From assembly GCA_039698055.1 (NCBI GenBank), contig JBDKTL010000017.1, forward strand, positions 1 through 64,000: a stretch of DNA of 64,000 bases, written 5' to 3'. Positions 1-64,000 of this stretch are shown here, in pieces. The stretch is from Methanoregula sp. (lineage in GTDB: Archaea > Halobacteriota > Methanomicrobia > Methanomicrobiales > Methanospirillaceae). The notes below the pieces were generated by a model. That model was not told where the DNA came from, did not search any database, and worked only from the letters and a program-made list of their open reading frames with translations. The position numbers and the translations under genes were made by a program. Position 1 is the stretch's first letter; every line of letters starts with the position of its first letter.

Positions 1-180
1 GCACTCAAAGCCCGCAAATACCGACTTCAGATCAAGGAAATTAAAATCAAAATCATCCTCTACAATATCTCAAAATTGATCTCTTCTTTGTCATTCCTTA
101 TTTTCATTGAGGAATTCTACAGAGCCATTTTTTTATTTTTTAATATGCCGAGTCTGCAATTCATTTCCAAATTGCCGTAG
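1..180 (+). mobile_element. 3' end of IS5-family transposase and right terminal inverted repeat (partial, window edge)
   Basis: Frame 1 reads ALKARKYRLQIKEIKIKIILYN...IEEFYRA, resembling the C-terminus of methanomicrobial IS5 transposases. GGAATTCTACAGAGCC (111-126) resembles the reverse complement of the left-end motif at 35978. Stop TAG at 178-180 lies outside the TIR. Confidence 0.75.
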
Positions 181-300
181 AGGTGCCCCTTCAGGAAGGG
201 CAGTGTTAATCTTAGGGTATAGGGGCGGTTTGCCCCCATCCATGTGAAGGAAGATGAACGTAATCACGTACAAAACAACAAATTGACTCAGCCTGTCGTT

Positions 301-1467
301 TCAGATGTACGCTTTCATAATCCCCTGGTAAATCGCTGAAGCATGGTCGAGTGCCGCGATGGAAACCCGCTCGTTGACCGCGTGAAGGGTCGAGAGTTCC
401 CCGGGCCCGTACTCGATCACGTTGAAACCGGCAGACCGCAGATGCCGGGCATCGCTTGCGGCCCACTGGACGATGGGGGACACATCCCCCCCGTACACGT
501 TCCTGACTTCCCTGCAGGCAATCGAGACGAGTGCGCAGCCGGGATCGGTCAGCGACGGTTCGTGCACAGTCTCGCTGGTGACGGTCCCGTGCGGGGCATG
601 GGCTTTTAAGTCAGCAACCAGCAGGGGGATATCGCAGCCCCACGGAACCCGCAGTTCAAGGTCGAGATCGCAGTGCTGGGCAACGATGTTTGTCTTTTCC
701 CCCCCGTGGATTACCCCGGGGTTGAACATGAGCCGCTGGAGGATCTCCTCGCCCCTGCCAATATTGAACTCCCCGGAAAACACTTCCGAAGAATGCGCTA
801 TGATCTTTTTAAGCGTCTCATCGACGGGAAATTCCTTTTCATGCAGACTGTTCACGTAGTGCAAAAACAACAGCGCTTCCATGATGGCGCTGACGCCAAC
901 GGCAGGGTAGAGCGATCCATGCCCGGGAGTGCCGGAAAATTTCATCTCCAGCCGCAAAAGTCCTTTCTGGCCGATGCAGGGGCTCCGCACCGGTGTCGGC
1001 TCTGCGATTACGCAGTCGCAAGGAGAGATGAGATGGTGTGCCAGGAGATACCGGACCCCGTATTCGCCCCCGGTCTCCTCATCGCAGACAAATGCAAGGG
1101 TTGCCGGGAGTTCGCTCCTGGTTTGTAAAACGGCGTCGCACGCGGCAAGCAGTGCGGCACACCCGCCTTTCATGTCCGTGGCACCCCGGCCCCAGACAAT
1201 CCCGTCTTTTACCGTTCCCGAAAACGGGGGATAGGTCCATCCTTCATCCATCGCAGGCACGACATCCACGTGGCCGCAGAGAAGGAGCCGTTGTTTTTTG
1301 CCGGTAGTGACGAGATTCGATCGCCCGTTGGCATTGCTGGTGATGCTTGAACCCACCCCCAGCCCTTCGAGCAGTGAACGGATATATTCGATGGCGTCGG
1401 TGGTAGTCCCGGGGGGATTCTCGCTTCGTATCGCAACAAGTTCGGCACAGATACGACCTGTGTCCAT
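301..1467 (-). CDS. M20 family metallopeptidase (DapE/ArgE-like)
   Basis: Motifs CGHVDVV, GRGATDMKGG, DEE, AEP, C-terminal H..NE. Confidence 0.9.
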   Translation of the reverse strand: MDTGRICAELVAIRSENPPGTTTDAIEYIRSLLEGLGVGSSITSNANGRSNLVTTGKKQRLLLCGHVDVVPAMDEGWTYPPFSGTVKDGIVWGRGATDMKGGCAALLAACDAVLQTRSELPATLAFVCDEETGGEYGVRYLLAHHLISPCDCVIAEPTPVRSPCIGQKGLLRLEMKFSGTPGHGSLYPAVGVSAIMEALLFLHYVNSLHEKEFPVDETLKKIIAHSSEVFSGEFNIGRGEEILQRLMFNPGVIHGGEKTNIVAQHCDLDLELRVPWGCDIPLLVADLKAHAPHGTVTSETVHEPSLTDPGCALVSIACREVRNVYGGDVSPIVQWAASDARHLRSAGFNVIEYGPGELSTLHAVNERVSIAALDHASAIYQGIMKAYI

Positions 1468-1482
1468 GGCAACTCCCGTATT

Positions 1483-1989
1483 TTAGATATTCAGCGCAAG
1501 ATAGTCCTCAAACAGTCTGGCAAGCGAGGCTTCCTCGTACAGGCTCTTTAAAAAATCCTGTTCAAAGAATTCGTCGATCACCGCATAGAAAAAATCCGTC
1601 GGGACCGGTTCTTTGCTGTTAGGATCCAGCACAATCCGGAAACTGCGGTAACTGGCCGGATCTTCGGGATCGTAGATCATCTGCCAGAGTCCGGGCAGGC
1701 AGGCAAACTTTTCCGGGTGATTCTCCTTGAGCCATTTCATAAATCCGGGGAATTTTGCCCGGTCGCCTTTTTTTTCTTCGTCGATGCGCCAGCGCATGTA
1801 CTCTGCCCCCATCATGTTTTTCGGGGACTGGTAATTGAACGAAAGAAGGCTCGCGGTATAATCAATGTGGGCAAGGGCGTCCATCAGGTAAAACCCGAGC
1901 ACCTTGTTGAACAGGGACGGGTCGTGAAGAATCAGGGATTTCCCGTAGAGATGGGTGAGAACGGACAGGTACTCGTTATCGGAAGTCAT
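1483..1989 (-). CDS. hypothetical protein (168 aa)
   Basis: Protein-like ORF co-oriented between moaA and the M20 peptidase with short spacers. Confidence 0.75.
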   Translation of the reverse strand: MTSDNEYLSVLTHLYGKSLILHDPSLFNKVLGFYLMDALAHIDYTASLLSFNYQSPKNMMGAEYMRWRIDEEKKGDRAKFPGFMKWLKENHPEKFACLPGLWQMIYDPEDPASYRSFRIVLDPNSKEPVPTDFFYAVIDEFFEQDFLKSLYEEASLARLFEDYLALNI

Positions 1990-2057
1990 AGTCCTTACAT
2001 GGGAAACCGACGTGTAAATACATTTCCCTGTTGCCGGTTATCAGGCCGGAAGCGTTG

Positions 2058-2942
2058 TTATTTAAAAAACGGTTCCCGCCGTAAAACTGCCTCCTTGAAC
2101 AATGTCTCAAGTTCTGCGCCGGATTTGCCACGGATATCCACGTGATTGTCAGTCCGCAGCAGGCAGGGCTTGAGTTTCCCATCCGATGTGACCCTCAGCC
2201 GGTTGCAGAATGCACAGAATTCAGTGTTGTGGAGCGGGCGGACAACTTCAACTTCCGCACCATCGAGACAGTATTTCTTCCGGTGGTGCATTCGCCGGGT
2301 AAGGATCTGGTTTGACCGTGATGCAAGGACTCCTTCAAGGCCGTTGAGGTCGCTGTGCTTCTCGCAGTTATTGAAATGCATCAGTTCGATGAGCTGGAGG
2401 ACAAGGTTCCGGTTGCCCCGCACATATGCAAGAAAATCGTCAATCTCGTTGTCGTTGATCCCCTTGAGGACGACCATGTTCAGTTTCACGGGCGTCAGGC
2501 CGACGTCGAGTGCCGCGTCGATGCCTTCAAGCACTTCCGCAAGATGATCGCTTCCGGCAATTTTTTTATAGGTTTCCGGGTTCATGCTGTCGAGGCTGAC
2601 ATTGACCCGGTTGAGTCCCGCCCGTTTCAGATCGGCAGCGAGCGGTGCAAGAAAGATGCCGTTTGTGGTGATTGACGATTCCATCCCTTCCGGGACCGAT
2701 TCCACGATCGATACGAGATCCTTGCGCAGGAGGGGTTCGCCCCCGGTAAATTTTACGCTTCTGATGCCAAACTTTGCAGCGACCCGCATTATTTCCCTGA
2801 TATCTTCTGCCGGCATTTCCGATGCGGGCGATCGTTCCCCTTCTGCGTGGCAGTAAATGCAGGAAAGGTTGCACCGGGGCGTGAGGCTGATGCGGAGATT
2901 GCTCACGGGGCGGTCATAGGAGTCAACTAATCGGGTCGCCAT
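2058..2942 (-). CDS. moaA: GTP 3',8-cyclase MoaA
   Basis: Radical SAM CNLSCIYC, TGGEPLLR, C-terminal FCAFCNRLR..GKLKPCL. Confidence 0.95.
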   Translation of the reverse strand: MATRLVDSYDRPVSNLRISLTPRCNLSCIYCHAEGERSPASEMPAEDIREIMRVAAKFGIRSVKFTGGEPLLRKDLVSIVESVPEGMESSITTNGIFLAPLAADLKRAGLNRVNVSLDSMNPETYKKIAGSDHLAEVLEGIDAALDVGLTPVKLNMVVLKGINDNEIDDFLAYVRGNRNLVLQLIELMHFNNCEKHSDLNGLEGVLASRSNQILTRRMHHRKKYCLDGAEVEVVRPLHNTEFCAFCNRLRVTSDGKLKPCLLRTDNHVDIRGKSGAELETLFKEAVLRREPFFK

Positions 2943-2946
2943 TATG

Positions 2947-3528
2947 TCAGCCTTTGAAATTCTTGGCTACGAGGTAAAATTCGGTGCTGCCTTTCCGGGT
3001 CGATTTTGTGTTGTACGTATGCACCGCATGAAAATGCTCTTTTGCAATGGCAAGCAGTTCAGGGAAATCTGCACCCTGGAATGCTTTAACGACAAAATTC
3101 CCGCCGGGTTTTAAGACGTTGCAGGCAAAGGATAACGCCTCTTCCCCAAGAGCCACCGACCGGGCCTGGTCGTAACTTCTCTGGCCGGAGAGTTTAGGTG
3201 AGGCATCGCAGACAACCACGCTCACGGACCCAAGCTGGGTTCGTACCTGCTCCTGGATGGCCGGATCGGTTAAGTCTCCTTCGATGGTCTCCACGCCTTC
3301 AAGAGGGGCAATCGGGTTCAGGTCAACGCCCAGCACCCGGCCGCTCGTGAGTGTGCGCAGAACCTGGAGCCAGCTTCCCGGCGCCGCACCCAGGTCAACG
3401 ATATTATCAGTGTTCCTGATGACAGAAAATTTTTTCTGGATTTCAATAAGTTTGTAGGAAGCACGGGAGCGGAATCCCTCGCTTTTTGCCCGCATGTATA
3501 CTTTATCCCGTGACCAGAGTGAACCCAT
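2947..3528 (-). CDS. rlmE: 23S rRNA Um2552 methyltransferase RlmE/FtsJ
   Basis: RSRASYKL and DLGAAPGSW motifs. Confidence 0.95.
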   Translation of the reverse strand: MGSLWSRDKVYMRAKSEGFRSRASYKLIEIQKKFSVIRNTDNIVDLGAAPGSWLQVLRTLTSGRVLGVDLNPIAPLEGVETIEGDLTDPAIQEQVRTQLGSVSVVVCDASPKLSGQRSYDQARSVALGEEALSFACNVLKPGGNFVVKAFQGADFPELLAIAKEHFHAVHTYNTKSTRKGSTEFYLVAKNFKG

Positions 3529-3627
3529 GATTCGTATGCCTCAAAAAAAATTCCTGCCAACAAACCCAAAACGCTATAATTAAAGTATGACGATATACTG
3601 TATAAGACAGTTGTTAAGGGGAAAGCG

Positions 3628-4371
3628 ATGTTAAAAGCTACGATTGATGCAGATATATTCCGGGAGGCCATTGAGGCGATCTCAGCCCTTATCCCCGAGT
3701 GCCGGCTGCACACGGCGGAGGACGGCATCTCCACCCGGGCGGTGGATACCGCAAATGTCGCCATGATTGCTATCGACTTAAAAAAAGAGGCATTTGAAAC
3801 CTACAAAGCGACCGGCAGTGAGATTGGCGTCGATATTTCAAAGATGAAAAACATCTTCAATATGGCGGGAAAAGGCGACATTATCAGTCTTGAGCTTGGG
3901 GATGCCGCACAGAAAATGGCGGTATCGGTTCATGGCTACCACTACTCGATCACGCTTCTTGATACAAACACCATACGAAAAGATCCCAATTCGCCGACTA
4001 TCAACCTTCCGGGAAAAGTCGTCATCTCCGGGGAAGATTTGAACAATGCGATCAAGGCGGCTGCGGTTATTTCCGACAAGATCAAGATGGGGATCCATGC
4101 AAAAGACCAGACATTTTTCATGGTTGCCGAAGGGGATACCGATCACATCCAGCGGGAGTTTGGCAAGGATGAACTCAAATCGATTACTGCTGTCGATGCA
4201 AGCTCGCTGTTTTCCCTTGACTACCTAAAGGACATGGGCAAGGTCATGAGCCGTGCGGCGGAAGTTGAGGTATTTTTGGGTATTGACCATCCGGTACGGT
4301 TCTCCTTTGAGATCGCGGGCGGCAAGGGGCACGTGGAGTACCTGCTTGCACCGCGTATCGAGGCAGACTAA
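3628..4371 (+). CDS. pcn: DNA polymerase sliding clamp PCNA
   Basis: AVDTANVAM, SLFSLDYL, YLLAPRIE; 247 aa. Confidence 0.97.
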   Translation: MLKATIDADIFREAIEAISALIPECRLHTAEDGISTRAVDTANVAMIAIDLKKEAFETYKATGSEIGVDISKMKNIFNMAGKGDIISLELGDAAQKMAVSVHGYHYSITLLDTNTIRKDPNSPTINLPGKVVISGEDLNNAIKAAAVISDKIKMGIHAKDQTFFMVAEGDTDHIQREFGKDELKSITAVDASSLFSLDYLKDMGKVMSRAAEVEVFLGIDHPVRFSFEIAGGKGHVEYLLAPRIEAD

Positions 4372-5457
4372 ATGGAATTTGTTCCTTCCGTCAAGGAACT
4401 TTCCCATTTTCCGTTTTTAAAAAAAGCCCAGGACCATATCAAGTCCCGGTTTTCTTCCCTGGATTCTTTGTTGCAGGACCAAAAGGGGGAAGCACTGGCT
4501 GCACGGGCACTGGACAGGATCCGGGACGCCGTCACGCCAAAAAAAGTTTTTTCTCCTGAGGTGACCGGTTCACCCGAAGAGGAGATTGCACTCTATGCGC
4601 TTGCACGGATCATGGTCTCCTGTGTCAACGACAAGCAGCTCATCGACCGGCTGACCCGGTACGAAGCAGAGCGGGCATATTTTTTCCTGGTTAATGAAGA
4701 AGAATGGAACCGGAATTATGCCCCGGGTGAAGGGGAATATTCCCGGCTGTGCATCGCACTTGCCGGGGAACTGGGAATCCGTGTCACGCTCGATACCATG
4801 CCGGTTGCCGATTACGTGGAGCTGGTCGCTCCCCTGCACGAAGACCGGTACCGGCTGATTAACCGGGAGATTACCCGGGGTTTTGTCAGGATCAATAAAA
4901 ACGAGCGGTACGAACTCATCCGCGAACGGATCCGGGTCATACTGCGGCGGGACCTGCCCCATAAAGTACCAAAGCGGATCTGCGAACTGCTGGAGCCGCA
5001 TGCCGGGCAGATAAAGAAAGTGTATCAGGAGCAGATGCAGCGGCAGTTTGGCTCCGTGGACGAAGGTTCATTTCCGCCCTGCATGCAGGCACTGGTTGCG
5101 GCACTCCTGTCGGGCACCAACCTTACCCATGCCGGGCGTTTCTCCCTGACGGCATTTCTTCACAATATCGGCATGGATACCGCCGGGATTGCGGCGATGT
5201 ATGCCCGGTCGCCGGATTTCGATATCGGCAAGACCATGTACCAGGTCGAGCATATCACCGGGCGCGGGGGAACTTCGACCGATTACACGACCCCGGCCTG
5301 TGCGGCGATGGAAACCACCGGCCTGTGTATCAAAAAAGATGAGATTTGTGAGAGGATCAACCATCCGCTCAGTTATTACAAGGTTAAAAAATCCCGGCCA
5401 AAAAAGATGCCGTTACCGGAAAAACCCGCACCAGGAAAAAAAGATACTTCGCTCTGA
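4372..5457 (+). CDS. priL: DNA primase large subunit PriL
   Basis: FPPCM, NLTHAGRF, YQVEHI, Fe-S Cys cluster, HPLSYY; adjacent to pcn. Confidence 0.93.
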   Translation: MEFVPSVKELSHFPFLKKAQDHIKSRFSSLDSLLQDQKGEALAARALDRIRDAVTPKKVFSPEVTGSPEEEIALYALARIMVSCVNDKQLIDRLTRYEAERAYFFLVNEEEWNRNYAPGEGEYSRLCIALAGELGIRVTLDTMPVADYVELVAPLHEDRYRLINREITRGFVRINKNERYELIRERIRVILRRDLPHKVPKRICELLEPHAGQIKKVYQEQMQRQFGSVDEGSFPPCMQALVAALLSGTNLTHAGRFSLTAFLHNIGMDTAGIAAMYARSPDFDIGKTMYQVEHITGRGGTSTDYTTPACAAMETTGLCIKKDEICERINHPLSYYKVKKSRPKKMPLPEKPAPGKKDTSL

Positions 5458-5461
5458 CCAG

Positions 5462-5638
5462 TCAAACGATCTGTTTGTTGACCATATAGCCGGCACCGGA
5501 TAATACCAGGATGAAGATGATAATTGCAACGAGATATGCGATGCCTGCACTCATGATCATCGGCAGAACTGAAATAAGCACAACAAGAACGAAGAAACTC
5601 ATCAGGCCGAGAACTACATCTAACAATCTGGCATCCAT
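5462..5638 (-). CDS. small two-TM membrane protein (58 aa, not in ORF track)
   Basis: Manual translation MDARLLDVVLGLMSFFVLVVLISVLPMIMSAGIAYLVAIIIFILVLSGAGYMVNKQIV. Confidence 0.7.
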   Translation of the reverse strand: MDARLLDVVLGLMSFFVLVVLISVLPMIMSAGIAYLVAIIIFILVLSGAGYMVNKQIV

Positions 5639-5920
5639 TACACCTTATTTTAGTTTTTGAAACATTATATGCATATCCGTGATGAGACCGGTATCAGCGT
5701 ACACGGGTATGCGGTCGTATTCTCCCCTTCGTGAGATTGATGTCGGAAATTTTTCATGGGATAATCCGGCGTGCGAAACGACAAAAAAACCCATGGTCTC
5801 TTCCTCCTGTGGAGAAGAGCAGTACTGCTCCCTGTGGATGTTTACCTCCCGCACATGCGCCGGGACATGCACCATCCGGAGGCAGGGGTTTTTTCTTATG
5901 CGGAGATTAACCGGTACTGC

Positions 5921-6481
5921 ATGACAGGAACTCCCGCCCGGCAGCGATCGGACGTGCTCGATGAACTTTCCGTTGCCACCGGGCGGATCGTGTCGTCCCT
6001 TGATCCGGGTCTTGTTCCGGTGGGAGGGGCACATTTTGGTTATGCCATCACGGGAGCACGGGATGCCGGGGGGGTCGCTGCGATCCGGGGCGGGATCGTG
6101 ATCGCGGACGGGAAGGTCTGTGCTGCCGGTGAATGCGCGTTTGGCGGCGACGAGTCAATCTCCCGGATTATTCTCACCGCGATGAGATTCGATCCGCAGG
6201 TGCGCAGTGCCGCCATCGTCAGGTTTACCCCGGAAATGCGTGACCTGCTTGACGATTCGCTCATGGAGTGCTGTTCGTTTGACCCGGTGCGTACCCCATC
6301 AGGTGTCAGCACCATGGACTGGGGCGTGGCATCCTGCTGCAAAGACGGGGTGCCGGACGCGGTTTACGACGCACGTACCCAAAATAACGAACCGCTTATC
6401 TCGTTTTTGGGCGAAACACCTGCGGATGTTGCGAACAATATTATTATGATATCAAACCGCATTATACGTATAGAACTTTGA
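5921..6481 (+). CDS. ThiN-domain (thiamine-phosphate synthase family) protein
   Basis: VAAIRGGI, AFGG, ILTAMRFDPQVRSAA, TMDWG, VPDAVYD; start moved from 5771 to ATG 5921. Confidence 0.8.
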   Translation: MTGTPARQRSDVLDELSVATGRIVSSLDPGLVPVGGAHFGYAITGARDAGGVAAIRGGIVIADGKVCAAGECAFGGDESISRIILTAMRFDPQVRSAAIVRFTPEMRDLLDDSLMECCSFDPVRTPSGVSTMDWGVASCCKDGVPDAVYDARTQNNEPLISFLGETPADVANNIIMISNRIIRIEL

Positions 6482-6491
6482 GGAATCGCTC

Positions 6492-6683
6492 ATGGGAATC
6501 AAACCATCGTATATCAAAACAATCGGTACAGAACTTCTTGCAAAGCAGCGGGAAAATTTCTCCAGTGACTTTGACGCGAACAAACAGCAGCTTGGCGTAT
6601 CTGCCGAGATCGGTAGTAAGCGGGTACGGAATCGCATCGCCGGCTATATCACCAGAAAAATAAATACTAAAAGACGCTCATAA
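6492..6683 (+). CDS. rps17e: 30S ribosomal protein S17e
   Basis: FSSDFDANK, SKRVRNRIAGYITR. Confidence 0.96.
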   Translation: MGIKPSYIKTIGTELLAKQRENFSSDFDANKQQLGVSAEIGSKRVRNRIAGYITRKINTKRRS

Positions 6684-6691
6684 ACTTATTT

Positions 6692-7675
6692 ATGTTTGAA
6701 GGCGTCCTTCCAGCAATAATAACCCCTTTTAAAAAAAATCCCGCAATGGACCTTGATGTGGCAGGTCTTGAGCGAAACATTGAGTATCTCCTCTCCTGTG
6801 GCATACACGGGATCGTACCGTGCGGTTCGACCGGGGAATCTGCAACACTTTCGTTTAAGGAACATGAGAAGGTTGTCGATGTCACCATTAACAAGGTCAA
6901 TGGCAAGATCCCCGTGCTCGCGGGCACCGGTTCCAACAATACTGCGGAAGCAGTTGTACTGACGAAGGCGGCAAAGGACGCAGGTGCGGACGGTGTTCTG
7001 GTGATCAGTCCGTACTATAACAAGCCGAATCGTGCAGGACTGGTCAAGCATTATACAAAACTTGCCGACCTCGATATCCCGGTGGTCATTTACAATGTCC
7101 CCGGCAGGACCGGGCAGAACCTTGAGCCCGACCTGATTGCGGAACTTGCAGAACACCCCGGTATTGTGGGCATCAAGGAGGCAAGCGGCAACATCGGCCA
7201 GGTGTCGCGCATCATCGAAGCCACGCTGGATGAAGACTTTGCCGTCATCTCCGGCGATGACAACCTTACCCTCCCCATCATGGCGCTGGGCGGGTCAGGG
7301 GTCATTTCCGTTGCCGCAAACGTCGATCCAAAACGAATGGTCGCCATGTGCGAAGCGATGAAAACCGGGGATTACCAGAAGGCACTTGTCCTGCATTATG
7401 CGCTGTCCCCGCTCTTCCGCTCGATGTTCATCGATACAAACCCGATACCGGTAAAAAAGGCGGTTGAACTGATCGGTTTTGCTGGAGGCCCGGTCCGGTT
7501 GCCACTCGATAACCTTGACGATAAGAAAACAGAGCAGCTCAAAAAAGTACTCGCAACGATTCCCCTGGCAAAAAAGCCGGCCGGGCGTGCAACTGCATCA
7601 AAAACCCCGGTATTAAAAACGGCAAAACCTGCTGTAAAGAAAGCGAAGGCCGCACCAAAACGGCGTGGGCGGTGA
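6692..7675 (+). CDS. dapA: 4-hydroxy-tetrahydrodipicolinate synthase
   Basis: GSTGES, YNVPGRTG, GIKEASG, NPIPVK; extra basic C-terminal tail. Confidence 0.96.
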   Translation: MFEGVLPAIITPFKKNPAMDLDVAGLERNIEYLLSCGIHGIVPCGSTGESATLSFKEHEKVVDVTINKVNGKIPVLAGTGSNNTAEAVVLTKAAKDAGADGVLVISPYYNKPNRAGLVKHYTKLADLDIPVVIYNVPGRTGQNLEPDLIAELAEHPGIVGIKEASGNIGQVSRIIEATLDEDFAVISGDDNLTLPIMALGGSGVISVAANVDPKRMVAMCEAMKTGDYQKALVLHYALSPLFRSMFIDTNPIPVKKAVELIGFAGGPVRLPLDNLDDKKTEQLKKVLATIPLAKKPAGRATASKTPVLKTAKPAVKKAKAAPKRRGR

Positions 7676-7683
7676 CCTGATCC

Positions 7684-8448
7684 ATGATTAAGGTAGTCGT
7701 ATGCGGTGCATCCGGGCGCATGGGCCAGACCATTGGCAGGATGGTGCACGAATCTACGGATCTGGAACTGGTCGGCGGTATCAACTTAAAATCCAGCACC
7801 TTTTTTGGCGCCGATATTGTAGAAACAAAGAATATGGATGCGCTGCTGAAAAGCAAAAAGCCGGATGTGCTCATCGATTTTACGATTGCGCATGCCGCCG
7901 TTGAAAATGTCAAGACTGCCGCCCGCAACAATGTTGCCGTCATTGTCGGTACAACGGGATTTACCGCAGAGCAGCGGGTGGAGATGGCGACTGCAATCGA
8001 AGGTCATGTACCGGCCGTCATTTCCAGCAATTTCTCTGTCGGCGTCAACATCTTCTGGCAGCTTGTTCGTGACGCGGGAAAACTCCTCAAAGATTACGAT
8101 ATTGAGGTGATCGAGGCACACCACCGGAACAAGAAGGATGCGCCAAGCGGCACGGCAAAAACCATCCTGCAGATCCTTGACGAAGAAGTGGGGACACGCA
8201 ACAAGCTGTACGGGCGCGAAGGGATGATGGAGCGGAGTAACGAGATCGGCGTTCACGTGATCCGGGGCGGGGATATTGTCGGGGATCACAAAGTGATGTT
8301 CTCGAAAAATTTCGAGACCATCGAGCTCTCCCACCGGGCTTACGACCGTTCGGTTTTCGCGAGCGGTGCGCTGCGGGCAGCCCGCTGGGTTGTTGGCAAG
8401 AAGCCCGGCATCTATGGCATGAACGATGTCCTTGAATTGGGAAAATAA
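7684..8448 (+). CDS. dapB: 4-hydroxy-tetrahydrodipicolinate reductase
   Basis: GASGRMG, GTTG, EAHHRNKKDAPSGTA. Confidence 0.96.
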   Translation: MIKVVVCGASGRMGQTIGRMVHESTDLELVGGINLKSSTFFGADIVETKNMDALLKSKKPDVLIDFTIAHAAVENVKTAARNNVAVIVGTTGFTAEQRVEMATAIEGHVPAVISSNFSVGVNIFWQLVRDAGKLLKDYDIEVIEAHHRNKKDAPSGTAKTILQILDEEVGTRNKLYGREGMMERSNEIGVHVIRGGDIVGDHKVMFSKNFETIELSHRAYDRSVFASGALRAARWVVGKKPGIYGMNDVLELGK

Positions 8449-8520
8449 CCGCCTTTTCCCGTGTTAATAACGAAACCTATTTTTTGTCTTTCACAAAATA
8501 TTACGGTGGAGTAAAGTGAA

Positions 8521-8694
8521 ATGGTAGCAGTTGTTGATACCGCAAAGTGTACCGGATGCGAAACATGTGTGAGTGAATGTCCCGCATCAGCGATTTCCAT
8601 GGACAATGAAAAAGCAAAAGTTGACAAGGATATGTGTGTGGACTGCCAGACGTGCGTTGATGTCTGCCCGTCCGAAGCGATCCATATGGAATAA
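8521..8694 (+). CDS. 2x[4Fe-4S] ferredoxin (57 aa, not in ORF track)
   Basis: MVAVVDTAKCTGCETCVSECP...CVDCQTCVDVCP: two CxxCxxCxxxCP motifs. Confidence 0.93.
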   Translation: MVAVVDTAKCTGCETCVSECPASAISMDNEKAKVDKDMCVDCQTCVDVCPSEAIHME

Positions 8695-9064
8695 ATTTTT
8701 TCTGTAGATTTTTTTTAATTCTTTTTTGTTTTTTTTTCGTGAAATAACTGGTATCTGAATGTGAAATACACATATTTCAGGTAGCAGGATTATGTCATGG
8801 CCGGGGGTGCGCCCCTACATCCATACCTGCCAAAATAGGATCATAACCCCCCCAAAACGCAGTCTGGTGTATAACAGGATTACTTTTTTTGTCCATTCAT
8901 GACGATTATTTTTTGCCGGAAGGCCAGAACGGTGGAACATTGTATATGTCCCTGTATATAAAATTAAAAAACAATGTTTTTATTATCACAGGTGAAATGG
9001 GATTTTACAACCCGCCATAATTTTAAACAAACGGGGAACACAAACTACACAGGACCTGTCACCT

Positions 9065-10081
9065 ATGATCAATGTTGGAGTGCTCGGTGCAACGGGTGCG
9101 GTTGGTCAGCGATTTGTTGAACGCCTAGCGGATCATCCCTTGTTCAATCTGTCTACGCTCGCCGCCTCGGAACGCAGCGCGGGAAAGCAATATGGAAACG
9201 TGGTAAACTGGCGCCTTGAAACGCCATTTCCCGAAAAGATCGCAAAACTCAGGGTCACCCCGATCTCACCCAAAGCGATGAAAGGTGTGGACCTGGTGTT
9301 TTCTGCGCTCCCTGCTGATATTGCGATGGATGTTGAAAATGAATTTGCCGATGCGGGAATTGCGGTATGCAGCAATGCCAGTTCCCATCGCATGGAGCCC
9401 GATATCCCCCTTGTTGTTCCCGAAGTGAACCCGGAACATCTCGGGCTCATTGACGTCCAGCGCGATGCCGGCAGGGACGGGTTCATCGTCACGAACCCGA
9501 ACTGCTCCACCATTATGATGGTGACTGCCCTTGCACCGCTGCGGAAATTCAGGTTCACGGATGTCCGCGTGGCGACAATGCAGGCAATTTCCGGCGCCGG
9601 GTTTGCCGGTGTACCCGCGATGTCAATTTACGATAACGTCATCCCGTATATCGGGCAGGAAGAGGAAAAGATGGAATCCGAGACCCTCAAGATCATGGGA
9701 ACGTTAAAAGGAAAGAAAATTGTCAAGGCACCGTTTAAGGTAAGTGCCAGCTGCCACCGGGTGCCGGTGATCGATGGCCATACAATGGCAGTCTGGCTCG
9801 ATATCAAAGAACCCGTTGAAAAACTCAAAAAAGCATTTATCGAGTACAAACCTCCCATCAAAGGCCTGCCGACCCAGCCAAAGGAATCCGTGCATTTCTT
9901 TGATGAGGCCGATCGCCCGCAGCCCCGGCTTGACCGGATGCGTGGCGGAGGTATGACGGTGTCAGTTGGCCGGTTGCGGGAAGGCGTTCGTTTCATTGCC
10001 ATGGGGCATAACACGATTCGCGGTGCAGCCGGCGCAAGCGTACTGAATGCAGAACTCCTTGTCAAGAAGAAATACCTGTGA
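9065..10081 (+). CDS. asd: aspartate-semialdehyde dehydrogenase
   Basis: [22 protein letters not shown]. Confidence 0.96.
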
Positions 10082-10086
10082 AGAAC

Positions 10087-10380
10087 ATGGAAAACGATAC
10101 GCAGCAGCTCAGAGAAAACACGGTGTTTGTCGGAAATAAGCCTGTCATGAATTATGTGCTTGCCGTGGTGACACAATTCAACAATGGTGCAGAAACCGTG
10201 GCGATCAAAGCACGGGGCAAAGCAATTTCACGGGCGGTTGATACCGCTGAGATCTCCCTGAACCGGTTTTTGGATGGCGTAAAGAAAAAAGATATTGTGA
10301 TCTCCACGGAAATGATTGATACGGATTCCGGGAAAACCAATGTATCGAGCATTGAAATTGTGCTTGAAAATCATAAATAA
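10087..10380 (+). CDS. albA: DNA/RNA-binding protein Alba
   Basis: [28 protein letters not shown]. Confidence 0.95.
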
Positions 10381-10569
10381 TATTTTTTTATTATCCGCTT
10401 ATCAGGAACATTCATCATCGAACGCGAAATCGTGCCTGTGGACTGGTGAAAAACAGCAAACCCGGCACCCTTTTTGGTGAGGAGGCCGGCAGTTTTTATG
10501 CAATTGTGCACGTGGGGAGAGCAGAAAAGCCGCAAAGGATATAAACGGCATATTCAAATTTATAGTGCT

Positions 10570-11034
10570 ATGCGTGTCTTCACGCTGCTGATGCTGGTAC
10601 TTCTCACAGGATGCATCGCAGCTCCGGTAATGGCTGCAAATGATGATCGCTATAGTTACATTACCGTTGAAGAAATCAACGTCCGGCTCGATAATGCAAC
10701 GGCAGTCATTGATGTCAATTATACCGTTGACGAAGGCACACGTTTTATCTTTTTTTTACTGGGAAAGCAGGACCTGAAAAACAAACTTGTAACCATCCTC
10801 AATTACGATCATGTGGAAACGGTGAATATTGACCTTTCGCACGCCAAGTTTGTTGTCAGTGACGCATCGTTCTCCTATGGCAAAGGGATCTACTGGTATC
10901 CTGCCCATACGTTCAATGTGGTTATTCCCCGGTTGTCCGTTCAGTCCCCTCAACTGACACAGGACTTTGCCAATACCAACCGGTTCCCGGATGGACTGGG
11001 CTACTTTGAACCTCAGCCCCTGCCTGCGCAGTAA
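10570..11034 (+). CDS. secreted hypothetical protein
   Basis: Hydrophobic signal peptide after ATG 10570. Confidence 0.7.
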   Translation: MRVFTLLMLVLLTGCIAAPVMAANDDRYSYITVEEINVRLDNATAVIDVNYTVDEGTRFIFFLLGKQDLKNKLVTILNYDHVETVNIDLSHAKFVVSDASFSYGKGIYWYPAHTFNVVIPRLSVQSPQLTQDFANTNRFPDGLGYFEPQPLPAQ

Positions 11035-11350
11035 TGCGAAGTCTGGCATAATGTTGGCAGTTTTTCACGATATTTTTGGTGTTTACCTTTTTTTTATTTG
11101 ACCATCCATGATATTTTTCTCTCACATTTTTAATAATGATTTTTCTCAAATGTAGTGCAATTTCATTTCATACTTCCCCGTAAAAATGCAACTCCTTTTG
11201 GGGGCAACGCGGCTGTTCGTACCATAGGCATGAGTCAGCGTGGCTGGCGATAACCAAAATTTACTATATAAAAATAACAAAAGGCAAAATAATTTTGTTC
11301 CCGGGAACGCTCAAACAATAACAAGAAATCTTTTCCCGGATGATACCGGG

Positions 11351-12484
11351 TCAGATAATTTCGATGATTGCCTGTTTGCGCTGTTCGGCAATCTTTTTTG
11401 TGACGATATACTGGATAATGACCCCGGCAATTGCCGACGCAAGGCCCGATACCGTAGAATACAGAATCTCAGTTCCTGTTGTGGCGGCAGATAACGGGAA
11501 GTCAGGAATCCCGCTCACGGACAGGATATAGACGCTTGCGCCGTACAGGATAAGTCCGATCGCGACGACAAAGAAGGGAAATACAATGACTTTCCTTAAG
11601 TTGTCCCACTCGTTGATATAAACATCAATGATGATGCCGACCGAAGTAACCAGTCCTGCGGTGATCAGCCACCAGATCGCCCCGTAGATGAAGGTCATCA
11701 GGTACGGGACGATACCCATACCTGCATCGGATGAGTAATACCGGAGCACGGTGATGAAACCGCTGGTGAAACCGATGATGACAAGAAGGATAGTCGTGGC
11801 ATAGGTAATAAAGGAAAATCTTCCCCGTGACAAGGATAAACGCAGGGCTGCAATGATACCGTGGACCAGTTCGTCAAACCCGAATCCTTTGTACAACAGG
11901 TACATGCCGATTACCCCGACCACAATGATCGTCGCAGTTCCCGGGTATCCCACAAGGAATGCAGTGGCGTAGAGCAGCATGGCAAGCCCGAGTGGGACTA
12001 ATACGATCCGGGAAATTTTTGGATCGTCAAGGAGTTTTTTCAGGATGTAATAGGTGCCTTCGAGATTGGGCATCTGGTTGACAATCACCCTGCGGATGCT
12101 TGACACCGGAAGCCGGGATTGGATGATGGGGATAACGTATTCGTCTTCGGCACCGTCAGAGACAAGGATACAGTTGTCCGGCCTTGTTTCCTTGATGACC
12201 TGCTCAAGGTGCGTTGCAATACGCCGGTCACCTTCAATCATGTGGAGATGATTTCCCGAAATGACCGAAACGATGGCTTCTTCGCCCTTTGCAATAAGTT
12301 CATCGTAGATTTTGATGGCCTGAAAAATGGCGTTGACATCAGAGTCTTCAGGATCTGCAAGCGCTAATGTTTCTGCTGCTTTCAGGCAGGCTTCCCTGCC
12401 GACGACCGGGCTTTCTACGTGTGCTTTCCAGCCAATATCGTCATCGCGATCAACGCTGAGAACGAGAGTTCTCCCCTGTGTCAT
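11351..12484 (-). CDS. DUF373 family membrane protein
   Basis: LVLSVDRDDDIG, DPEDSDVN, SDGAEDE, multiple TM segments. Confidence 0.88.
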   Translation of the reverse strand: MTQGRTLVLSVDRDDDIGWKAHVESPVVGREACLKAAETLALADPEDSDVNAIFQAIKIYDELIAKGEEAIVSVISGNHLHMIEGDRRIATHLEQVIKETRPDNCILVSDGAEDEYVIPIIQSRLPVSSIRRVIVNQMPNLEGTYYILKKLLDDPKISRIVLVPLGLAMLLYATAFLVGYPGTATIIVVGVIGMYLLYKGFGFDELVHGIIAALRLSLSRGRFSFITYATTILLVIIGFTSGFITVLRYYSSDAGMGIVPYLMTFIYGAIWWLITAGLVTSVGIIIDVYINEWDNLRKVIVFPFFVVAIGLILYGASVYILSVSGIPDFPLSAATTGTEILYSTVSGLASAIAGVIIQYIVTKKIAEQRKQAIIEII

Positions 12485-12555
12485 TGGTATATGTAAATCG
12501 TTTTAAATCTATTAAATTATTGCTGGCGTCAAGAAAAAATTGATTAAAAAAAAGA

Positions 12556-13416
12556 TTAGATGAGTTTTGAGCGCTGGAGGAGTAATATATCGTCGGTGGT
12601 GAGTTTTTCCCCTGCACGGAAATTCTTGAAGAGATGTTCAGCTTCCTGCCGCACCGCTTTCTGCTCTTTTGTGACTTTGACTTTCTTTGTCTTCTTACGC
12701 AGGCCGGAGATGACTTTATCGTAATCGCGCAGTTCTTTCTGGCATGCGATGAATGATTTGTGTTCTGAATCCGCAGATTCCTGGGACTCGACAAAACTCT
12801 TATGTGCTGCGTCAGCGGCTTCGCGGGATTTGTCTGCTTTCCGGTAGGATTCCACCATCAGGTCGTGATGTTTTTGTGCAAGTTCTGCGACCTCGGTGAC
12901 CTTTGCATGAAGATCAGATGCACCCTTGCGGTAATCACGCGCTTCGGTGATTTTTGTGTGCATCTCCTTGTTCTGCTCAAGTTCAGTTTCCTGCTCTTTT
13001 ACCTGGGATCGCATCTGCTTGATCTTCTCGATAAGCTCGCGTTCTTTGTCGGTGGTAAAGACTTCAGTCTGCTGGCGGTACTCCATGAATTCGATCTGTT
13101 TCTGGAGTTCCTTGATCCCCCGGTTCTTGAGCGATCCGTGTTCTTTTTTGAACGCTTCAATTTCTTCGAAAAAAGCATTCGCCTTGTCGTTAAGATCGTT
13201 GCGCTGCGCTTTGAGATCGAGGACTTCCTGGTTGTACTTGTCCCGGAGATCCTTGTTTTTCTGCGCCTCTTCAACAAACTCGCGGGTCTGGTTGTTGAGC
13301 GTGTTGCGCTCCCTGGCAGCTTTACTTGCAGCAGCGTTAAGATCGTTTCTGCTGTTTTTATGCTGTTCAGATTCGGCGAGTATCTTCTTTCTCTTTTCCA
13401 TCAGGTCATTCAACAT
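12556..13416 (-). CDS. archaeal coiled-coil protein (COG1340-like)
   Basis: Charged heptad pattern, EYRQQT, GEKLTTDDILLLQ; adjacent to DUF373. Confidence 0.85.
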   Translation of the reverse strand: MLNDLMEKRKKILAESEQHKNSRNDLNAAASKAARERNTLNNQTREFVEEAQKNKDLRDKYNQEVLDLKAQRNDLNDKANAFFEEIEAFKKEHGSLKNRGIKELQKQIEFMEYRQQTEVFTTDKERELIEKIKQMRSQVKEQETELEQNKEMHTKITEARDYRKGASDLHAKVTEVAELAQKHHDLMVESYRKADKSREAADAAHKSFVESQESADSEHKSFIACQKELRDYDKVISGLRKKTKKVKVTKEQKAVRQEAEHLFKNFRAGEKLTTDDILLLQRSKLI

Positions 13417-13745
13417 GCGTTACGACTCCTCAAAAGTATTCCCTGCGGGGATCGGCGAGCTCCATGGAGAGAAAACTGGAATACCGGAGAATAATTTCCC
13501 GGCTCTTTTAATTCTCTTACATGGCAGCACTGCATGCAGGATGCAGGACAAAAAACATCAGAAAAGGAACGTTGCGAATAATTCAGGCAAGACTTCGGTT
13601 GAAAGTCTTTGTTCGACACGCGGTTCATGATGTTCAACTCCCGATACCGGGTGAAACCCGGTAAAAGGGATCACCCACATTCTCCCTGCAAAGGTTTGGT
13701 CGAATGTACTATATTTTAAAGGAGGGATGTGTTATTAAGCATTTC
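13417..13745 (-). promoter_or_regulatory. promoter plus long structured 5' leader (candidate cis-regulatory RNA)
   Basis: Sense-strand AAATGCTTAATAA at ~13743-13732; hairpins TACCGGGT-TTC-ACCCGGTA and AAGACTT-N7-AAGTCTT; TTCGAC/GTCGAA long-range pair. Confidence 0.45.
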
Positions 13746-13915
13746 GCCGTTATTTCAGGTGAAGACGAATCGGGAAACCTGAAATAAATCCAATTTATCC
13801 TTAAAAGAGATCTTTTTTTTAAAAAAGGGGCGTTGGCAGGATGTGCCACCGCCCATTTTCTGACGTTTCGGGAGATCAACATTAATTCTGGAACGTTTTT
13901 TTTAAATGTGCGTGA

Positions 13916-15082
13916 TTAACCGACCCATTCCAGGGTGCCGCCGCCGCTGGTCTGATCCCGTGCTGGTGCACGCCGGCTCTGGGGCATCTCGACTGCTTTT
14001 GGATTTGATCTCTTGTTGTCGATGTCCTGGATCATGGTCTTGTAGGACTGGCGGGTGCCAAGGATCTGTGCGCTCTTGACACCGGTCATGATTGCGAGCA
14101 CACGGATTTTGCCTTCCATGTCGCTTCGGACACGTGCGCCCCAGATAACATCTGCATGTGGGTCAAGTTCGTACGTCAGGGACGTTGCGACTTCTTCTGC
14201 GTCCTGTAATGTCAGGTCTGTACCACCGGTGATGTGGATCAGGCTTCCGGTTGCGCCACGGTAGTCGATGTCGAGCATCGGGTTGGAAAGGCATTCACGA
14301 ACAACGCTTTCGGCTTTGTTCTGCTGCTTGCTTTCACCAACGAGCATGACAGCGACGCCACCCTTGGACATGATTGCCCGGACATCTGCGTAGTCGATGT
14401 TGATGAGTGACGGTTCGGTGATGGTCTCTGAAATACCCTTGACGGTCTCACCGATCAGCTGGTCCATGACCGAGAATGCCTGGCCGAGCGGGAGGTTGGG
14501 CACGAAGCTTTTCAGCCGGTTGTTATCAAGGACAATGACCGAGTCTGCGGCAGCAGCGAGGGCTTCGAGTCCTTCTTCTGCACGGATAAGGCGGGCCTTT
14601 TCAACCTGGAACGGGTAACTGACCATTCCGACGACAATTGCTCCCTGTTCCTTTGCAATGGCTGCAACGACCGGGGCTGAGCCGGTACCGGTTCCTCCAC
14701 CCATACCTGCTGTGATGAAAACCAGGTCGGCTGATTCCAGGACCGCTTCAAGAGTCGGGCGAGCCATTTCGGCTGCACGCTTACCGACATCCGGATACCC
14801 GCCTGCACCCAGGCCTTTGGTTAAGGATTTTCCAATCAGGATGCGCTTGTCGGCCTGGATCATATCCAGGTGCTGTTTGTCCGTGTTGATTGCAATGGTC
14901 TCGGCACCGGATACACCCATGTGGTGAATCCTGTTTACGGTGTTGTTTCCTGCACCCCCGCAACCGATGATCACAATTCTTGGCTGACCGACAAAATCAT
15001 CTTCCGGTCCATCAGAGCTGGGTTTATTCAGCTCTTTTTCTAATTCGGCGTTTTTCAACGCATCGTTAATAATACTCTGCAT
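13916..15082 (-). CDS. ftsZ: cell division protein FtsZ (FtsZ2 by context)
   Basis: [24 protein letters not shown]; preceded by an RHH gene. Confidence 0.97.
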
Positions 15083-15092
15083 ATCTACCCTC

Positions 15093-15272
15093 TCATACCT
15101 TGAATGAAACCTGGTCGCTCTCTTTTAAGACACGGCTTGCACGTTTTTCAACAAGATCACGGACGGCGGCCCTGACCGCTTCGGAAACATTGGGATATTC
15201 CCCTGCGTCAACCATCTGCTGGAGCAGGTTGATTTGTTGTTCGGGGAGCCGGAGCGTGATTCTCTGCATCAT
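15093..15272 (-). CDS. cdrS: ribbon-helix-helix regulator CdrS (59 aa, not in ORF track)
   Basis: [40 protein letters not shown]; cdrS-ftsZ2 linkage is established in Euryarchaeota. Confidence 0.88.
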
Positions 15273-15286
15273 CGTATCTCACATTT

Positions 15287-15346
15287 CTGACATATGTCAG
15301 CCTTTTGTCAGGCATATGTCAGACAAGGAGAACTCTCATGTCTGAC
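15287..15346. promoter_or_regulatory. TGTCAG/CTGACA operator-like array
   Basis: Perfect palindrome CTGACATATGTCAG 15287-15300, TGTCAG at 15306 and 15317, TGTCTGAC at 15339. Confidence 0.55.
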
Positions 15347-15469
15347 TTAACCAGATAAACCAAAATGATACATTAATGCATATAAACTTTCTCATTTGAT
15401 TTTGTCCCACCACTCCAAACGAATTTATGAGTTCCCGTTCCAGTATTCTGGTAAAAAGCGGTATTTTGC

Positions 15470-16468
15470 ATGTCTTTTGAGTTCCCGAAACGTATTGTCC
15501 ATGGCGGGGCCGGCAAGCGGTTGCAGGAAAAAACCCACAAACACGTGCTGGATTTCAGCGCGAGCGTGAATCCTCTCCCCCCCCGTTTTTCGTGGGATTG
15601 CAATTCTTTGGATCTTTTGTGTTATCCTGATGACGATTACACGCGCCTTAAGGAAAGGATCGCACAAACGTTTGGGAAAAAACCCGAAGAGATCTGTGTT
15701 GGCAACGGGTCCGTTGAACTGATACGGGCTTTTTGCCGGGTTATGCTCACGGACAAAAAAAAATATTTTCTCTCTTCCCCAACGTTTGGGGAATATGATT
15801 TGTCAGCCCGGCTTGCAGGAGCTTTTATCTCTGCGTCATCCGACACTGCGGATGTCTGTTTTGTCTGCAACCCGAATAATCCCACGGGCATCCTGCAGCC
15901 AAAGAACGAACTTCTTTACCAGCTGGAACGATGTGCACACAACGGGAGTACGCTTTTTTGCGATGAAGCGTTTATCGAGTTGTCCGATCCAAACGAGAGT
16001 CTTGCAGATATTTCAAATCCCCATCTCTTTGTCCTGCGATCTCTCACAAAGAGTTTCTCGGTCCCGGGCATCCGTTTTGGATACGGTTTTGGATCACCGG
16101 ATCTCATTGAAAAAATTGAGACCGCACGAGACCCGTGGAGTGTGAATGCCTTTGCAGAATCCTATGCGATGGAAGCATTTCTTCATGTTGACGAACTGGC
16201 CGCTTCCCGTGACTATATCGCAAAGGAGCGCGACTGGCTGGTTAAAGAACTTGCCGGCAGGGAATTTTATCCCAACCCGTCATCCACAAATTTCATTCTG
16301 GTGGACTGCAAACGTGACGTACAATCCCTTGTGCAGGGACTCCTTCATGAGGGCATTCTTGTCCGGGACTGCACGTCGTTTGGATTGCCGCACTGCATCC
16401 GAATAGCAGTGCGGCTCCACGCCGAAAACCAGCAGCTGGTGGAGGCACTGGACCGATGCGTGCGCTGA
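15470..16468 (+). CDS. threonine-phosphate decarboxylase CobD / HisC-like PLP enzyme
   Basis: DFSASVNP, CNPNNPTG, DEAF, RSLTK..PGIRFG; overlaps the cobY-like gene. Confidence 0.85.
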   Translation: MSFEFPKRIVHGGAGKRLQEKTHKHVLDFSASVNPLPPRFSWDCNSLDLLCYPDDDYTRLKERIAQTFGKKPEEICVGNGSVELIRAFCRVMLTDKKKYFLSSPTFGEYDLSARLAGAFISASSDTADVCFVCNPNNPTGILQPKNELLYQLERCAHNGSTLFCDEAFIELSDPNESLADISNPHLFVLRSLTKSFSVPGIRFGYGFGSPDLIEKIETARDPWSVNAFAESYAMEAFLHVDELAASRDYIAKERDWLVKELAGREFYPNPSSTNFILVDCKRDVQSLVQGLLHEGILVRDCTSFGLPHCIRIAVRLHAENQQLVEALDRCVR

Positions 16469-17055
16469 TCATGGCCGGTGGTGCTGGCACCAGGCTTGGC
16501 CTTGGTGAAAAACCGCTGATCTCCCTGTGCAACAGACCCATGATCAGCTACGTGATCGATGCATTTTGCGCGTGCGGCTGCGAAGTGGTTGTTGCGGTTT
16601 CGCCAAGAACACCGATGACCCGGAACTGGTGCCGGGCAAACGGGATTGACCATTTCTGTGCGGCCGGTGCCAATTTTATTCTGGATATGGAAGAAGCCGT
16701 GTCCGGCCTTGACGAGACCCGGCCGCTCTTTGTCAGTGTATCCGATATTCCCTGTATCAATGCAGAACTTCTTTTCCGTATCCAAAAGGAATACCTCCAA
16801 TCCGGGATGGACGCCTGTTCTGTCTGGGTGCCGGTCGACCTTGTGCAGTTCTACCGGGGGGGCGTCACGTACCGGCAGACTATTCATGATACCGATGCCT
16901 GTCCGGCCGGTGTGAATATCCTGCGGGGCGACCGCATCGGTGAGCAACAGGAGGAACTCCAGCTGGTTATACCGGATCTCCGTCTTGCCATCAACGTGAA
17001 TACTCCTGCCGATCACGATGCAGCCGGGCGATTCCTGGAGCAGCATTCCGGATAA
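16456..17055 (+). CDS. cobY: adenosylcobinamide-phosphate guanylyltransferase CobY-like
   Basis: MAGGAGTRL..EKPL, PAGVNI, INVNT. Confidence 0.8.
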   Translation: MRALIMAGGAGTRLGLGEKPLISLCNRPMISYVIDAFCACGCEVVVAVSPRTPMTRNWCRANGIDHFCAAGANFILDMEEAVSGLDETRPLFVSVSDIPCINAELLFRIQKEYLQSGMDACSVWVPVDLVQFYRGGVTYRQTIHDTDACPAGVNILRGDRIGEQQEELQLVIPDLRLAINVNTPADHDAAGRFLEQHSG

Positions 17056-17208
17056 TTATTGCCCGGATACTAAAAAGTGCCACCGGCAACATTTTTTTTC
17101 GTATTGCCGGATAATTTGACGTGATTCATGTCGATTCTGTAAAAAAACGCTCAAATTAAGCATATAACAGAATGAATATTAAGGTGCGCCACCCTATATT
17201 TTAGTATT

Positions 17209-18444
17209 ATGGTGGAGTCGCAGGAGATCGAGCTGCAGGGTCATATTATTGATTCCGGCATTATGACCCAGCTTTTCGATAAAGTCATGGATATGGGTGG
17301 AAATTTTGAAATCCTCGTCTTTGATATCGGCAAGAAAAAGACGGACCCCAGTTATGCCCGACTCCGGATTGTTGCGTCCAGCAAAGAAAAAATGCGTGCA
17401 ATTCTTTCCGAACTCCACCGGATCGGAGCCCGCCCGCTCGAAGTAAAAGATGTTCATCTCGAACCGGCATTGGGGGATCGCAATATTCCCAAGCGGTTTT
17501 ACACGACCACGAACCACCCGACCAAAGTCAAATATGGTGAAGACTGGATCCCGGTCGAACCGACAAAGATGGACTTTTTGATCGTTGTGGATCCAAAAAA
17601 CAAGACTGCACGGTGCACCGCCCCGGCGAAGATAAAAAAGGGCGATCTGGTCGTTGTCGGCGAACAGGGTGTGAATGTCGCGTATCCGGAACGCCCACGG
17701 ATGAGCAGTACGTTCGAGTTTATGCACGGCACGGTTTCTTCGGAACGCCCCAGCGAGACCCTGATTGCCCAGATCGCAGCAGAGATCCTCGAAGTCCACA
17801 AAAAGGGCGGGAAGATTGCCCTTGTCGGCGGTCCTGCAATCATCCATACCGGGGCAGACAAAGCGCTTGCAGAAATGATCCGCAAAGGATACATCGATGT
17901 TCTTTTTGCCGGCAATGCGCTCGCCACGCACGATATTGAATACAACCTGTACGGCACATCGCTTGGCATGGACATATCGACGGGAAAACCGGTGATGGGG
18001 GGCCACCGCCACCATCTCTATGCAATCAGCGAGATCATGCGGGCCGGTTCGATAAAAAATGCCGTTGACAAGGGCGTGATAACCGGTGGGATCATGTACG
18101 AATGCGTGAAAAACAATGTGCCGTTTGTCCTGGCCGGTTCAATACGGGACGACGGTCCCCTTCCCGATGTGATCACAGACGCGATGGAAGCCCAGGAGGC
18201 GATGCGCAGGCATATTGACGGGTGCAGCATGGTGCTCATGATTGCAACCCTCCTGCACTCTGTCGCTGTCGGCAATTTCCTCCCCTCCAACGTAAAGACG
18301 ATCTGCGTTGATATCAACCCCGCCTCCTTAACAAAACTCATGGACCGGGGAACAATGCAGGCGCTCGGCGTCGTTTCCGATGCAGGTACCTTCATGCCGA
18401 TGCTTGCCCGGCAACTGGAAATCCAGAGCACGGCAAAAAAGTAA
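17209..18444 (+). CDS. TIGR00300 family (LOR/SDH-like, ornithine cyclodeaminase-type) protein
   Basis: GHIIDSG, FYTTTNHPT, FEFM..VSSE, GNALATHDIE, LAGSIRDDGPLP, KLMDRG. Confidence 0.88.
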   Translation: MVESQEIELQGHIIDSGIMTQLFDKVMDMGGNFEILVFDIGKKKTDPSYARLRIVASSKEKMRAILSELHRIGARPLEVKDVHLEPALGDRNIPKRFYTTTNHPTKVKYGEDWIPVEPTKMDFLIVVDPKNKTARCTAPAKIKKGDLVVVGEQGVNVAYPERPRMSSTFEFMHGTVSSERPSETLIAQIAAEILEVHKKGGKIALVGGPAIIHTGADKALAEMIRKGYIDVLFAGNALATHDIEYNLYGTSLGMDISTGKPVMGGHRHHLYAISEIMRAGSIKNAVDKGVITGGIMYECVKNNVPFVLAGSIRDDGPLPDVITDAMEAQEAMRRHIDGCSMVLMIATLLHSVAVGNFLPSNVKTICVDINPASLTKLMDRGTMQALGVVSDAGTFMPMLARQLEIQSTAKK

Positions 18445-18528
18445 TTTTTTTAATGGATTTTTTTTAATGGCGCTGGGTGAGAGACCCGTAAATTTTGGAA
18501 ACCAGTATCAATCATTGGTTCTTAATTT

Positions 18529-19512
18529 TTATCGGGTGAGCGGCATACAGAATGGCTGCTCGGATGAAAGAACGTATTCCCATTCCGCTTTGCAGGAACA
18601 ATCGGTTTTGAGGAGTGCCGTTAACAGTTCCCGGTCCGCATTCAGGGTATATTCCCGGATTCCTTTCACGAGATCGTAATCGCATTTCCCGCAGTTATGC
18701 GGCCCCCTCTTCTGCCCGCCGCCAAGAGGATCGCAGGAAACATGGACCGGTGCGTCCTTTAATAATGACAGGACGCTCCAGAGATAGGGTGGCCGGTACG
18801 CCCCGCGTTTCCAGTAAAACTCAAGTTCGGTTTTTTTCTGCACCGTGCAGGGATTCATGGAAATAATTTCTGCATGGTGTGCGGCAGTCGCAATCGACGT
18901 CTTCATATCCGCGTAGGCTTCACCTTCCGTGAGAAAAAGCGGTTTGAAGAGCAGGTACGCCTTGACCCCGGCCCCGGCCTTGTGGGCAACGGATGCCGCA
19001 CGGGCAAAATCGGAAAATGCAAACCCCTTGTCAATGCACTTTTCGCGGATTGCATCGTTGGTGGTTTCAAGGCCAATCGCACAGTAGAGCGGCGTGGCAT
19101 GACTGCCGTCATCAAGTTCCGCAATGAACTCGCTAAGTACGTCCGCGTCGATATATTCCGGGCGGGTCTCGGCGACGATGACTGAACCGTGGAACGCGTG
19201 GGCAACCTCCGAAAGGAACGCAGTTGGCACTTCCTGCGGATCGAAAAAACTACCTGACGTAAAAATTTTTACCATCGGGAACTTTTCATCATACTCCCTG
19301 CAGACCCACTTCAGCTGGTTATGAAGGTGGCCAAGGAGAGCATCGCCGGACATACGCTCATAGCGTTCGTGACGGTAACTGCACATGCGGCACCGCGACC
19401 ACGAGCACCCCCCGGTTTTAAAAATAATAGTGAGACAATCAACAAGAGCACCCTCATGCCGCTCTTTTCCGCGCCAGCTTGCCAGCGGTTTTTCAAATTC
19501 ATCAGAAATCAT
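18529..19512 (-). CDS. archaeosine biosynthesis radical SAM protein RaSEA
   Basis: TGGCSWSRCRMCSY, KIFTSGSFFD, ETRPEY, YRPPYLWS, RGPHNCGKCD; start re-assigned to 19512. Confidence 0.88.
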   Translation of the reverse strand: MISDEFEKPLASWRGKERHEGALVDCLTIIFKTGGCSWSRCRMCSYRHERYERMSGDALLGHLHNQLKWVCREYDEKFPMVKIFTSGSFFDPQEVPTAFLSEVAHAFHGSVIVAETRPEYIDADVLSEFIAELDDGSHATPLYCAIGLETTNDAIREKCIDKGFAFSDFARAASVAHKAGAGVKAYLLFKPLFLTEGEAYADMKTSIATAAHHAEIISMNPCTVQKKTELEFYWKRGAYRPPYLWSVLSLLKDAPVHVSCDPLGGGQKRGPHNCGKCDYDLVKGIREYTLNADRELLTALLKTDCSCKAEWEYVLSSEQPFCMPLTR

Positions 19513-19542
19513 TAACAACCCCATAGTTGATCTTGAATATAG

Positions 19543-20622
19543 ATGAATAAGCTCGTCCTGCTGGTGATGGGACTCCTCTTTTGTACCGGAAATGTATCTG
19601 CTTACCAGGTTGTTATCCAGGCACCTGATACCCTGACTGTAGGGGAACCGCTCCTCGTCTCCGGGACAACGACGTTTGGGATTGGAACCCCGATCGATGT
19701 CGTTCTTTCCTACCAGCTGACCACGAGCACGGAAGTCTCGCGGAAGATCGCGTATGTCATGTCCGACAAGACGTTCCGCGTAGTCTTTGACACGACCGAT
19801 CTCAAGAAAGGGGTGTACAAGGTCGAAGTCCCGACAAACGGGATGGGGGATTCGGTAACGATGAGACTGGTGAATCTCGTTGACCGGTCTGATGAAATTC
19901 ACCTGTCCTCCCAGACGACGCAGAGTTTTAACGGGAAATTATACGTTACCGGAACGCTGTCTACCGACGCCAGTTCCGGTGTGCAGATTGAAGTGATCGG
20001 GCCGGATGGTTCCCACATCTTCGGCCCCATGTACATCAATACCAATTACCAGGGATCGTTTAGTGCGGACATCCCCATTACCCAGTCCGGTGACTATGAA
20101 GTTAGTTTTACCGACGCACAGGGGTATGTCGGGAAACGGATCATAACTGTTATCAGCACCGATGCCACGATTGCACCACCGACTGCTGCAACAACGGCCG
20201 GTGTTCATTCAGCCCATGTAAAAGCATCGCGTGACAACCCGGCCTATTTTGTTGTCCGGCCGGGAACCGGATCATTCAAGGTGTATACCTCGTCCTCGAT
20301 TGACTGGGTGATAGAATATGTCGATACTGCCAGTGTTCTGCACATGATCAACGATCATGGCGAACTGAACCCGGAGGAGATTATGGTAAAAAGCAACGGA
20401 AAGGCCGTGTATTTTAAAATATATCCGTATAAATATTCGGTCACGGGCGAGGTGTTCCTCTATGCCGAGAATGTAAATTCAGTATCTGTCAGCCCGACCG
20501 TCCCGGCGGTGTTTGGGACCATGTCCCAGATTCCGGCAGAAACACCCGCATCGCCGGTTTCACCTGTGCTGTGTCTTTTTGCGGCGGGAATTATTGGTGT
20601 GCTCTCTCATCTCCGGAAATAA
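19543..20622 (+). CDS. secreted Ig-like surface protein with C-terminal membrane anchor
   Basis: Signal peptide, beta-rich body, P/T linker, TM plus LRK tail. Confidence 0.8.
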   Translation: MNKLVLLVMGLLFCTGNVSAYQVVIQAPDTLTVGEPLLVSGTTTFGIGTPIDVVLSYQLTTSTEVSRKIAYVMSDKTFRVVFDTTDLKKGVYKVEVPTNGMGDSVTMRLVNLVDRSDEIHLSSQTTQSFNGKLYVTGTLSTDASSGVQIEVIGPDGSHIFGPMYINTNYQGSFSADIPITQSGDYEVSFTDAQGYVGKRIITVISTDATIAPPTAATTAGVHSAHVKASRDNPAYFVVRPGTGSFKVYTSSSIDWVIEYVDTASVLHMINDHGELNPEEIMVKSNGKAVYFKIYPYKYSVTGEVFLYAENVNSVSVSPTVPAVFGTMSQIPAETPASPVSPVLCLFAAGIIGVLSHLRK

Positions 20623-20735
20623 TGCCGTTCATCAATCCATCAGCACGTCTAGTGGAGCCCCGTTTGTCTGTGGGATCTTAACGGATCTATTCTAGAAGCA
20701 TTTTTTATATCTCCCGACCAACAGATAGAGCACGT

Positions 20736-20819
20736 GCCGGGGTAGTCTAGTCCGGTAAGGCGGTGGCCTTGAAAGCCACTGGTGCCTGCACCTCAAGAGT
20801 TCAAATCTCTTCCCCGGCG
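20736..20819 (+). tRNA. tRNA-Ser(UGA)
   Basis: Acceptor stem GCCGGGG/CCCCGGC, anticodon arm GTGGC-CTTGAAA-GCCAC, long variable arm, GTTCAAATC; upstream TTTATAT box. Confidence 0.95.
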
Positions 20820-20958
20820 TTTCCTGTTCTGATTGCAGAATTATACCCTTTAATTTCGTCTGTTTCCTTTCGTTCTTTTTACCGGCAGTATCAATATCAC
20901 TGTTTTTATGTGTTAAGAACGCTTACAGTTTTATTCAGACAAGAGAGTGAATTTATCG

Positions 20959-21183
20959 ATGTGCGTAGCCATTCCTGCAGAAGTGCTTGAGATCAAAGAA
21001 GGTAATATCGGGGTTGTCGATTACGGCGAACTCAAACAGGAAGTCCGGCTTGATCTTGTGGATGTAAAAGTCGGGGAATATGTTCTTGTTCATGTCGGGT
21101 TTGCGATCCAGAAACTTACCCGGGAAGAAGGTCTTGAAACCCTGGAAATCTTCAAACAGGTCTACGCTGCGATGGAGGAGTGA
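20959..21183 (+). CDS. hypC: hydrogenase maturation chaperone HypC
   Basis: MCVAIP N-terminus, VLVHVGFAI. Confidence 0.95.
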   Translation: MCVAIPAEVLEIKEGNIGVVDYGELKQEVRLDLVDVKVGEYVLVHVGFAIQKLTREEGLETLEIFKQVYAAMEE

Positions 21184-21524
21184 TGCACGAGTACACCATT
21201 GCCTATGATCTCTATGCAACCGCAAAAAAAGCAGCAATCGAAAACCATGCGGAAAAAGTAAAAAAAATTAATGTTGATGTCGGGAAAATGGCGATGGTGA
21301 ACCCCGAACAGGTCATTTTTTTATTTGATACAATCAAAGAGGACGACCCGCTTTTTACGTCCGCAGTGCTGGAATGCCATGAAATTGATCCTGTTACGAC
21401 CTGCACCTGCGGCTATGAGGGATCAGAAATGTATGTCTGCCCCCGGTGCGGAGCGCTTCCGCAACTGGTCAAAGGCAGGGAAATTGTGGTGACAAATATC
21501 GAAATTGAGGTAGAGGACGCATGA
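21183..21524 (+). CDS. hypA: hydrogenase nickel metallochaperone HypA
   Basis: MHE N-terminus, CTC..CPRCG, GRE. Confidence 0.93.
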   Translation: MHEYTIAYDLYATAKKAAIENHAEKVKKINVDVGKMAMVNPEQVIFLFDTIKEDDPLFTSAVLECHEIDPVTTCTCGYEGSEMYVCPRCGALPQLVKGREIVVTNIEIEVEDA

Positions 21525-22516
21525 AAGTTAACCTGATGCATGGTGCCGGTGGCGAGGTGATGGGAGAACTCCTGCAGACGCTCACCAAGTTCAAGCACAA
21601 CAACGCCGGCGGAATTGGCCTTGAATCGCTGGATGACGGGGCAGTCATCCCTATTAACGGGAATAATATTGTTTTCACTACTGATTCCCACGTTGTCCGG
21701 CCCATTTTTTTCCCGGGCGGCGATATCGGCCGGATTGCCGTCTGCGGCACCATCAACGATCTTGCGATGATGGGCGGCCGGCCCATCGCCCTTTCGTGCG
21801 GCATGATTATTGAAGAAGGCTTCGAGGTTGCCGACCTCGCAAGAATTGTTGCATCGATGGACGACGCTCTGGGTGAATGCGGCGCAAACCTTGTTACCGG
21901 CGATACAAAGGTGCTCGAAAAGGGGGCGCTTGACGGGATTGCGATCAATACTGCCGGTATCGGCATTGCAAAGACCGTTGTCCGGGATAATGGCCTGAAA
22001 CCCGGCGATGCAATTATTGTTTCCGGGACGCTTGGGGATCACGGGCTTGCCATCATGGCGAGCCGTGAGGGATTCGATCTTGGCGAACAGATTTGTTCGG
22101 ACGTATCCCCGCTCTGGACGCTTGTCGAAAAGATGCTGGATGCCGGGACCATTCATGCGATGAAAGATCCAACCCGGGGTGGGTTTGCCGCGGCGATCAA
22201 TGAAATGGCACGAAAAAGCGGCGTTCAGGTACGGATACAAGAAGAAAAGATACCGATTAAAAAAACGGTCCGGAGTGCCGCAGCGATGCTCGGCATCGAT
22301 CCGCTCGAAGTGGCAAATGAAGGAAAGATCGTTATGGGAGTTCCAGCATCCGATGTCGACGCGATACTTGCAGCCCTCCACTCTCATAAATATGGTAAGG
22401 ATGCGACCGTTGTCGGCACGGTGGTACAAGGCGCTCACGTCATCATGGAAACTTCAATTGGCGGGGAACGATTCATCGAACCACCGATGGGCGATCCGGT
22501 TCCCCGGGTCTGCTGA
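21521..22516 (+). CDS. hypE: hydrogenase maturation protein HypE
   Basis: HGAGG, FTTDSHVV, GDTKV, DPTRGG, terminal PRVC. Confidence 0.96.
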   Translation: MKVNLMHGAGGEVMGELLQTLTKFKHNNAGGIGLESLDDGAVIPINGNNIVFTTDSHVVRPIFFPGGDIGRIAVCGTINDLAMMGGRPIALSCGMIIEEGFEVADLARIVASMDDALGECGANLVTGDTKVLEKGALDGIAINTAGIGIAKTVVRDNGLKPGDAIIVSGTLGDHGLAIMASREGFDLGEQICSDVSPLWTLVEKMLDAGTIHAMKDPTRGGFAAAINEMARKSGVQVRIQEEKIPIKKTVRSAAAMLGIDPLEVANEGKIVMGVPASDVDAILAALHSHKYGKDATVVGTVVQGAHVIMETSIGGERFIEPPMGDPVPRVC

Positions 22517-22570
22517 GGCCGGGATAGTAAAAATTCAACTATTTTTTTTTATTTCATCTCAAGTTATGTA

Positions 22571-22755
22571 ATGGGGGCAAACTGCCCCTATGCTCCCGGT
22601 TACGATGCCCCCCGCCGCCCCCGATGGGACGCCCCCGCGGCGGATCTGGAATTCAGATAATATGGGGGGTCGACGAAATCAGTCATCTTATAGATCTAAA
22701 AAAAATAAATCTAAAGAAAAAAACCGCCTCGCCCAGCGAGGCCCCGACGAGGCGG
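22571..22755. repeat. REP/BIME-like GC-rich hairpin cluster
   Basis: Hairpins CCGCCGC..GCGGCGG (22612-22643) and CCGCCTCG..CGAGGCGG (22724-22755); 22571-22591 matches the reverse complement of 219-239 at 20/21. Confidence 0.6.
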
Positions 22756-22934
22756 CAAAAGCGACCCCAAAGGGATGGGAAACATCTTAAAAACTAAACA
22801 ACCGTTTACATCCGTTGTGTTTTTCGCACCAGTTGCGCGTCCTGATGCAATTAATTTGCAAAAAAAGAAAGGATCAAACCCCCCATTACATTATCCAAAA
22901 CTCCGGTTTCTCACTCTCTTATAAACCCCCCGGC

Positions 22935-23489
22935 TCATTCCAGATAGTTCATCAGCATCTCAAGCGCAGCCAGCTCTTTTCTCCCGCCGCATTTCCGGAC
23001 AATACCGGCATGATAATCGATAAGTTTCTTTAATTCTGGATCCCGGTTTTCCCTGAATCGGGTTGCATGCACCGTGGCATCGATGAGATTGCCAAATCCC
23101 CGGTTCACCGGGTGGACGACAGCATCCTCCACGATAGATTTTTCTGGCGTGAGCTCCACGTTGAGGATTGCATCCGTTTGTTTCTGCACGGTTGCGGTAA
23201 AAGCAATCCATGCCTCGGCACCCAGAAGCCGGTACATCTTTTTTTGTATGACCGGCTCTTCGGTAAACGATTCCTTTGGGAGATCTTCAAACGCGGTTTT
23301 CACGTAAATGACCGGATCGTGGATAATATTGGCAACCACCCATCCGTCCCGAACGATGTTTTCAGCAGTATGCGAACCGGCAAAAAGTATGATGCTGTAT
23401 TTTCCCTCGCGGTAATGAATCCCCATCGGCGCTGCATTAAAAGCAGTCGTTGCAATAACTTCGTTAATGCCACCGGTTAAGAGTCCCAT
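22935..23489 (-). CDS. DUF447 family protein
   Basis: EVIATT..NAAPMGI, GSHTAEN, NRG...IDATVHATR. Confidence 0.85.
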   Translation of the reverse strand: MGLLTGGINEVIATTAFNAAPMGIHYREGKYSIILFAGSHTAENIVRDGWVVANIIHDPVIYVKTAFEDLPKESFTEEPVIQKKMYRLLGAEAWIAFTATVQKQTDAILNVELTPEKSIVEDAVVHPVNRGFGNLIDATVHATRFRENRDPELKKLIDYHAGIVRKCGGRKELAALEMLMNYLE

Positions 23490-24298
23490 TCCCATCCCTC
23501 CCCCAGTGCCACGTAGAGCGCAGCAATCGTGATATCGGCAATCGAACCGGGGTTGATATCCTGTGCGATGCACTCCTCGTCAAGTTCGGCAAGGTCGCGC
23601 TTACCGTCCAGCACTTCACGTGCCTGGTTCATGACCCGGACGGCACAATCCTCCCCATGCTTCTTGACGATGAACGTGTCGGGCTCGGATGCCAGCAGCG
23701 TGACAAACATCTGGACAATTGAATTCCTGCCCGGGCCGAAATGGAAGAGGAAATCGGCACCTTTACGGGTGAGCGGGAATCCCATGACCCATTCCCGGGA
23801 TACCATGTCATGCGGGGCGGAATGCCGCATCACATCCAGCAACGACATGTCACGGTCACGCAGGATCGAGAGGGATTTTGGATCGTTTACATCCAGTTCA
23901 TCGGATGCATGCACCCGGACTTGTGTCAGGCCAAACGCCTGGTAAAATGCAACCGCATCGGAAACATCGGTTTTTTCTGTTGCCAGTATTGCCCCGGGAA
24001 TATCTTTGCCGTACACCAGCGGGATGAGCAGGATAAATGCCCCAAAATGAGTGTTGCCGCCATGATGCACATTTGTCTGCTGCACGGCATGTTTGATAAT
24101 CTCCCCGATTCTTCCGGTTCCCCGCTCTGCTTCTTCAAGGGCAGGCCGGGCAAAAATCGTGGATGCAAGAAAATGTTCTATACGGGTATCCTTGTAATCG
24201 TGGCACCGGTCGACATTTCCCGGCTTTGGGAATGCACAGACTTCAAGCATCATGGCGAGCTGGGCCCGCTCAACAGATCTCATCGGAAGGGACGTCAT
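23477..24298 (-). CDS. triphosphoribosyl-dephospho-CoA synthase (CitG-like)
   Basis: LEV..PKPGNV, GNTHFG, PDTFIVKK, INPGSIAD. Confidence 0.88.
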   Translation of the reverse strand: MTSLPMRSVERAQLAMMLEVCAFPKPGNVDRCHDYKDTRIEHFLASTIFARPALEEAERGTGRIGEIIKHAVQQTNVHHGGNTHFGAFILLIPLVYGKDIPGAILATEKTDVSDAVAFYQAFGLTQVRVHASDELDVNDPKSLSILRDRDMSLLDVMRHSAPHDMVSREWVMGFPLTRKGADFLFHFGPGRNSIVQMFVTLLASEPDTFIVKKHGEDCAVRVMNQAREVLDGKRDLAELDEECIAQDINPGSIADITIAALYVALGEGWEWDS

Positions 24299-25409
24299 GG
24301 AACACCCTGCTCATCAGGTTATCTGAAAGCTCGTGTTTCAGGCGCATATATTCTTTCTTTGTGAGCCCCTCCTGCTGGAGCGTCATATCGCGGAACATGC
24401 AGGGTGAGGAGGTTTTGCAGCACCATGCAAGACTCCCAAAACAGGTATTGTTCCCGCCTTCAAGAGGCGTGCCTTTCGCCGATCCCAGTTTAAGCTGGAT
24501 ATATTCGTCTTTTGGAATGCCGATCCTTGACAGGGCGGGTATGAGCGGGCACTCTTTTACCGGCATGCAGCAGAAGGTGAGTGCCCGCAGGTCCCCGCCA
24601 CGGCAGAGTTGTTTTGGCGAATTATACCATCCCTCTTCATCGGCGTACCGGGTGATCGCAGCGTCGAGTCCTGCCAGCGTGCGTTCATCGGCATGCCGGG
24701 CAAGCGATACCATGTCCGCGCCGTGGGAGAGCACCTCCCGCAGCCGGTCAAAGGTGTTGATGGAGTTGTTGGCGATTATTGTCAACGGGCAGCTGTTCCG
24801 GATCTGCCGCAGTTTTGCGATGCCGGTATCCATGAGATCGATGTGGAGGATATCTGCCCCCGCACTCCAGAGCGCCCGGGCGAGCGCCCGGTCATCTCCT
24901 GCAACGCCGACCCGCATTTTCACCGACACGGTAACCTCAAGGGCCTTGAGCGCCCTGACTGTGGCAACCAGGGCCTTGGGATTTTTCAGGTAATATTCCC
25001 CGGCACCGGCGTTTACCATCGGCTCCTGTCGGCAATGGGCATCGATCTCGTACACAACCGAATCGCCGAACGTCTCTGCCAGCGCACAAAATGCTTCCGG
25101 GGAACTTCCGCGCAGGTTAATTCCCAGCACAACGTCGGTTCCTTTGAGCAGTGCGATCTGTTTTGCGAGTTCGGCGACAGGATTGTCGTATAAAAATTCC
25201 CTGCGATCACCGGCAGAGGCGATTTCTTTTGCGGCATCCATTGTCGGCCCGTCAATGGAATATCCGCCGATGAATGCGAGACCAATATGATCTTTACGTT
25301 CGAGCACGTATGCCGCATCAACGATACCGGCCATAGATGCAAGAGCGACCGGTGTACGGACAATATGATCGTTTATTACAAGGCCGAATCGCTCAAATGC
25401 ATTCATCAT
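24270..25409 (-). CDS. methanogenesis marker 9 domain protein (Dus-like barrel plus Cys-rich domain)
   Basis: ASMAG, EIDAHCRQ, IIANNS, LCRGGDLRALTFCC..C, TCFGSLAWCCK..PC. Confidence 0.85.
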   Translation of the reverse strand: MMNAFERFGLVINDHIVRTPVALASMAGIVDAAYVLERKDHIGLAFIGGYSIDGPTMDAAKEIASAGDRREFLYDNPVAELAKQIALLKGTDVVLGINLRGSSPEAFCALAETFGDSVVYEIDAHCRQEPMVNAGAGEYYLKNPKALVATVRALKALEVTVSVKMRVGVAGDDRALARALWSAGADILHIDLMDTGIAKLRQIRNSCPLTIIANNSINTFDRLREVLSHGADMVSLARHADERTLAGLDAAITRYADEEGWYNSPKQLCRGGDLRALTFCCMPVKECPLIPALSRIGIPKDEYIQLKLGSAKGTPLEGGNNTCFGSLAWCCKTSSPCMFRDMTLQQEGLTKKEYMRLKHELSDNLMSRVFHDVPSDEIC

Positions 25410-25651
25410 AAGTTCATATCAGTTAATAGTTGAAAAAGAAATTACTTTCGCATGTCCTTATGGAAAAAAGGCAGATTCCCCGGCCGGATCCGAAAAACCG
25501 ATTTGGGGAACCAGATTTTCCCGGGGGTGCCCAAACAGGGTATATTCACCCGAATTTTGTATTCTGGTTCACCCTGTCCGCCGGGACCGTGAACGGATGA
25601 AAAATCCAATTAGTAACAATTTTTATCAATTAACGTATCACAATTTGTTAT

Positions 25652-26053
25652 ATGGTATTGAAGGGAATGCTACTTGTCGGCCATGGCAGCACCATGCCGT
25701 ACAATAAAGAACTGGTAGAATCGACCGGAAAAATGGTTGCGGCGCAGACAACCGAGTTCATTGTCAAATGTGCTTTTATGAATATGAACAAACCCTCTAT
25801 TGAGGATGCGCTGGCAGAATTCAAAAAAGAAAACATCGATGTCCTGGTCGTTGTCCCGCTCTTTCTTGCAAAAGGCGTTCACATTGAAAAGGACATTCCC
25901 TCGGTTATCGGTCTTGCAGAAGGCGTCAAAAAGGGAACATTTGCCCTTAACGGGAAATCCATTCCCCTCGTCTACGCCGACCCCATCGGAAGTGATCCGC
26001 TGCTCGCAAACCTGATGGTTAAAAATGCGCAGAAAGCGCTGACCCTTATCTGA
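25652..26053 (+). CDS. cfbA: sirohydrochlorin nickelochelatase CfbA
   Basis: VGHGS, PLFLAKGVH, CbiX-S size; first gene of the cfb cluster. Confidence 0.9.
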   Translation: MVLKGMLLVGHGSTMPYNKELVESTGKMVAAQTTEFIVKCAFMNMNKPSIEDALAEFKKENIDVLVVVPLFLAKGVHIEKDIPSVIGLAEGVKKGTFALNGKSIPLVYADPIGSDPLLANLMVKNAQKALTLI

Positions 26054-26061
26054 TTTTTTTT

Positions 26062-27282
26062 ATGAATATTCTTGTCCTGGACACGATTCACGGTGGTGCT
26101 GATATTGCTGCTGCCTATGAACGTGCCGGGCATTCCGTTGACGCAGTGGATATTTACCGGAAAACGACGCCGGATGAAGAGTCCCATGCCCGGATACGGT
26201 CGTATGATATGATCGTTGCACCGGTTCACATGGACCCGGTACATCCGCTGCTCGCACACCGGACGTGCCCGATTGTCACTCATCATGAAGCGGTGCGATC
26301 CCTGTTAGGCAATAATATGCCGGCCCTGATGGTGGAGATTACCGGGTCAAGGGGGAAGACGACGACCGCCCATGCTCTCGCGCACCTGCTCCCCAAAAAC
26401 GGCATCCTGCATACTTCAGCCGGGACATATGAATGCCCGGGGCACCTCCTGCTCTGTAAAAAGAGCATCACGCCTGCATCCGTGCTTGCAGCAGCAGGAT
26501 ATGCGCAGCATATCAACGGGTGGCTGATCGCGGAGGAGTCACTGGGAGTGACCGGGGCCGGTAACCTCGCGATCATTACCTCAGCTGAAGATTATCGCTG
26601 TGCTGCCGGTAAAAAAAGTGCGCTTGCAGTGAAACTTGAATCGGCAAAAAACTGCAAACGCCTGCTCGTCGCTGAGGGGATCAGGGTGCCCGGTCAGGAT
26701 ACAGTCACCCGGCTTGAGTCCGTTGCCTGTTGTCGCGGGCAGGAATGCTGTATTGCCCTTGAGGGGCAGACCTTCCGGTTTACCAGTCCGCTGCTGGAAT
26801 TATCCGGGTACCGGACTCCGCTTATGCTTGCCGGTACTGCCGCCGCCATGCTGGGCATCGATCCTGCGCCGCTTGGCACATTCCACGCCATGGCCGGACG
26901 GATGTCGATGACACAAGAACAGGGGATCGTTATCATCGATAACGCAAACAGCGGCACGAATGTCATGACCACGGTTGAAGCGGCACGGTATGCCCGCACG
27001 TGCGCCGGTGTTCCCGGTCTCACCCTTGTTATTGGCACGGTCAAAGGGGATGGTGCAGTCTGTGAAGGATTTCCCGATGCGCAGATTGTTGCCGCAATTG
27101 AGCAGGTACAGCCGGCTACTGTCGTATGGGTGGGCGATCCACCACACCATCTTCATCTCAACACTCCCCAAAAACCGTGGACTCCTGATGCCGTCTGTTC
27201 AACGCTCGCGGATGCGAAAAAGACTGCGATGAGGATAACAAAGCAAGGTTCTATTGTCCTTTCCGTCAAGACTTGGAGATAA
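26062..27282 (+). CDS. cfbE: coenzyme F430 synthase CfbE
   Basis: LDTIHGG, EITGSRGKTTTA, SITPAS, EESLG, DNANSG. Confidence 0.9.
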   Translation: MNILVLDTIHGGADIAAAYERAGHSVDAVDIYRKTTPDEESHARIRSYDMIVAPVHMDPVHPLLAHRTCPIVTHHEAVRSLLGNNMPALMVEITGSRGKTTTAHALAHLLPKNGILHTSAGTYECPGHLLLCKKSITPASVLAAAGYAQHINGWLIAEESLGVTGAGNLAIITSAEDYRCAAGKKSALAVKLESAKNCKRLLVAEGIRVPGQDTVTRLESVACCRGQECCIALEGQTFRFTSPLLELSGYRTPLMLAGTAAAMLGIDPAPLGTFHAMAGRMSMTQEQGIVIIDNANSGTNVMTTVEAARYARTCAGVPGLTLVIGTVKGDGAVCEGFPDAQIVAAIEQVQPATVVWVGDPPHHLHLNTPQKPWTPDAVCSTLADAKKTAMRITKQGSIVLSVKTWR

Positions 27283-27287
27283 CAAAT

Positions 27288-28358
27288 ATGTCAATGAAAT
27301 ATATGCACCCCCGCCCAAGTTCGATTGTCGCCGCGCTCTATACTGCCCGGGACCTTGAGGTCGATGTGGCAATCCTGCACGGCCCTTCGGGCTGTTCCTT
27401 CAAACACGCCCGGCTGCTGGAGGAAGACGGGATGCGGGTTCTTACCACATCGCTTGCCGACAACGAATTTATTTTCGGCGGGGAAAAGCCGCTCGTGGAT
27501 GTCCTGACCTATGCACAAGAACATTTTCCTGTGCACCGCATGGCCGTCATCGGGACCTGCGTCTCCATGATCATCGGCGAGGATCTCGAGTCCGCTATCG
27601 AAATTTCCGGCATTTCAACACCCACGATCGCGGTGGATATCCATGCCGGGTTCCCGGAAAATATTGCCGGTGTCCTTGCAACACTGGATGCGGCAGAAGC
27701 TGCCGGCTGGATTACAGAAGAGGAACTCGTCCGCCAGCATACGCTTATGGAAAAAGCAAACGAGGTGGAGCGGTTGCGCGGAGCGGCATCGCAGGCCTAC
27801 ATCGAACCGTCCCGGGGCGATCTCAAGCACATCGCCGCACAGCGCTTGATCGAATGCGCACGCAGCGGAAAAAAAGGGGTCGCGATCCTGAATGCAAAGA
27901 AAGAGACTGCCTACATGTTTGCCGATGAACTCCTCGCCCTTCACGATGCCTGTCCGGACACGGATATTACCTACATTGCCAATCTTGAAAACCGGGGACT
28001 GCCCAAAGTCCGTGCGGATGCAGAGCGGATCAGCACCGAGATGAAACAGCGGGGAGTGACCTTTGAGTGTATCGGGGCACTGGACGAGTACGGCGCAAAC
28101 GGCGATGCACTTGGAAAACGTATCAGGGAACTTGCCCCCTCGTTTGCGCTGATAGTTGGTGTGCCGCATGCAATCCCGCCGGAATACACCGAAGGTATCG
28201 AATGTTTTTCTGTCACGAACGGGCCCCGTCAGGTGGAACCCCTCCGGGCGATCGGGCACCAGCACGTGATGGTGGAAGTCGATCTGCATCCAAAGACTCT
28301 TGGCGTAAAAAATATTGTGGAAAGTGAATTTGGCGCCATCCTGCGGAGCCTGGCATGA
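27288..28358 (+). CDS. cfbD: Ni-sirohydrochlorin a,c-diamide reductive cyclase catalytic subunit CfbD
   Basis: HPRPSSIVAALYT, HGPSGC, GTCVSMIIGED, NAKKET, TNGPRQ. Confidence 0.93.
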   Translation: MSMKYMHPRPSSIVAALYTARDLEVDVAILHGPSGCSFKHARLLEEDGMRVLTTSLADNEFIFGGEKPLVDVLTYAQEHFPVHRMAVIGTCVSMIIGEDLESAIEISGISTPTIAVDIHAGFPENIAGVLATLDAAEAAGWITEEELVRQHTLMEKANEVERLRGAASQAYIEPSRGDLKHIAAQRLIECARSGKKGVAILNAKKETAYMFADELLALHDACPDTDITYIANLENRGLPKVRADAERISTEMKQRGVTFECIGALDEYGANGDALGKRIRELAPSFALIVGVPHAIPPEYTEGIECFSVTNGPRQVEPLRAIGHQHVMVEVDLHPKTLGVKNIVESEFGAILRSLA

Positions 28359-29731
28359 AGGCGCTGCTTGTCACCGGTGACCGTTCCGGCAGCGGAAAGA
28401 CGAGCATCACCCTTGCGCTTTCCGCGCTGCTCTCAAAAAAAGAAACCGTCCAGACATTCAAAGTGGGAATGGATTATATCGATCCCTCCTACCTTGCCGC
28501 AGTCTCTGGCCGGCCGTGCAGGAATCTTGACAGTTTTACTCTGAACCCGGCCCAGGTGCAGGATATTTTCTCTTACGGGTGCCGGGGAGCTGATTTTGCG
28601 CTTGTTGAAGGGGTCCGGGGTTTGTATGAAGGCGCTGAAGCGCTCGACGATACTGGCAGCACCGCAGCGATTGCAAAAGCACTTGACATCCCGGTTGTGC
28701 TGGTCGTATCTGCGCAGAGCATCACCCGGAGTGCGGCAGCAATCGTCAAAGGGTTCCAGGCATTTGACGAAAACGTTCACGTTGCCGGTATTATCCTGAA
28801 CAACGTGAAAGGGGGCAGCCACACCACAAAAGCGACCACCGCCATCGAACATTATTGCGGCGTGCCGGTGATCGGAGCGATTCCCCGCATGGAGGAGATG
28901 CGCCTTGCGATGCGCCACCTCGGGCTCGTCCCGTACCGCGAGGGAACCGGCCAGGGCGATTTCGATGCCCGGATTGAGGCAATCACCGGGCTTATCGGGA
29001 AGTATGTCGATCTCGATACGTTCACCGGGCTCGCAAAAGAGATCCCGCCCACGGCACAGAAAACAACGCTCTTCGATCAGGTGTCGCCACCCACCGTTCG
29101 TATCGGTGTCGCTTATGACGAGGCATTCAATTTTTATTATGCGGACCTGTTCGATATCCTGCGATCGCTTGGCGCCGATGTTGTCCGTTTCAGCCCGGTG
29201 CATGACCGGCTGCCGGATGCGGACGGGTATATTATCGGCGGCGGCTACCCGGAGCTGTTCGTTGCGGAGCTCGAAGCAAATGACCGGATGCGGGAAGCAA
29301 TCCGGGACGTGTCAAAGGCGGGGAGTCCCATCTACGCTGAGTGCGGCGGGCTCATGTACCTGACCGACAAGATGACGTTAAAGAAAGGCTGGCAGGATGC
29401 AGAACGCGATCAGTCTTACCAGATGTGCGGCGTTTTTTCCGGTGAAACAATTATGCCCGCCCGGCGTGTCGTGAGTTATGTGGAAGGGGAGAGCATGAGT
29501 ACAGGCCCGATGGGTGCGGCACATTTCCGTGGTCACGAATTCCATTATTCGGATGTATCGCTTGCGCCGGACACGCAGTTTGCCTACCGGCTCTCGCGGG
29601 GCATTGGCATCCGGGACCAGCGTGACGGCGCCGTAGTCCACAATACACTTGGCAGTTACACCCACCTGCACCCGGTGGCTAGCAGGGATATGTTCCGGCA
29701 TTTCGTGGAACTGTGCCAGTCCCCTCCGTAA
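28355..29731 (+). CDS. cfbB: Ni-sirohydrochlorin a,c-diamide synthase CfbB
   Basis: GDRSGSGKT, GMDYIDP, EGVRGLYEG, AECGGLMYL, GHEFHYS. Confidence 0.92.
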   Translation: MKALLVTGDRSGSGKTSITLALSALLSKKETVQTFKVGMDYIDPSYLAAVSGRPCRNLDSFTLNPAQVQDIFSYGCRGADFALVEGVRGLYEGAEALDDTGSTAAIAKALDIPVVLVVSAQSITRSAAAIVKGFQAFDENVHVAGIILNNVKGGSHTTKATTAIEHYCGVPVIGAIPRMEEMRLAMRHLGLVPYREGTGQGDFDARIEAITGLIGKYVDLDTFTGLAKEIPPTAQKTTLFDQVSPPTVRIGVAYDEAFNFYYADLFDILRSLGADVVRFSPVHDRLPDADGYIIGGGYPELFVAELEANDRMREAIRDVSKAGSPIYAECGGLMYLTDKMTLKKGWQDAERDQSYQMCGVFSGETIMPARRVVSYVEGESMSTGPMGAAHFRGHEFHYSDVSLAPDTQFAYRLSRGIGIRDQRDGAVVHNTLGSYTHLHPVASRDMFRHFVELCQSPP

Positions 29732-30012
29732 GGTTGACAGGTTCATGATACTGCGGGATGATTTCTCCCGCCCGGCACGGGCCTGTTTTTTTTTTGAGAT
29801 CGGGCAGAAATTAAACAAAAATCTTCGTTTATTGAATGAAAACCGCTTGTCAATTTCCTAATCCCGATAGCCGGAATAAAACTGGACGGTATCCAACAAT
29901 TCATACCTTATGATCCGTTATGGCTGGAGGGATTTTTTCCTGTTCAGGGTATTTGTTGCCCGGCAGATACAAAAGAAAAAACTACAAAACCAACAACGCC
30001 CCATCACAATCT

Positions 30013-30885
30013 ATGATTATTTATCTTGATGGGAAGTACGTGCCCGAGGACCAGGCAAAAGTCTCTGTGTTCGATCATGGTCTCCTGTACGGTGACGGGG
30101 TTTTTGAAGGGATCCGGGCGTACAATGGCAGGATTTTCCGCTTAAAGGAGCATATGGACCGGCTCTATGATTCGGCAAAAACCATCGATATTCAACCTCC
30201 GATCTCAAAAGAAGAGATGACCGAGGCAATATGCGAGACCCTTCGCAGGAATAATCTCAAGGATGCCTATATCCGTCCGATTATCACCCGTGGCATCGGT
30301 GACCTCGGGCTTGATCCCCGCAAGTGCCCGAAGCCTTCGGTCATCGTGATCTGTGTGACCTGGGGCGCGATGTACGGCGACCTGTACGAGAAAGGCCTCA
30401 AAGCCATTACGGTTTCCGTGCGGAGAAATCCGGCGGAATCGCTGCCGCCTAATGTCAAGAGCCTGAATTACCTGAATAATATTCTTGCGAAGATCGAAGC
30501 AAATTACAAAGGCGGCGACGAAGCGATCTTCTTTGATACCAACGGTTATGTTGCCGAGGGTTCCGGAGACAACCTCTATGTCGTTAAGAACGGCGAGATT
30601 CTCACGCCTCATACCATCAACAATCTCCGGGGAATCACAAGGATGGTCGCCCTTGAGATTGCAGAATCGCTTGGCATTACCGTAAAAGAACAGAACCTCG
30701 GGTATTTTGACCTGTACACGGCTGACGAACTGATCTGTTCAGGTACTGCGGCGGAGCTGGCACCGATTACCTGGATCGATGGCCGGGTTGTCGGCACCGG
30801 AAAACCCGGCCCGGTTACACGGCAGCTGATGGCCGGGTTCAGGACCGTCACCGAGAATGAAGGTTATCCCATTTACAAAAAATAA
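30013..30885 (+). CDS. ilvE: branched-chain amino acid aminotransferase
   Basis: [28 protein letters not shown]. Confidence 0.95.
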
Positions 30886-31026
30886 TTTCCCCCTCTTTTA
30901 TGGAATAATTATTTTTTTAATACCGGTAAATCCGGGGAATTTATTTTTCCGTACGTGCGATTTCACGCCCATGGTCTTGTTCCATAACCTATTTATGACG
31001 AGGGGTAAAATTAGTTAAAGCAACGC

Positions 31027-31101
31027 GCTGCTATAGTGTAGTCCGGCCAATCATGCGGGCCTTTCACGCCCGCGACTGGGGTTCGAATCCCCATAGCAGC
31101 A
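31027..31101 (+). tRNA. tRNA-Glu(UUC), integration target
   Basis: Acceptor stem GCTGCTA/TAGCAGC, anticodon loop CTTTCAC, GGGGTTCGAATCCCC. Confidence 0.96.
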
Positions 31102-31167
31102 TCTTCTTTTCAGACCAGAATCCCCAAGGGTTTTCCAACGCATTCTCCCAGCGTCAGCTTAATCCAT

Positions 31168-32412
31168 ATGCACACGGATTTCGCCGGTGCAATGAGAAAA
31201 GGGATTGATCCTGCACCGACCAGCCGAGACCGGGCTTTCCACTGTCAGAAAGCGGAGTATGCAGATCATTCTATCGACAATGCCATAGCGACAGATCGCC
31301 TCACACCGGAAGATGCCCAATTGATCAGGGCATTCATCTCGGAACTGAAAGCTACCAAGGGGATCAGCACCGGAAGGGCGAACAAAATCATTTTCACGCT
31401 CATTACGTGGAGACGATTTCTTCCGCCCTACACGACAAACAGCATTACCGACATCTACCAGGGCATCAACAACATGAAAGATACGAGAGTTCAGGGCCGG
31501 CCCTACAAGCAGAACACCCAGAGGGATTTCCTGAACTTCATCAAACGCTTTTACCTCTGGATGATCAAGCACCGGTATTCCCCGCTTATGAAGGACGATA
31601 TACGGGAGATCAAAGTGCCCCGTACAGACACAATGACTAAAACCGCTGAGATGATGCTGAGCGAAGATGAAGTCCATAAAATGATCGATGCGTGTATGAA
31701 CTCACGTGACCGGGCACTTATCGCAATGCTGTATGAGGGCGGCTTTCGTATCGAAGAGATTGGGACATTGACATGGGGCCAGATCAAAATCGATGATTAT
31801 GGCATGATCATCAATACCAACAAGAAAACCGAAAAGCCCCGGTACGTCCGGCTCGTAGCTGCTACACCCTATTTCGCAACGTGGCGGAACGATTACCCAT
31901 ATGCCATCGCTGCCGAGGGGTTGGTCTTCACGTCCCATAAACGCCTGCCGTTGCGTTACGAGGGGATCGCACTTCAGTTGAAAAAGATTGGAGCGCGCGC
32001 CGGTGTTAAGAAGCGGATCACGCCGCATTTATTCCGGCATTCAAAAATCACGTCGATGGTTCAGCAGGGATATAACGAGACGATTATCAAAAAAATGATG
32101 TGGGGAAACATCCGGACGGGGATGTTCGAGACGTACTGCCATCTGACAGATACTGATGTTGACGATGAAGTCCTTTCCAAGCAGGGCATCAGGAGAAAGA
32201 ACGAGAAGAAGCAGCGGGCTATGGAGGCTCGCCAGTGTCCTCACTGTTCGACCGTGAATGCCCCAACCGATGAATACTGCCGCACCTGTGCCAAACCCCT
32301 TACTGCGGAAATTGACCTGTCAATGGAAGAGATCAAACGAGAGATTGAGAAGACCCCGGAATTCGCAAAAATTATGGAAATAATCCGGCACAATATTTCA
32401 GTTGCCGGATGA
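31168..32412 (+). CDS. tyrosine recombinase/integrase with C-terminal Zn ribbon
   Basis: GGFR..E, HLFRH, WG, TY.H catalytic set; CPHC..CRTC; frame stays open upstream into attL. Confidence 0.95.
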   Translation: MHTDFAGAMRKGIDPAPTSRDRAFHCQKAEYADHSIDNAIATDRLTPEDAQLIRAFISELKATKGISTGRANKIIFTLITWRRFLPPYTTNSITDIYQGINNMKDTRVQGRPYKQNTQRDFLNFIKRFYLWMIKHRYSPLMKDDIREIKVPRTDTMTKTAEMMLSEDEVHKMIDACMNSRDRALIAMLYEGGFRIEEIGTLTWGQIKIDDYGMIINTNKKTEKPRYVRLVAATPYFATWRNDYPYAIAAEGLVFTSHKRLPLRYEGIALQLKKIGARAGVKKRITPHLFRHSKITSMVQQGYNETIIKKMMWGNIRTGMFETYCHLTDTDVDDEVLSKQGIRRKNEKKQRAMEARQCPHCSTVNAPTDEYCRTCAKPLTAEIDLSMEEIKREIEKTPEFAKIMEIIRHNISVAG

Positions 32413-33222
32413 ATTTTCTTTTTTTATATAGCGTTTTAATAGGGCATGGAGTTTATCCGGTTGAGTCCGGGTTGTTGTACCCATCCCCATAATAGAATCC
32501 AGAATCCGGTTGTTTTCAGTCGTCTCGTTTCCCATCATCATAAAGAGAAACATCCGAAGATCCCTTGATACAACTCCGTTCGGTTTGGTTTCCATCCAAT
32601 CCTGAAATAAACAAAATCTGAACACTTCTAAAAGACGGTTATACGTACTTACTGCCTTGTCGGAATCGGGAGTAAGAGATAATCTTCGACACACCCATTG
32701 GATATTACTTGATGGAGTATCCCACGAATAGAGCGTATCTTGGGTAACAGGGTTCAGGATGCAGAATTTGAAGAACGTGGGGGAGGCTTGTAACAGAAGG
32801 TGCAGGAGTTCCTTATTCTTCTCCTCACCTGCGAGAATCCGCTCATCAATAATCAGTTCACGGAGCCATGCACTTTCCCGGAATTTTGGGCGGAGTTCCT
32901 TGTAATAATCCATACCATAGCATACCGTTCCAAGGTGATCAAAATCCCGGAATAATCGATAGCCGGTTCCTTTTCGCCACCGTGATCCTTCCGGACGATA
33001 ATCCTCAATCGCCTCGATAACTCCCTCTTCCACGAGCGTATCCAGCTGCCTGCTGACATACCGGTACTTGTTATCGGTTGTCCCGCTAAAACCGCAATAG
33101 TCGGCAATCCCGCCGGTGTTTGCCACATCATTATCAAGCAAACACGCGACAATCAACTTCTTGATATCTCTTCTTGGTTCCTTGCCCTTTGTATTTTCAC
33201 TCATATGCTCACGTCTCTCCAT
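32398..33222 (-). CDS. putative winged-helix regulator
   Basis: N-terminal IADYCG..VSRQLDTLVEEGVIE...GYRL pattern; converges on the integrase. Confidence 0.65.
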   Translation of the reverse strand: MERREHMSENTKGKEPRRDIKKLIVACLLDNDVANTGGIADYCGFSGTTDNKYRYVSRQLDTLVEEGVIEAIEDYRPEGSRWRKGTGYRLFRDFDHLGTVCYGMDYYKELRPKFRESAWLRELIIDERILAGEEKNKELLHLLLQASPTFFKFCILNPVTQDTLYSWDTPSSNIQWVCRRLSLTPDSDKAVSTYNRLLEVFRFCLFQDWMETKPNGVVSRDLRMFLFMMMGNETTENNRILDSIMGMGTTTRTQPDKLHALLKRYIKKENSSGN

Positions 33223-33456
33223 TACTCCACAATATGGATAAACCTTGTGTAGTAATAGAAAAATTAACTTACGCCGGAGATCTTCGAAAGGATCGCCCTA
33301 AAATTATTGCAAATTGTGATCCAATGAAGGGTCGATACAGCCATTTCTCAGAAAAAATTGCGATCTAAATAATCCGCATATCAGACTCAAAATGGGAAAA
33401 TATGCCCTAAATGAGCCTTATTTGGGATAAGGGTTAATGGGTAATTGTTGAGTCAC

Positions 33457-33609
33457 ATGCCAAAAATTACTCTGAAACAATTACAGCATCTGCCTGAACT
33501 CCATCGGCTCGTCTGCGAACAGTTGATCTGGAAGGGATCATGGCAACTGGTCTTGGACGCCGATGAAAAAGCATCCGATCTTGATGCAATCCCCATCTCA
33601 ACGAGGTGA
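33457..33609 (+). CDS. small hypothetical protein (50 aa, not in ORF track)
   Basis: MPKITLKQLQHLPELHRLVCEQLIWKGSWQLVLDADEK...; its stop overlaps the GAGGTGA RBS of the next gene. Confidence 0.5.
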   Translation: MPKITLKQLQHLPELHRLVCEQLIWKGSWQLVLDADEKASDLDAIPISTR

Positions 33610-33613
33610 ACCG

Positions 33614-33991
33614 ATGGGAACAGGATTGCGCGGGTACGGATGGTACAAGTGGGACTTGCTGAAGGAGGTCTACTATGCGTTTGAAACTGCGGAATTTACC
33701 TACGCAGCAGCGGCCAAGCTTCCCGGGTTCGACAGAAAGACGTACATGTCTCTGTATTACGACGGGTTGATCACCAAAAAAGTCCAGGGGCGGCCGTCCA
33801 AATGGAAACTGAGCGAGGCTGCCATCAGATCAATTATCGGGTACAACCTGCCCGAGGACGTGGAGTGCGAACCGGAGATCAAACTCTCCGTCCCTCGCCG
33901 CTCCAAACGCGCTATACTACATGCCGAAGCATTTGTCGAACAGATCCTCGAAGCCGTTGAGTTTTTTTCAAAGCCGGAGGTGATATCATGA
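33614..33991 (+). CDS. hypothetical protein, wHTH-like
   Basis: RBS GAGGTGA before ATG 33614; LYYDGLITKK..GRPSKWKLS wing-like motif. Confidence 0.65.
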   Translation: MGTGLRGYGWYKWDLLKEVYYAFETAEFTYAAAAKLPGFDRKTYMSLYYDGLITKKVQGRPSKWKLSEAAIRSIIGYNLPEDVECEPEIKLSVPRRSKRAILHAEAFVEQILEAVEFFSKPEVIS

Positions 33992-34053
33992 AATGAGTGG
34001 CCAATTGACGATACGTTGGATCGACATATGACAAGCGCGTAAAGGTGGTAATT

Positions 34054-34476
34054 ATGGAAGACAGCAAAAACAAACTAAAACTACAAGTCAACGATCTCGT
34101 TCTAATGAACGTCGTTGGCGTGGGAGAGGACGGGCCAATCTTTGGAGTCGTTGACCGGGTAGGTACAATGGAACTCCTTGATGAGGAGGCCGTTAAGTCT
34201 CCGATACTGGAGAATCCAAGCGAACAGGCAACGGAGAACATCCCGGAGGTTGAAATGCCGGGAAACGAGGGGATTTCTGACGTGAATGCCTCGGTAATTG
34301 CAGAACTGGAAGCCCGGCGGGCTGCTCTGGATGCTGCGATTCAGGAGTTGAAGAAGGAGGGCGTTGCATATCTTGATCCCACCCCAATTCAAGCCGAAGC
34401 TACAACACCACAGTTAGCTACCGAGCGAGGGGATGATAATCCTAAAAATGCAATGGTTCGCAGGATACAAGGATAA
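34054..34476 (+). CDS. acidic hypothetical protein
   Basis: AGGTGG RBS; short coiled coil IAELEARRAALDAAIQELK. Confidence 0.6.
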   Translation: MEDSKNKLKLQVNDLVLMNVVGVGEDGPIFGVVDRVGTMELLDEEAVKSPILENPSEQATENIPEVEMPGNEGISDVNASVIAELEARRAALDAAIQELKKEGVAYLDPTPIQAEATTPQLATERGDDNPKNAMVRRIQG

Positions 34477-34628
34477 TGGGAATGGGCAACAATCAAAACA
34501 TATTTTTGGATTATATGATAATAGAGAGAGTTTCTTAATCTCTCGCTGTATGTTTATTGCTTATAGTCTTTATATATTTGTCCAATTTAATTCATAACAA
34601 TTATCATTCGCTGGCCCAATTCAGGATT

Positions 34629-35222
34629 ATGTTCTGCTACAAATGCGGGGCCGAAAATAAAAACGATGCGACTTTTTGCAGTAAGTGTGGCACGGCCATA
34701 GGTACATCAGGTTCTTTGCCATCACCGCAGACAAACCACGAACCACTTGAAAAATACAGATTACCTGAGATATCTGACGCGATTTTTGACTCCCTCACCC
34801 AGGAACAACAGAGATCATATAACCGTAAAGTTCTGGCAAAGAGCGAATACAACCTAGCGAAGGAGAATTATGATACATCAATGAGTCTGGTTGGACCACT
34901 CATTTGTATTATCTGTGGTTTGCTCCTTGCCATTCTCGAAATATACTTAAGTATACTCGTTATAATTGGAATCATCTGGGCGTTCTACCGTGTTGCATCG
35001 CGATCTCAGGCATACCAACGGTTGAAGGACACTGAAGCAGAACTCAAGGCCGCGATTGATGCCGATGCTTCTCAAGCAAGGATGATTTCGCAGACTCCAA
35101 GTGTACCCTGTACATTCGATAAGGATTTCTGGAAGAACATTACAGTCATCATTATTGTACTAGCTGCGCTCTTCACCATTGTATTTCTAATGATGCTCTA
35201 CGCACAGGGAAAATTATCCTGA
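34629..35222 (+). CDS. zinc-ribbon membrane protein
   Basis: MFCYKCG..FCSKCG; three hydrophobic segments. Confidence 0.8.
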   Translation: MFCYKCGAENKNDATFCSKCGTAIGTSGSLPSPQTNHEPLEKYRLPEISDAIFDSLTQEQQRSYNRKVLAKSEYNLAKENYDTSMSLVGPLICIICGLLLAILEIYLSILVIIGIIWAFYRVASRSQAYQRLKDTEAELKAAIDADASQARMISQTPSVPCTFDKDFWKNITVIIIVLAALFTIVFLMMLYAQGKLS

Positions 35223-35437
35223 TGGTTGAGGTTCACGCGTCCCGATTCATCAGTCCCCTTGGCTATACCAAAGAGACTGAGATCATTAGAATAACCACAG
35301 TAATGTTTGTAGGACAAAAACTACATATTTCCACTAATGATCAATATTCTTTCATTAGACAATAGTTTGCAATGACACGAGACATTTTTTTATATTTATG
35401 AAGAGAATAGAGAAACAATTGATTCCCGAGGGATTTT

Positions 35438-35968
35438 TTGTCTTACGATACCTTGTCATTTTTTTCTGCATCGTTGTCTTGCGGCGACTCAACATTTTCA
35501 ATTATACTCAACGCTCTTGTTACCTTATTGGGTGCTGCTATTGGCGCGATAATCACGGTATATTTAACAGACCATATCACAAAAAGATCTGAAACGAAAA
35601 CCAGAAATCAAGTTGCTCATAGTCTGCTATTGAAGGTCAAGTCAATAGATGAGAGGTTAAGACATATCCCAACGATTATATCGCTGAATAATTTTAATAC
35701 AGAAAATCCATTTTTTACACGTGTCGAAACAGTTCTTCCAAATATGTCTCTACTAGATTTAGAGACAATATCTCTTTTGAATCGTCTTGAACGCGAGCTT
35801 TTCGTTTTAGAAGAGTTCCGTCAAAAAGTTGTTAATAAAGAATATTATAATAACCATCTCAACGATTTAAATCACGATCTTACTTTTTCTATGATCAATC
35901 ATGTTACGAAAGCAAAACAGTATGTGATTGAACTTATTTCTAAATTGATGGAAATTACAATGAACTGA
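35438..35968 (+). CDS. hypothetical protein with N-terminal TM helix
   Basis: AT-rich ORF, TM LVTLLGAAIGAIITVYL; start uncertain. Confidence 0.6.
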   Translation: MSYDTLSFFSASLSCGDSTFSIILNALVTLLGAAIGAIITVYLTDHITKRSETKTRNQVAHSLLLKVKSIDERLRHIPTIISLNNFNTENPFFTRVETVLPNMSLLDLETISLLNRLERELFVLEEFRQKVVNKEYYNNHLNDLNHDLTFSMINHVTKAKQYVIELISKLMEITMN

Positions 35969-35977
35969 AATTATTAC

Positions 35978-36300
35978 GGCTATGTAGAAATGCTAAGTTT
36001 ACTGACGTAAACCAGTGACCATAAGTTCTAAGGTACAGTGCCTCCTTCCATTGTTATGCAACACGACATAAGGAGACAAAATAATGTCAGCAAACTGGTA
36101 TATGAGGTTTGTTGAATTATCCTCTTGACTGATCCTTGATTCACGGATTCCCCTGTTCTCGTCGAAGTTTTCGAGAAAAACATATACCCATCACAAGTTA
36201 CTCATTCTTCTTCTTTTGAAAGAGTACTTGTCAGAGGATTACCGTGACGCTGCAGAACTCACAGAGATCATGGACTCACTCCGGGAGAAGATCCATTCTT
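35978..36300 (+). pseudogene. IS5-family left end with truncated transposase pseudogene
   Basis: TIR-like GGCTATGTAGAAAT at 35978; ATG 36084 reads MSANWYMRFVELSS*LILDSRIPLFSSKFSRKTYTHHKLLILLLLKEYLSEDYRD; internal TGA at 36126; breaks at a poly-T near 36300. Confidence 0.8.
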
Positions 36301-36435
36301 TTTTTTTTAAAGAAATTCAAATTAAAAGTTGGCAAACTATGTCTTTTTACACTCTTGTTAGTGGGAGCGCATTAATTGATTTTTTATATAACACACTGTT
36401 GACTGTGAAAAATATTAAAATATAGAATAGACTTA

Positions 36436-37581
36436 TTACAAAAGTGCCGTTGACCTGCTTAAGTGAACCTGAGCATTATTCAGGTCCGTTATTCCAGAAT
36501 AACTGAGGCTTGTACTACCGTCATGATCTCCAGCATTGTATTTGTCCACAGATAGGACGACTTTATCTGCCGCACTTCGCACGTCATTGAGATATAATAT
36601 GTATTCTTGTGCGGCTGCTTTTTTTGTTCCTGCTCCATTGGTCAATTGCTTCATTTCTGGGAGGTTTTGGTCAATATAATTCCGCAATAATACTGCATTA
36701 AGACCTGCTTTTAGGTAATCTCCATTCGTTAAAGAATCTCCAATAATTCTCACAGTTGGGGACATCCAAGTATTCATCTCAGACATTTTATCAAGTGCGG
36801 CCTTCTCCCCACTAATGGTGGTTATCGTAGTTGGCTTTGGATTGGACTCTATCACCGTTGAAGCTGCCGCCATATCATCCTGATATGGATAGTATAGGAA
36901 TGTTGGGAAATCATCAGTAAAAATCGTATTTTTCTCCGGTATGTATGTGTAATTATAATGCCCCCCGTTAAGTTCAGTGGTTATATACGAATTACCTCCT
37001 TGTGCATGCCAAGTCCCATAACCTTCCCATGTCCCTTTATCAGGAGTGTGCATAATCCAAGATTGTGTCCCATTCGCATCAAACCGAACCTTCACATCAG
37101 TACCTGAGGCAGAAGCCAACCATGTACCAATTATCGGGTCAGTTTTTACTGGGATATATGTCGGTTCTGGCGTGGGTGTGGGAATAACACGTTCATCTAT
37201 GAAATGTACTTTATAAGAAGTATCATCAATAATTGTTGCCATTGCGACAACATCGAATGTTTTGGCGTCATTAGGTATGAAAAATTTTACCGCACCACTC
37301 TGTCCTTTTGTTATATAGGGTGTCCTTAACGTTTGTGTAGAGACTTTGACATTATTTTTATCATAGAAATCAACCATAACCGCAAACTGACCCTCTACAG
37401 ACGAAAGATCCTTAACCGTAACTTTAAGGATTGATCCTGAAATCTCCGTGTCTGTTAAAGCCAGTGATGGTGTTGTATCTTCAGTCGATAGACTAGTAGA
37501 TGATGAATTATCGCTGCAACCAGCTACGAAGACAATTAATATTAAAGAAATGCTTAAAACTGCGATATTTTGGATTTTCAT
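36436..37581 (-). CDS. predicted lipoprotein, multi-domain
   Basis: Lipobox FVAGC, S/T linker, DPIIGTW lipocalin-like segment, helical C-terminus. Confidence 0.75.
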   Translation of the reverse strand: MKIQNIAVLSISLILIVFVAGCSDNSSSTSLSTEDTTPSLALTDTEISGSILKVTVKDLSSVEGQFAVMVDFYDKNNVKVSTQTLRTPYITKGQSGAVKFFIPNDAKTFDVVAMATIIDDTSYKVHFIDERVIPTPTPEPTYIPVKTDPIIGTWLASASGTDVKVRFDANGTQSWIMHTPDKGTWEGYGTWHAQGGNSYITTELNGGHYNYTYIPEKNTIFTDDFPTFLYYPYQDDMAAASTVIESNPKPTTITTISGEKAALDKMSEMNTWMSPTVRIIGDSLTNGDYLKAGLNAVLLRNYIDQNLPEMKQLTNGAGTKKAAAQEYILYLNDVRSAADKVVLSVDKYNAGDHDGSTSLSYSGITDLNNAQVHLSRSTALL

Positions 37582-37803
37582 TAACAGCCACCCCAATAGT
37601 TCTATTTGAGAAAAAGACTTATATTACGATTAATATTGTGTTTTTGTATGAGCAATATTTCTTGTAATTGGAAACGCTCTTGTTTTTGGCGTTTAACCGG
37701 AAATTAATGCCGCCGATAGGTACATTTCGGGTCGGGGGCAGTTCCCCGGGGGTGGTGAGGGCATTGATTCCACTACTAGTGAAATAACAATTTAAAAACT
37801 AAT

Positions 37804-38565
37804 TTAATCCAAATCAGTTACTGCAATCCAAGTACAGCGGCATCCTTCATGGGCTTCTGCATCTATTTTTGCAGCTTCCTCAAGAGTGAAAATTTTTCCG
37901 TCTAATGCTGCACACTTATCACAGGTCTTCTCATCACGAGCCACCAAACGTTCCAATTTTTTAATCCCAGTTTTTTTGTACCGATCTCTTGCCTCTGAAT
38001 TAATAGACTTCATCGTTATCGTGTTAATTAATGATCTCGCACGTTCGAGGTTCACACCATCGACTTGTTCGACAATCTCATGACTAATTTGGCCCAGATT
38101 TTTTTCGAACCGGATGCCATCGGCAACAATTTTTTTTACTTTTTTTTCGGATTCAATAGACAGTCCTTTTAGTTGGTTTGAATTGCCTTCAATTTGATTC
38201 GCAAGTTTCTCAGAGAGTTGTTGTTTTACTTCCGGAGTGGCCCCTAATCTGATACTGCCATGAGAATTTCCATTTTTTACAAACCATTGTCTCTCTAATT
38301 CGTCCATCTGGTCCTCTTTTATCAAAACTTTCCTATTATCAAGGGGCCGTGTTTTACTTCGGATAAAATTATGGCAGTTTGGACATTGTTTCTTTTTTAA
38401 GGGCATTTTATCAAATTTAAAATCACAATACGGGCATATTGGTTCAGTATTACCAATCGCGGTAAATTCAATGTCGGAGATCTTTTTTGGGTTATTCCGA
38501 GTATCTTGAGATCCATCAGTATTTTGTTCAGTTGTAATTCCCCGAAACCAATTTAAAATGCCCAT
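37804..38565 (-). CDS. Zn-finger protein with C-terminal MuF/SPP1 gp7-like domain
   Basis: CPYC..CPNC; ERARSL..T, DEKTCDKCAALDGKIF, HEGCRC. Confidence 0.7.
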   Translation of the reverse strand: MGILNWFRGITTEQNTDGSQDTRNNPKKISDIEFTAIGNTEPICPYCDFKFDKMPLKKKQCPNCHNFIRSKTRPLDNRKVLIKEDQMDELERQWFVKNGNSHGSIRLGATPEVKQQLSEKLANQIEGNSNQLKGLSIESEKKVKKIVADGIRFEKNLGQISHEIVEQVDGVNLERARSLINTITMKSINSEARDRYKKTGIKKLERLVARDEKTCDKCAALDGKIFTLEEAAKIDAEAHEGCRCTWIAVTDLD

Positions 38566-38685
38566 AACACACCATTCATTTTCATCTTAAGAACCGAAAT
38601 ATCTGGTTAATCTAACTGCCTTGCTCTTCGATCTTGGCATTCTGTTTATCAACCTGTTTCTGAAGTATAGTATTTTCAATGATAC

Positions 38686-38794
38686 GATAAAATTGGCGAT
38701 CAAGATATGAGAAATAGACCTGACCTAATGAACAGTTGAATACCTATACGATTTTGGTTTTTTATTGACCGTATCTCTCCGTATCTCTCACGTC
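38686..38794. repeat. 109-bp conserved block, copy 1
   Basis: Collinear with 39836-39944, sharing GATAAAATTGGCGAT, ACAGTTGAATA, GACCGTATCTCTCC and TCACGTC. Confidence 0.85.
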
Positions 38795-38926
38795 AGAGTG
38801 ATCACATAAAAATTTCATGCACTTTTACCTGCATTTACTATGGTTCTAAGGAAATCACAAAAAAAATATACGGAGCAATACGGTTTTCTCCATTCCGAGT
38901 ATAGGTTCAGAAAAAAAGCAGATGTC

Positions 38927-39050
38927 AAAAGAGTTAATATGATCGCAAGCTGATGGTAATCTGAGCCTAAGGAGGTTCACATTTATGAAAAATGACCAGA
39001 ATCAGAGGGATTCTGGTTCTGAAAAAAATCGCTCCATAGCAGCATTTTAA
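38927..39050 (+). other. promoter, RBS and N-terminal integrase fragment at attR
   Basis: AAAAGAGTTAATAT 38927-38940, GGAGGT 38971, ATG 38985, MKNDQNQRDSGSEKNRSIAA crossing att in the integrase phase. Confidence 0.65.
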
Positions 39051-39134
39051 CACTGATGGTTCAATGCTCTTTTGTGTGATTGCCTTATCACTTTCATAAG
39101 CAATTGTCTACAACTCACAATGAAACATACTCGC

Positions 39135-39722
39135 TTAACCTGATCTATTTTGTTGATAGCAGTCAACTCTGACAGGTTGTGGAACGGGTATGAATATGGG
39201 TATTGAAAGATCTGTTGAATAATCAAGCACTATTTTCTGGGAGTAGGAATTATTCTCAGCATCACAATATTGAATCTCTACTTCAAGTTTGCCTCTTCGT
39301 CTTTCTATTGAGGTCCATTCCCCACAGACAGAAATTCGTTCATTTGTGCCTAATGTGTATAAGTAAAACGATGATTCCGGAGATCCATCAGAACGAGTTT
39401 TGATAGTAACTCTTGTTGCAACTGGACCATAATTGGATAAATATAAAGTTTTACCTCCTGTACGAGGGTAATCATCACTTTGAACAGATAAAACCGGTTT
39501 AATCGCAGATTTTCTTGTTTCATTATATTGCTTCTCTAACATTTTTAGAGAGTCTTCATTTAGAAGTCTGATTTTTTTGGTTTCAATAAGGTAACCATAT
39601 GTAACTATTACCAACACTACAGTAATGAATACAGAACATCCACTTAATAGGATTTCTTCAATTGGCATACGAATTAAATAATTTTTTAGGGATATAATAT
39701 CTGGTATCATTAGATCTTTCAA
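39135..39722 (-). CDS. hypothetical single-TM protein
   Basis: TM ITVVLVIVTYGYL followed by a coiled segment and a beta-rich domain; start uncertain. Confidence 0.7.
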   Translation of the reverse strand: MKDLMIPDIISLKNYLIRMPIEEILLSGCSVFITVVLVIVTYGYLIETKKIRLLNEDSLKMLEKQYNETRKSAIKPVLSVQSDDYPRTGGKTLYLSNYGPVATRVTIKTRSDGSPESSFYLYTLGTNERISVCGEWTSIERRRGKLEVEIQYCDAENNSYSQKIVLDYSTDLSIPIFIPVPQPVRVDCYQQNRSG

Positions 39723-39835
39723 GAAAAATATGATAGTTCATCAACATATTTTGCTAAAAGATGACTTCTAATATTGCATTTTCCAAAACTCTTTTGTCAC
39801 ATTTCCTTCAAGTGTGAGATCATTGTCAATGGCGG

Positions 39836-39944
39836 GATAAAATTGGCGATTTGGACCTTATAAATAACCGTGATCTAATGGACAGTTGAATATGCGTAAG
39901 ATTTTGATCTGGTATCGACCGTATCTCTCCATATATTTCACGTC
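39836..39944. repeat. 109-bp conserved block, copy 2 (outside attR)
   Basis: Same blocks as 38686-38794, offset 1150 bp. Confidence 0.85.
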
Positions 39945-40247
39945 GTAATCCCGATAAGAAAAAACCATACAATTTTTGTTGACATTAGTCATACTGACAG
40001 TTTGTCCAAATCCACTGCAAAAGTCATCTCTTTTAAATGCATTCATCTTCCACATCCAGTTCATAATCGTGAAACCCCGATATCTGTCGTTAGTCATGGC
40101 CCGGGACAGCCCGGATTATCAGGAATTGCTGACGTGACTGCGAAAGGATTTGAATCTTAAGTTTTTTTTCATATGCGATTAACATTTTTTAATTGAACTA
40201 AAATGCATATATGCTGGAACGAGAGTACATATCTGTAGGGATTTTAT

Positions 40248-40439
40248 ATGGAAAGTGACGTTTTCAAAGAGCTGCGGTTAATCCGGCAGGATCTCAAATA
40301 TATCCGGGCCCATATGGTTGACCAGGATATGATTCTTTCTCCTGAAGATAAAGCGCTTCTTGACAAAAGCCGTCAGGAACTCCATGCGGGGAAAACCCGG
40401 TCTCTCGATGATGTGATGAGAGCACGAAATGGTGCTTGA
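40248..40439 (+). CDS. putative type II antitoxin
   Basis: 63 aa ending LSPED...GKTRSLDDV; overlaps the start of a RelE-like gene. Confidence 0.75.
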   Translation: MESDVFKELRLIRQDLKYIRAHMVDQDMILSPEDKALLDKSRQELHAGKTRSLDDVMRARNGA

Positions 40440-40689
40440 GATTGCCATCGGGCCTAAGGCAGACCGTTTTTTGCTGAGTGTAAACCAACAGATTTTTGAT
40501 CGGCTGATCAAAAAAATCAGGGAACTGGCGGTTAATCCCCAGCCTCGTGGTGCCAAAAAAGTTCTCAGCGAGGAAGGGGTTTTCAGGATATGAGTTGGAA
40601 CGCACCGGATTCTCTATTCACTTGAGGAAAATAAGCACGTTCTTCTTATCGTGAATATCGACAAGCGTTCCCGTGTATACAAAAGATAA
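40429..40689 (+). pseudogene. RelE/ParE family toxin with internal nonsense codon
   Basis: ...LAVNPQPRGAKKV..EGVFRI*VGTHRILY...IDKRSRVY; TGA at 40591-40593. Confidence 0.85.
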
Positions 40690-40944
40690 TCCATATTATT
40701 TATTGCCAAAACGCAAATCATCCGAAATTTGATTATCTCATATCAGATAGGGAAAATACTCTACGATTTATTGGTTCTTTTTTAGAATTACGGGCGGCTG
40801 TTTAAGGACCCGCAAACAGGCCCGTAATCGGCTGTGAGATCGAATAGCGGTAATCCAGTTCCCCGGCAAACACTATCCCCGTCGTAGATTGTGACAACCG
40901 GACGGTCCCTTCGGGCTCGCAGGAACGATTGGATCGCACAAAAG

Positions 40945-41412
40945 GGCGAATTATCGATCGTCATTTCCAGACAACGCCCATTTTGGGGAATCCAGGCGAA
41001 AATACGGCAGATGATTGCCTGAAAAAGAACCCTAACAGACCCTTTTGGACGGCCGATCGCATGCCGGGTTGAAGGTACGTGGAGCACAATGAAAAGAAGG
41101 CCTGTTTTGAGGCAATGTTCCGGGGTCGTCTCGTCGGACACCGACGTGAATTTTATCCGGGTACGCATTGTTCCAGGATCGATCATACCCTCACTGACAG
41201 GTACGATCGTCGATTCCCTGCGGATCAATGCTCCGACGGTGATTCCCGTGCCGTGACGACAACCGGCTGATCGTGGTTCTGAATTTAATGTAAAAAATGG
41301 CGAATTATCTATCGTCATTTCCAGACAACGCCCATTTTGAAGAATTCAAACGAAAATACGGCAGGTAATCGTCCGAAAAAGAACCCTAACAGACCCTTTT
41401 GGACGGCCGATC
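40945..41412. repeat. two 114-bp direct repeats (40945-41058, 41299-41412)
   Basis: 11 mismatches in 114 bp by manual alignment; period 354 bp. Confidence 0.9.
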
Positions 41413-41567
41413 TCAAGGATTAACGGGCTGGAGCAGGGGGAAACCAAAGAAACCCCTGTTTTTATGGTTCGGCTCTATGGCACTCCGGGATCCTGTCCGT
41501 GTTCACCCGATTTTTTTTAAACCAATGTAAGATTTACGAAAAAAAAATAAAAAAAATGTCCCCGGTT

Positions 41568-43190
41568 TTATGGGGATACGGTCGGTGTCGCCGTGACTGT
41601 GGTATTTGTTGCGGGGGGTTCTGTTGTGATGACGGTTGTAGCTTTTGTTGTCGGAACCGGTGTCGGTGTGGGTGTTTTCAGCACCGCTTCGAATTCAATG
41701 CTTCCTTTGGGGACAACAGTTGAATCGCGCTTGATCAGGACGCCGTCCTTGTACAGTTCAATAACAAGTTCATCCCCGGACCCGTCCGTCTTTTTGATGG
41801 ATGCGTCGACCGGCCCGTTCACGGTGGGAATCTGGTAGAAATGTTCACCGGTTTCTGTTACCGGTGTCTGCGCTCCCGGTGTACCGTACGTCCCGGTAAA
41901 TGTCTGCGGGTAACTGATTTTGATCCAGATGCCGGACTGGGGAATAAGCAAGGTCGGTTGCGCCGTCGCCACGGTGGTAGTAATCGTTGCCTGTGTCGGA
42001 TGCGGTGTTGGCGTGGGAATGGTGGTTGCAACGGTTGTGCCGGTCGGAACGATCGTCACATTTGTAGAATCCGGATGTTTCTGCAGAGACTGGGAATAGA
42101 TAACGATACCGCCAATGACCAGGAGAATGACGATGGCAATGCCGATAATCGCCATGCGCCGTGGTTTTCTGGTGGACGGTGGTGACGGAACCGGTGGCAG
42201 GGGGGTTTGTGGCGGGGTTCCGGGTTGTGCAGCCGGTGCTGGTTCCGCCGGCGTTACGGATCCTTCATTTGCGGCGTTTATGATTGACGCAGCTGCCAGT
42301 TCAATCGCAGACGGCGAGATCGTTTCCTGCTGCCCATCAGGAACCGGCGATGTCTCCGGGACTGGCACGAACGGGAGCGGCTCGCGGACCGGCTCCGGTA
42401 CGATAGGCCGGGATCCCGCCCGGGGGACCGAATCTTCAATAAGCGGTTCGATGGAATGGATGATCTGTTCAATGGGACGCTCCTTGCGTTCGAACACCGG
42501 AGCGCTCATCGCCGGAACCGGGTCCCTGATAGTCCCGAGAACCTTTTCCGGCTCGGCGGGTTTTGTGCTTTGTGCCGGAACCCTGGTCCCGCACCGGTTG
42601 CAGAATGTCGATTCCGGAGGAATACGGTTGCCGCACCGTGGACAGAATGACCCTTGTGGCAGGGATGTGGTTTCTATGGGCTGGGGATAGACCGGGCTTT
42701 TCTCAATGATCTTCTTGATGGGCCGGGAAATCTCGATCTTCTTTTTTCCTGAAGTGCTTGCGACACCAATCGATGACGGGGCGGGTGTCCCGTACTTCTG
42801 CGCAGATGCAACTTCCGGTGCCGGCTCTGCCGGTTTTTCTTCTTTTGGCTGCATCAGTGCGATGCGCTCTTTGAGCAGCGCGGCAAAGTCATCGCATTCG
42901 CGTTTTCGCTCCCCGGTCTGGCGCGAGAACGTGAGAATCATCTGACGGGTCTTGCCGGTTTCAGTCCCGATTGAGAGGGTGAGGATTGAATCGCGTATTG
43001 CATTCTCACCGGTTTCGACTTTCTGGATAGTCGCAAGCTGGATATTCTGCTGGGGGATGACATTTTTCTTGTTATCGACAAGAAGCAGCCGCTTGGTTGT
43101 CAGTATTGCGTCAAAGGGAATGGATTTAACTTTGACATTTTTTGTTTCCAGGATGATTGACTCATCACTGTAGAGATCGGTATAGCCCAT
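41568..43190 (-). CDS. membrane protein with N-terminal PH-like domain, zinc ribbon and Pro/Thr-rich linkers
   Basis: AILTTKRLL, FCPRCG..FCNRCG, one TM segment. Confidence 0.8.
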   Translation of the reverse strand: MGYTDLYSDESIILETKNVKVKSIPFDAILTTKRLLLVDNKKNVIPQQNIQLATIQKVETGENAIRDSILTLSIGTETGKTRQMILTFSRQTGERKRECDDFAALLKERIALMQPKEEKPAEPAPEVASAQKYGTPAPSSIGVASTSGKKKIEISRPIKKIIEKSPVYPQPIETTSLPQGSFCPRCGNRIPPESTFCNRCGTRVPAQSTKPAEPEKVLGTIRDPVPAMSAPVFERKERPIEQIIHSIEPLIEDSVPRAGSRPIVPEPVREPLPFVPVPETSPVPDGQQETISPSAIELAAASIINAANEGSVTPAEPAPAAQPGTPPQTPLPPVPSPPSTRKPRRMAIIGIAIVILLVIGGIVIYSQSLQKHPDSTNVTIVPTGTTVATTIPTPTPHPTQATITTTVATAQPTLLIPQSGIWIKISYPQTFTGTYGTPGAQTPVTETGEHFYQIPTVNGPVDASIKKTDGSGDELVIELYKDGVLIKRDSTVVPKGSIEFEAVLKTPTPTPVPTTKATTVITTEPPATNTTVTATPTVSP

Positions 43191-43268
43191 AGTACCACAT
43201 TCTTTACTATAGTTGTGCGCTATCCTCTCCAAATAAGTATTTGTTTTAAGAACGTGCCAAAAAAAGGT

Positions 43269-44546
43269 TCAGAGATATTCCAGATCGTTCATGTACGGCC
43301 GGAGCACGACGGGGATTTCAACGGACCCGTCTTTTTGCTGGTTATTTTCAAGAATGGCCCGTATCGCCCGGGATGTCGCGATCGCGGTCGAATTCAGGGT
43401 ATGGAGATAGTGCTTGGACTCAAAATTCTCCGTGTCCCGCACCCGGATATTGAGACTGGCCGACTGGTAGCTGGTGCAGTTGGAGCAGGACACGACTTCC
43501 CTGTACGCGTTCTCGCGGGGCATCCACACCTCGATATCGTATTTTTTCGCGGCCACGGTACCGATATCCCCGGTACAGATATTCACGACATGGTAGGGAA
43601 GACCAAGGCCCTGGAAGACTTCTTCGGCATTTGCCAGCAGTTCCTCGTGGATCTTCCACGAATCTTCCGGTGTGCAGAAGACAAACTGTTCCACTTTGCT
43701 GAACTGGTGGACCCGGAAAAGGCCCTTGGTGTCCAGCCCGTGCGACCCGATCTCCCGCCGGAAACAGGGTGAAACGCCCGCAAGCCGGAGCGGAAGATCT
43801 TTTTCTTCAAATATTTCGTCCTGGAACATCGCGCCGATCGGGTGTTCGCTCGTCGCTATCAGGTACGTGTCGTCACCATCGATCTTGTACATGACTTTTT
43901 CAAAGTCGTCGAGATCGGTCACCCCTTCGTACGATGACCGGTTGATCATGAACGGGGGAATGACCGGTGTGAACCCTTTTTTTGCCAGCAGGTCGATGGT
44001 AAACCGCTGCAGTGCAAGGTCAAGCAGCACGAGGTTGCCTTTCAGGAAATAGAACCCTGCGCCGGAAATTTTTGCAGCCCGCTCAAAATCGGCCCATCCC
44101 TTGTCAGCGGCAAGCTGCCCGTGGTTTTTAAGTTCGAAATCAAATGTGCGGGGCGTCCCGACGCGTTTGAACTCCACGTTTTCGGTATCGTCCTTTCCCT
44201 GCGGGACACTCTCGTGCAGGATATTGGGGAGCCGCATCAGGTACGCGTGAATCGTTGTGCTGATCTCTTCTTGTTCTGCATCGTTTTCCTTAATTTTCTG
44301 CGGAAGGTTAGCGGCTTCGATCATCAGCGGCGCCGTATCTTTGCCGGCTTTTCGCGCTTCATTGATCTCGCGGGAAATGACATTACGGCGGCGGCGTAAT
44401 TCGTCAGTCAGGCCTTTGAGTTCCCGGGACCGGGCGTCTTTTTGTAAAATCTCGTCCACCCACGGGAGCTTGAGAAGATCGTTGCGTTTTTTGAGATCGG
44501 CTTTTACCGCATCCGGATTTGCCCGTACAAACCTGATATCAAGCAT
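43269..44546 (-). CDS. serS: serine--tRNA ligase (standard type)
   Basis: YLIATSE, CFRRE, GLFRVHQFSKVE, EVVSCSNC, HTLNST. Confidence 0.97.
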   Translation of the reverse strand: MLDIRFVRANPDAVKADLKKRNDLLKLPWVDEILQKDARSRELKGLTDELRRRRNVISREINEARKAGKDTAPLMIEAANLPQKIKENDAEQEEISTTIHAYLMRLPNILHESVPQGKDDTENVEFKRVGTPRTFDFELKNHGQLAADKGWADFERAAKISGAGFYFLKGNLVLLDLALQRFTIDLLAKKGFTPVIPPFMINRSSYEGVTDLDDFEKVMYKIDGDDTYLIATSEHPIGAMFQDEIFEEKDLPLRLAGVSPCFRREIGSHGLDTKGLFRVHQFSKVEQFVFCTPEDSWKIHEELLANAEEVFQGLGLPYHVVNICTGDIGTVAAKKYDIEVWMPRENAYREVVSCSNCTSYQSASLNIRVRDTENFESKHYLHTLNSTAIATSRAIRAILENNQQKDGSVEIPVVLRPYMNDLEYL

Positions 44547-44672
44547 AATTTACCCTTCCGTATTTTTTTGCTATTTCGTGATAGTGATATTGCCGTGCAT
44601 TATGTATCTTTTATTCCCTTTCTCCTGTTTTCGTGCAGGAAAAAAATATCGTTATTATACGGGGAACCCCTG

Positions 44673-45458
44673 CTACGAATCCTCTTCAAAGAGCCAGCTG
44701 ATATCGTCAAGATCGTCCATGCCCTCCATCCGGCTGGAGATATCGGCATTTTTTGGAATCGTGATGTTTGCCTTGCAGGTGGCAGGGCCCCCAAAGGAAT
44801 CAGGCCGGGGACCGCGTGCGACAAAATCCCTGAGAATATCTTCCTGCATCTGCCAGTGCGTGCCGGTATCGTTGTCTTCATCGCCCGGGACCGGGGATGT
44901 CAGGCTGTCGAGCACCCGTTGTTTTTCAAGGACACGGTTGAATGTTTCCCGGTTCCTCTGCTGGCTCTCGGTATGGGACAGGATCGGGGACTGGATCTTG
45001 ATCGACCGGGCAATCTCTTCAATCTTCTCAATCACCTGTTCGGCAACAATTTTCGGGTCGTCCTGGTCCTGCGTGATGGCAAAGATGTTGAAATCGTCGG
45101 TATAGATCCACTGGATCGAGGTGGTCGCCCCTCGCCGGAACAATCTCCCGGTTATCGTCCATTTCCCGGGACGGATGCAGAAGCCCCAGATCCGGAAGTC
45201 CGGGTTTTTCTTTGCTGTCACCGGGTACACTTCGAGGTCCCGGATACCGGATCCTCCTCGTTTTTTTGATTCGGTAATGCTGATCTCAAAAAACCGGGTT
45301 GCGGCATAGGGCGGACCAAGCACGATACTCTCGAATACGTCGTGCCGGTATTCCATGACTTGGTGAATGTCGATCTCATACCCAAGGTCGACAAGATAGG
45401 TATGTATGCGGTGATCCCGGTCAGTATCCGTTACGGTGTGGCTGAGAATAATTGTCAT
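44673..45458 (-). CDS. hypothetical protein (261 aa)
   Basis: Long ORF with globular N-terminus and acidic tail. Confidence 0.65.
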   Translation of the reverse strand: MTIILSHTVTDTDRDHRIHTYLVDLGYEIDIHQVMEYRHDVFESIVLGPPYAATRFFEISITESKKRGGSGIRDLEVYPVTAKKNPDFRIWGFCIRPGKWTITGRLFRRGATTSIQWIYTDDFNIFAITQDQDDPKIVAEQVIEKIEEIARSIKIQSPILSHTESQQRNRETFNRVLEKQRVLDSLTSPVPGDEDNDTGTHWQMQEDILRDFVARGPRPDSFGGPATCKANITIPKNADISSRMEGMDDLDDISWLFEEDS

Positions 45459-45668
45459 CAGGTTTCCACGACCCTGCAGGAAAAATACGCGGCATGCACA
45501 CGGAAACTGCCAAACCGGGATGATTGCGTCATCGCTATAAAATATCCCTTTTTCTGTTATAATACCTCTTTGGTTTGTGGGTTTATCGTCAAAACCGGGA
45601 ATTCAGGATGTATGCGCCACGATGGCATGGCATTATCTTCCTGCTCCCACAAACGGTATTCTTGCGTG

Positions 45669-46322
45669 ATGCCTGATCCCCCGACCCACGGTAATGATGC
45701 CGCCCCGTGGAATGCTGATTATCTTCGCCGTGGACGGCTCTGGGGCGGCGCTGTTTTTAATCTGCCGGATCTGCCCGTGGGTTCCCGAGTCCTCGAACTG
45801 GGCTGCGGCACCGGAAAGACATTTTGCGCGATGCAGGCCCGGGGATATGATATCGTCGGGATTGATTTTTCCCATCATGCGGCTGGTTTGAGTCACCGTT
45901 CAGCAGGCGCCGGCGATCAGGGGCACGTGCTGATCGCAGATGCACGTGCACTTCCCTTTGCTGCAAACACGTTCGATGCGGTGATTGCATTCCATGTCAT
46001 CGGTCATATGAGAATCCAGGATCGTTACTGTTGTGCCCAAGAATCATGGCGTGTCCTCCGGGAGAAGGGAACCCTGTTTTTCCGGGAGTTCTCAGATGAG
46101 GATTTCCGGGCGGGGAAGGGCCGGACGGTGGAACCTGGCACATTCGAGCGCAACGAGGGTATTCTCACGCATTATTTCACCGAACCGGAAACCGGGGAAT
46201 TATTCTCACGGTTTACGCGCTCCTGTCTTTCCACGCACCGCTGGACGATGACCGTGCGGGGAGAACGGCTGCAGCGGGCTGAAGTTGCCGGTATTTTTGT
46301 GAAACCTTTAAAAGCGACCTGA
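45669..46322 (+). CDS. class I SAM-dependent methyltransferase
   Basis: VLELGCGTGK, ADARALPF..FD. Confidence 0.88.
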   Translation: MPDPPTHGNDAAPWNADYLRRGRLWGGAVFNLPDLPVGSRVLELGCGTGKTFCAMQARGYDIVGIDFSHHAAGLSHRSAGAGDQGHVLIADARALPFAANTFDAVIAFHVIGHMRIQDRYCCAQESWRVLREKGTLFFREFSDEDFRAGKGRTVEPGTFERNEGILTHYFTEPETGELFSRFTRSCLSTHRWTMTVRGERLQRAEVAGIFVKPLKAT

Positions 46323-46401
46323 ATTAAAATAAACGCAGAACAATTGGCAATTATTAAATGAACCGCGTGCGTTAACTATTCTCGCAATCAGAGATGATTT
46401 C

Positions 46402-46959
46402 ATGAAAAAACTGTTACTTATTGCATTCCTTATCAGTATCGCCTTTGTCGGATGCGTGTCTGCACTCAGTGTCACGGCAGAAACTGTAACGCCCCAGATG
46501 ATTGGCGGCGACAAGGGAACCTACCTTGTCACGGCAAATGTCGATGGCGCAAATGTCACCTTCGACAGCGATCCCGTGGGCGTTATCACCAACGGGCAGC
46601 TTCTCGTTGAAGTCTATACGACCGGCACTCCTTACCGTGTCATGACGGTTGAAAAGACCGGCTATGCAGTCTATACGGCCAATATTACTGAGGTCCCGGC
46701 AAAGGGCGAGACCGTAACCATGAACGTCACGCTGGTTCCTCTCGCTCCCGTTACGACAGTTTCTGCCGAGATAAACAGCACTGCCCCCCAGACCGCCGTC
46801 TCCACACCAGCAGATGCCGGTGTTAATGCGACCGTTGAAAGCACCGGACAGGCCACCAGTGCAGCAACCCCGTCACCCACGAAATCCGCGAGTGCGCCGG
46901 TCGTGGCTCTTGCCGCATTCGGTATTGTCGGCATCCTTGCGCTGAGATCACGGCGCTAA
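46402..46959 (+). CDS. surface protein with one PEGA-like domain and C-terminal anchor
   Basis: Signal peptide, GGDKG..NVDGA..VEKTGY, T/A/S linker, TM plus RSRR. Confidence 0.8.
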   Translation: MKKLLLIAFLISIAFVGCVSALSVTAETVTPQMIGGDKGTYLVTANVDGANVTFDSDPVGVITNGQLLVEVYTTGTPYRVMTVEKTGYAVYTANITEVPAKGETVTMNVTLVPLAPVTTVSAEINSTAPQTAVSTPADAGVNATVESTGQATSAATPSPTKSASAPVVALAAFGIVGILALRSRR

Positions 46960-47341
46960 CTTTTTCTCTTCAATTTTTTTTATCAACAGCCATCCGGTTT
47001 TTCAGCCTTGCATGCAGTCCCGGTAAAAGTATTTCACCGAATCTCCGGTATTTCGGTTCAGGAATAAGCCGGTTATCGGACGGCATAAAAAAATCTCATG
47101 GCACCTGGTGGGCACGACTCCTGCCGTGAATTATCCTGTTATTTTTCCCATTACCCGGATTTTTGCCAGCCCCCGCATGCACTCCTGTTGCCAGACCAGG
47201 AACGTCGGTATCCTGCTGGTGCCGGTTCACCATTCCTACGCCATTTTTTTAAGAAAAATGCCGGCTGTCTTAAATTTTTTTCCCAGAACGGGGAAATCTA
47301 TTTTAACGAGAGGACTAATTCTCATGGAGAGGGAAACCCCT

Positions 47342-48646
47342 ATGAAAAAATTGCTGTTTTGCATATGTTTTGTTCTCTGCCTCTTTGCTGCAATTCCTGT
47401 TGTGAGCGGACTTGGCGGGGATGAGGGATGGATCCAGATCTTCTGCAATGTCAACGGGGCATCGGTCAGTTTTGACGGGCAGTATAAAGGTGAGATCAGC
47501 GGTGGTCAGCTGACCGTTCCTGTCTATACGACAGCATCACCCTTCAGTTCGTATACGGTTGAAAAAAGCGGTTACTATTCGGCAAGTGGCGGGATTGTAA
47601 TGCCAGCCGCCGGGGACACCCAGACATATTACGCAACCCTGCAACCAATACCCACCCCGACTCCGGCATATGGTTCGATCGTTGTGGATTCATCCCCTTC
47701 GGGCGCGGCGATTTACCTGAACGGGAATTATCGCGGGGTTGCCCCGTTGACCATTCACAATGTCGCGCAGGGGAGCTATACGGTAGGGGCGGAACTTGAT
47801 GGATACAATCCCTATACCACGACAATCTCTGTTTCGGCGGGACTGCAATCGAATGTGTACTGCACGCTCTCCCGGATTGTATCGTCAGGGGCTCTCTACG
47901 TAACCTCAGTGCCCTCCGGATCGATGGTTTATCTTGACGGCAATTACCGTGGCAGGACGCCGCTCTCGCTGAATAATATCGCAACCGGATCACACATTGT
48001 CGAATGCGATCTTGCGGGTTATTACGACTGGAAATCTACAGTCAGTGTACCCGTGGGTGGAACAATGACGGTGACTGCACCCTTGAGTCCGATACCCGCA
48101 AGTACGGCTGGCTGGATCTATGTCACATCAAACCCGGGTGGAGCAGCGGTTTTTCTTGACGGTGGAACAGCCGGCACGACCCCTGCCAGCGGCACGCTGA
48201 ATCTCAACGCTGTGACTGCGGGGGATCACACAATTATGGTGAAACTGGATGGGTACCAGGATTACACGACAAGTGTCAATGTCCAGCCGGCGGCAGTCTC
48301 CCAGGTCGATGCAGTTCTTGTGCCATCTGGCCAGGGTTCATCAACCGGCATACTGAGTATCTCGTCAACGCCGTCTGGTGCAAATGTCTATGTGGATAAC
48401 AATCTTCGCGGAGTAACTCCCCTGACGCTTACCGGCCTGTCCGCAGGGGCCCACGCCGTCCAGGTCCAGATGTCCGGCTACCAGGCTTATGTCGAGACCG
48501 TACAGGTGAATGCCGGCGCGACCAATACAGTAAATACCGTTCTCAATCCATCGACACAGCCCACACAAAAATCCGGTATGCCCCTGTATGTTATCGGCAT
48601 TGCCGGTATCATTGCCGGGCTGATCCTTATCCACCGGCGCGGGTAA
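47342..48646 (+). CDS. multi-PEGA-domain surface protein
   Basis: Four SxPxG(A/S)x(I/V)xxxG..G..P repeats after an N-terminal PEGA-like domain; TM plus HRRG. Confidence 0.9.
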   Translation: MKKLLFCICFVLCLFAAIPVVSGLGGDEGWIQIFCNVNGASVSFDGQYKGEISGGQLTVPVYTTASPFSSYTVEKSGYYSASGGIVMPAAGDTQTYYATLQPIPTPTPAYGSIVVDSSPSGAAIYLNGNYRGVAPLTIHNVAQGSYTVGAELDGYNPYTTTISVSAGLQSNVYCTLSRIVSSGALYVTSVPSGSMVYLDGNYRGRTPLSLNNIATGSHIVECDLAGYYDWKSTVSVPVGGTMTVTAPLSPIPASTAGWIYVTSNPGGAAVFLDGGTAGTTPASGTLNLNAVTAGDHTIMVKLDGYQDYTTSVNVQPAAVSQVDAVLVPSGQGSSTGILSISSTPSGANVYVDNNLRGVTPLTLTGLSAGAHAVQVQMSGYQAYVETVQVNAGATNTVNTVLNPSTQPTQKSGMPLYVIGIAGIIAGLILIHRRG

Positions 48647-48810
48647 CACGAACTCACCATTTTTTTATTTTTTTTAGTCGTCACGTAGACGATCTCATTT
48701 TTTGTCGACAACCTGTGCAGTCCGATTTTTACGGGCAATGTTCATGATAAAAAAAAAATAAAAATATTCCCATTTCAGAAATTAGAAAAAAGATCCAAAA
48801 AAAAAAAGTT

Positions 48811-49683
48811 TTATTTTTTTATGGGTTTTTGGCACATCATAATAATGCTGCACCCGGCAACGACAATTACCACAAGCCCGATAACTACAAGGATACCCGT
48901 CCATCCCCATCCGTTTTGTTCCGGTGTTTTTGGAACATAGGAGAGCACTTCAACATCGGTCGTCACGTTCCCGGGCGTTATCGTGACCGTTTTGGTCAGC
49001 GTGACAAACCCGTCCAGCTCCAGTCGAATTTCATGATCCCCCGGCGCAATGCCGGAAACTACAAAGGGCGTGTTTCCGGCATAAACGGAGTCGACATAGA
49101 CCAGCGCATTATCAGGGGACGATGAAATCGAGAGGGATCCCTGCATGGATGTATCGGTCACCGGAACCTTTTTGTCCGGATCGATAATGATATGCCTGAG
49201 TGACGGCAGAACCGACGAATCGGTAAACGTCCGGGAATACCCGTCCGGGAAGGTGATCACAATCGACTGCGGTGAAAAATCAGCGGATATTACCGAACTG
49301 ACCGCGGAATTTTGCAGTGCAATTTCCGCTTTTTTAAAATCCATCGATGCGGTCTGGTATTCCGTGCCGGTGGGGACATCAGTTACCATGGCGAAATTTT
49401 TCATCAGCATGGATACCCCTGACCTGTCAAACGAGAGAATGACCGGTGGATCGGAATTGGTTGTCAGCCCTTTTTTGAGTTCATCTTCAAGCATTGATTG
49501 CGGAATGGCATTTTCCAGTGCGCCTTCAAGGGCAAACCTGAAATCTGCAATAGCGTCCCCGTTTTTATCAACGGTGATATCAAGGGACTGTGCCGTAAAA
49601 GCATATGCCGGCGCAACAAGAATGGCAAGCACGCATACCGCACAGACAAAATGTTTTATGGAGGGATACGTATCGTTCATCAT
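48811..49683 (-). CDS. PEGA-domain membrane-anchored protein
   Basis: Signal peptide, SSPDNALVYVD..GNTP, C-terminal TM. Confidence 0.82.
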   Translation of the reverse strand: MMNDTYPSIKHFVCAVCVLAILVAPAYAFTAQSLDITVDKNGDAIADFRFALEGALENAIPQSMLEDELKKGLTTNSDPPVILSFDRSGVSMLMKNFAMVTDVPTGTEYQTASMDFKKAEIALQNSAVSSVISADFSPQSIVITFPDGYSRTFTDSSVLPSLRHIIIDPDKKVPVTDTSMQGSLSISSSPDNALVYVDSVYAGNTPFVVSGIAPGDHEIRLELDGFVTLTKTVTITPGNVTTDVEVLSYVPKTPEQNGWGWTGILVVIGLVVIVVAGCSIIMMCQKPIKK

Positions 49684-49857
49684 GTGACCAGCCTTTTTTT
49701 TTTAAAATCTGAACCGGATTTAATAGACACTCTGTTTTATCACTCATTAATGTAACAGGTCTGGTTCCTGCAATTTTTGCCTGCCGGGGATTACATCGCA
49801 AGAGAACCCGGGGGATAAATCAGGTTGATATAGCATACCGGCAGAGTCCTATCTGAC

Positions 49858-50514
49858 ATGATCGAAACTGTCCTGATGATCCTCCTCCATCTCGATGAGC
49901 ATCTCGGCACGGTGGTGCACGACTATGGCATCTGGACGTACCTCCTCCTGTTTTTTATTATCTTTTTTGAGACGGGATTTGTTGTCACACCGTTTCTTCC
50001 CGGCGATTCCCTGCTCTTTGTTGCCGGTGCTGCCGCTGCCGGCGGAATAATGGACCTCCACCTGCTCATCGCAGCGTTCATTCTCGGGGCCATCCTTGGC
50101 GATACGGCAAATTACTGGATCGGGAATTATGTCGGCCTGCACGTATTCCAGGAACGGTTCCCCACGCTCGTGAAAAAAGAATATATCGATCGGACGTACG
50201 GGTTCTATGAGAAGTACGGCGGCCTGACCATTTTTGTTGCCCAGTTCGTGCCGGTTGTCCGCACCTTTGCCCCGTTCCTGGCCGGTGTCGGGGCGATGCA
50301 TTACCGGCGATTCTTACTGTACAATGTGATTGGCGCAATATCGTGGACGCTTGTTGTCGTCCTTGCCGGGTATTATTTGGGCACTCTTCCCATTGTCCAG
50401 GACAACATGAATGTCCTTATCCTGCTTGTCCTGCTCGTTTCGCTGGTCACCATTGTTGCACTCGTAGGTGGACTCGTCTCATCATATTTCCAGAAAAAGA
50501 AAGAGCTGCCATAG
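49858..50514 (+). CDS. DedA/VTT family membrane protein
   Basis: FFETG..FLPGDSLLF, FVPVVRTFAP. Confidence 0.93.
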   Translation: MIETVLMILLHLDEHLGTVVHDYGIWTYLLLFFIIFFETGFVVTPFLPGDSLLFVAGAAAAGGIMDLHLLIAAFILGAILGDTANYWIGNYVGLHVFQERFPTLVKKEYIDRTYGFYEKYGGLTIFVAQFVPVVRTFAPFLAGVGAMHYRRFLLYNVIGAISWTLVVVLAGYYLGTLPIVQDNMNVLILLVLLVSLVTIVALVGGLVSSYFQKKKELP

Positions 50515-50736
50515 GTGCCGGAGTAATCTTTTTGCCGCACTTTTTTTTTTGGATTTTTTATTGTTACCACATTGCAAAAGAAGTGTGCCGGCAAAAATCG
50601 GGACTATTTTTTAATTGTATTGGGGAGTCCGGATATTGTACAAAATTTCTCATGGCTCCCCATTATTTCGTTTGCCCATTGTCACCCAGCTTAAATACAA
50701 TGGCACCCTCATTTCATGCAGGATGATGGTGGGGAT

Positions 50737-51531
50737 ATGAAGATCGCTGTCGCGGGAAAAGGGGGCGTTGGAAAAACCCTGATCGCGAGCGGACTGGCAT
50801 GGTCGTTTTCCCGTGCGGGATTAACAACCATCGCTATCGATGCCGATCCGTCCCCCAACCTTGCACTCTCGTTAGGGCTTTCTGCCAAAGAGACCAGCGC
50901 AATTGTTCCCATATCGGAAAATGAAGCGCTTATCAAAAAAAAGACCGGGACCAGTTTTCCCGGGGTCTACAACCTGAACTTTTCGGTCGATGATATCATA
51001 CGGGACTTCTCTGTTTCCACGCCATCGGGCGTCCACCTGCTCGTGATGGGAACCGTGAAATCCATGGGCTCGGGGTGCACCTGCCCGGCAAACAGCGTGA
51101 CCCGGGCACTGATCCGCCACCTTGTCGTCGATCAGAGCGATGTGGTCGTGCTGGATATGGAAGCCGGCATCGAACATCTGGGGCGGGGTACGGCAGAACA
51201 GGTAGACGTGATGATTGTCGCAAGCGATGCCAATAAAAAATCCCTTGCTATCGCCGCAACGATTGCCCGGATGGCGCAGGATGCCGGCATTCCCCGGGTG
51301 GAACTGGTCGCAAACCGGATCGAAAATCCCGGTGAGGAATCCCTTGTGCGGGCTTTTGCTTTGGAGCACCAGCTGGCGGTTCTTGGGATCGTTCCCTTCG
51401 ATCCTGCGGTTGTACGGGCGGGTATTGAGGGCAGCCCGGTCATGGCGCTCGAAGGAACACCGGCATTCTGCGCAATCGAAGCGATTGGCTGGAAGATTAT
51501 GGGCAGTAGTTCTAAAATAAAAATTGTGTAA
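50737..51531 (+). CDS. cooC: CooC/AcsF nickel-insertion ATPase
   Basis: GKGGVGKT, GCTCP, DMEAGIEH. Confidence 0.9.
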   Translation: MKIAVAGKGGVGKTLIASGLAWSFSRAGLTTIAIDADPSPNLALSLGLSAKETSAIVPISENEALIKKKTGTSFPGVYNLNFSVDDIIRDFSVSTPSGVHLLVMGTVKSMGSGCTCPANSVTRALIRHLVVDQSDVVVLDMEAGIEHLGRGTAEQVDVMIVASDANKKSLAIAATIARMAQDAGIPRVELVANRIENPGEESLVRAFALEHQLAVLGIVPFDPAVVRAGIEGSPVMALEGTPAFCAIEAIGWKIMGSSSKIKIV

Positions 51532-51555
51532 GAGCAGGGACAGGCAGGAATACCG

Positions 51556-52323
51556 ATGAAAACACTGGTCACGATGGGACGGGGGGGCACCGGCAAGACA
51601 AGTTTTGTCGCGATGATGACGAAATTTTTTACTTCGCAGGGGGATGCCCCTCTCCTGCTCGTTGATGTCGACCCGGACCAGAACCTTGCCGAGATGGTCG
51701 GCGTGGACCTGGAACGGGAGGGCGTCAATACCATTGCGGAACTGGTCACCGAGACGTTCATCAAAAAAGGTGGGACAACGATGGGGATACCGCCGTCAAA
51801 ACGGATCGAGTCCACCGTGCTTGAGCGGGGATTATACGAGGGCGACGCATTTGACCTGATTGCAGTTGGGACCAAGTGGATCGAGGGATGCTACTGCCTT
51901 CCGGATGCGGCGCTTAAAGGAGCCCTTGCCACGCTCACGAAAAATTACCGGTACGTGCTGATCGATTCCCCGGCCGGGCTCGAACACCTCAACCGTAAGA
52001 TCACGAATCGTGTCGATGATATCTTTGATATCATGGGCCCATCGCACAAATCCTTTGACCACGTCAAGCGGGCGCACCGGATAACCCGCGAGGTCGGCAT
52101 CGCGTACGACAATTTTTATGCGGTCGGCGGCTGCCTGTTTCCGGAAGAGCTGGAGCCGGTAGTGCAGGAAAAGACCGGGCAGCCGTATCTTGGAAAGATC
52201 AGTTTTGATCCTCAGGTGCAGGAAATGGTCATTGCCGGGCGATCCCTCCTTGACGGTCCGGATGATTCTCCTGCATACTGCTCGGTCAAAAACCTTCTTG
52301 TCCGGGCAGGATACCGGAAATGA
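51556..52323 (+). CDS. second CooC-family ATPase
   Basis: GRGGTGKT, GCYC, DSPAGLEH. Confidence 0.85.
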   Translation: MKTLVTMGRGGTGKTSFVAMMTKFFTSQGDAPLLLVDVDPDQNLAEMVGVDLEREGVNTIAELVTETFIKKGGTTMGIPPSKRIESTVLERGLYEGDAFDLIAVGTKWIEGCYCLPDAALKGALATLTKNYRYVLIDSPAGLEHLNRKITNRVDDIFDIMGPSHKSFDHVKRAHRITREVGIAYDNFYAVGGCLFPEELEPVVQEKTGQPYLGKISFDPQVQEMVIAGRSLLDGPDDSPAYCSVKNLLVRAGYRK

Positions 52324-52417
52324 CCGGCCACTGCCGGGATAAACCGTGGGATTTAACAGGCATAAGGTAATGTTATAAAAGGATTTTGTACTACTAAGAA
52401 CAGCATACTACATCAGG

Positions 52418-54787
52418 GTGCTTTTGAGTGTGGGTAACGTGACGGATAAGGGCATCAATCTCAGGATCAAAGAATTGCAGTCCGATATCGGATTTATCAA
52501 GGATCTGGAGATTTCAATCGGCAACATTTCCCGGGAAGACTGGGACGAGCCGCAGGGGCCGACGCCGTTTCCCACGATCACCTCCCTCCGGGAATGGGAT
52601 AAACGCCTTCTCGCGCGATACCAGCCGTTTTATCTTCCTTTCTGCGATCTCTGCTGCCTGTGCACCTACGGGAAATGCGATCTTACCGGGACAAAAAAAG
52701 GCGCATGCGGGATCCAGATGCCGGCACAGCAGTCCCGCATCGTGTTGCTGGCGGCATGTATCGGTGCCGCGACTCATATCAGCCATGCCCGCGAACTGGT
52801 CACGCACACGATTAAAGAGAAGGGTCGGGAGTTCCCCTTAAATCCCGGCGGTCTTGCCATTGAAGTGGAAGCCCCGGTCATCCGTCTCGTGTGCGGATTA
52901 AAACCGGAAAAACTGGGCGATCTTGAACCCGTGCTCGAATATCTTGAGAGCCAGATCACCGTGCTGCTCTCTGCTGCCCATACCGGGCAGGAAGGCAATC
53001 ACCTTGATTTTGAATCAAAAGTCCTGCATGCCGGGATGATGGACCAGGTCGGCATGGAAGTTGCCGATCTCGCCCAGATCTCCGCGTTTGATTATCCCAA
53101 AGCCGATCCTGACGCCCACCTTGTCGACCTTGGCATGGGCACCGTCGACACGACAAAACCGGTCATTCTGGTGATCGGGCACAACGTGCCGCCGGCGATT
53201 AGCATCGTCGATTACCTGAACAGCAACCAGCTGAGCGAAAAGGTGGAAGTAACCGGTATCTGCTGCACCTCAATTGACATAACCCGGTACACGGCAAAAG
53301 CAAAAATCATCGGGCCGATGTCATGGCAGCTCCGCTATATCCGGAGCGGGATTCCGGATGTGATTGTTGTTGACGAGCAGTGCATCCGCACCGATGTGCT
53401 TGACGAGTCCGAACTCATTCACGCGCCGTTTATCGCCACTTCAGAGAAGAACTGCCTCGGCCTGCCGGACCGCACTTACGATTCCATCGACACGATTGTC
53501 CGGGATCTGGTATCCGGGAAAACAAGGGGAGTGCTCCTGCTGAACCCCGATATGGTCGGTGAAGTGGCAGTCAGGGTTGCTCGGGAGATAGCACCGCTCC
53601 GGAAGAAACAAGGCCGGCTGCTCACACCGGAACAAATCATTGAGCGGGCAAAGGAATGCACCCAGTGCAAGCTCTGCCGCCGTGCCTGCCCCAACGATAT
53701 CCATATCCCGGACTGCATGAAAGCCGCCGGCAAAGGGAGCCTTGCGATGCTTGCCGGCATTTATGATGACTGCGTCAGCTGTGCCCGGTGCGAAGAAGCC
53801 TGCCCGCAGGATATCCCGATCCATACGATGATTGTATCCTCTGCGTCAAAAGCCACCAAAGATGAGACGTTCAGGATGCGGGCCGGGCGGGGCGCAATCC
53901 AGGATGTGGAGATCCGCAAAGTCGGCGGACCGCTCGTGCTGGGCGAGATCCCGGGTGTCGTCGCGTTTGTCGGCTGCGCAAATTATCCCAAAGGTGGAAA
54001 AGAAGTTGCTGAAATGGCCGTGGAGTTTGCCAAGCGCCGGTATATTGTCTGCACGTCGGGCTGCGCCGCGATGTCGGTTGGCATGTACAAGGACGAGGAG
54101 GGAAAAACGCCGTACGAGCAGTTCCCGGGGAGTTTTGACGCCGGCGGGATTGTCAATGTCGGCTCATGTGTTTCCAACGCACATATCGCCGGGGCGGCAA
54201 TCAAGATTGCCAGTGTTTTTGCCAAGCGCAACCTGAGAGGCAATTACGAAGAGATTGCCGATTATGTGTACAACCGCGTTGGGGCAGTCGGGGTTGCATG
54301 GGGTGCGATGTCGCAGAAGGCGGCAGCGATTGCGAGTGGGTTCTGGCGATTAGGGATTCCCGTTGTTGTCGGACCGCATGGCACCAAATACAGGCGGATG
54401 CTGCTTGGGCGGGCTGACCATGATGAGGACTGGTATGTGCATGACCGGCGTACCGGGGAACAGGTCTATGTCGGCCCGGTGCCGGAACATTTGTTCTTTG
54501 CGGCGGAAACAAAGGAGGAAGCGATGGTGATGGTGGCAAAACTCTGCATGCGGCCAAATGATACGAGCAAAGGCAGGGCAATCAAACTCACTCATTATAT
54601 TGATCTCCACAAACGACAGTTTGGTACAATCCCCGACGATATCCCGCTCTACGTGCGCACGCTTACTGACGTTCCCATCACCATGAAAGAGGAGATTGTG
54701 AAAATCCTTGATTCCTGGGGCTGGAAAGAAAATACGATTCCCGATCCGACACTCCTTGCGCAACAGGTCAGAAAAAAGGAGCGGTGA
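52418..54787 (+). CDS. cdhA: CODH/ACS complex subunit alpha
   Basis: CDLCCLCTYGKC, GHN, GICC, two CxxCxxCxxxCP motifs, GSCVSN; start uncertain. Confidence 0.95.
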   Translation: MLLSVGNVTDKGINLRIKELQSDIGFIKDLEISIGNISREDWDEPQGPTPFPTITSLREWDKRLLARYQPFYLPFCDLCCLCTYGKCDLTGTKKGACGIQMPAQQSRIVLLAACIGAATHISHARELVTHTIKEKGREFPLNPGGLAIEVEAPVIRLVCGLKPEKLGDLEPVLEYLESQITVLLSAAHTGQEGNHLDFESKVLHAGMMDQVGMEVADLAQISAFDYPKADPDAHLVDLGMGTVDTTKPVILVIGHNVPPAISIVDYLNSNQLSEKVEVTGICCTSIDITRYTAKAKIIGPMSWQLRYIRSGIPDVIVVDEQCIRTDVLDESELIHAPFIATSEKNCLGLPDRTYDSIDTIVRDLVSGKTRGVLLLNPDMVGEVAVRVAREIAPLRKKQGRLLTPEQIIERAKECTQCKLCRRACPNDIHIPDCMKAAGKGSLAMLAGIYDDCVSCARCEEACPQDIPIHTMIVSSASKATKDETFRMRAGRGAIQDVEIRKVGGPLVLGEIPGVVAFVGCANYPKGGKEVAEMAVEFAKRRYIVCTSGCAAMSVGMYKDEEGKTPYEQFPGSFDAGGIVNVGSCVSNAHIAGAAIKIASVFAKRNLRGNYEEIADYVYNRVGAVGVAWGAMSQKAAAIASGFWRLGIPVVVGPHGTKYRRMLLGRADHDEDWYVHDRRTGEQVYVGPVPEHLFFAAETKEEAMVMVAKLCMRPNDTSKGRAIKLTHYIDLHKRQFGTIPDDIPLYVRTLTDVPITMKEEIVKILDSWGWKENTIPDPTLLAQQVRKKER

Positions 54788-54793
54788 TCCAAA

Positions 54794-55333
54794 ATGCCAC
54801 TCACTGAACCATGGCAGACTGCAGAAGTATGCGGGCCAAAAAAAGCATCGGTCATCAGCAAACCCGAAGTCGCCGATGCGATGATCAAACGGGCAAAAAA
54901 CCCGGTGCTGATCATCGGACATCTCGCTGCAGAGATTGACCTTGACGATAAGAAAATGATCGATTGCCTGCTGGAACTCGCGCGATCAGGCAATATCCCT
55001 ATCATTGCCACCGGCCATACAAACCGCGATCTCCTGAAAAGGGGGTATAAAAAGGCCACAATTATGCCGGCAGTTGCCATCGGGCAGCGGCTGACTGATC
55101 CCACGTGGAAAGGAATCGATGGAAAAGAGCCCTATGACCTTGCCATCTTTGCCGGGCTCCCGTATTACATGGAGTGGACGATCTTATCCGGGCTCAAGCA
55201 TTTCGCACCCCCTGTAAAGACCATGACCCTTGACAATGTCTACCAGCCCAACGCAAGCTGGTCATTTGGCAATATTTCAGTCAAGGAATGGCTTGAGAAC
55301 CTGCGGGCCATCATCGGGCATGTGGAGGACTAA
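54794..55333 (+). CDS. cdhB: CODH/ACS complex subunit epsilon
   Basis: EPWQTA, IKRAKNP, LSGLKHF, YQPNASWS. Confidence 0.92.
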   Translation: MPLTEPWQTAEVCGPKKASVISKPEVADAMIKRAKNPVLIIGHLAAEIDLDDKKMIDCLLELARSGNIPIIATGHTNRDLLKRGYKKATIMPAVAIGQRLTDPTWKGIDGKEPYDLAIFAGLPYYMEWTILSGLKHFAPPVKTMTLDNVYQPNASWSFGNISVKEWLENLRAIIGHVED

Positions 55334-55343
55334 AAGATCTGCC

Positions 55344-56729
55344 ATGTTTGAAAATATTCCCTGTGAAGTCGGGCTTGTGCATGTGGGGGAGCGCATCCGG
55401 AAAAATGACATGTATGTCGAGCTTGGCGGCCCGGAGATCAAAGAAAAATTTGAGCTGGTCAAAGTACGTCCGCCTGAACAGGTTCACGACGGGGAAATCA
55501 TTATTGTCGGCCCGGATCTTGCGGACATGGACCCCGGTAAAAAATACCCTCTTGGTATCCTTATAGAAATTGCGGGAAAAGATCTTGAAGAGGATATTGA
55601 AGGGGTAATTGAACGCCGGATCCATGAGTATACCAATTATATCGAAGGGTTCATGCACCTCAACCAGCGCTACGACATCTGGGTGAGAATCTCAAAAAAA
55701 GCATACAACCGGGGATTTACGACTCTGAAATATGTCGGCATGGTGCTCGAGCACCTCCTGAAAAATGAGCTGCCGATCATCGAGCGGATGCAGATCACCT
55801 TCTATACCGATGCAGAGAAAATTTCGCCGGTCTACGCAGAGGCAAAACAATCGTATGAAACCCGGGACGCCCGGGCACGCGGTCTGACGGATGATGACGT
55901 GGATGTATTCTACGGGTGCGCCCTGTGCCAGTCGTTTGCCCCCAGTCATGTCTGCGTGGTTACACCTCAGCGGTATGCAAACTGCGGGGCGATCAGCTGG
56001 TTTGACGGGCGGGCAGCTGCACGGATTGATCCAAAAGGTCCCATCTTCCCGATTGAAAAAGGGGAATGCCTTGACCCGGTGAAAGGCGAATTTGTCGGCA
56101 TCAACGAGAGCGCCAAAAAACGTTCGCTTGGCGAAGTGAGCCGGGTATATCTTTACAGTGCGTTTACCTATCCCCATACGTCCTGCGGGTGTTTTGAAGG
56201 CATCGCGTTCTATATCCCTGAGGTGGAAGGTTTTGGCATTGTAATGCGGGGGTACCGGGAGAGTACGGTTAACGGACTGGCATTCTCGACGATGGCGGAT
56301 TCCACTGCCGGGGGAAGGCAGGTTGACGGGTTTCATGGCATTTCGCTCGAATACATGCGGTCGCCAAAATTTTTGTCAGCCGATGGGGGGTATGCCCGGA
56401 TCGCGTGGATGCCATCCGACTTAAAAGAACAGGTAAAATCGTTCATCCCCCCGTCACTTGTCGATAAAATTGCGACGGAAAAAGAGGTGAAAACGGTCAG
56501 CGAGCTGCGTGATTTCCTGGCTAAAAATGCCCATCCGGTCATTGAACGGTGGAAAACGGAGGACGACACGACTGCCGGGGACCATGCCGGTGCAGTGCAG
56601 GTGTTTGCCGGTGGGGATTTCCCGCTGACAGCGGGGGGATTCAAGATCATATTCAAAAACGCACGGATTTATGCGGACAAGGTCATCATCCAGCCGGTCC
56701 AGCCAAAAAAACCGGGGGCGGGCGAGTAA
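55344..56729 (+). CDS. cdhC: CODH/ACS complex subunit beta (acetyl-CoA synthase)
   Basis: GERIR, YGCALCQSFAP, CGAISW, PHTSCGCFE. Confidence 0.95.
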   Translation: MFENIPCEVGLVHVGERIRKNDMYVELGGPEIKEKFELVKVRPPEQVHDGEIIIVGPDLADMDPGKKYPLGILIEIAGKDLEEDIEGVIERRIHEYTNYIEGFMHLNQRYDIWVRISKKAYNRGFTTLKYVGMVLEHLLKNELPIIERMQITFYTDAEKISPVYAEAKQSYETRDARARGLTDDDVDVFYGCALCQSFAPSHVCVVTPQRYANCGAISWFDGRAAARIDPKGPIFPIEKGECLDPVKGEFVGINESAKKRSLGEVSRVYLYSAFTYPHTSCGCFEGIAFYIPEVEGFGIVMRGYRESTVNGLAFSTMADSTAGGRQVDGFHGISLEYMRSPKFLSADGGYARIAWMPSDLKEQVKSFIPPSLVDKIATEKEVKTVSELRDFLAKNAHPVIERWKTEDDTTAGDHAGAVQVFAGGDFPLTAGGFKIIFKNARIYADKVIIQPVQPKKPGAGE

Positions 56730-56732
56730 TCC

Positions 56733-57959
56733 ATGGCAGACGAGAACAATAACCGGAAAGGTGCAGATGTCGCCCGGGAATCAATTCCCCGTCTTTTATC
56801 GCTGCTCTCCGGCGTTGAGAAAGTGGAACTTGAGCGGTTCACCATGGAGATTGGGGATCTCGAGCTCTGGATTCCCACCGGCTCGTCGCCGGTATCAGCC
56901 GTTTTGCCGGCGCTTGAAAAAATCAAACCCAGCTCGTTGATACCCGCACCGTTTTCCCTGCCGAAAGAAGAGTTCCCGGGCCGGATTCATGAAGTCCGGC
57001 TTGGAGCAACACGGGGCGAGGGGGGAAGCCGGGGAAGGTCACTGGTTATCGGGGGTGCGGATTCACCGCCATTTGTCTATGCGGACAAGCCACCCAAACA
57101 CCCGCCGGTGTTTGCGCTCGACGTGTTTGACATGGAAGTCGCACTCCCAAAAGTCCTGAAATCCAATGTAAAAGACGTGATGGGCGATCCGGCAGAATGG
57201 GCGCGGATGAATGTCAAAAAGTATGGTGCCGACATGGTCACCGTTCATCTCATGTCCACCGATCCTTTGATCAAGGATGCCTCCCCCCGGGATGCAGCAC
57301 GCACGGTTGAAGCCGTTTTACAGGCAGTTGATGTCCCGCTCATCATCGGGGGATGCGGCGATCCGCACAAGGACGCGCTGGTGTTTAAGGAAGTTGCAGA
57401 GATCGCCGACGGTGAGCGGCTGTTGCTGAATTCCGTGACGCTGGATATGACCGAGGCAAAGACCCTTGAAACCGTAACCGTAGCCGCAAAGGAGCATGGC
57501 CATGCGGTGCTCGGGTTCACCGGCCTTGAACTGAACAAGGCAAAGGAGCTGAACCGGCGACTGTACGAATACCTGCCGCCGGAAGATATCGTCATGGATC
57601 TCACGACGGTTGCACTCGGCTATGGGCTTGAATATTCGTTTACCATCCATGAACGTGCCCGGTATGCGGCGCTCATGGGTGACCAGGAACTCCAGCACCC
57701 GACGATATCGGCGTCCACCAATGCATGGGCGGCACGTGAAGCATGGATGCAGATGGACGAAAAGTACGGCCCACGGGAGCTCCGGGGACCCCTCTGGGAG
57801 ACGATCAACGCACTTACGCTGCTGCTTGCCGGGGTGGATATTTTTATGATGATGCACCCTGCCGCCATCAGAACCTGCAAAGATACCGTTACGATGCTGA
57901 CTCAAAGCGAGACTACGGTGCCAGACCAGCTGCTGCACTGGGCAACGATGAAGATCTAA
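56733..57959 (+). CDS. cdhD: CODH/ACS complex subunit delta
   Basis: HLMSTDP, ALGYGLEY, NAWAAREAW, MMMHP. Confidence 0.93.
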   Translation: MADENNNRKGADVARESIPRLLSLLSGVEKVELERFTMEIGDLELWIPTGSSPVSAVLPALEKIKPSSLIPAPFSLPKEEFPGRIHEVRLGATRGEGGSRGRSLVIGGADSPPFVYADKPPKHPPVFALDVFDMEVALPKVLKSNVKDVMGDPAEWARMNVKKYGADMVTVHLMSTDPLIKDASPRDAARTVEAVLQAVDVPLIIGGCGDPHKDALVFKEVAEIADGERLLLNSVTLDMTEAKTLETVTVAAKEHGHAVLGFTGLELNKAKELNRRLYEYLPPEDIVMDLTTVALGYGLEYSFTIHERARYAALMGDQELQHPTISASTNAWAAREAWMQMDEKYGPRELRGPLWETINALTLLLAGVDIFMMMHPAAIRTCKDTVTMLTQSETTVPDQLLHWATMKI

Positions 57960-57975
57960 ACCAGGAGGAGCACAC

Positions 57976-59409
57976 ATGTCAGAACGGGAACCAAAAAAGA
58001 ACATCAAGGAGATCAGCCCGATCGATGTCTACAAACTCCTCCCCAAGACAAACTGCCGTGAATGCGGCGAGGCAAACTGCATGGCGTTTGCTACCCGGGT
58101 GGTGAACGGCGAACTGGGCGTGGACAACTGCCCGCCGGTGGCAAAAGAGGAATACCGGGCCAGTTACGAGAAACTGCTCCGGCTCATGGCGCCACCGGTT
58201 AAAACCGTGACTGTCGGCACGGGCGATCGGGCGATGAAGATCGGGGGAAAATATGTTCTGTACCGCCACGAATTCACCTACCATAACCCGACCCCCATCG
58301 CACTGGATGTGTCTGATGACCTGTCCGATGCCGAAAGGGACGAGCGGGTGCAGGCTATCGGGAATTTCGCTTACAATTATATCGGACGGGAACTCCGGCT
58401 GGATGCGATTGCCATCCGGTCGACCCAGCATGATCCGGCAACCTTTGCTTCTGCGGTAAATGCGGTTGCCGCACGGACAGATCTTCCGCTCATTCTCTGC
58501 ACCTACGATGCAGCAATCATGGCAGCAGGACTTGCCCATATCAAGGACAGGCGCCCCCTGTTGTATGCCGCCACAAAAGACAACTGGAAGGACATGGCCG
58601 AGCTTGCCCTGCGGTATTGCTGTCCGCTCGTCGTGTCGGCTCCCTATGATATCTCCGGGCTGCGCTCGCTGACAAAAACATTAAACGAATACGGGCTCAC
58701 CGATCTCGTGCTCGACCCGGGGACGTCGGTCGAACCAGACCTTGCCGGAACAATCCACAATTTTTCCCAGATCCGCCGGGCGGTCTTCCAGCAGCACGAC
58801 GAACTGCTGGGATACCCGCTGCTTGGGACACCCATTACTGCGTGGCTTTCCCCGGAACTTTCCCGCGAACTGATCCAGTGGAAGGAAGCCTGCATCACTT
58901 CGATGCTGATCTCACGGTATGCCGATCTCCTGATCCTGCACAGCATGGAAGGGTGGGTGCTCCTGCCCCAGCTGATCTGGCGGTTTAACACCTACACCGA
59001 CCCAAGGAAACCGGTCTCGGTCGATACCGGTGTCCGGACGTTTGGAACGCCTAATAAAAATGCCCCGGTCCTTATCACCACCAACTATGCGCTCACCTAC
59101 TTCACGGTCGAAAGCGATATCAAATCGGCAAATATCGACTGTTTCCTGATAGTCGTGGATACCGGGGGAAACAGCGTGGAGAGTGCGGTTGCCGGGCGGT
59201 ACCTGACCGCCGATTCCATGGCGGCCGCATTAAAAGACAACCATGTTGCCGATCTTGTCGATCACCGCTGCCTCATCATCCCGGGGCTTGCCGCCCGTCT
59301 GAGTGGTGAGACCGAGGAAGCAAGTGGCTGGCGGGTGATGGTCGGCCCGAAGGATTCATCCGGCCTTGCCGGGTTCTTGAAAAATTACTGGCCGCCAAAA
59401 GAGCGATAA
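57976..59409 (+). CDS. cdhE: CODH/ACS complex subunit gamma (corrinoid Fe-S)
   Basis: LPKTNCRECGEANCMAFA..CP, YTDPRKP, TTNYALTY. Confidence 0.95.
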   Translation: MSEREPKKNIKEISPIDVYKLLPKTNCRECGEANCMAFATRVVNGELGVDNCPPVAKEEYRASYEKLLRLMAPPVKTVTVGTGDRAMKIGGKYVLYRHEFTYHNPTPIALDVSDDLSDAERDERVQAIGNFAYNYIGRELRLDAIAIRSTQHDPATFASAVNAVAARTDLPLILCTYDAAIMAAGLAHIKDRRPLLYAATKDNWKDMAELALRYCCPLVVSAPYDISGLRSLTKTLNEYGLTDLVLDPGTSVEPDLAGTIHNFSQIRRAVFQQHDELLGYPLLGTPITAWLSPELSRELIQWKEACITSMLISRYADLLILHSMEGWVLLPQLIWRFNTYTDPRKPVSVDTGVRTFGTPNKNAPVLITTNYALTYFTVESDIKSANIDCFLIVVDTGGNSVESAVAGRYLTADSMAAALKDNHVADLVDHRCLIIPGLAARLSGETEEASGWRVMVGPKDSSGLAGFLKNYWPPKER

Positions 59410-59492
59410 GCCACCAACCCGATAAAAATCCCTGTAAATGATGCCGGAAGACTAAACCCCTTCAACGCTGCGGGGTATACGAGATATTTTCT

Positions 59493-61337
59493 ATGCCAAA
59501 ACATTCCCTCCGGGTAATTTTCCAGCCCATGAACAAGGTGCTGACCGTACCGTCTGGCACCCCGCTTCTGGATGCACTCCGTACGGCAGGTGTTGCAATT
59601 GAAAGTGTCTGCGGCGGGAAAGGGCTGTGCCGCAAGTGCAGGGTTATTCTCACCAAAGGTACCTGTGCCTCCCTGCCCCAGATGGAAGCGTCGCACCTCA
59701 CCCCGGAGGAAGTGGCACAGGGATACTATTGCGCCTGCCAGGTCACACTTACTGCCGACGCAGAATTCACGATTCCGATTGAAAGCCGGATCGATTCACC
59801 GCGGATCCTGCTCGCTGCGGATATGAAGATCGAACCTATCTCTCCGTGTGTCCGCAGGTACCGTGTCGATATCCTGCCCACCGATGGATTACCGGGTGCG
59901 TCGTTCTCCATCCGGCTTGCAGGATATACCGGCGCACGACCACGAGTCCGGGATTCCCTGTACCGGACCTTTCATGTATCTGCTGAACCTCTCGTAGCGA
60001 CGCTCTCATCGGTTCAGACGCCTCCCGAGATTATTGCCGTTGAACCCGTGTCTGCTGCCCGCCCGGTGTACGGTGTTGCCATCGATCTTGGGACAACAAC
60101 GGTTGTCGGCTGCCTTGTGGATCTTGATACCGGTATGATCCGGGAAACCGGATCGACGCTCAACCGCCAGATTACGTACGGAGAAGAACTGATCACCCGC
60201 ATCGGCTATGCGGATTCCCCCGGCACACTGGCAACACTCCGCCAGGCAGCCATTGACAGTATCGATTCCGTTATTTCCGATATTATCACCCGCGCTGGCA
60301 TCCAGAAAACCGATATTGTGGATATGTGCATTGCCGGGAACACCGTGATGCATCACCTGTTCTGGGGTATTGACCCGCATTACCTTGAGATGGCAAACGC
60401 CGATATCTCCCGAATCCCTTCAAATAAAAGCGCACAGGTTGCGGGTTTTCCCCTCCACCCGGATGCACGGGTGTACAGCCTCCCCAGTGTCAGCCGGTTT
60501 GTCGGTGGTGATGCGATTGGTGATATATTAGCCTCCGGCATGCACGCATCGCCGGAACTTTCTCTCCTTGTCGATCTTGGCACAAACGGCGAAATTATCC
60601 TTGGGAACCGGGACTGGATGGCGTCAGTTTCCTGTGCATCCGGGCCGGCGTTTGAAGGGGCGGGAATTACCTGCGGCATGCGGGCGAGCAGAGGTGCGAT
60701 TGAACATGTCCGCATCGATCCATCAACATCAGAAGTGACACTTGCCATCATCGGGAGCGACCTGCCCCGGGGGATCTGCGGGTCCGGTATAATCGATGCC
60801 GGGGCGGGAATGGTTGCGGCGGGCATTCTTGATTTTGCCGGGAAACTGAACAGGGATCACCCCCATGTCCGTTTGGGGACAGAAGGCAGGGAATACCTGC
60901 TTGTCCCGGCAGACAGGACCGCAACCGGTCACGATCTGGTCATTACCCAGAGGGATATCGATTATCTTATGGACTCAAAAGCCGCTGCCTGCGGTGCTAT
61001 CGGTGTCCTGTTAAAGAAATACAAACTCACGATTGCCGACATCCGTCATGTATACCTTGCCGGCGCATTCGGGGCATACACGGATATGGGAAATGCGGTC
61101 CGGTTCGGCATTATACCGGCGTTTCCCCACGCGGAATTCCATCCGATTGGTAACGGGTCACTCTCCGGCGCATATGCCACCCTTGTATCCTGCAATTATC
61201 GTACGGTTGCAGAAACCGTGGCACAGAAGATGGTCTATATCGATCTGCTGGTGGATACGGATTTTATCGAAGAGTATTCAGCGGCGCTGTATATCCCCGG
61301 AAAAAAGGAATTGTTCCCGGAGCCGGGGAAAATTTAG
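59493..61337 (+). CDS. ASKHA-domain reductive activator of corrinoid (RACo-like)
   Basis: N-terminal 2Fe-2S CGGKGLCRKC, IDLGTTT, DLGTNGE, GPAFEG, LAGAFG. Confidence 0.9.
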   Translation: MPKHSLRVIFQPMNKVLTVPSGTPLLDALRTAGVAIESVCGGKGLCRKCRVILTKGTCASLPQMEASHLTPEEVAQGYYCACQVTLTADAEFTIPIESRIDSPRILLAADMKIEPISPCVRRYRVDILPTDGLPGASFSIRLAGYTGARPRVRDSLYRTFHVSAEPLVATLSSVQTPPEIIAVEPVSAARPVYGVAIDLGTTTVVGCLVDLDTGMIRETGSTLNRQITYGEELITRIGYADSPGTLATLRQAAIDSIDSVISDIITRAGIQKTDIVDMCIAGNTVMHHLFWGIDPHYLEMANADISRIPSNKSAQVAGFPLHPDARVYSLPSVSRFVGGDAIGDILASGMHASPELSLLVDLGTNGEIILGNRDWMASVSCASGPAFEGAGITCGMRASRGAIEHVRIDPSTSEVTLAIIGSDLPRGICGSGIIDAGAGMVAAGILDFAGKLNRDHPHVRLGTEGREYLLVPADRTATGHDLVITQRDIDYLMDSKAAACGAIGVLLKKYKLTIADIRHVYLAGAFGAYTDMGNAVRFGIIPAFPHAEFHPIGNGSLSGAYATLVSCNYRTVAETVAQKMVYIDLLVDTDFIEEYSAALYIPGKKELFPEPGKI

Positions 61338-61459
61338 ATTTTTTAGATCCGGCCCTGAAGGAAACTCATGAGTTCTTCGTGAACAACGGTTGATTGTTTA
61401 CTGTTTTTTTCCCTGAACAATCGTGCATCTTCCACCCGTCCGGCAATTACATGTTTTAC

Positions 61460-61738
61460 CTATAACCTGTACCCCGGGATCGCATCGAAGAGGTTCCGGT
61501 ACAGCTCGGTGAAAAGTGCAATATATTCCCGGGCACGATCCGTAGCGACATACAAGAATTTTTCCCCGTCTTTTATCTGGGATAAATACCCTTTGGCGCA
61601 GAGAAACCCGATATAGTCCTGCCCGGTTTTTGAATTCAGATCGCACCGGTTGATGATGGACGTGAACGTTCGGGGTGGGTCTTTGCAAAAAACGAGTATC
61701 TCCCAGTATATCTCGTACTGGGTTCGTCGTTCCGCCAT
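61460..61738 (-). CDS. winged-helix transcription regulator
   Basis: RRTQYEIYWEIL..TSIINRCDLN..Y..TDRARE. Confidence 0.85.
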   Translation of the reverse strand: MAERRTQYEIYWEILVFCKDPPRTFTSIINRCDLNSKTGQDYIGFLCAKGYLSQIKDGEKFLYVATDRAREYIALFTELYRNLFDAIPGYRL

Positions 61739-61740
61739 GG

Positions 61741-62397
61741 TTACTGCTCCATCGTCTCTTTGAGGGTCGTTTCATTTTCTGCGTTTTTTTCAAGGCGCCG
61801 GTCCCAGACCAGAGAATACTGGTGGAATCCGATGGAAATGGCGATGGTGACAGTCCCTATCGTCAGGTTGATCGCTGCATCGACAAATGGCAATGCAAAA
61901 ACTATCCCGGTCCCTAAGGCAAAAACTGTTCTTGTCGTCCCTGACACCGATCCAAAAGACAATGCCCAGACAATATTTGCCAACCCGAGCGCGATAAAGA
62001 CACAGCCTCCCAACCGGCAGATCGTGATCATCCGCAGGAGGATCTTCTGGTTCTCCCGGTAATGCGCCAGCATCCGGACAATTCCGCTGGTGAGCATATC
62101 GTCGGGGACCGGTAGTGTCCGTTTCCGGAATTCCCTGCGGATTCCATTAATCCCCAAAAAAACCTTTGCACTGGAAAGAACCCACGATAACCCGAGCCCA
62201 AAGCCTGCCATGGCAATCGCCCCGGCAAGCACCCGGAGTCCCGGCATCGTCGGCTCCAATGGCAGTCCCATAACAGCCGAGATTACAAACTGTATTCCAA
62301 ATGCCATTGCCAGTGCGCCAAATACCATGTTCAGGAGCACGAGCCAAAAGAAACTGTTCAATTCGTTTTTAAACTGTGAAATAGTGGTATCCGTCAT
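61741..62397 (-). CDS. four-TM membrane protein
   Basis: Four hydrophobic segments; 2 bp from the downstream HTH gene. Confidence 0.75.
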   Translation of the reverse strand: MTDTTISQFKNELNSFFWLVLLNMVFGALAMAFGIQFVISAVMGLPLEPTMPGLRVLAGAIAMAGFGLGLSWVLSSAKVFLGINGIRREFRKRTLPVPDDMLTSGIVRMLAHYRENQKILLRMITICRLGGCVFIALGLANIVWALSFGSVSGTTRTVFALGTGIVFALPFVDAAINLTIGTVTIAISIGFHQYSLVWDRRLEKNAENETTLKETMEQ

Positions 62398-62595
62398 AAA
62401 AAATTTTCACTGGTCTCTATGTATATTGCCGGTTTCTTAATAAAAACCATGAAACTAAGATACGTAGTCGGTATCTTTTGTTCCATAAGAGCCGTAAATG
62501 GGCCAGGCCCTGTTCCCGTTAACAAAAATAATCCGGCCCTCCCCATAAGGGCTGGGGATCAGAAAAAACCGGGTACATTCCCGGCAAAAAAATTC

Positions 62596-64000
62596 TCATA
62601 TATACCGGAACATGCCCTGTGGTATGAGTATCTCAAACCGTGCCCCGTCCCCGGGTGTACCATTCTCGGTGATGGTAATGCCGGTAATGGCGAGAATTTC
62701 CCGGATCAGGAACAAGCCAAGACCGGTATGTTTCCCAAACCCACGCCTGAACAGTTTTGGTTTATCCGTATCGGAAATCCCGACACCGTCGTCGGCACAG
62801 ATAAGCGCCAGCATCTCGCCCCTCGGTTCTGCGGAGAACCGGATCGTGGTCACGTGTTCGCCGTGCCGTGCCGCGTTTTCCATGAGATTGTAGATCACTT
62901 TATTCAACAGCGGGTCGGCGAACACTTCCAGCCCGTCCAGATTGTTCATCACCATCGCGCCTTTCACGTCCACCTGCCCGCGTGCGATGATGACAAGATC
63001 GAGGACATTCTGCCATACCGGGGCCTTCATTCCCATCTCCTGGTAATCGTACGTAAATTTCAGGCCATCGTCAATGAAGGTGAGGATCTGTTCCATTTTT
63101 GGCAGGGTGGCATGGAATCGCCCGGGATCGCACTCCTCTTTTGCAAGTTCGATATACCCGGAAAGCGCGGTGAGCTTGTTGCGGATATCGTGCCGGGTAA
63201 CGCTGGAGAGCAGGTAGAGTTTTTTGTTGGCAACTTCAAGGGCATGCTGTATTTTCTGGCGATCGACAATATCGCGGTTAACCCCGCGAAAACCCTTAAA
63301 ACCGCCGGTATCGTCAAAGAAGGGCTCCCCGTTTGTTTCGATCACCACGAGATGCCCGTCCCTGTGGAGATTAACATTGACCATTCCGGCAAAGGGTGTC
63401 TGGGTGCTCACGGTCTTTTCCAGCACAAAACGGACTTTCGTTGCTTCATCCGGTGGCATAAAATCAAACGGTGTTTTTCCTGTTACTTCGGACGGCTCGT
63501 ACCCGAGGATCGTTTTGATCTTCGGACTCACGTAGGTATACCGCAGTTGAGTATCCACTTCCCAGATGATGTCGCTGGTCGTCTCAACAAGGGAGCGGAA
63601 CCGCTCTTCGCTGGTATGCAGAGCCTGCTCTGTCTTTTTACGATCGGTAATATCACGGGAACTCGACTGGATGCCGGAAATACTCCCGTCTTTTGCAACA
63701 ACCGGTTTAATTGTCGATTCAAGACAGCGCCAGTCACCGTCCTTTGTACGGACCCGGAACTCGGCTGTGTTACCCGTAGCACCGTTATGGGGTGGATGGG
63801 GATTTGTGTACGTGAAGTTGTTCGCATCGTCCGGATGAATAATCCCGGAAGGATATGTCCCCACCAGTTCCTCCGGGTTATAGCCGAGAATATCTTTTAC
63901 GGCAGGTGAAATATACACAAACCGGGTGTCCGGGCAATGAAGGCAGATAATATCCTGGCTGTTTTCCGAGATGAGCCGGAACTTCGCTTCATTTTGTTTG
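62596..64000 (-). CDS. PAS-domain sensor histidine kinase (5' partial)
   Basis: Two PAS/PAC domains, TRHDIRN H-box, NLMENA, DDGVG, GLGL; frame open to the window edge. Confidence 0.93.
   Translation of the reverse strand, partial: KQNEAKFRLISENSQDIICLHCPDTRFVYISPAVKDILGYNPEELVGTYPSGIIHPDDANNFTYTNPHPPHNGATGNTAEFRVRTKDGDWRCLESTIKPVVAKDGSISGIQSSSRDITDRKKTEQALHTSEERFRSLVETTSDIIWEVDTQLRYTYVSPKIKTILGYEPSEVTGKTPFDFMPPDEATKVRFVLEKTVSTQTPFAGMVNVNLHRDGHLVVIETNGEPFFDDTGGFKGFRGVNRDIVDRQKIQHALEVANKKLYLLSSVTRHDIRNKLTALSGYIELAKEECDPGRFHATLPKMEQILTFIDDGLKFTYDYQEMGMKAPVWQNVLDLVIIARGQVDVKGAMVMNNLDGLEVFADPLLNKVIYNLMENAARHGEHVTTIRFSAEPRGEMLALICADDGVGISDTDKPKLFRRGFGKHTGLGLFLIREILAITGITITENGTPGDGARFEILIPQGMFRYI

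Follow-up and report, generated by a model that had tools for sequence, protein, structure and literature searches.

An archaeal tRNA-Glu-linked element whose integrase reading frame probably spans its own attachment site

A 7.9-kb element and its two attachment arms

The 64-kb window (the whole stretch of DNA analysed here, 64,000 nt) comes from a Methanoregula-like methanogen and contains a 7.9-kb integrative element (31102–39045) in the 3′ end of a tRNA-Glu gene. The integration target, tRNA-Glu(UUC) (31027–31101, + strand; ARAGORN, anticodon ttc), holds the left part of attB and the core. A 12-bp direct repeat, perfect in both copies, bounds the element: the attL core CCATAGCAGCAT (31091–31102, +) takes in the final 11 nt of the tRNA and one nucleotide more, and the attR core CCATAGCAGCAT lies at 39034–39045 (+). 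A 12-mer repeat carries little weight by itself, because the 116-nt tRNA region (31020–31135) has another, unrelated 12-mer match at 18034 within the window. The right boundary is confirmed by the adjoining chromosomal flank (B′, 39046–39085, +), since the DNA right of 39045 resembles the native sequence 3′ of tRNA-Glu in a relative (G344), and the same attR arm and core adjoin in related metagenome and genome loci. The cargo (32398–38565, both strands) comprises ORFs mostly without any family, among them a zinc-ribbon protein (34557–35222, +) and a protein with a Mu-F-like minor head domain (37804–38565, −), and the GC content of the element falls to 0.34–0.41 from about 34.4 kb onward. Degenerate arm copies and remnants occur nearby and in relatives. 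A 37-mer from the arm had no match in a viral collection, and the runs holding this DNA, which are assembled contigs blind to rare forms, contained no circular junction, empty site or transcript 5′ end.

Directly behind the tRNA lies the integrase body, a 414-codon ORF counted from its first ATG (31168–32412, +). At attL the core codons ATA-GCA-GCA (31093–31101) are in the integrase phase, and the frame is stop-free from there to ATG 31168 and ATG 31192, the second of which is the start that close relatives share. The linker from the core to the first internal ATG (31102–31167, +) has no stop and no ATG, GTG or TTG in the integrase frame; its 22 stop-free codons are in themselves unremarkable, as this frame is already open back into the tRNA, to 31042. 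The motifs GGFRIEE (residue 191), HLFRH (287) and ETYCH (321) are all on the attL side, as is the C-terminal zinc ribbon of the integrase (357–374), so that the first-pass annotation was right to place the catalytic motifs and both in-frame ATGs there.

The attR arm holds what resembles the missing front of this gene: a BRE/TATA-like box AAAAGAGTTAATAT (38927–38940, +), 45 nt upstream of an ATG; a Shine–Dalgarno-like GGAGGT (38971–38976, +), 8 nt before it; and the detached 5′ end of the integrase ORF (38985–39050, +), with ATG 38985, 16 further codons and then the core codons. From ATG 38985 the frame crosses the core in the phase of the attL integrase, and in the integrated state this ORF, MKNDQNQRDSGSEKNRSIAAF, stops at TAA 39048–39050 after 21 codons. 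The first-pass annotation had described the box, GGAGGT and in-phase ATG and had claimed that joining the ends gives a continuous 456-aa integrase; when we re-read the sequence every feature lay where it had been placed, the attL frame was free of stops and the lengths summed to 456 codons (17 + 439). The 5′ region also folds better than shuffles (z = −3.0). That the integrase frame spans attP, with a presumptive promoter, ribosome site and first codons on the attR arm, is strongly supported by the comparison with relatives below.

Both arms carry related short motifs. The int-proximal motif ACCAGAATCCC (31114–31124, +) resembles the tRNA T-arm, and a lineage-specific version of it occurs 8–12 nt after the tRNA end in 15 of 15 loci. 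The 9-mer ACCAGAATC has three perfect copies in 64 kb (0.59 expected), at 31114 (+), 38995 (+) and 39009 (−), all beside the two cores. Inside the detached codons lies a palindrome, ACCAGAATC-AGAGG-GATTCTGGT (38995–39017), whose right half is the inverted int-proximal motif. The same inverted recurrence of a lineage-specific 9–11-nt motif within the detached codons is found at L055, L069 and L104 as well as in the window, and in those three loci the pair co-varies by lineage. We regard these inverted motifs flanking the core as putative integrase-binding sites.

Integrase family and the frame in relatives

The only recombinase domain to match above its cut-off is PF00589 (Phage_integrase), which aligns to residues 164–328 with E = 2.6e-23 and 83.1 bits (cut-off 27.1). 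In a 54-sequence alignment, numbered by its first row, K255, H322, W347 and Y358 show no variation, and conservation is at least 90% at R229 and R325; we take these to be the catalytic R ... HxxR ... W/H ... Y set, and the window motifs are the three above together with MWGN (311). Among solved structures XerA and XerD come closest, and the tetrad of the window's enzyme is of the HxxR type (HLFRH). Assignment as a XerA/XerC/XerD dimer resolvase was rejected on scores below the NCBIfam cut-offs (XerA NF040815, 106 versus 220 bits; XerC, 79 versus 335; XerD, 77 versus 330). Membership of the SSV/pTN3/pT26-2 "suicidal" family was likewise rejected: PF16795 (Phage_integr_3) gave no match at E ≤ 10 in the window ORF or in the natural long ORF at L054, the tetrad has HxxR and not KxxR, and the core is 12–20 bp. 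The first-pass comparison with SSV1 and pTN3 accordingly holds for the layout, att inside int, and fails for the enzyme, which is of another family. It also departs from those resolvases in being tRNA-linked, multi-copy and patchy (182 genomes of 401 have it). Elsewhere in the genus, tRNA-Glu genes (UUC or CUC) carry integrases 76–95% identical to that of the window, with differing cargo where comparable. Split and unsplit relatives coexist, even inside this one genome, where one of the paralogues is a pseudogene.

As a frame control we took 12 lineages and asked, for the spacer between the end of the tRNA and the internal start, how often each frame is free of stops. All 12 spacers are open in the integrase frame; for the other two frames the count is 8 of 24, falling to 4 of 24 for a longer spacer. 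All nine integrase genes beside a ATAGCAGCA core (the window plus metagenome loci, 51–92% identical, with spacers varying in length and sequence) have the phase ATA-GCA-GCA and are open from the core to the conserved APTxxDRxFH motif. Of 27 family members linked to a tRNA, the frame reaches the tRNA end unbroken in 16 and meets a stop in 11; in a tree of 66 integrases, the 19-row side of one branch (SH-aLRT 81) has all 14 of its tRNA-linked rows open. Judged from these comparisons, the frame match across att is not chance.

Eight attR arms could be paired each with its own integrase, and five of them carry an ATG in the integrase phase. The distance from this ATG to the core codon is 16 codons in the window, L054a, L055 and L069 and 14 codons in L104, the five arms representing four independent lineages and three tRNAs (Glu twice, Arg, Leu). 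A ribosome site, GGAGGT or GGAGGA, lies 6–9 nt 5′ of the ATG in four of the five (GGAGGT in L054 and L069, GGAGGA in L104), and L055 has GGGGT; similar A-rich/T-rich boxes precede the ATG by 39–45 nt, as counted on the arm sequences, in three other lineages. The window has a core of 12 bp; those of L054, L055 and L104 measure 13 bp each and that of L069 measures 20 bp. The arm ATG is absent from the other three paired arms (L065, L062x and L121), and L065 lacks it yet has an open attL frame. Of the test that the first-pass annotation proposed, conservation of frame, ATG and ribosome site across att in homologues, the frame part is borne out in the 12 lineages compared and the ATG part in five arms of eight. 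A Methanoregula MAG provides a natural tandem junction (L054:6269–7618), at which an uninterrupted 449-codon ORF runs from the arm ATG of one element into the integrase of the next.

An internal start is also conserved: all 12 lineages retain an ATG or GTG 4–9 codons ahead of the AP(T) motif, and in sister lineages with a stop after the tRNA the protein begins at its own ATG near this motif. On both counts the N-terminal extension may be dispensable. It is poorly conserved in sequence, and when the natural tandem ORF is modelled with AlphaFold its residues 1–44 have pLDDT below 50, a result of limited weight because the alignment has no depth there. Gene callers and databases give only forms of about 405–415 aa, and a collection of 5.8 billion proteins held no record with the extension. 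Since whole sister proteins equal the retained C-terminal part, the comparison suggests that this part could be active alone.

A start separated by integration, and competing explanations

We consider it probable that the integrase gene spans its own attP, being complete only in the circle or in tandem, and that its expression drops after integration. At a circular or tandem junction, one arm would give the promoter box, the Shine–Dalgarno site and the ATG with 16 codons, the 12-bp core would give three codons, and the other arm the 22-codon linker and the whole catalytic protein. Integration at the tRNA would put promoter, ribosome site and start 7.9 kb from the integrase body, which would then follow the tRNA directly, lacking any evident promoter and having only internal starts (ATG 31168, ATG 31192) that appear weak. 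With its signals moved so far away, integrase would be high from an incoming or excised circle and low or shorter from the integrated copy; we infer that what is expressed is the long ORF and that its expression falls on integration. The first-pass suggestion of a switch between a long isoform from the circle and a short or silent one when integrated, possibly through tRNA read-through and possibly controlling directionality, is plausible. The internal start retained in all 12 lineages, at which sister proteins begin, speaks for it, while the lack of a circle junction and of a transcript 5′ end among the assembled contigs is neutral or counts against it. Contigs from RNA libraries match the integrase body and cargo at 100%, though the assembled copy is integrated; this could reflect transcripts that arise independently of the attR promoter, the presence of circles, or carried-over DNA.

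The frame match and the small attR ORF might instead be by-products of DNA constraints (integrase-binding palindromes and T-arm-like motifs that by chance contain no stops), the integrase being a classical one of the pNOB8 or lambda kind, whole at attL and starting at ATG 31192 or 31168. The internal start common to all 12 lineages, used as the protein start in the sisters with a stop, fits this explanation, as do the database forms of about 405–415 aa, an extension modelled as disordered where the alignment has no depth, and the fact that the likeness among arm peptides (W/Q-N ... D/N-S) largely coincides with the palindrome. DNA motifs, however, leave unexplained why variable linkers are always in phase and open (12/12 versus 8/24), and why a ribosome site and in-phase ATG recur at a fixed 14 or 16 codons from the core across four lineages and three tRNAs; we judge a classical integrase unlikely. 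Another possibility is that the whole arrangement is merely inherited, the family having once had an attP-spanning ORF and the island now being fixed, immobile and decaying. The small cargo, mostly without known functions, would suit such a relic, as would the degenerate arm copies and remnants nearby and in relatives, the pseudogene paralogue and the lack of a circle among assembled contigs. Against it stand the intact ORF, the perfect 12-bp cores and three perfect 9-mers, the 76–95% identical integrases at tRNA-Glu elsewhere in the genus with cargo differing where comparable, and the RNA-library contigs matching int and cargo at 100%, which together make it very unlikely.

Least probable of all, in our estimate, is that the attR promoter and start serve a small peptide, or an outward promoter acting, after integration, on the host DNA beside attR, and that the fusion to int is incidental. 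The integrated state does give a 21-codon ORF reading out of the element, and the folding of the 5′ region (z = −3.0 versus shuffles) could mark a regulatory RNA feature. The C-terminus of such a peptide, however, would be set by whatever flank it met (one to several codons in the window and L098), the ORF runs into the integrase in L054 and L055, and conservation of phase with int is unexpected for an independent peptide.

Returning to the attP-spanning gene, we read the arrangement as an independently arisen att-inside-int variant in which the detached part consists chiefly of expression signals and a tail that is probably disordered. More tentatively, and with slightly less than even confidence, we propose a second origin of att inside int, in a XerA/XerD-like family widespread in Methanomicrobiales, in which swapping the promoter, ribosome site and start, without cutting the enzyme, would set direction without an RDF; in tandem arrays the arm of one element would restore integrase from its neighbour. 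The locus and its relatives present the topology of suicidal integrases in a mesophilic, unrelated family and in minimal form, only expression signals and a short tail being detached. Having both split and self-contained members, the family could show how this design arises or is lost; and because the retained part equals the full length of sister integrases, it becomes testable with simple constructs what the layout is worth, how active the long and short forms are and what tandem insertion does. True 5′ ends and element borders are missed where gene callers start at internal ATG or GTG codons.

Comparison with known systems

The available text of a 2021 review (PMC8371274) describes suicidal integrases as archaea-specific, the product of one event in one superfamily, and found mostly in hyperthermophiles; a second origin, if true, would depart from that single event. 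The same text states a Phage_integr_3 domain (PF16795) for the SSV, pTN3 and pT26-2 families, gives an identity segment of about 40–50 bp, and lists as open questions how elements exit the chromosome and how archaeal direction is set without known helper factors; an R...KxxR...Y tetrad is given in the accessible part of PMC5861418. As those portions of the two sources describe SSV1/SSV2, pTN3 and pT26-2, the likeness to our element is one of layout: attP lies inside the int ORF, integration at a tRNA parts an N-terminal piece from the catalytic part, and a tandem or incoming copy can complete the gene. Here, in contrast, the core is 12–20 bp, only 14–17 codons and the expression signals are detached, the retained part has the full length of sister-lineage integrases, and the hosts are mesophilic Methanomicrobiales.

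With classical integrases of the pNOB8, SNJ2 and lambda-like types the element shares PF00589, a tRNA 3′-end target, a short identity segment (13 bp in SNJ2, from the portion of PMC8371274 available) and a whole catalytic part. Those systems have att outside int, and start and promoter remain with the gene (PMC5861418, same portion), whereas in our element it is the other arm that carries the conserved start, the ribosome site and the promoter-like box, internal starts being present as well. Myxophage Mx8 intP/intX likewise has attP within the integrase coding sequence, and integration alters the product without destroying the gene (PMC6070905, in the text available). That bacterial phage, however, swaps the 3′ end, and hence the C-terminus, and not a 5′ end with expression signals. 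Mycobacteriophage BPs reportedly has integration-dependent immunity in its bacterial host, the split gene being a repressor from which the C-terminal end is removed. For BPs and its relatives the available text of PMC4557955 describes an attP-crossed gene whose products differ between integrated and free states, forming a switch. In the element described here, by contrast, the split gene is the integrase itself, the detached part is the 5′ end and the host is an archaeon.

Anatomy and borders of the element

The integrase gene lies behind tRNA-Glu(UUC) (31027–31101), with copies of a 12-bp core, CCATAGCAGCAT, at 31091–31102 (attL) and 39034–39045 (attR). The integrase body is a 414-codon open reading frame (31168–32412) in which a Phage_integrase domain (PF00589, E 2.6e-23) is joined by a zinc ribbon at the C terminus; its frame is stop-free back to 31042, across the core, where ATA-GCA-GCA are codons. 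The attR arm carries a BRE/TATA-like box (AAAAGAGTTAATAT, 38927–38940), a ribosome site (GGAGGT, 38971–38976) and a detached 5′ reading frame that runs from ATG 38985 through 17 codons into ATA-GCA-GCA, followed by one codon and a TAA at 39048. The two integrase halves share phase relative to the core and add up to 456 codons. Re-inspection of the window found every coordinate of the first-pass annotation, which had proposed an integrase gene split by its own att site, to be correct.

Taken alone, the repeat and the 22 stop-free codons are weak. A second 12-mer match of the tRNA region occurs elsewhere in the window by chance; the core is absent from the 20 largest repeat families of the window. 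Other evidence establishes the att sites as real. The 9-mer ACCAGAATC has three copies in the 64 kb against 0.59 expected: one stands 11 nt right of the attL core, and two are arranged palindromically, 16 nt left of the attR core. An identical core lies beside the same attR arm in related loci (L005 and L006/L054), whose integrases are 91–92% identical; the flank right of 39045 resembles the post-tRNA-Glu sequence of a relative (G344); and, for most genomes of the genus, alignment with the conserved chromosome picks up again near 42421 (~41548 for G327). Together these observations place the element at 31102–39045.

Between attR and alignable chromosome lie 2.5–3.4 kb (window 39046–42420), compared with 1.1–2.4 kb after tRNA-Glu in less occupied relatives. 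The low GC of the cargo goes on to ~40.2 kb (0.32–0.37 from attR to that point), which raised the suspicion of a second attR there; this was rejected, as the region offers ~170 nt of homology and no core. The homologous stretch begins near 39790 and matches 38640–38800, just inside the right end of the element (repeat finder, 38672–38826 versus 39822–39976 at 71%). The stretch 39046–42420 is probably a remnant left by an older, related insertion.

Cargo families comprise a zinc-ribbon protein and a Mu-F-like domain, with almost no matches otherwise. A zinc ribbon (DUF7577/Zn_Ribbon_1) at the integrase C terminus (32236–32290, + strand) has a like counterpart at the N terminus of a 221-aa cargo protein (34557–35222, + strand). 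A 253-aa protein (37804–38565, − strand) matches the Phage Mu F-like minor head domain (PF04233, E 8.5e-10) and several PHROG head families; no further virion gene is recognisable in the 8-kb element. Nothing useful came out of an ESM Atlas search with the 386-aa cargo ORF.

The integrase frame on the attL side

Homologues of the integrase are found under the names Methanoregula, Methanofollis, Methanoculleus and other Methanomicrobiales, with matches at E <= 1e-60 in 182 of 401 sampled genomes of the order. The window's own genome (G000) holds three further family copies, 39–46% identical. Two of them, behind tRNA-Leu(CAA) (G000:C30:75801–77097) and tRNA-Gln(UUG) (C16:21857–23136), start from an ATG of their own that a stop separates from the tRNA, and are of the unsplit type; the third, behind tRNA-Thr(CGU) (C38:23694–25186), is a pseudogene with two stops and has an 18-bp repeat of the tRNA end 9.9 kb away.

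Translation across the core requires that the spacer, from the tRNA end to the motif APTxxDRxFH, be open and in phase. All nine integrase genes at a ATAGCAGCA core (window and metagenome loci) are stop-free and in the ATA-GCA-GCA phase; these integrases are 51–92% identical, and their spacers, of varying length, can hardly be aligned. In several, no ATG precedes the motif, gene callers having chosen a GTG. Among 27 tRNA-linked family members (loci with an ARAGORN tRNA; another 25 loci lack a tRNA call), the frame stays open as far as the tRNA end in 16 and is interrupted by a stop in 11. In the latter, which include two paralogues from the window's own genome, the stop falls ~52 nt and the ATG 62–63 nt past the tRNA end, and the protein starts 4–6 residues before the motif.

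In a rapid maximum-likelihood tree built from 66 integrases (rooted at the midpoint for drawing only), one branch side (SH-aLRT 81) comprises 19 rows, and its tRNA-linked rows are open in 14 of 14 cases. Two loci, L007 and L024, are absent from the tree and are included only in the ATAGCAGCA-core, 27-member and 12-lineage counts. The last of these is a control with one locus per lineage on the open branch side, in which stops were scored between the tRNA end and the closest start codon preceding the motif. No stop interrupts the integrase frame in 12 of 12 lineages, and the other two frames are open in 8 of 24 (4 of 24 over a longer spacer). The contrast is large, although its exact probability is overstated by the relatedness of the lineages.

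A T-arm-like motif (GGTTnnAATCCC or similar) lies 8–12 nt past the tRNA end in 15 of 15 inspected loci, whichever the tRNA, and is a second, imperfect T-arm copy after the acceptor end (31103–31124 in the window; no more than 45 nt past the tRNA end in L054–L071). This int-arm motif, which resembles the tRNA T-arm, recurs inverted within the detached codons of the window locus and of L055, L069 and L104, covarying by lineage. The inverted pair looks like putative protein-binding sites flanking the core.

Start signals on attR arms and natural joined forms

An attR arm could be paired with its own integrase in eight cases, and five of them carry an in-phase ATG at a fixed distance. The ATG stands 16 codons before the core codon in the window (tRNA-Glu, 12-bp core), in L054a, of the same lineage (tRNA-Glu, integrase 91% identical to the window's, 13-bp core), in L055 (tRNA-Glu, 58%, 13 bp) and in L069 (tRNA-Arg, 45%, 20 bp), and 14 codons before it in L104 (tRNA-Leu, 44%, 13 bp). 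A ribosome site, GGAGGT or GGAGGA, lies 6–9 nt upstream of the ATG in four of the five, with GGGGT in L055, and each of the five arms has an A-rich then T-rich box 39–45 nt before the ATG (distances counted by eye). The detached peptides are short, hydrophilic and loosely similar. The window's RNA from 38962 to 39050 has a predicted fold of −24.3 kcal/mol (z −3.0; 1 of 200 shuffles equally good), in which part of GGAGG is paired with bases upstream of it in one hairpin and the palindrome right after the ATG forms another, of 10 bp.

The three remaining arms lack an ATG. That of L121 belongs to an integrase of the stop kind, as expected; L065 is open at attL, yet its group has a conserved ATG just before the motif; and L062x has a stop two codons before the core and an in-phase ATG inside the core from a tRNA variant. 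In L062 plus L117 (G032:C1:880200–920199) the acceptor end of tRNA-Glu reads CCATGGCAGCA, placing an in-phase ATG inside the core itself, with a stop two codons upstream at attR; the tRNA-derived core may be the source of the start codon in this lineage. Four hybrid junctions (L005:5434, L010, L073 and L099), which are not paired ends and lie outside the count of eight, have no in-phase ATG and a left arm unlike the family arm.

Up to 40 kb downstream, neither direct repeats (11 nt or longer) nor the inverted arm motif with a core revealed further attR ends in the tRNA-Thr, tRNA-Glu(CUC), tRNA-Arg (L061), tRNA-Asn, tRNA-Asp and other lineages, so these contribute attL data only. A pattern scan with DCCATAGCAGCA also covered 228 family genomes. 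Its hits roughly equalled the reversed control, and an ATG at −51 was present at 1 of 31 sites (30 loci), that of L098, whose arm is the same as that of L055; the remaining hits are chance or ends of other elements, and the scan was therefore not used as a test.

Family elements in tandem at tRNA-Glu (L005, L054 at G243:C4:97600–117599, and L055/L026 at G244:C1) provide natural joined forms. A tandem junction is attP-like and, as read from the DNA, gives the downstream integrase a complete ATG-started reading frame. The first element of L054 has an arm ATG that runs stop-free into the integrase of the second, forming a natural 449-codon ORF; this second integrase is 53% identical to the window's, and the database lists it only as 408 aa, called from a GTG. 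The same happens in L026/L055, where the arm of an element with 58% identity completes a 95%-identity copy of the window integrase. A degenerate copy of the attR arm is also present in L005 (~11320–11448); it retains the ATG, with mutations in both ribosome site and core. For the L054 ORF, AlphaFold (53 homologues) gave a model of high overall confidence (mean pLDDT 85.5, pTM 0.77), with residues 1–44, the whole extension, below 50, a low confidence that is partly built in because homologues are annotated without the extension. No record of a long-form protein turned up: a protein search for the long N terminus matched only the short call on the same contig. Another record (P0007, a 490-aa call on a 9.3-kb ENA contig) spans a core-like ‘GIPIAAS’, with a left side that is not tRNA.

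Neither the circle joint (39033 to 31103) nor an empty site is present in the assembled contigs of nine runs, in which rare forms are not visible. DNA contigs of the source runs break in the tRNA and extend from 31074 past 39300, and the run contigs hold the integrated form together with strain variation at the tRNA. One contig, from run X2, tracks the tRNA and core as far as 31112, beyond which it gives way to a different sequence opening with a similar T-arm-like motif, and another strain thus carries a different element at the same tRNA. IMG/VR gave no match with the integrase or with a 37-nt arm stretch, and a scan of genome contigs with the arm gave no match beyond the Methanoregula MAG contig known before. 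The integrase body and the cargo have 100% matches among metatranscriptome contigs of the same study; those of runs X3 and X6 lie on 31293–32516 and the cargo, leaving 31102–31292 and 38768–39048 uncovered (missing cover is not evidence). Such matches indicate presence in RNA libraries rather than a start site, and may include DNA carry-over.

A possible switch and its relation to known systems

Independent lineages bear out the proposed architecture, with its frame across attP and its signals on the attR arm. At the level of sequence, we regard the topology and its conservation as established, and it is likely that the long reading frame is the selected, expressed form. The circle would express the 456-codon integrase from a promoter ~45 nt upstream with the help of a strong ribosome site; integration would leave the body behind the tRNA, separated from the promoter box. 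The 66 nt after the attL core have no recognisable promoter box, and the internal ATGs have poor ribosome sites (GGTG 2 nt before ATG 31192; none before 31168). Residual expression, perhaps by tRNA read-through past the T4 run at 31107–31110, would yield a shorter protein corresponding to the entire enzyme of sister lineages, which could account for excision, and tandem insertion would rebuild the complete gene. The full switch, with its control of directionality, is a tentative reading that we hold to be slightly more doubtful than probable.

The first-pass annotation had set the locus beside SSV1 and pTN3, a parallel that holds for the suicidal-like topology and not for family membership. 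Self-disrupting integrases are described, in one review (PMC8371274), as exclusively archaeal, as the SSV, pTN3 and pT26-2 families, as carriers of PF16795 with att sites of ~40–50 bp, and as products of a single originating event; the tetrad of suicidal integrases is given as R..KxxR..Y in PMC5861418. The window enzyme, in contrast, has no PF16795 match even at E <= 10, reads HxxR where the suicidal tetrad has KxxR, and uses a core of 12 bp. Its nearest solved structures are XerA and XerD, with no SSV integrase at E <= 1; it is not a Xer resolvase, since its scores fall far below the cut-offs. Literature searches aimed at archaeal or Methanomicrobiales integrases yielded no description of this arrangement in Methanomicrobiales; supplementary family tables (PMC8371274, PMC7253208) might list integrases of this order. 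Bacterial parallels to the layout are Mx8, with attP in the 3′ part of int (PMC6070905), and the integration-dependent immunity of mycobacteriophage BPs (PMC4557955). The layout seen here is a variant of a known design, probably of independent origin.
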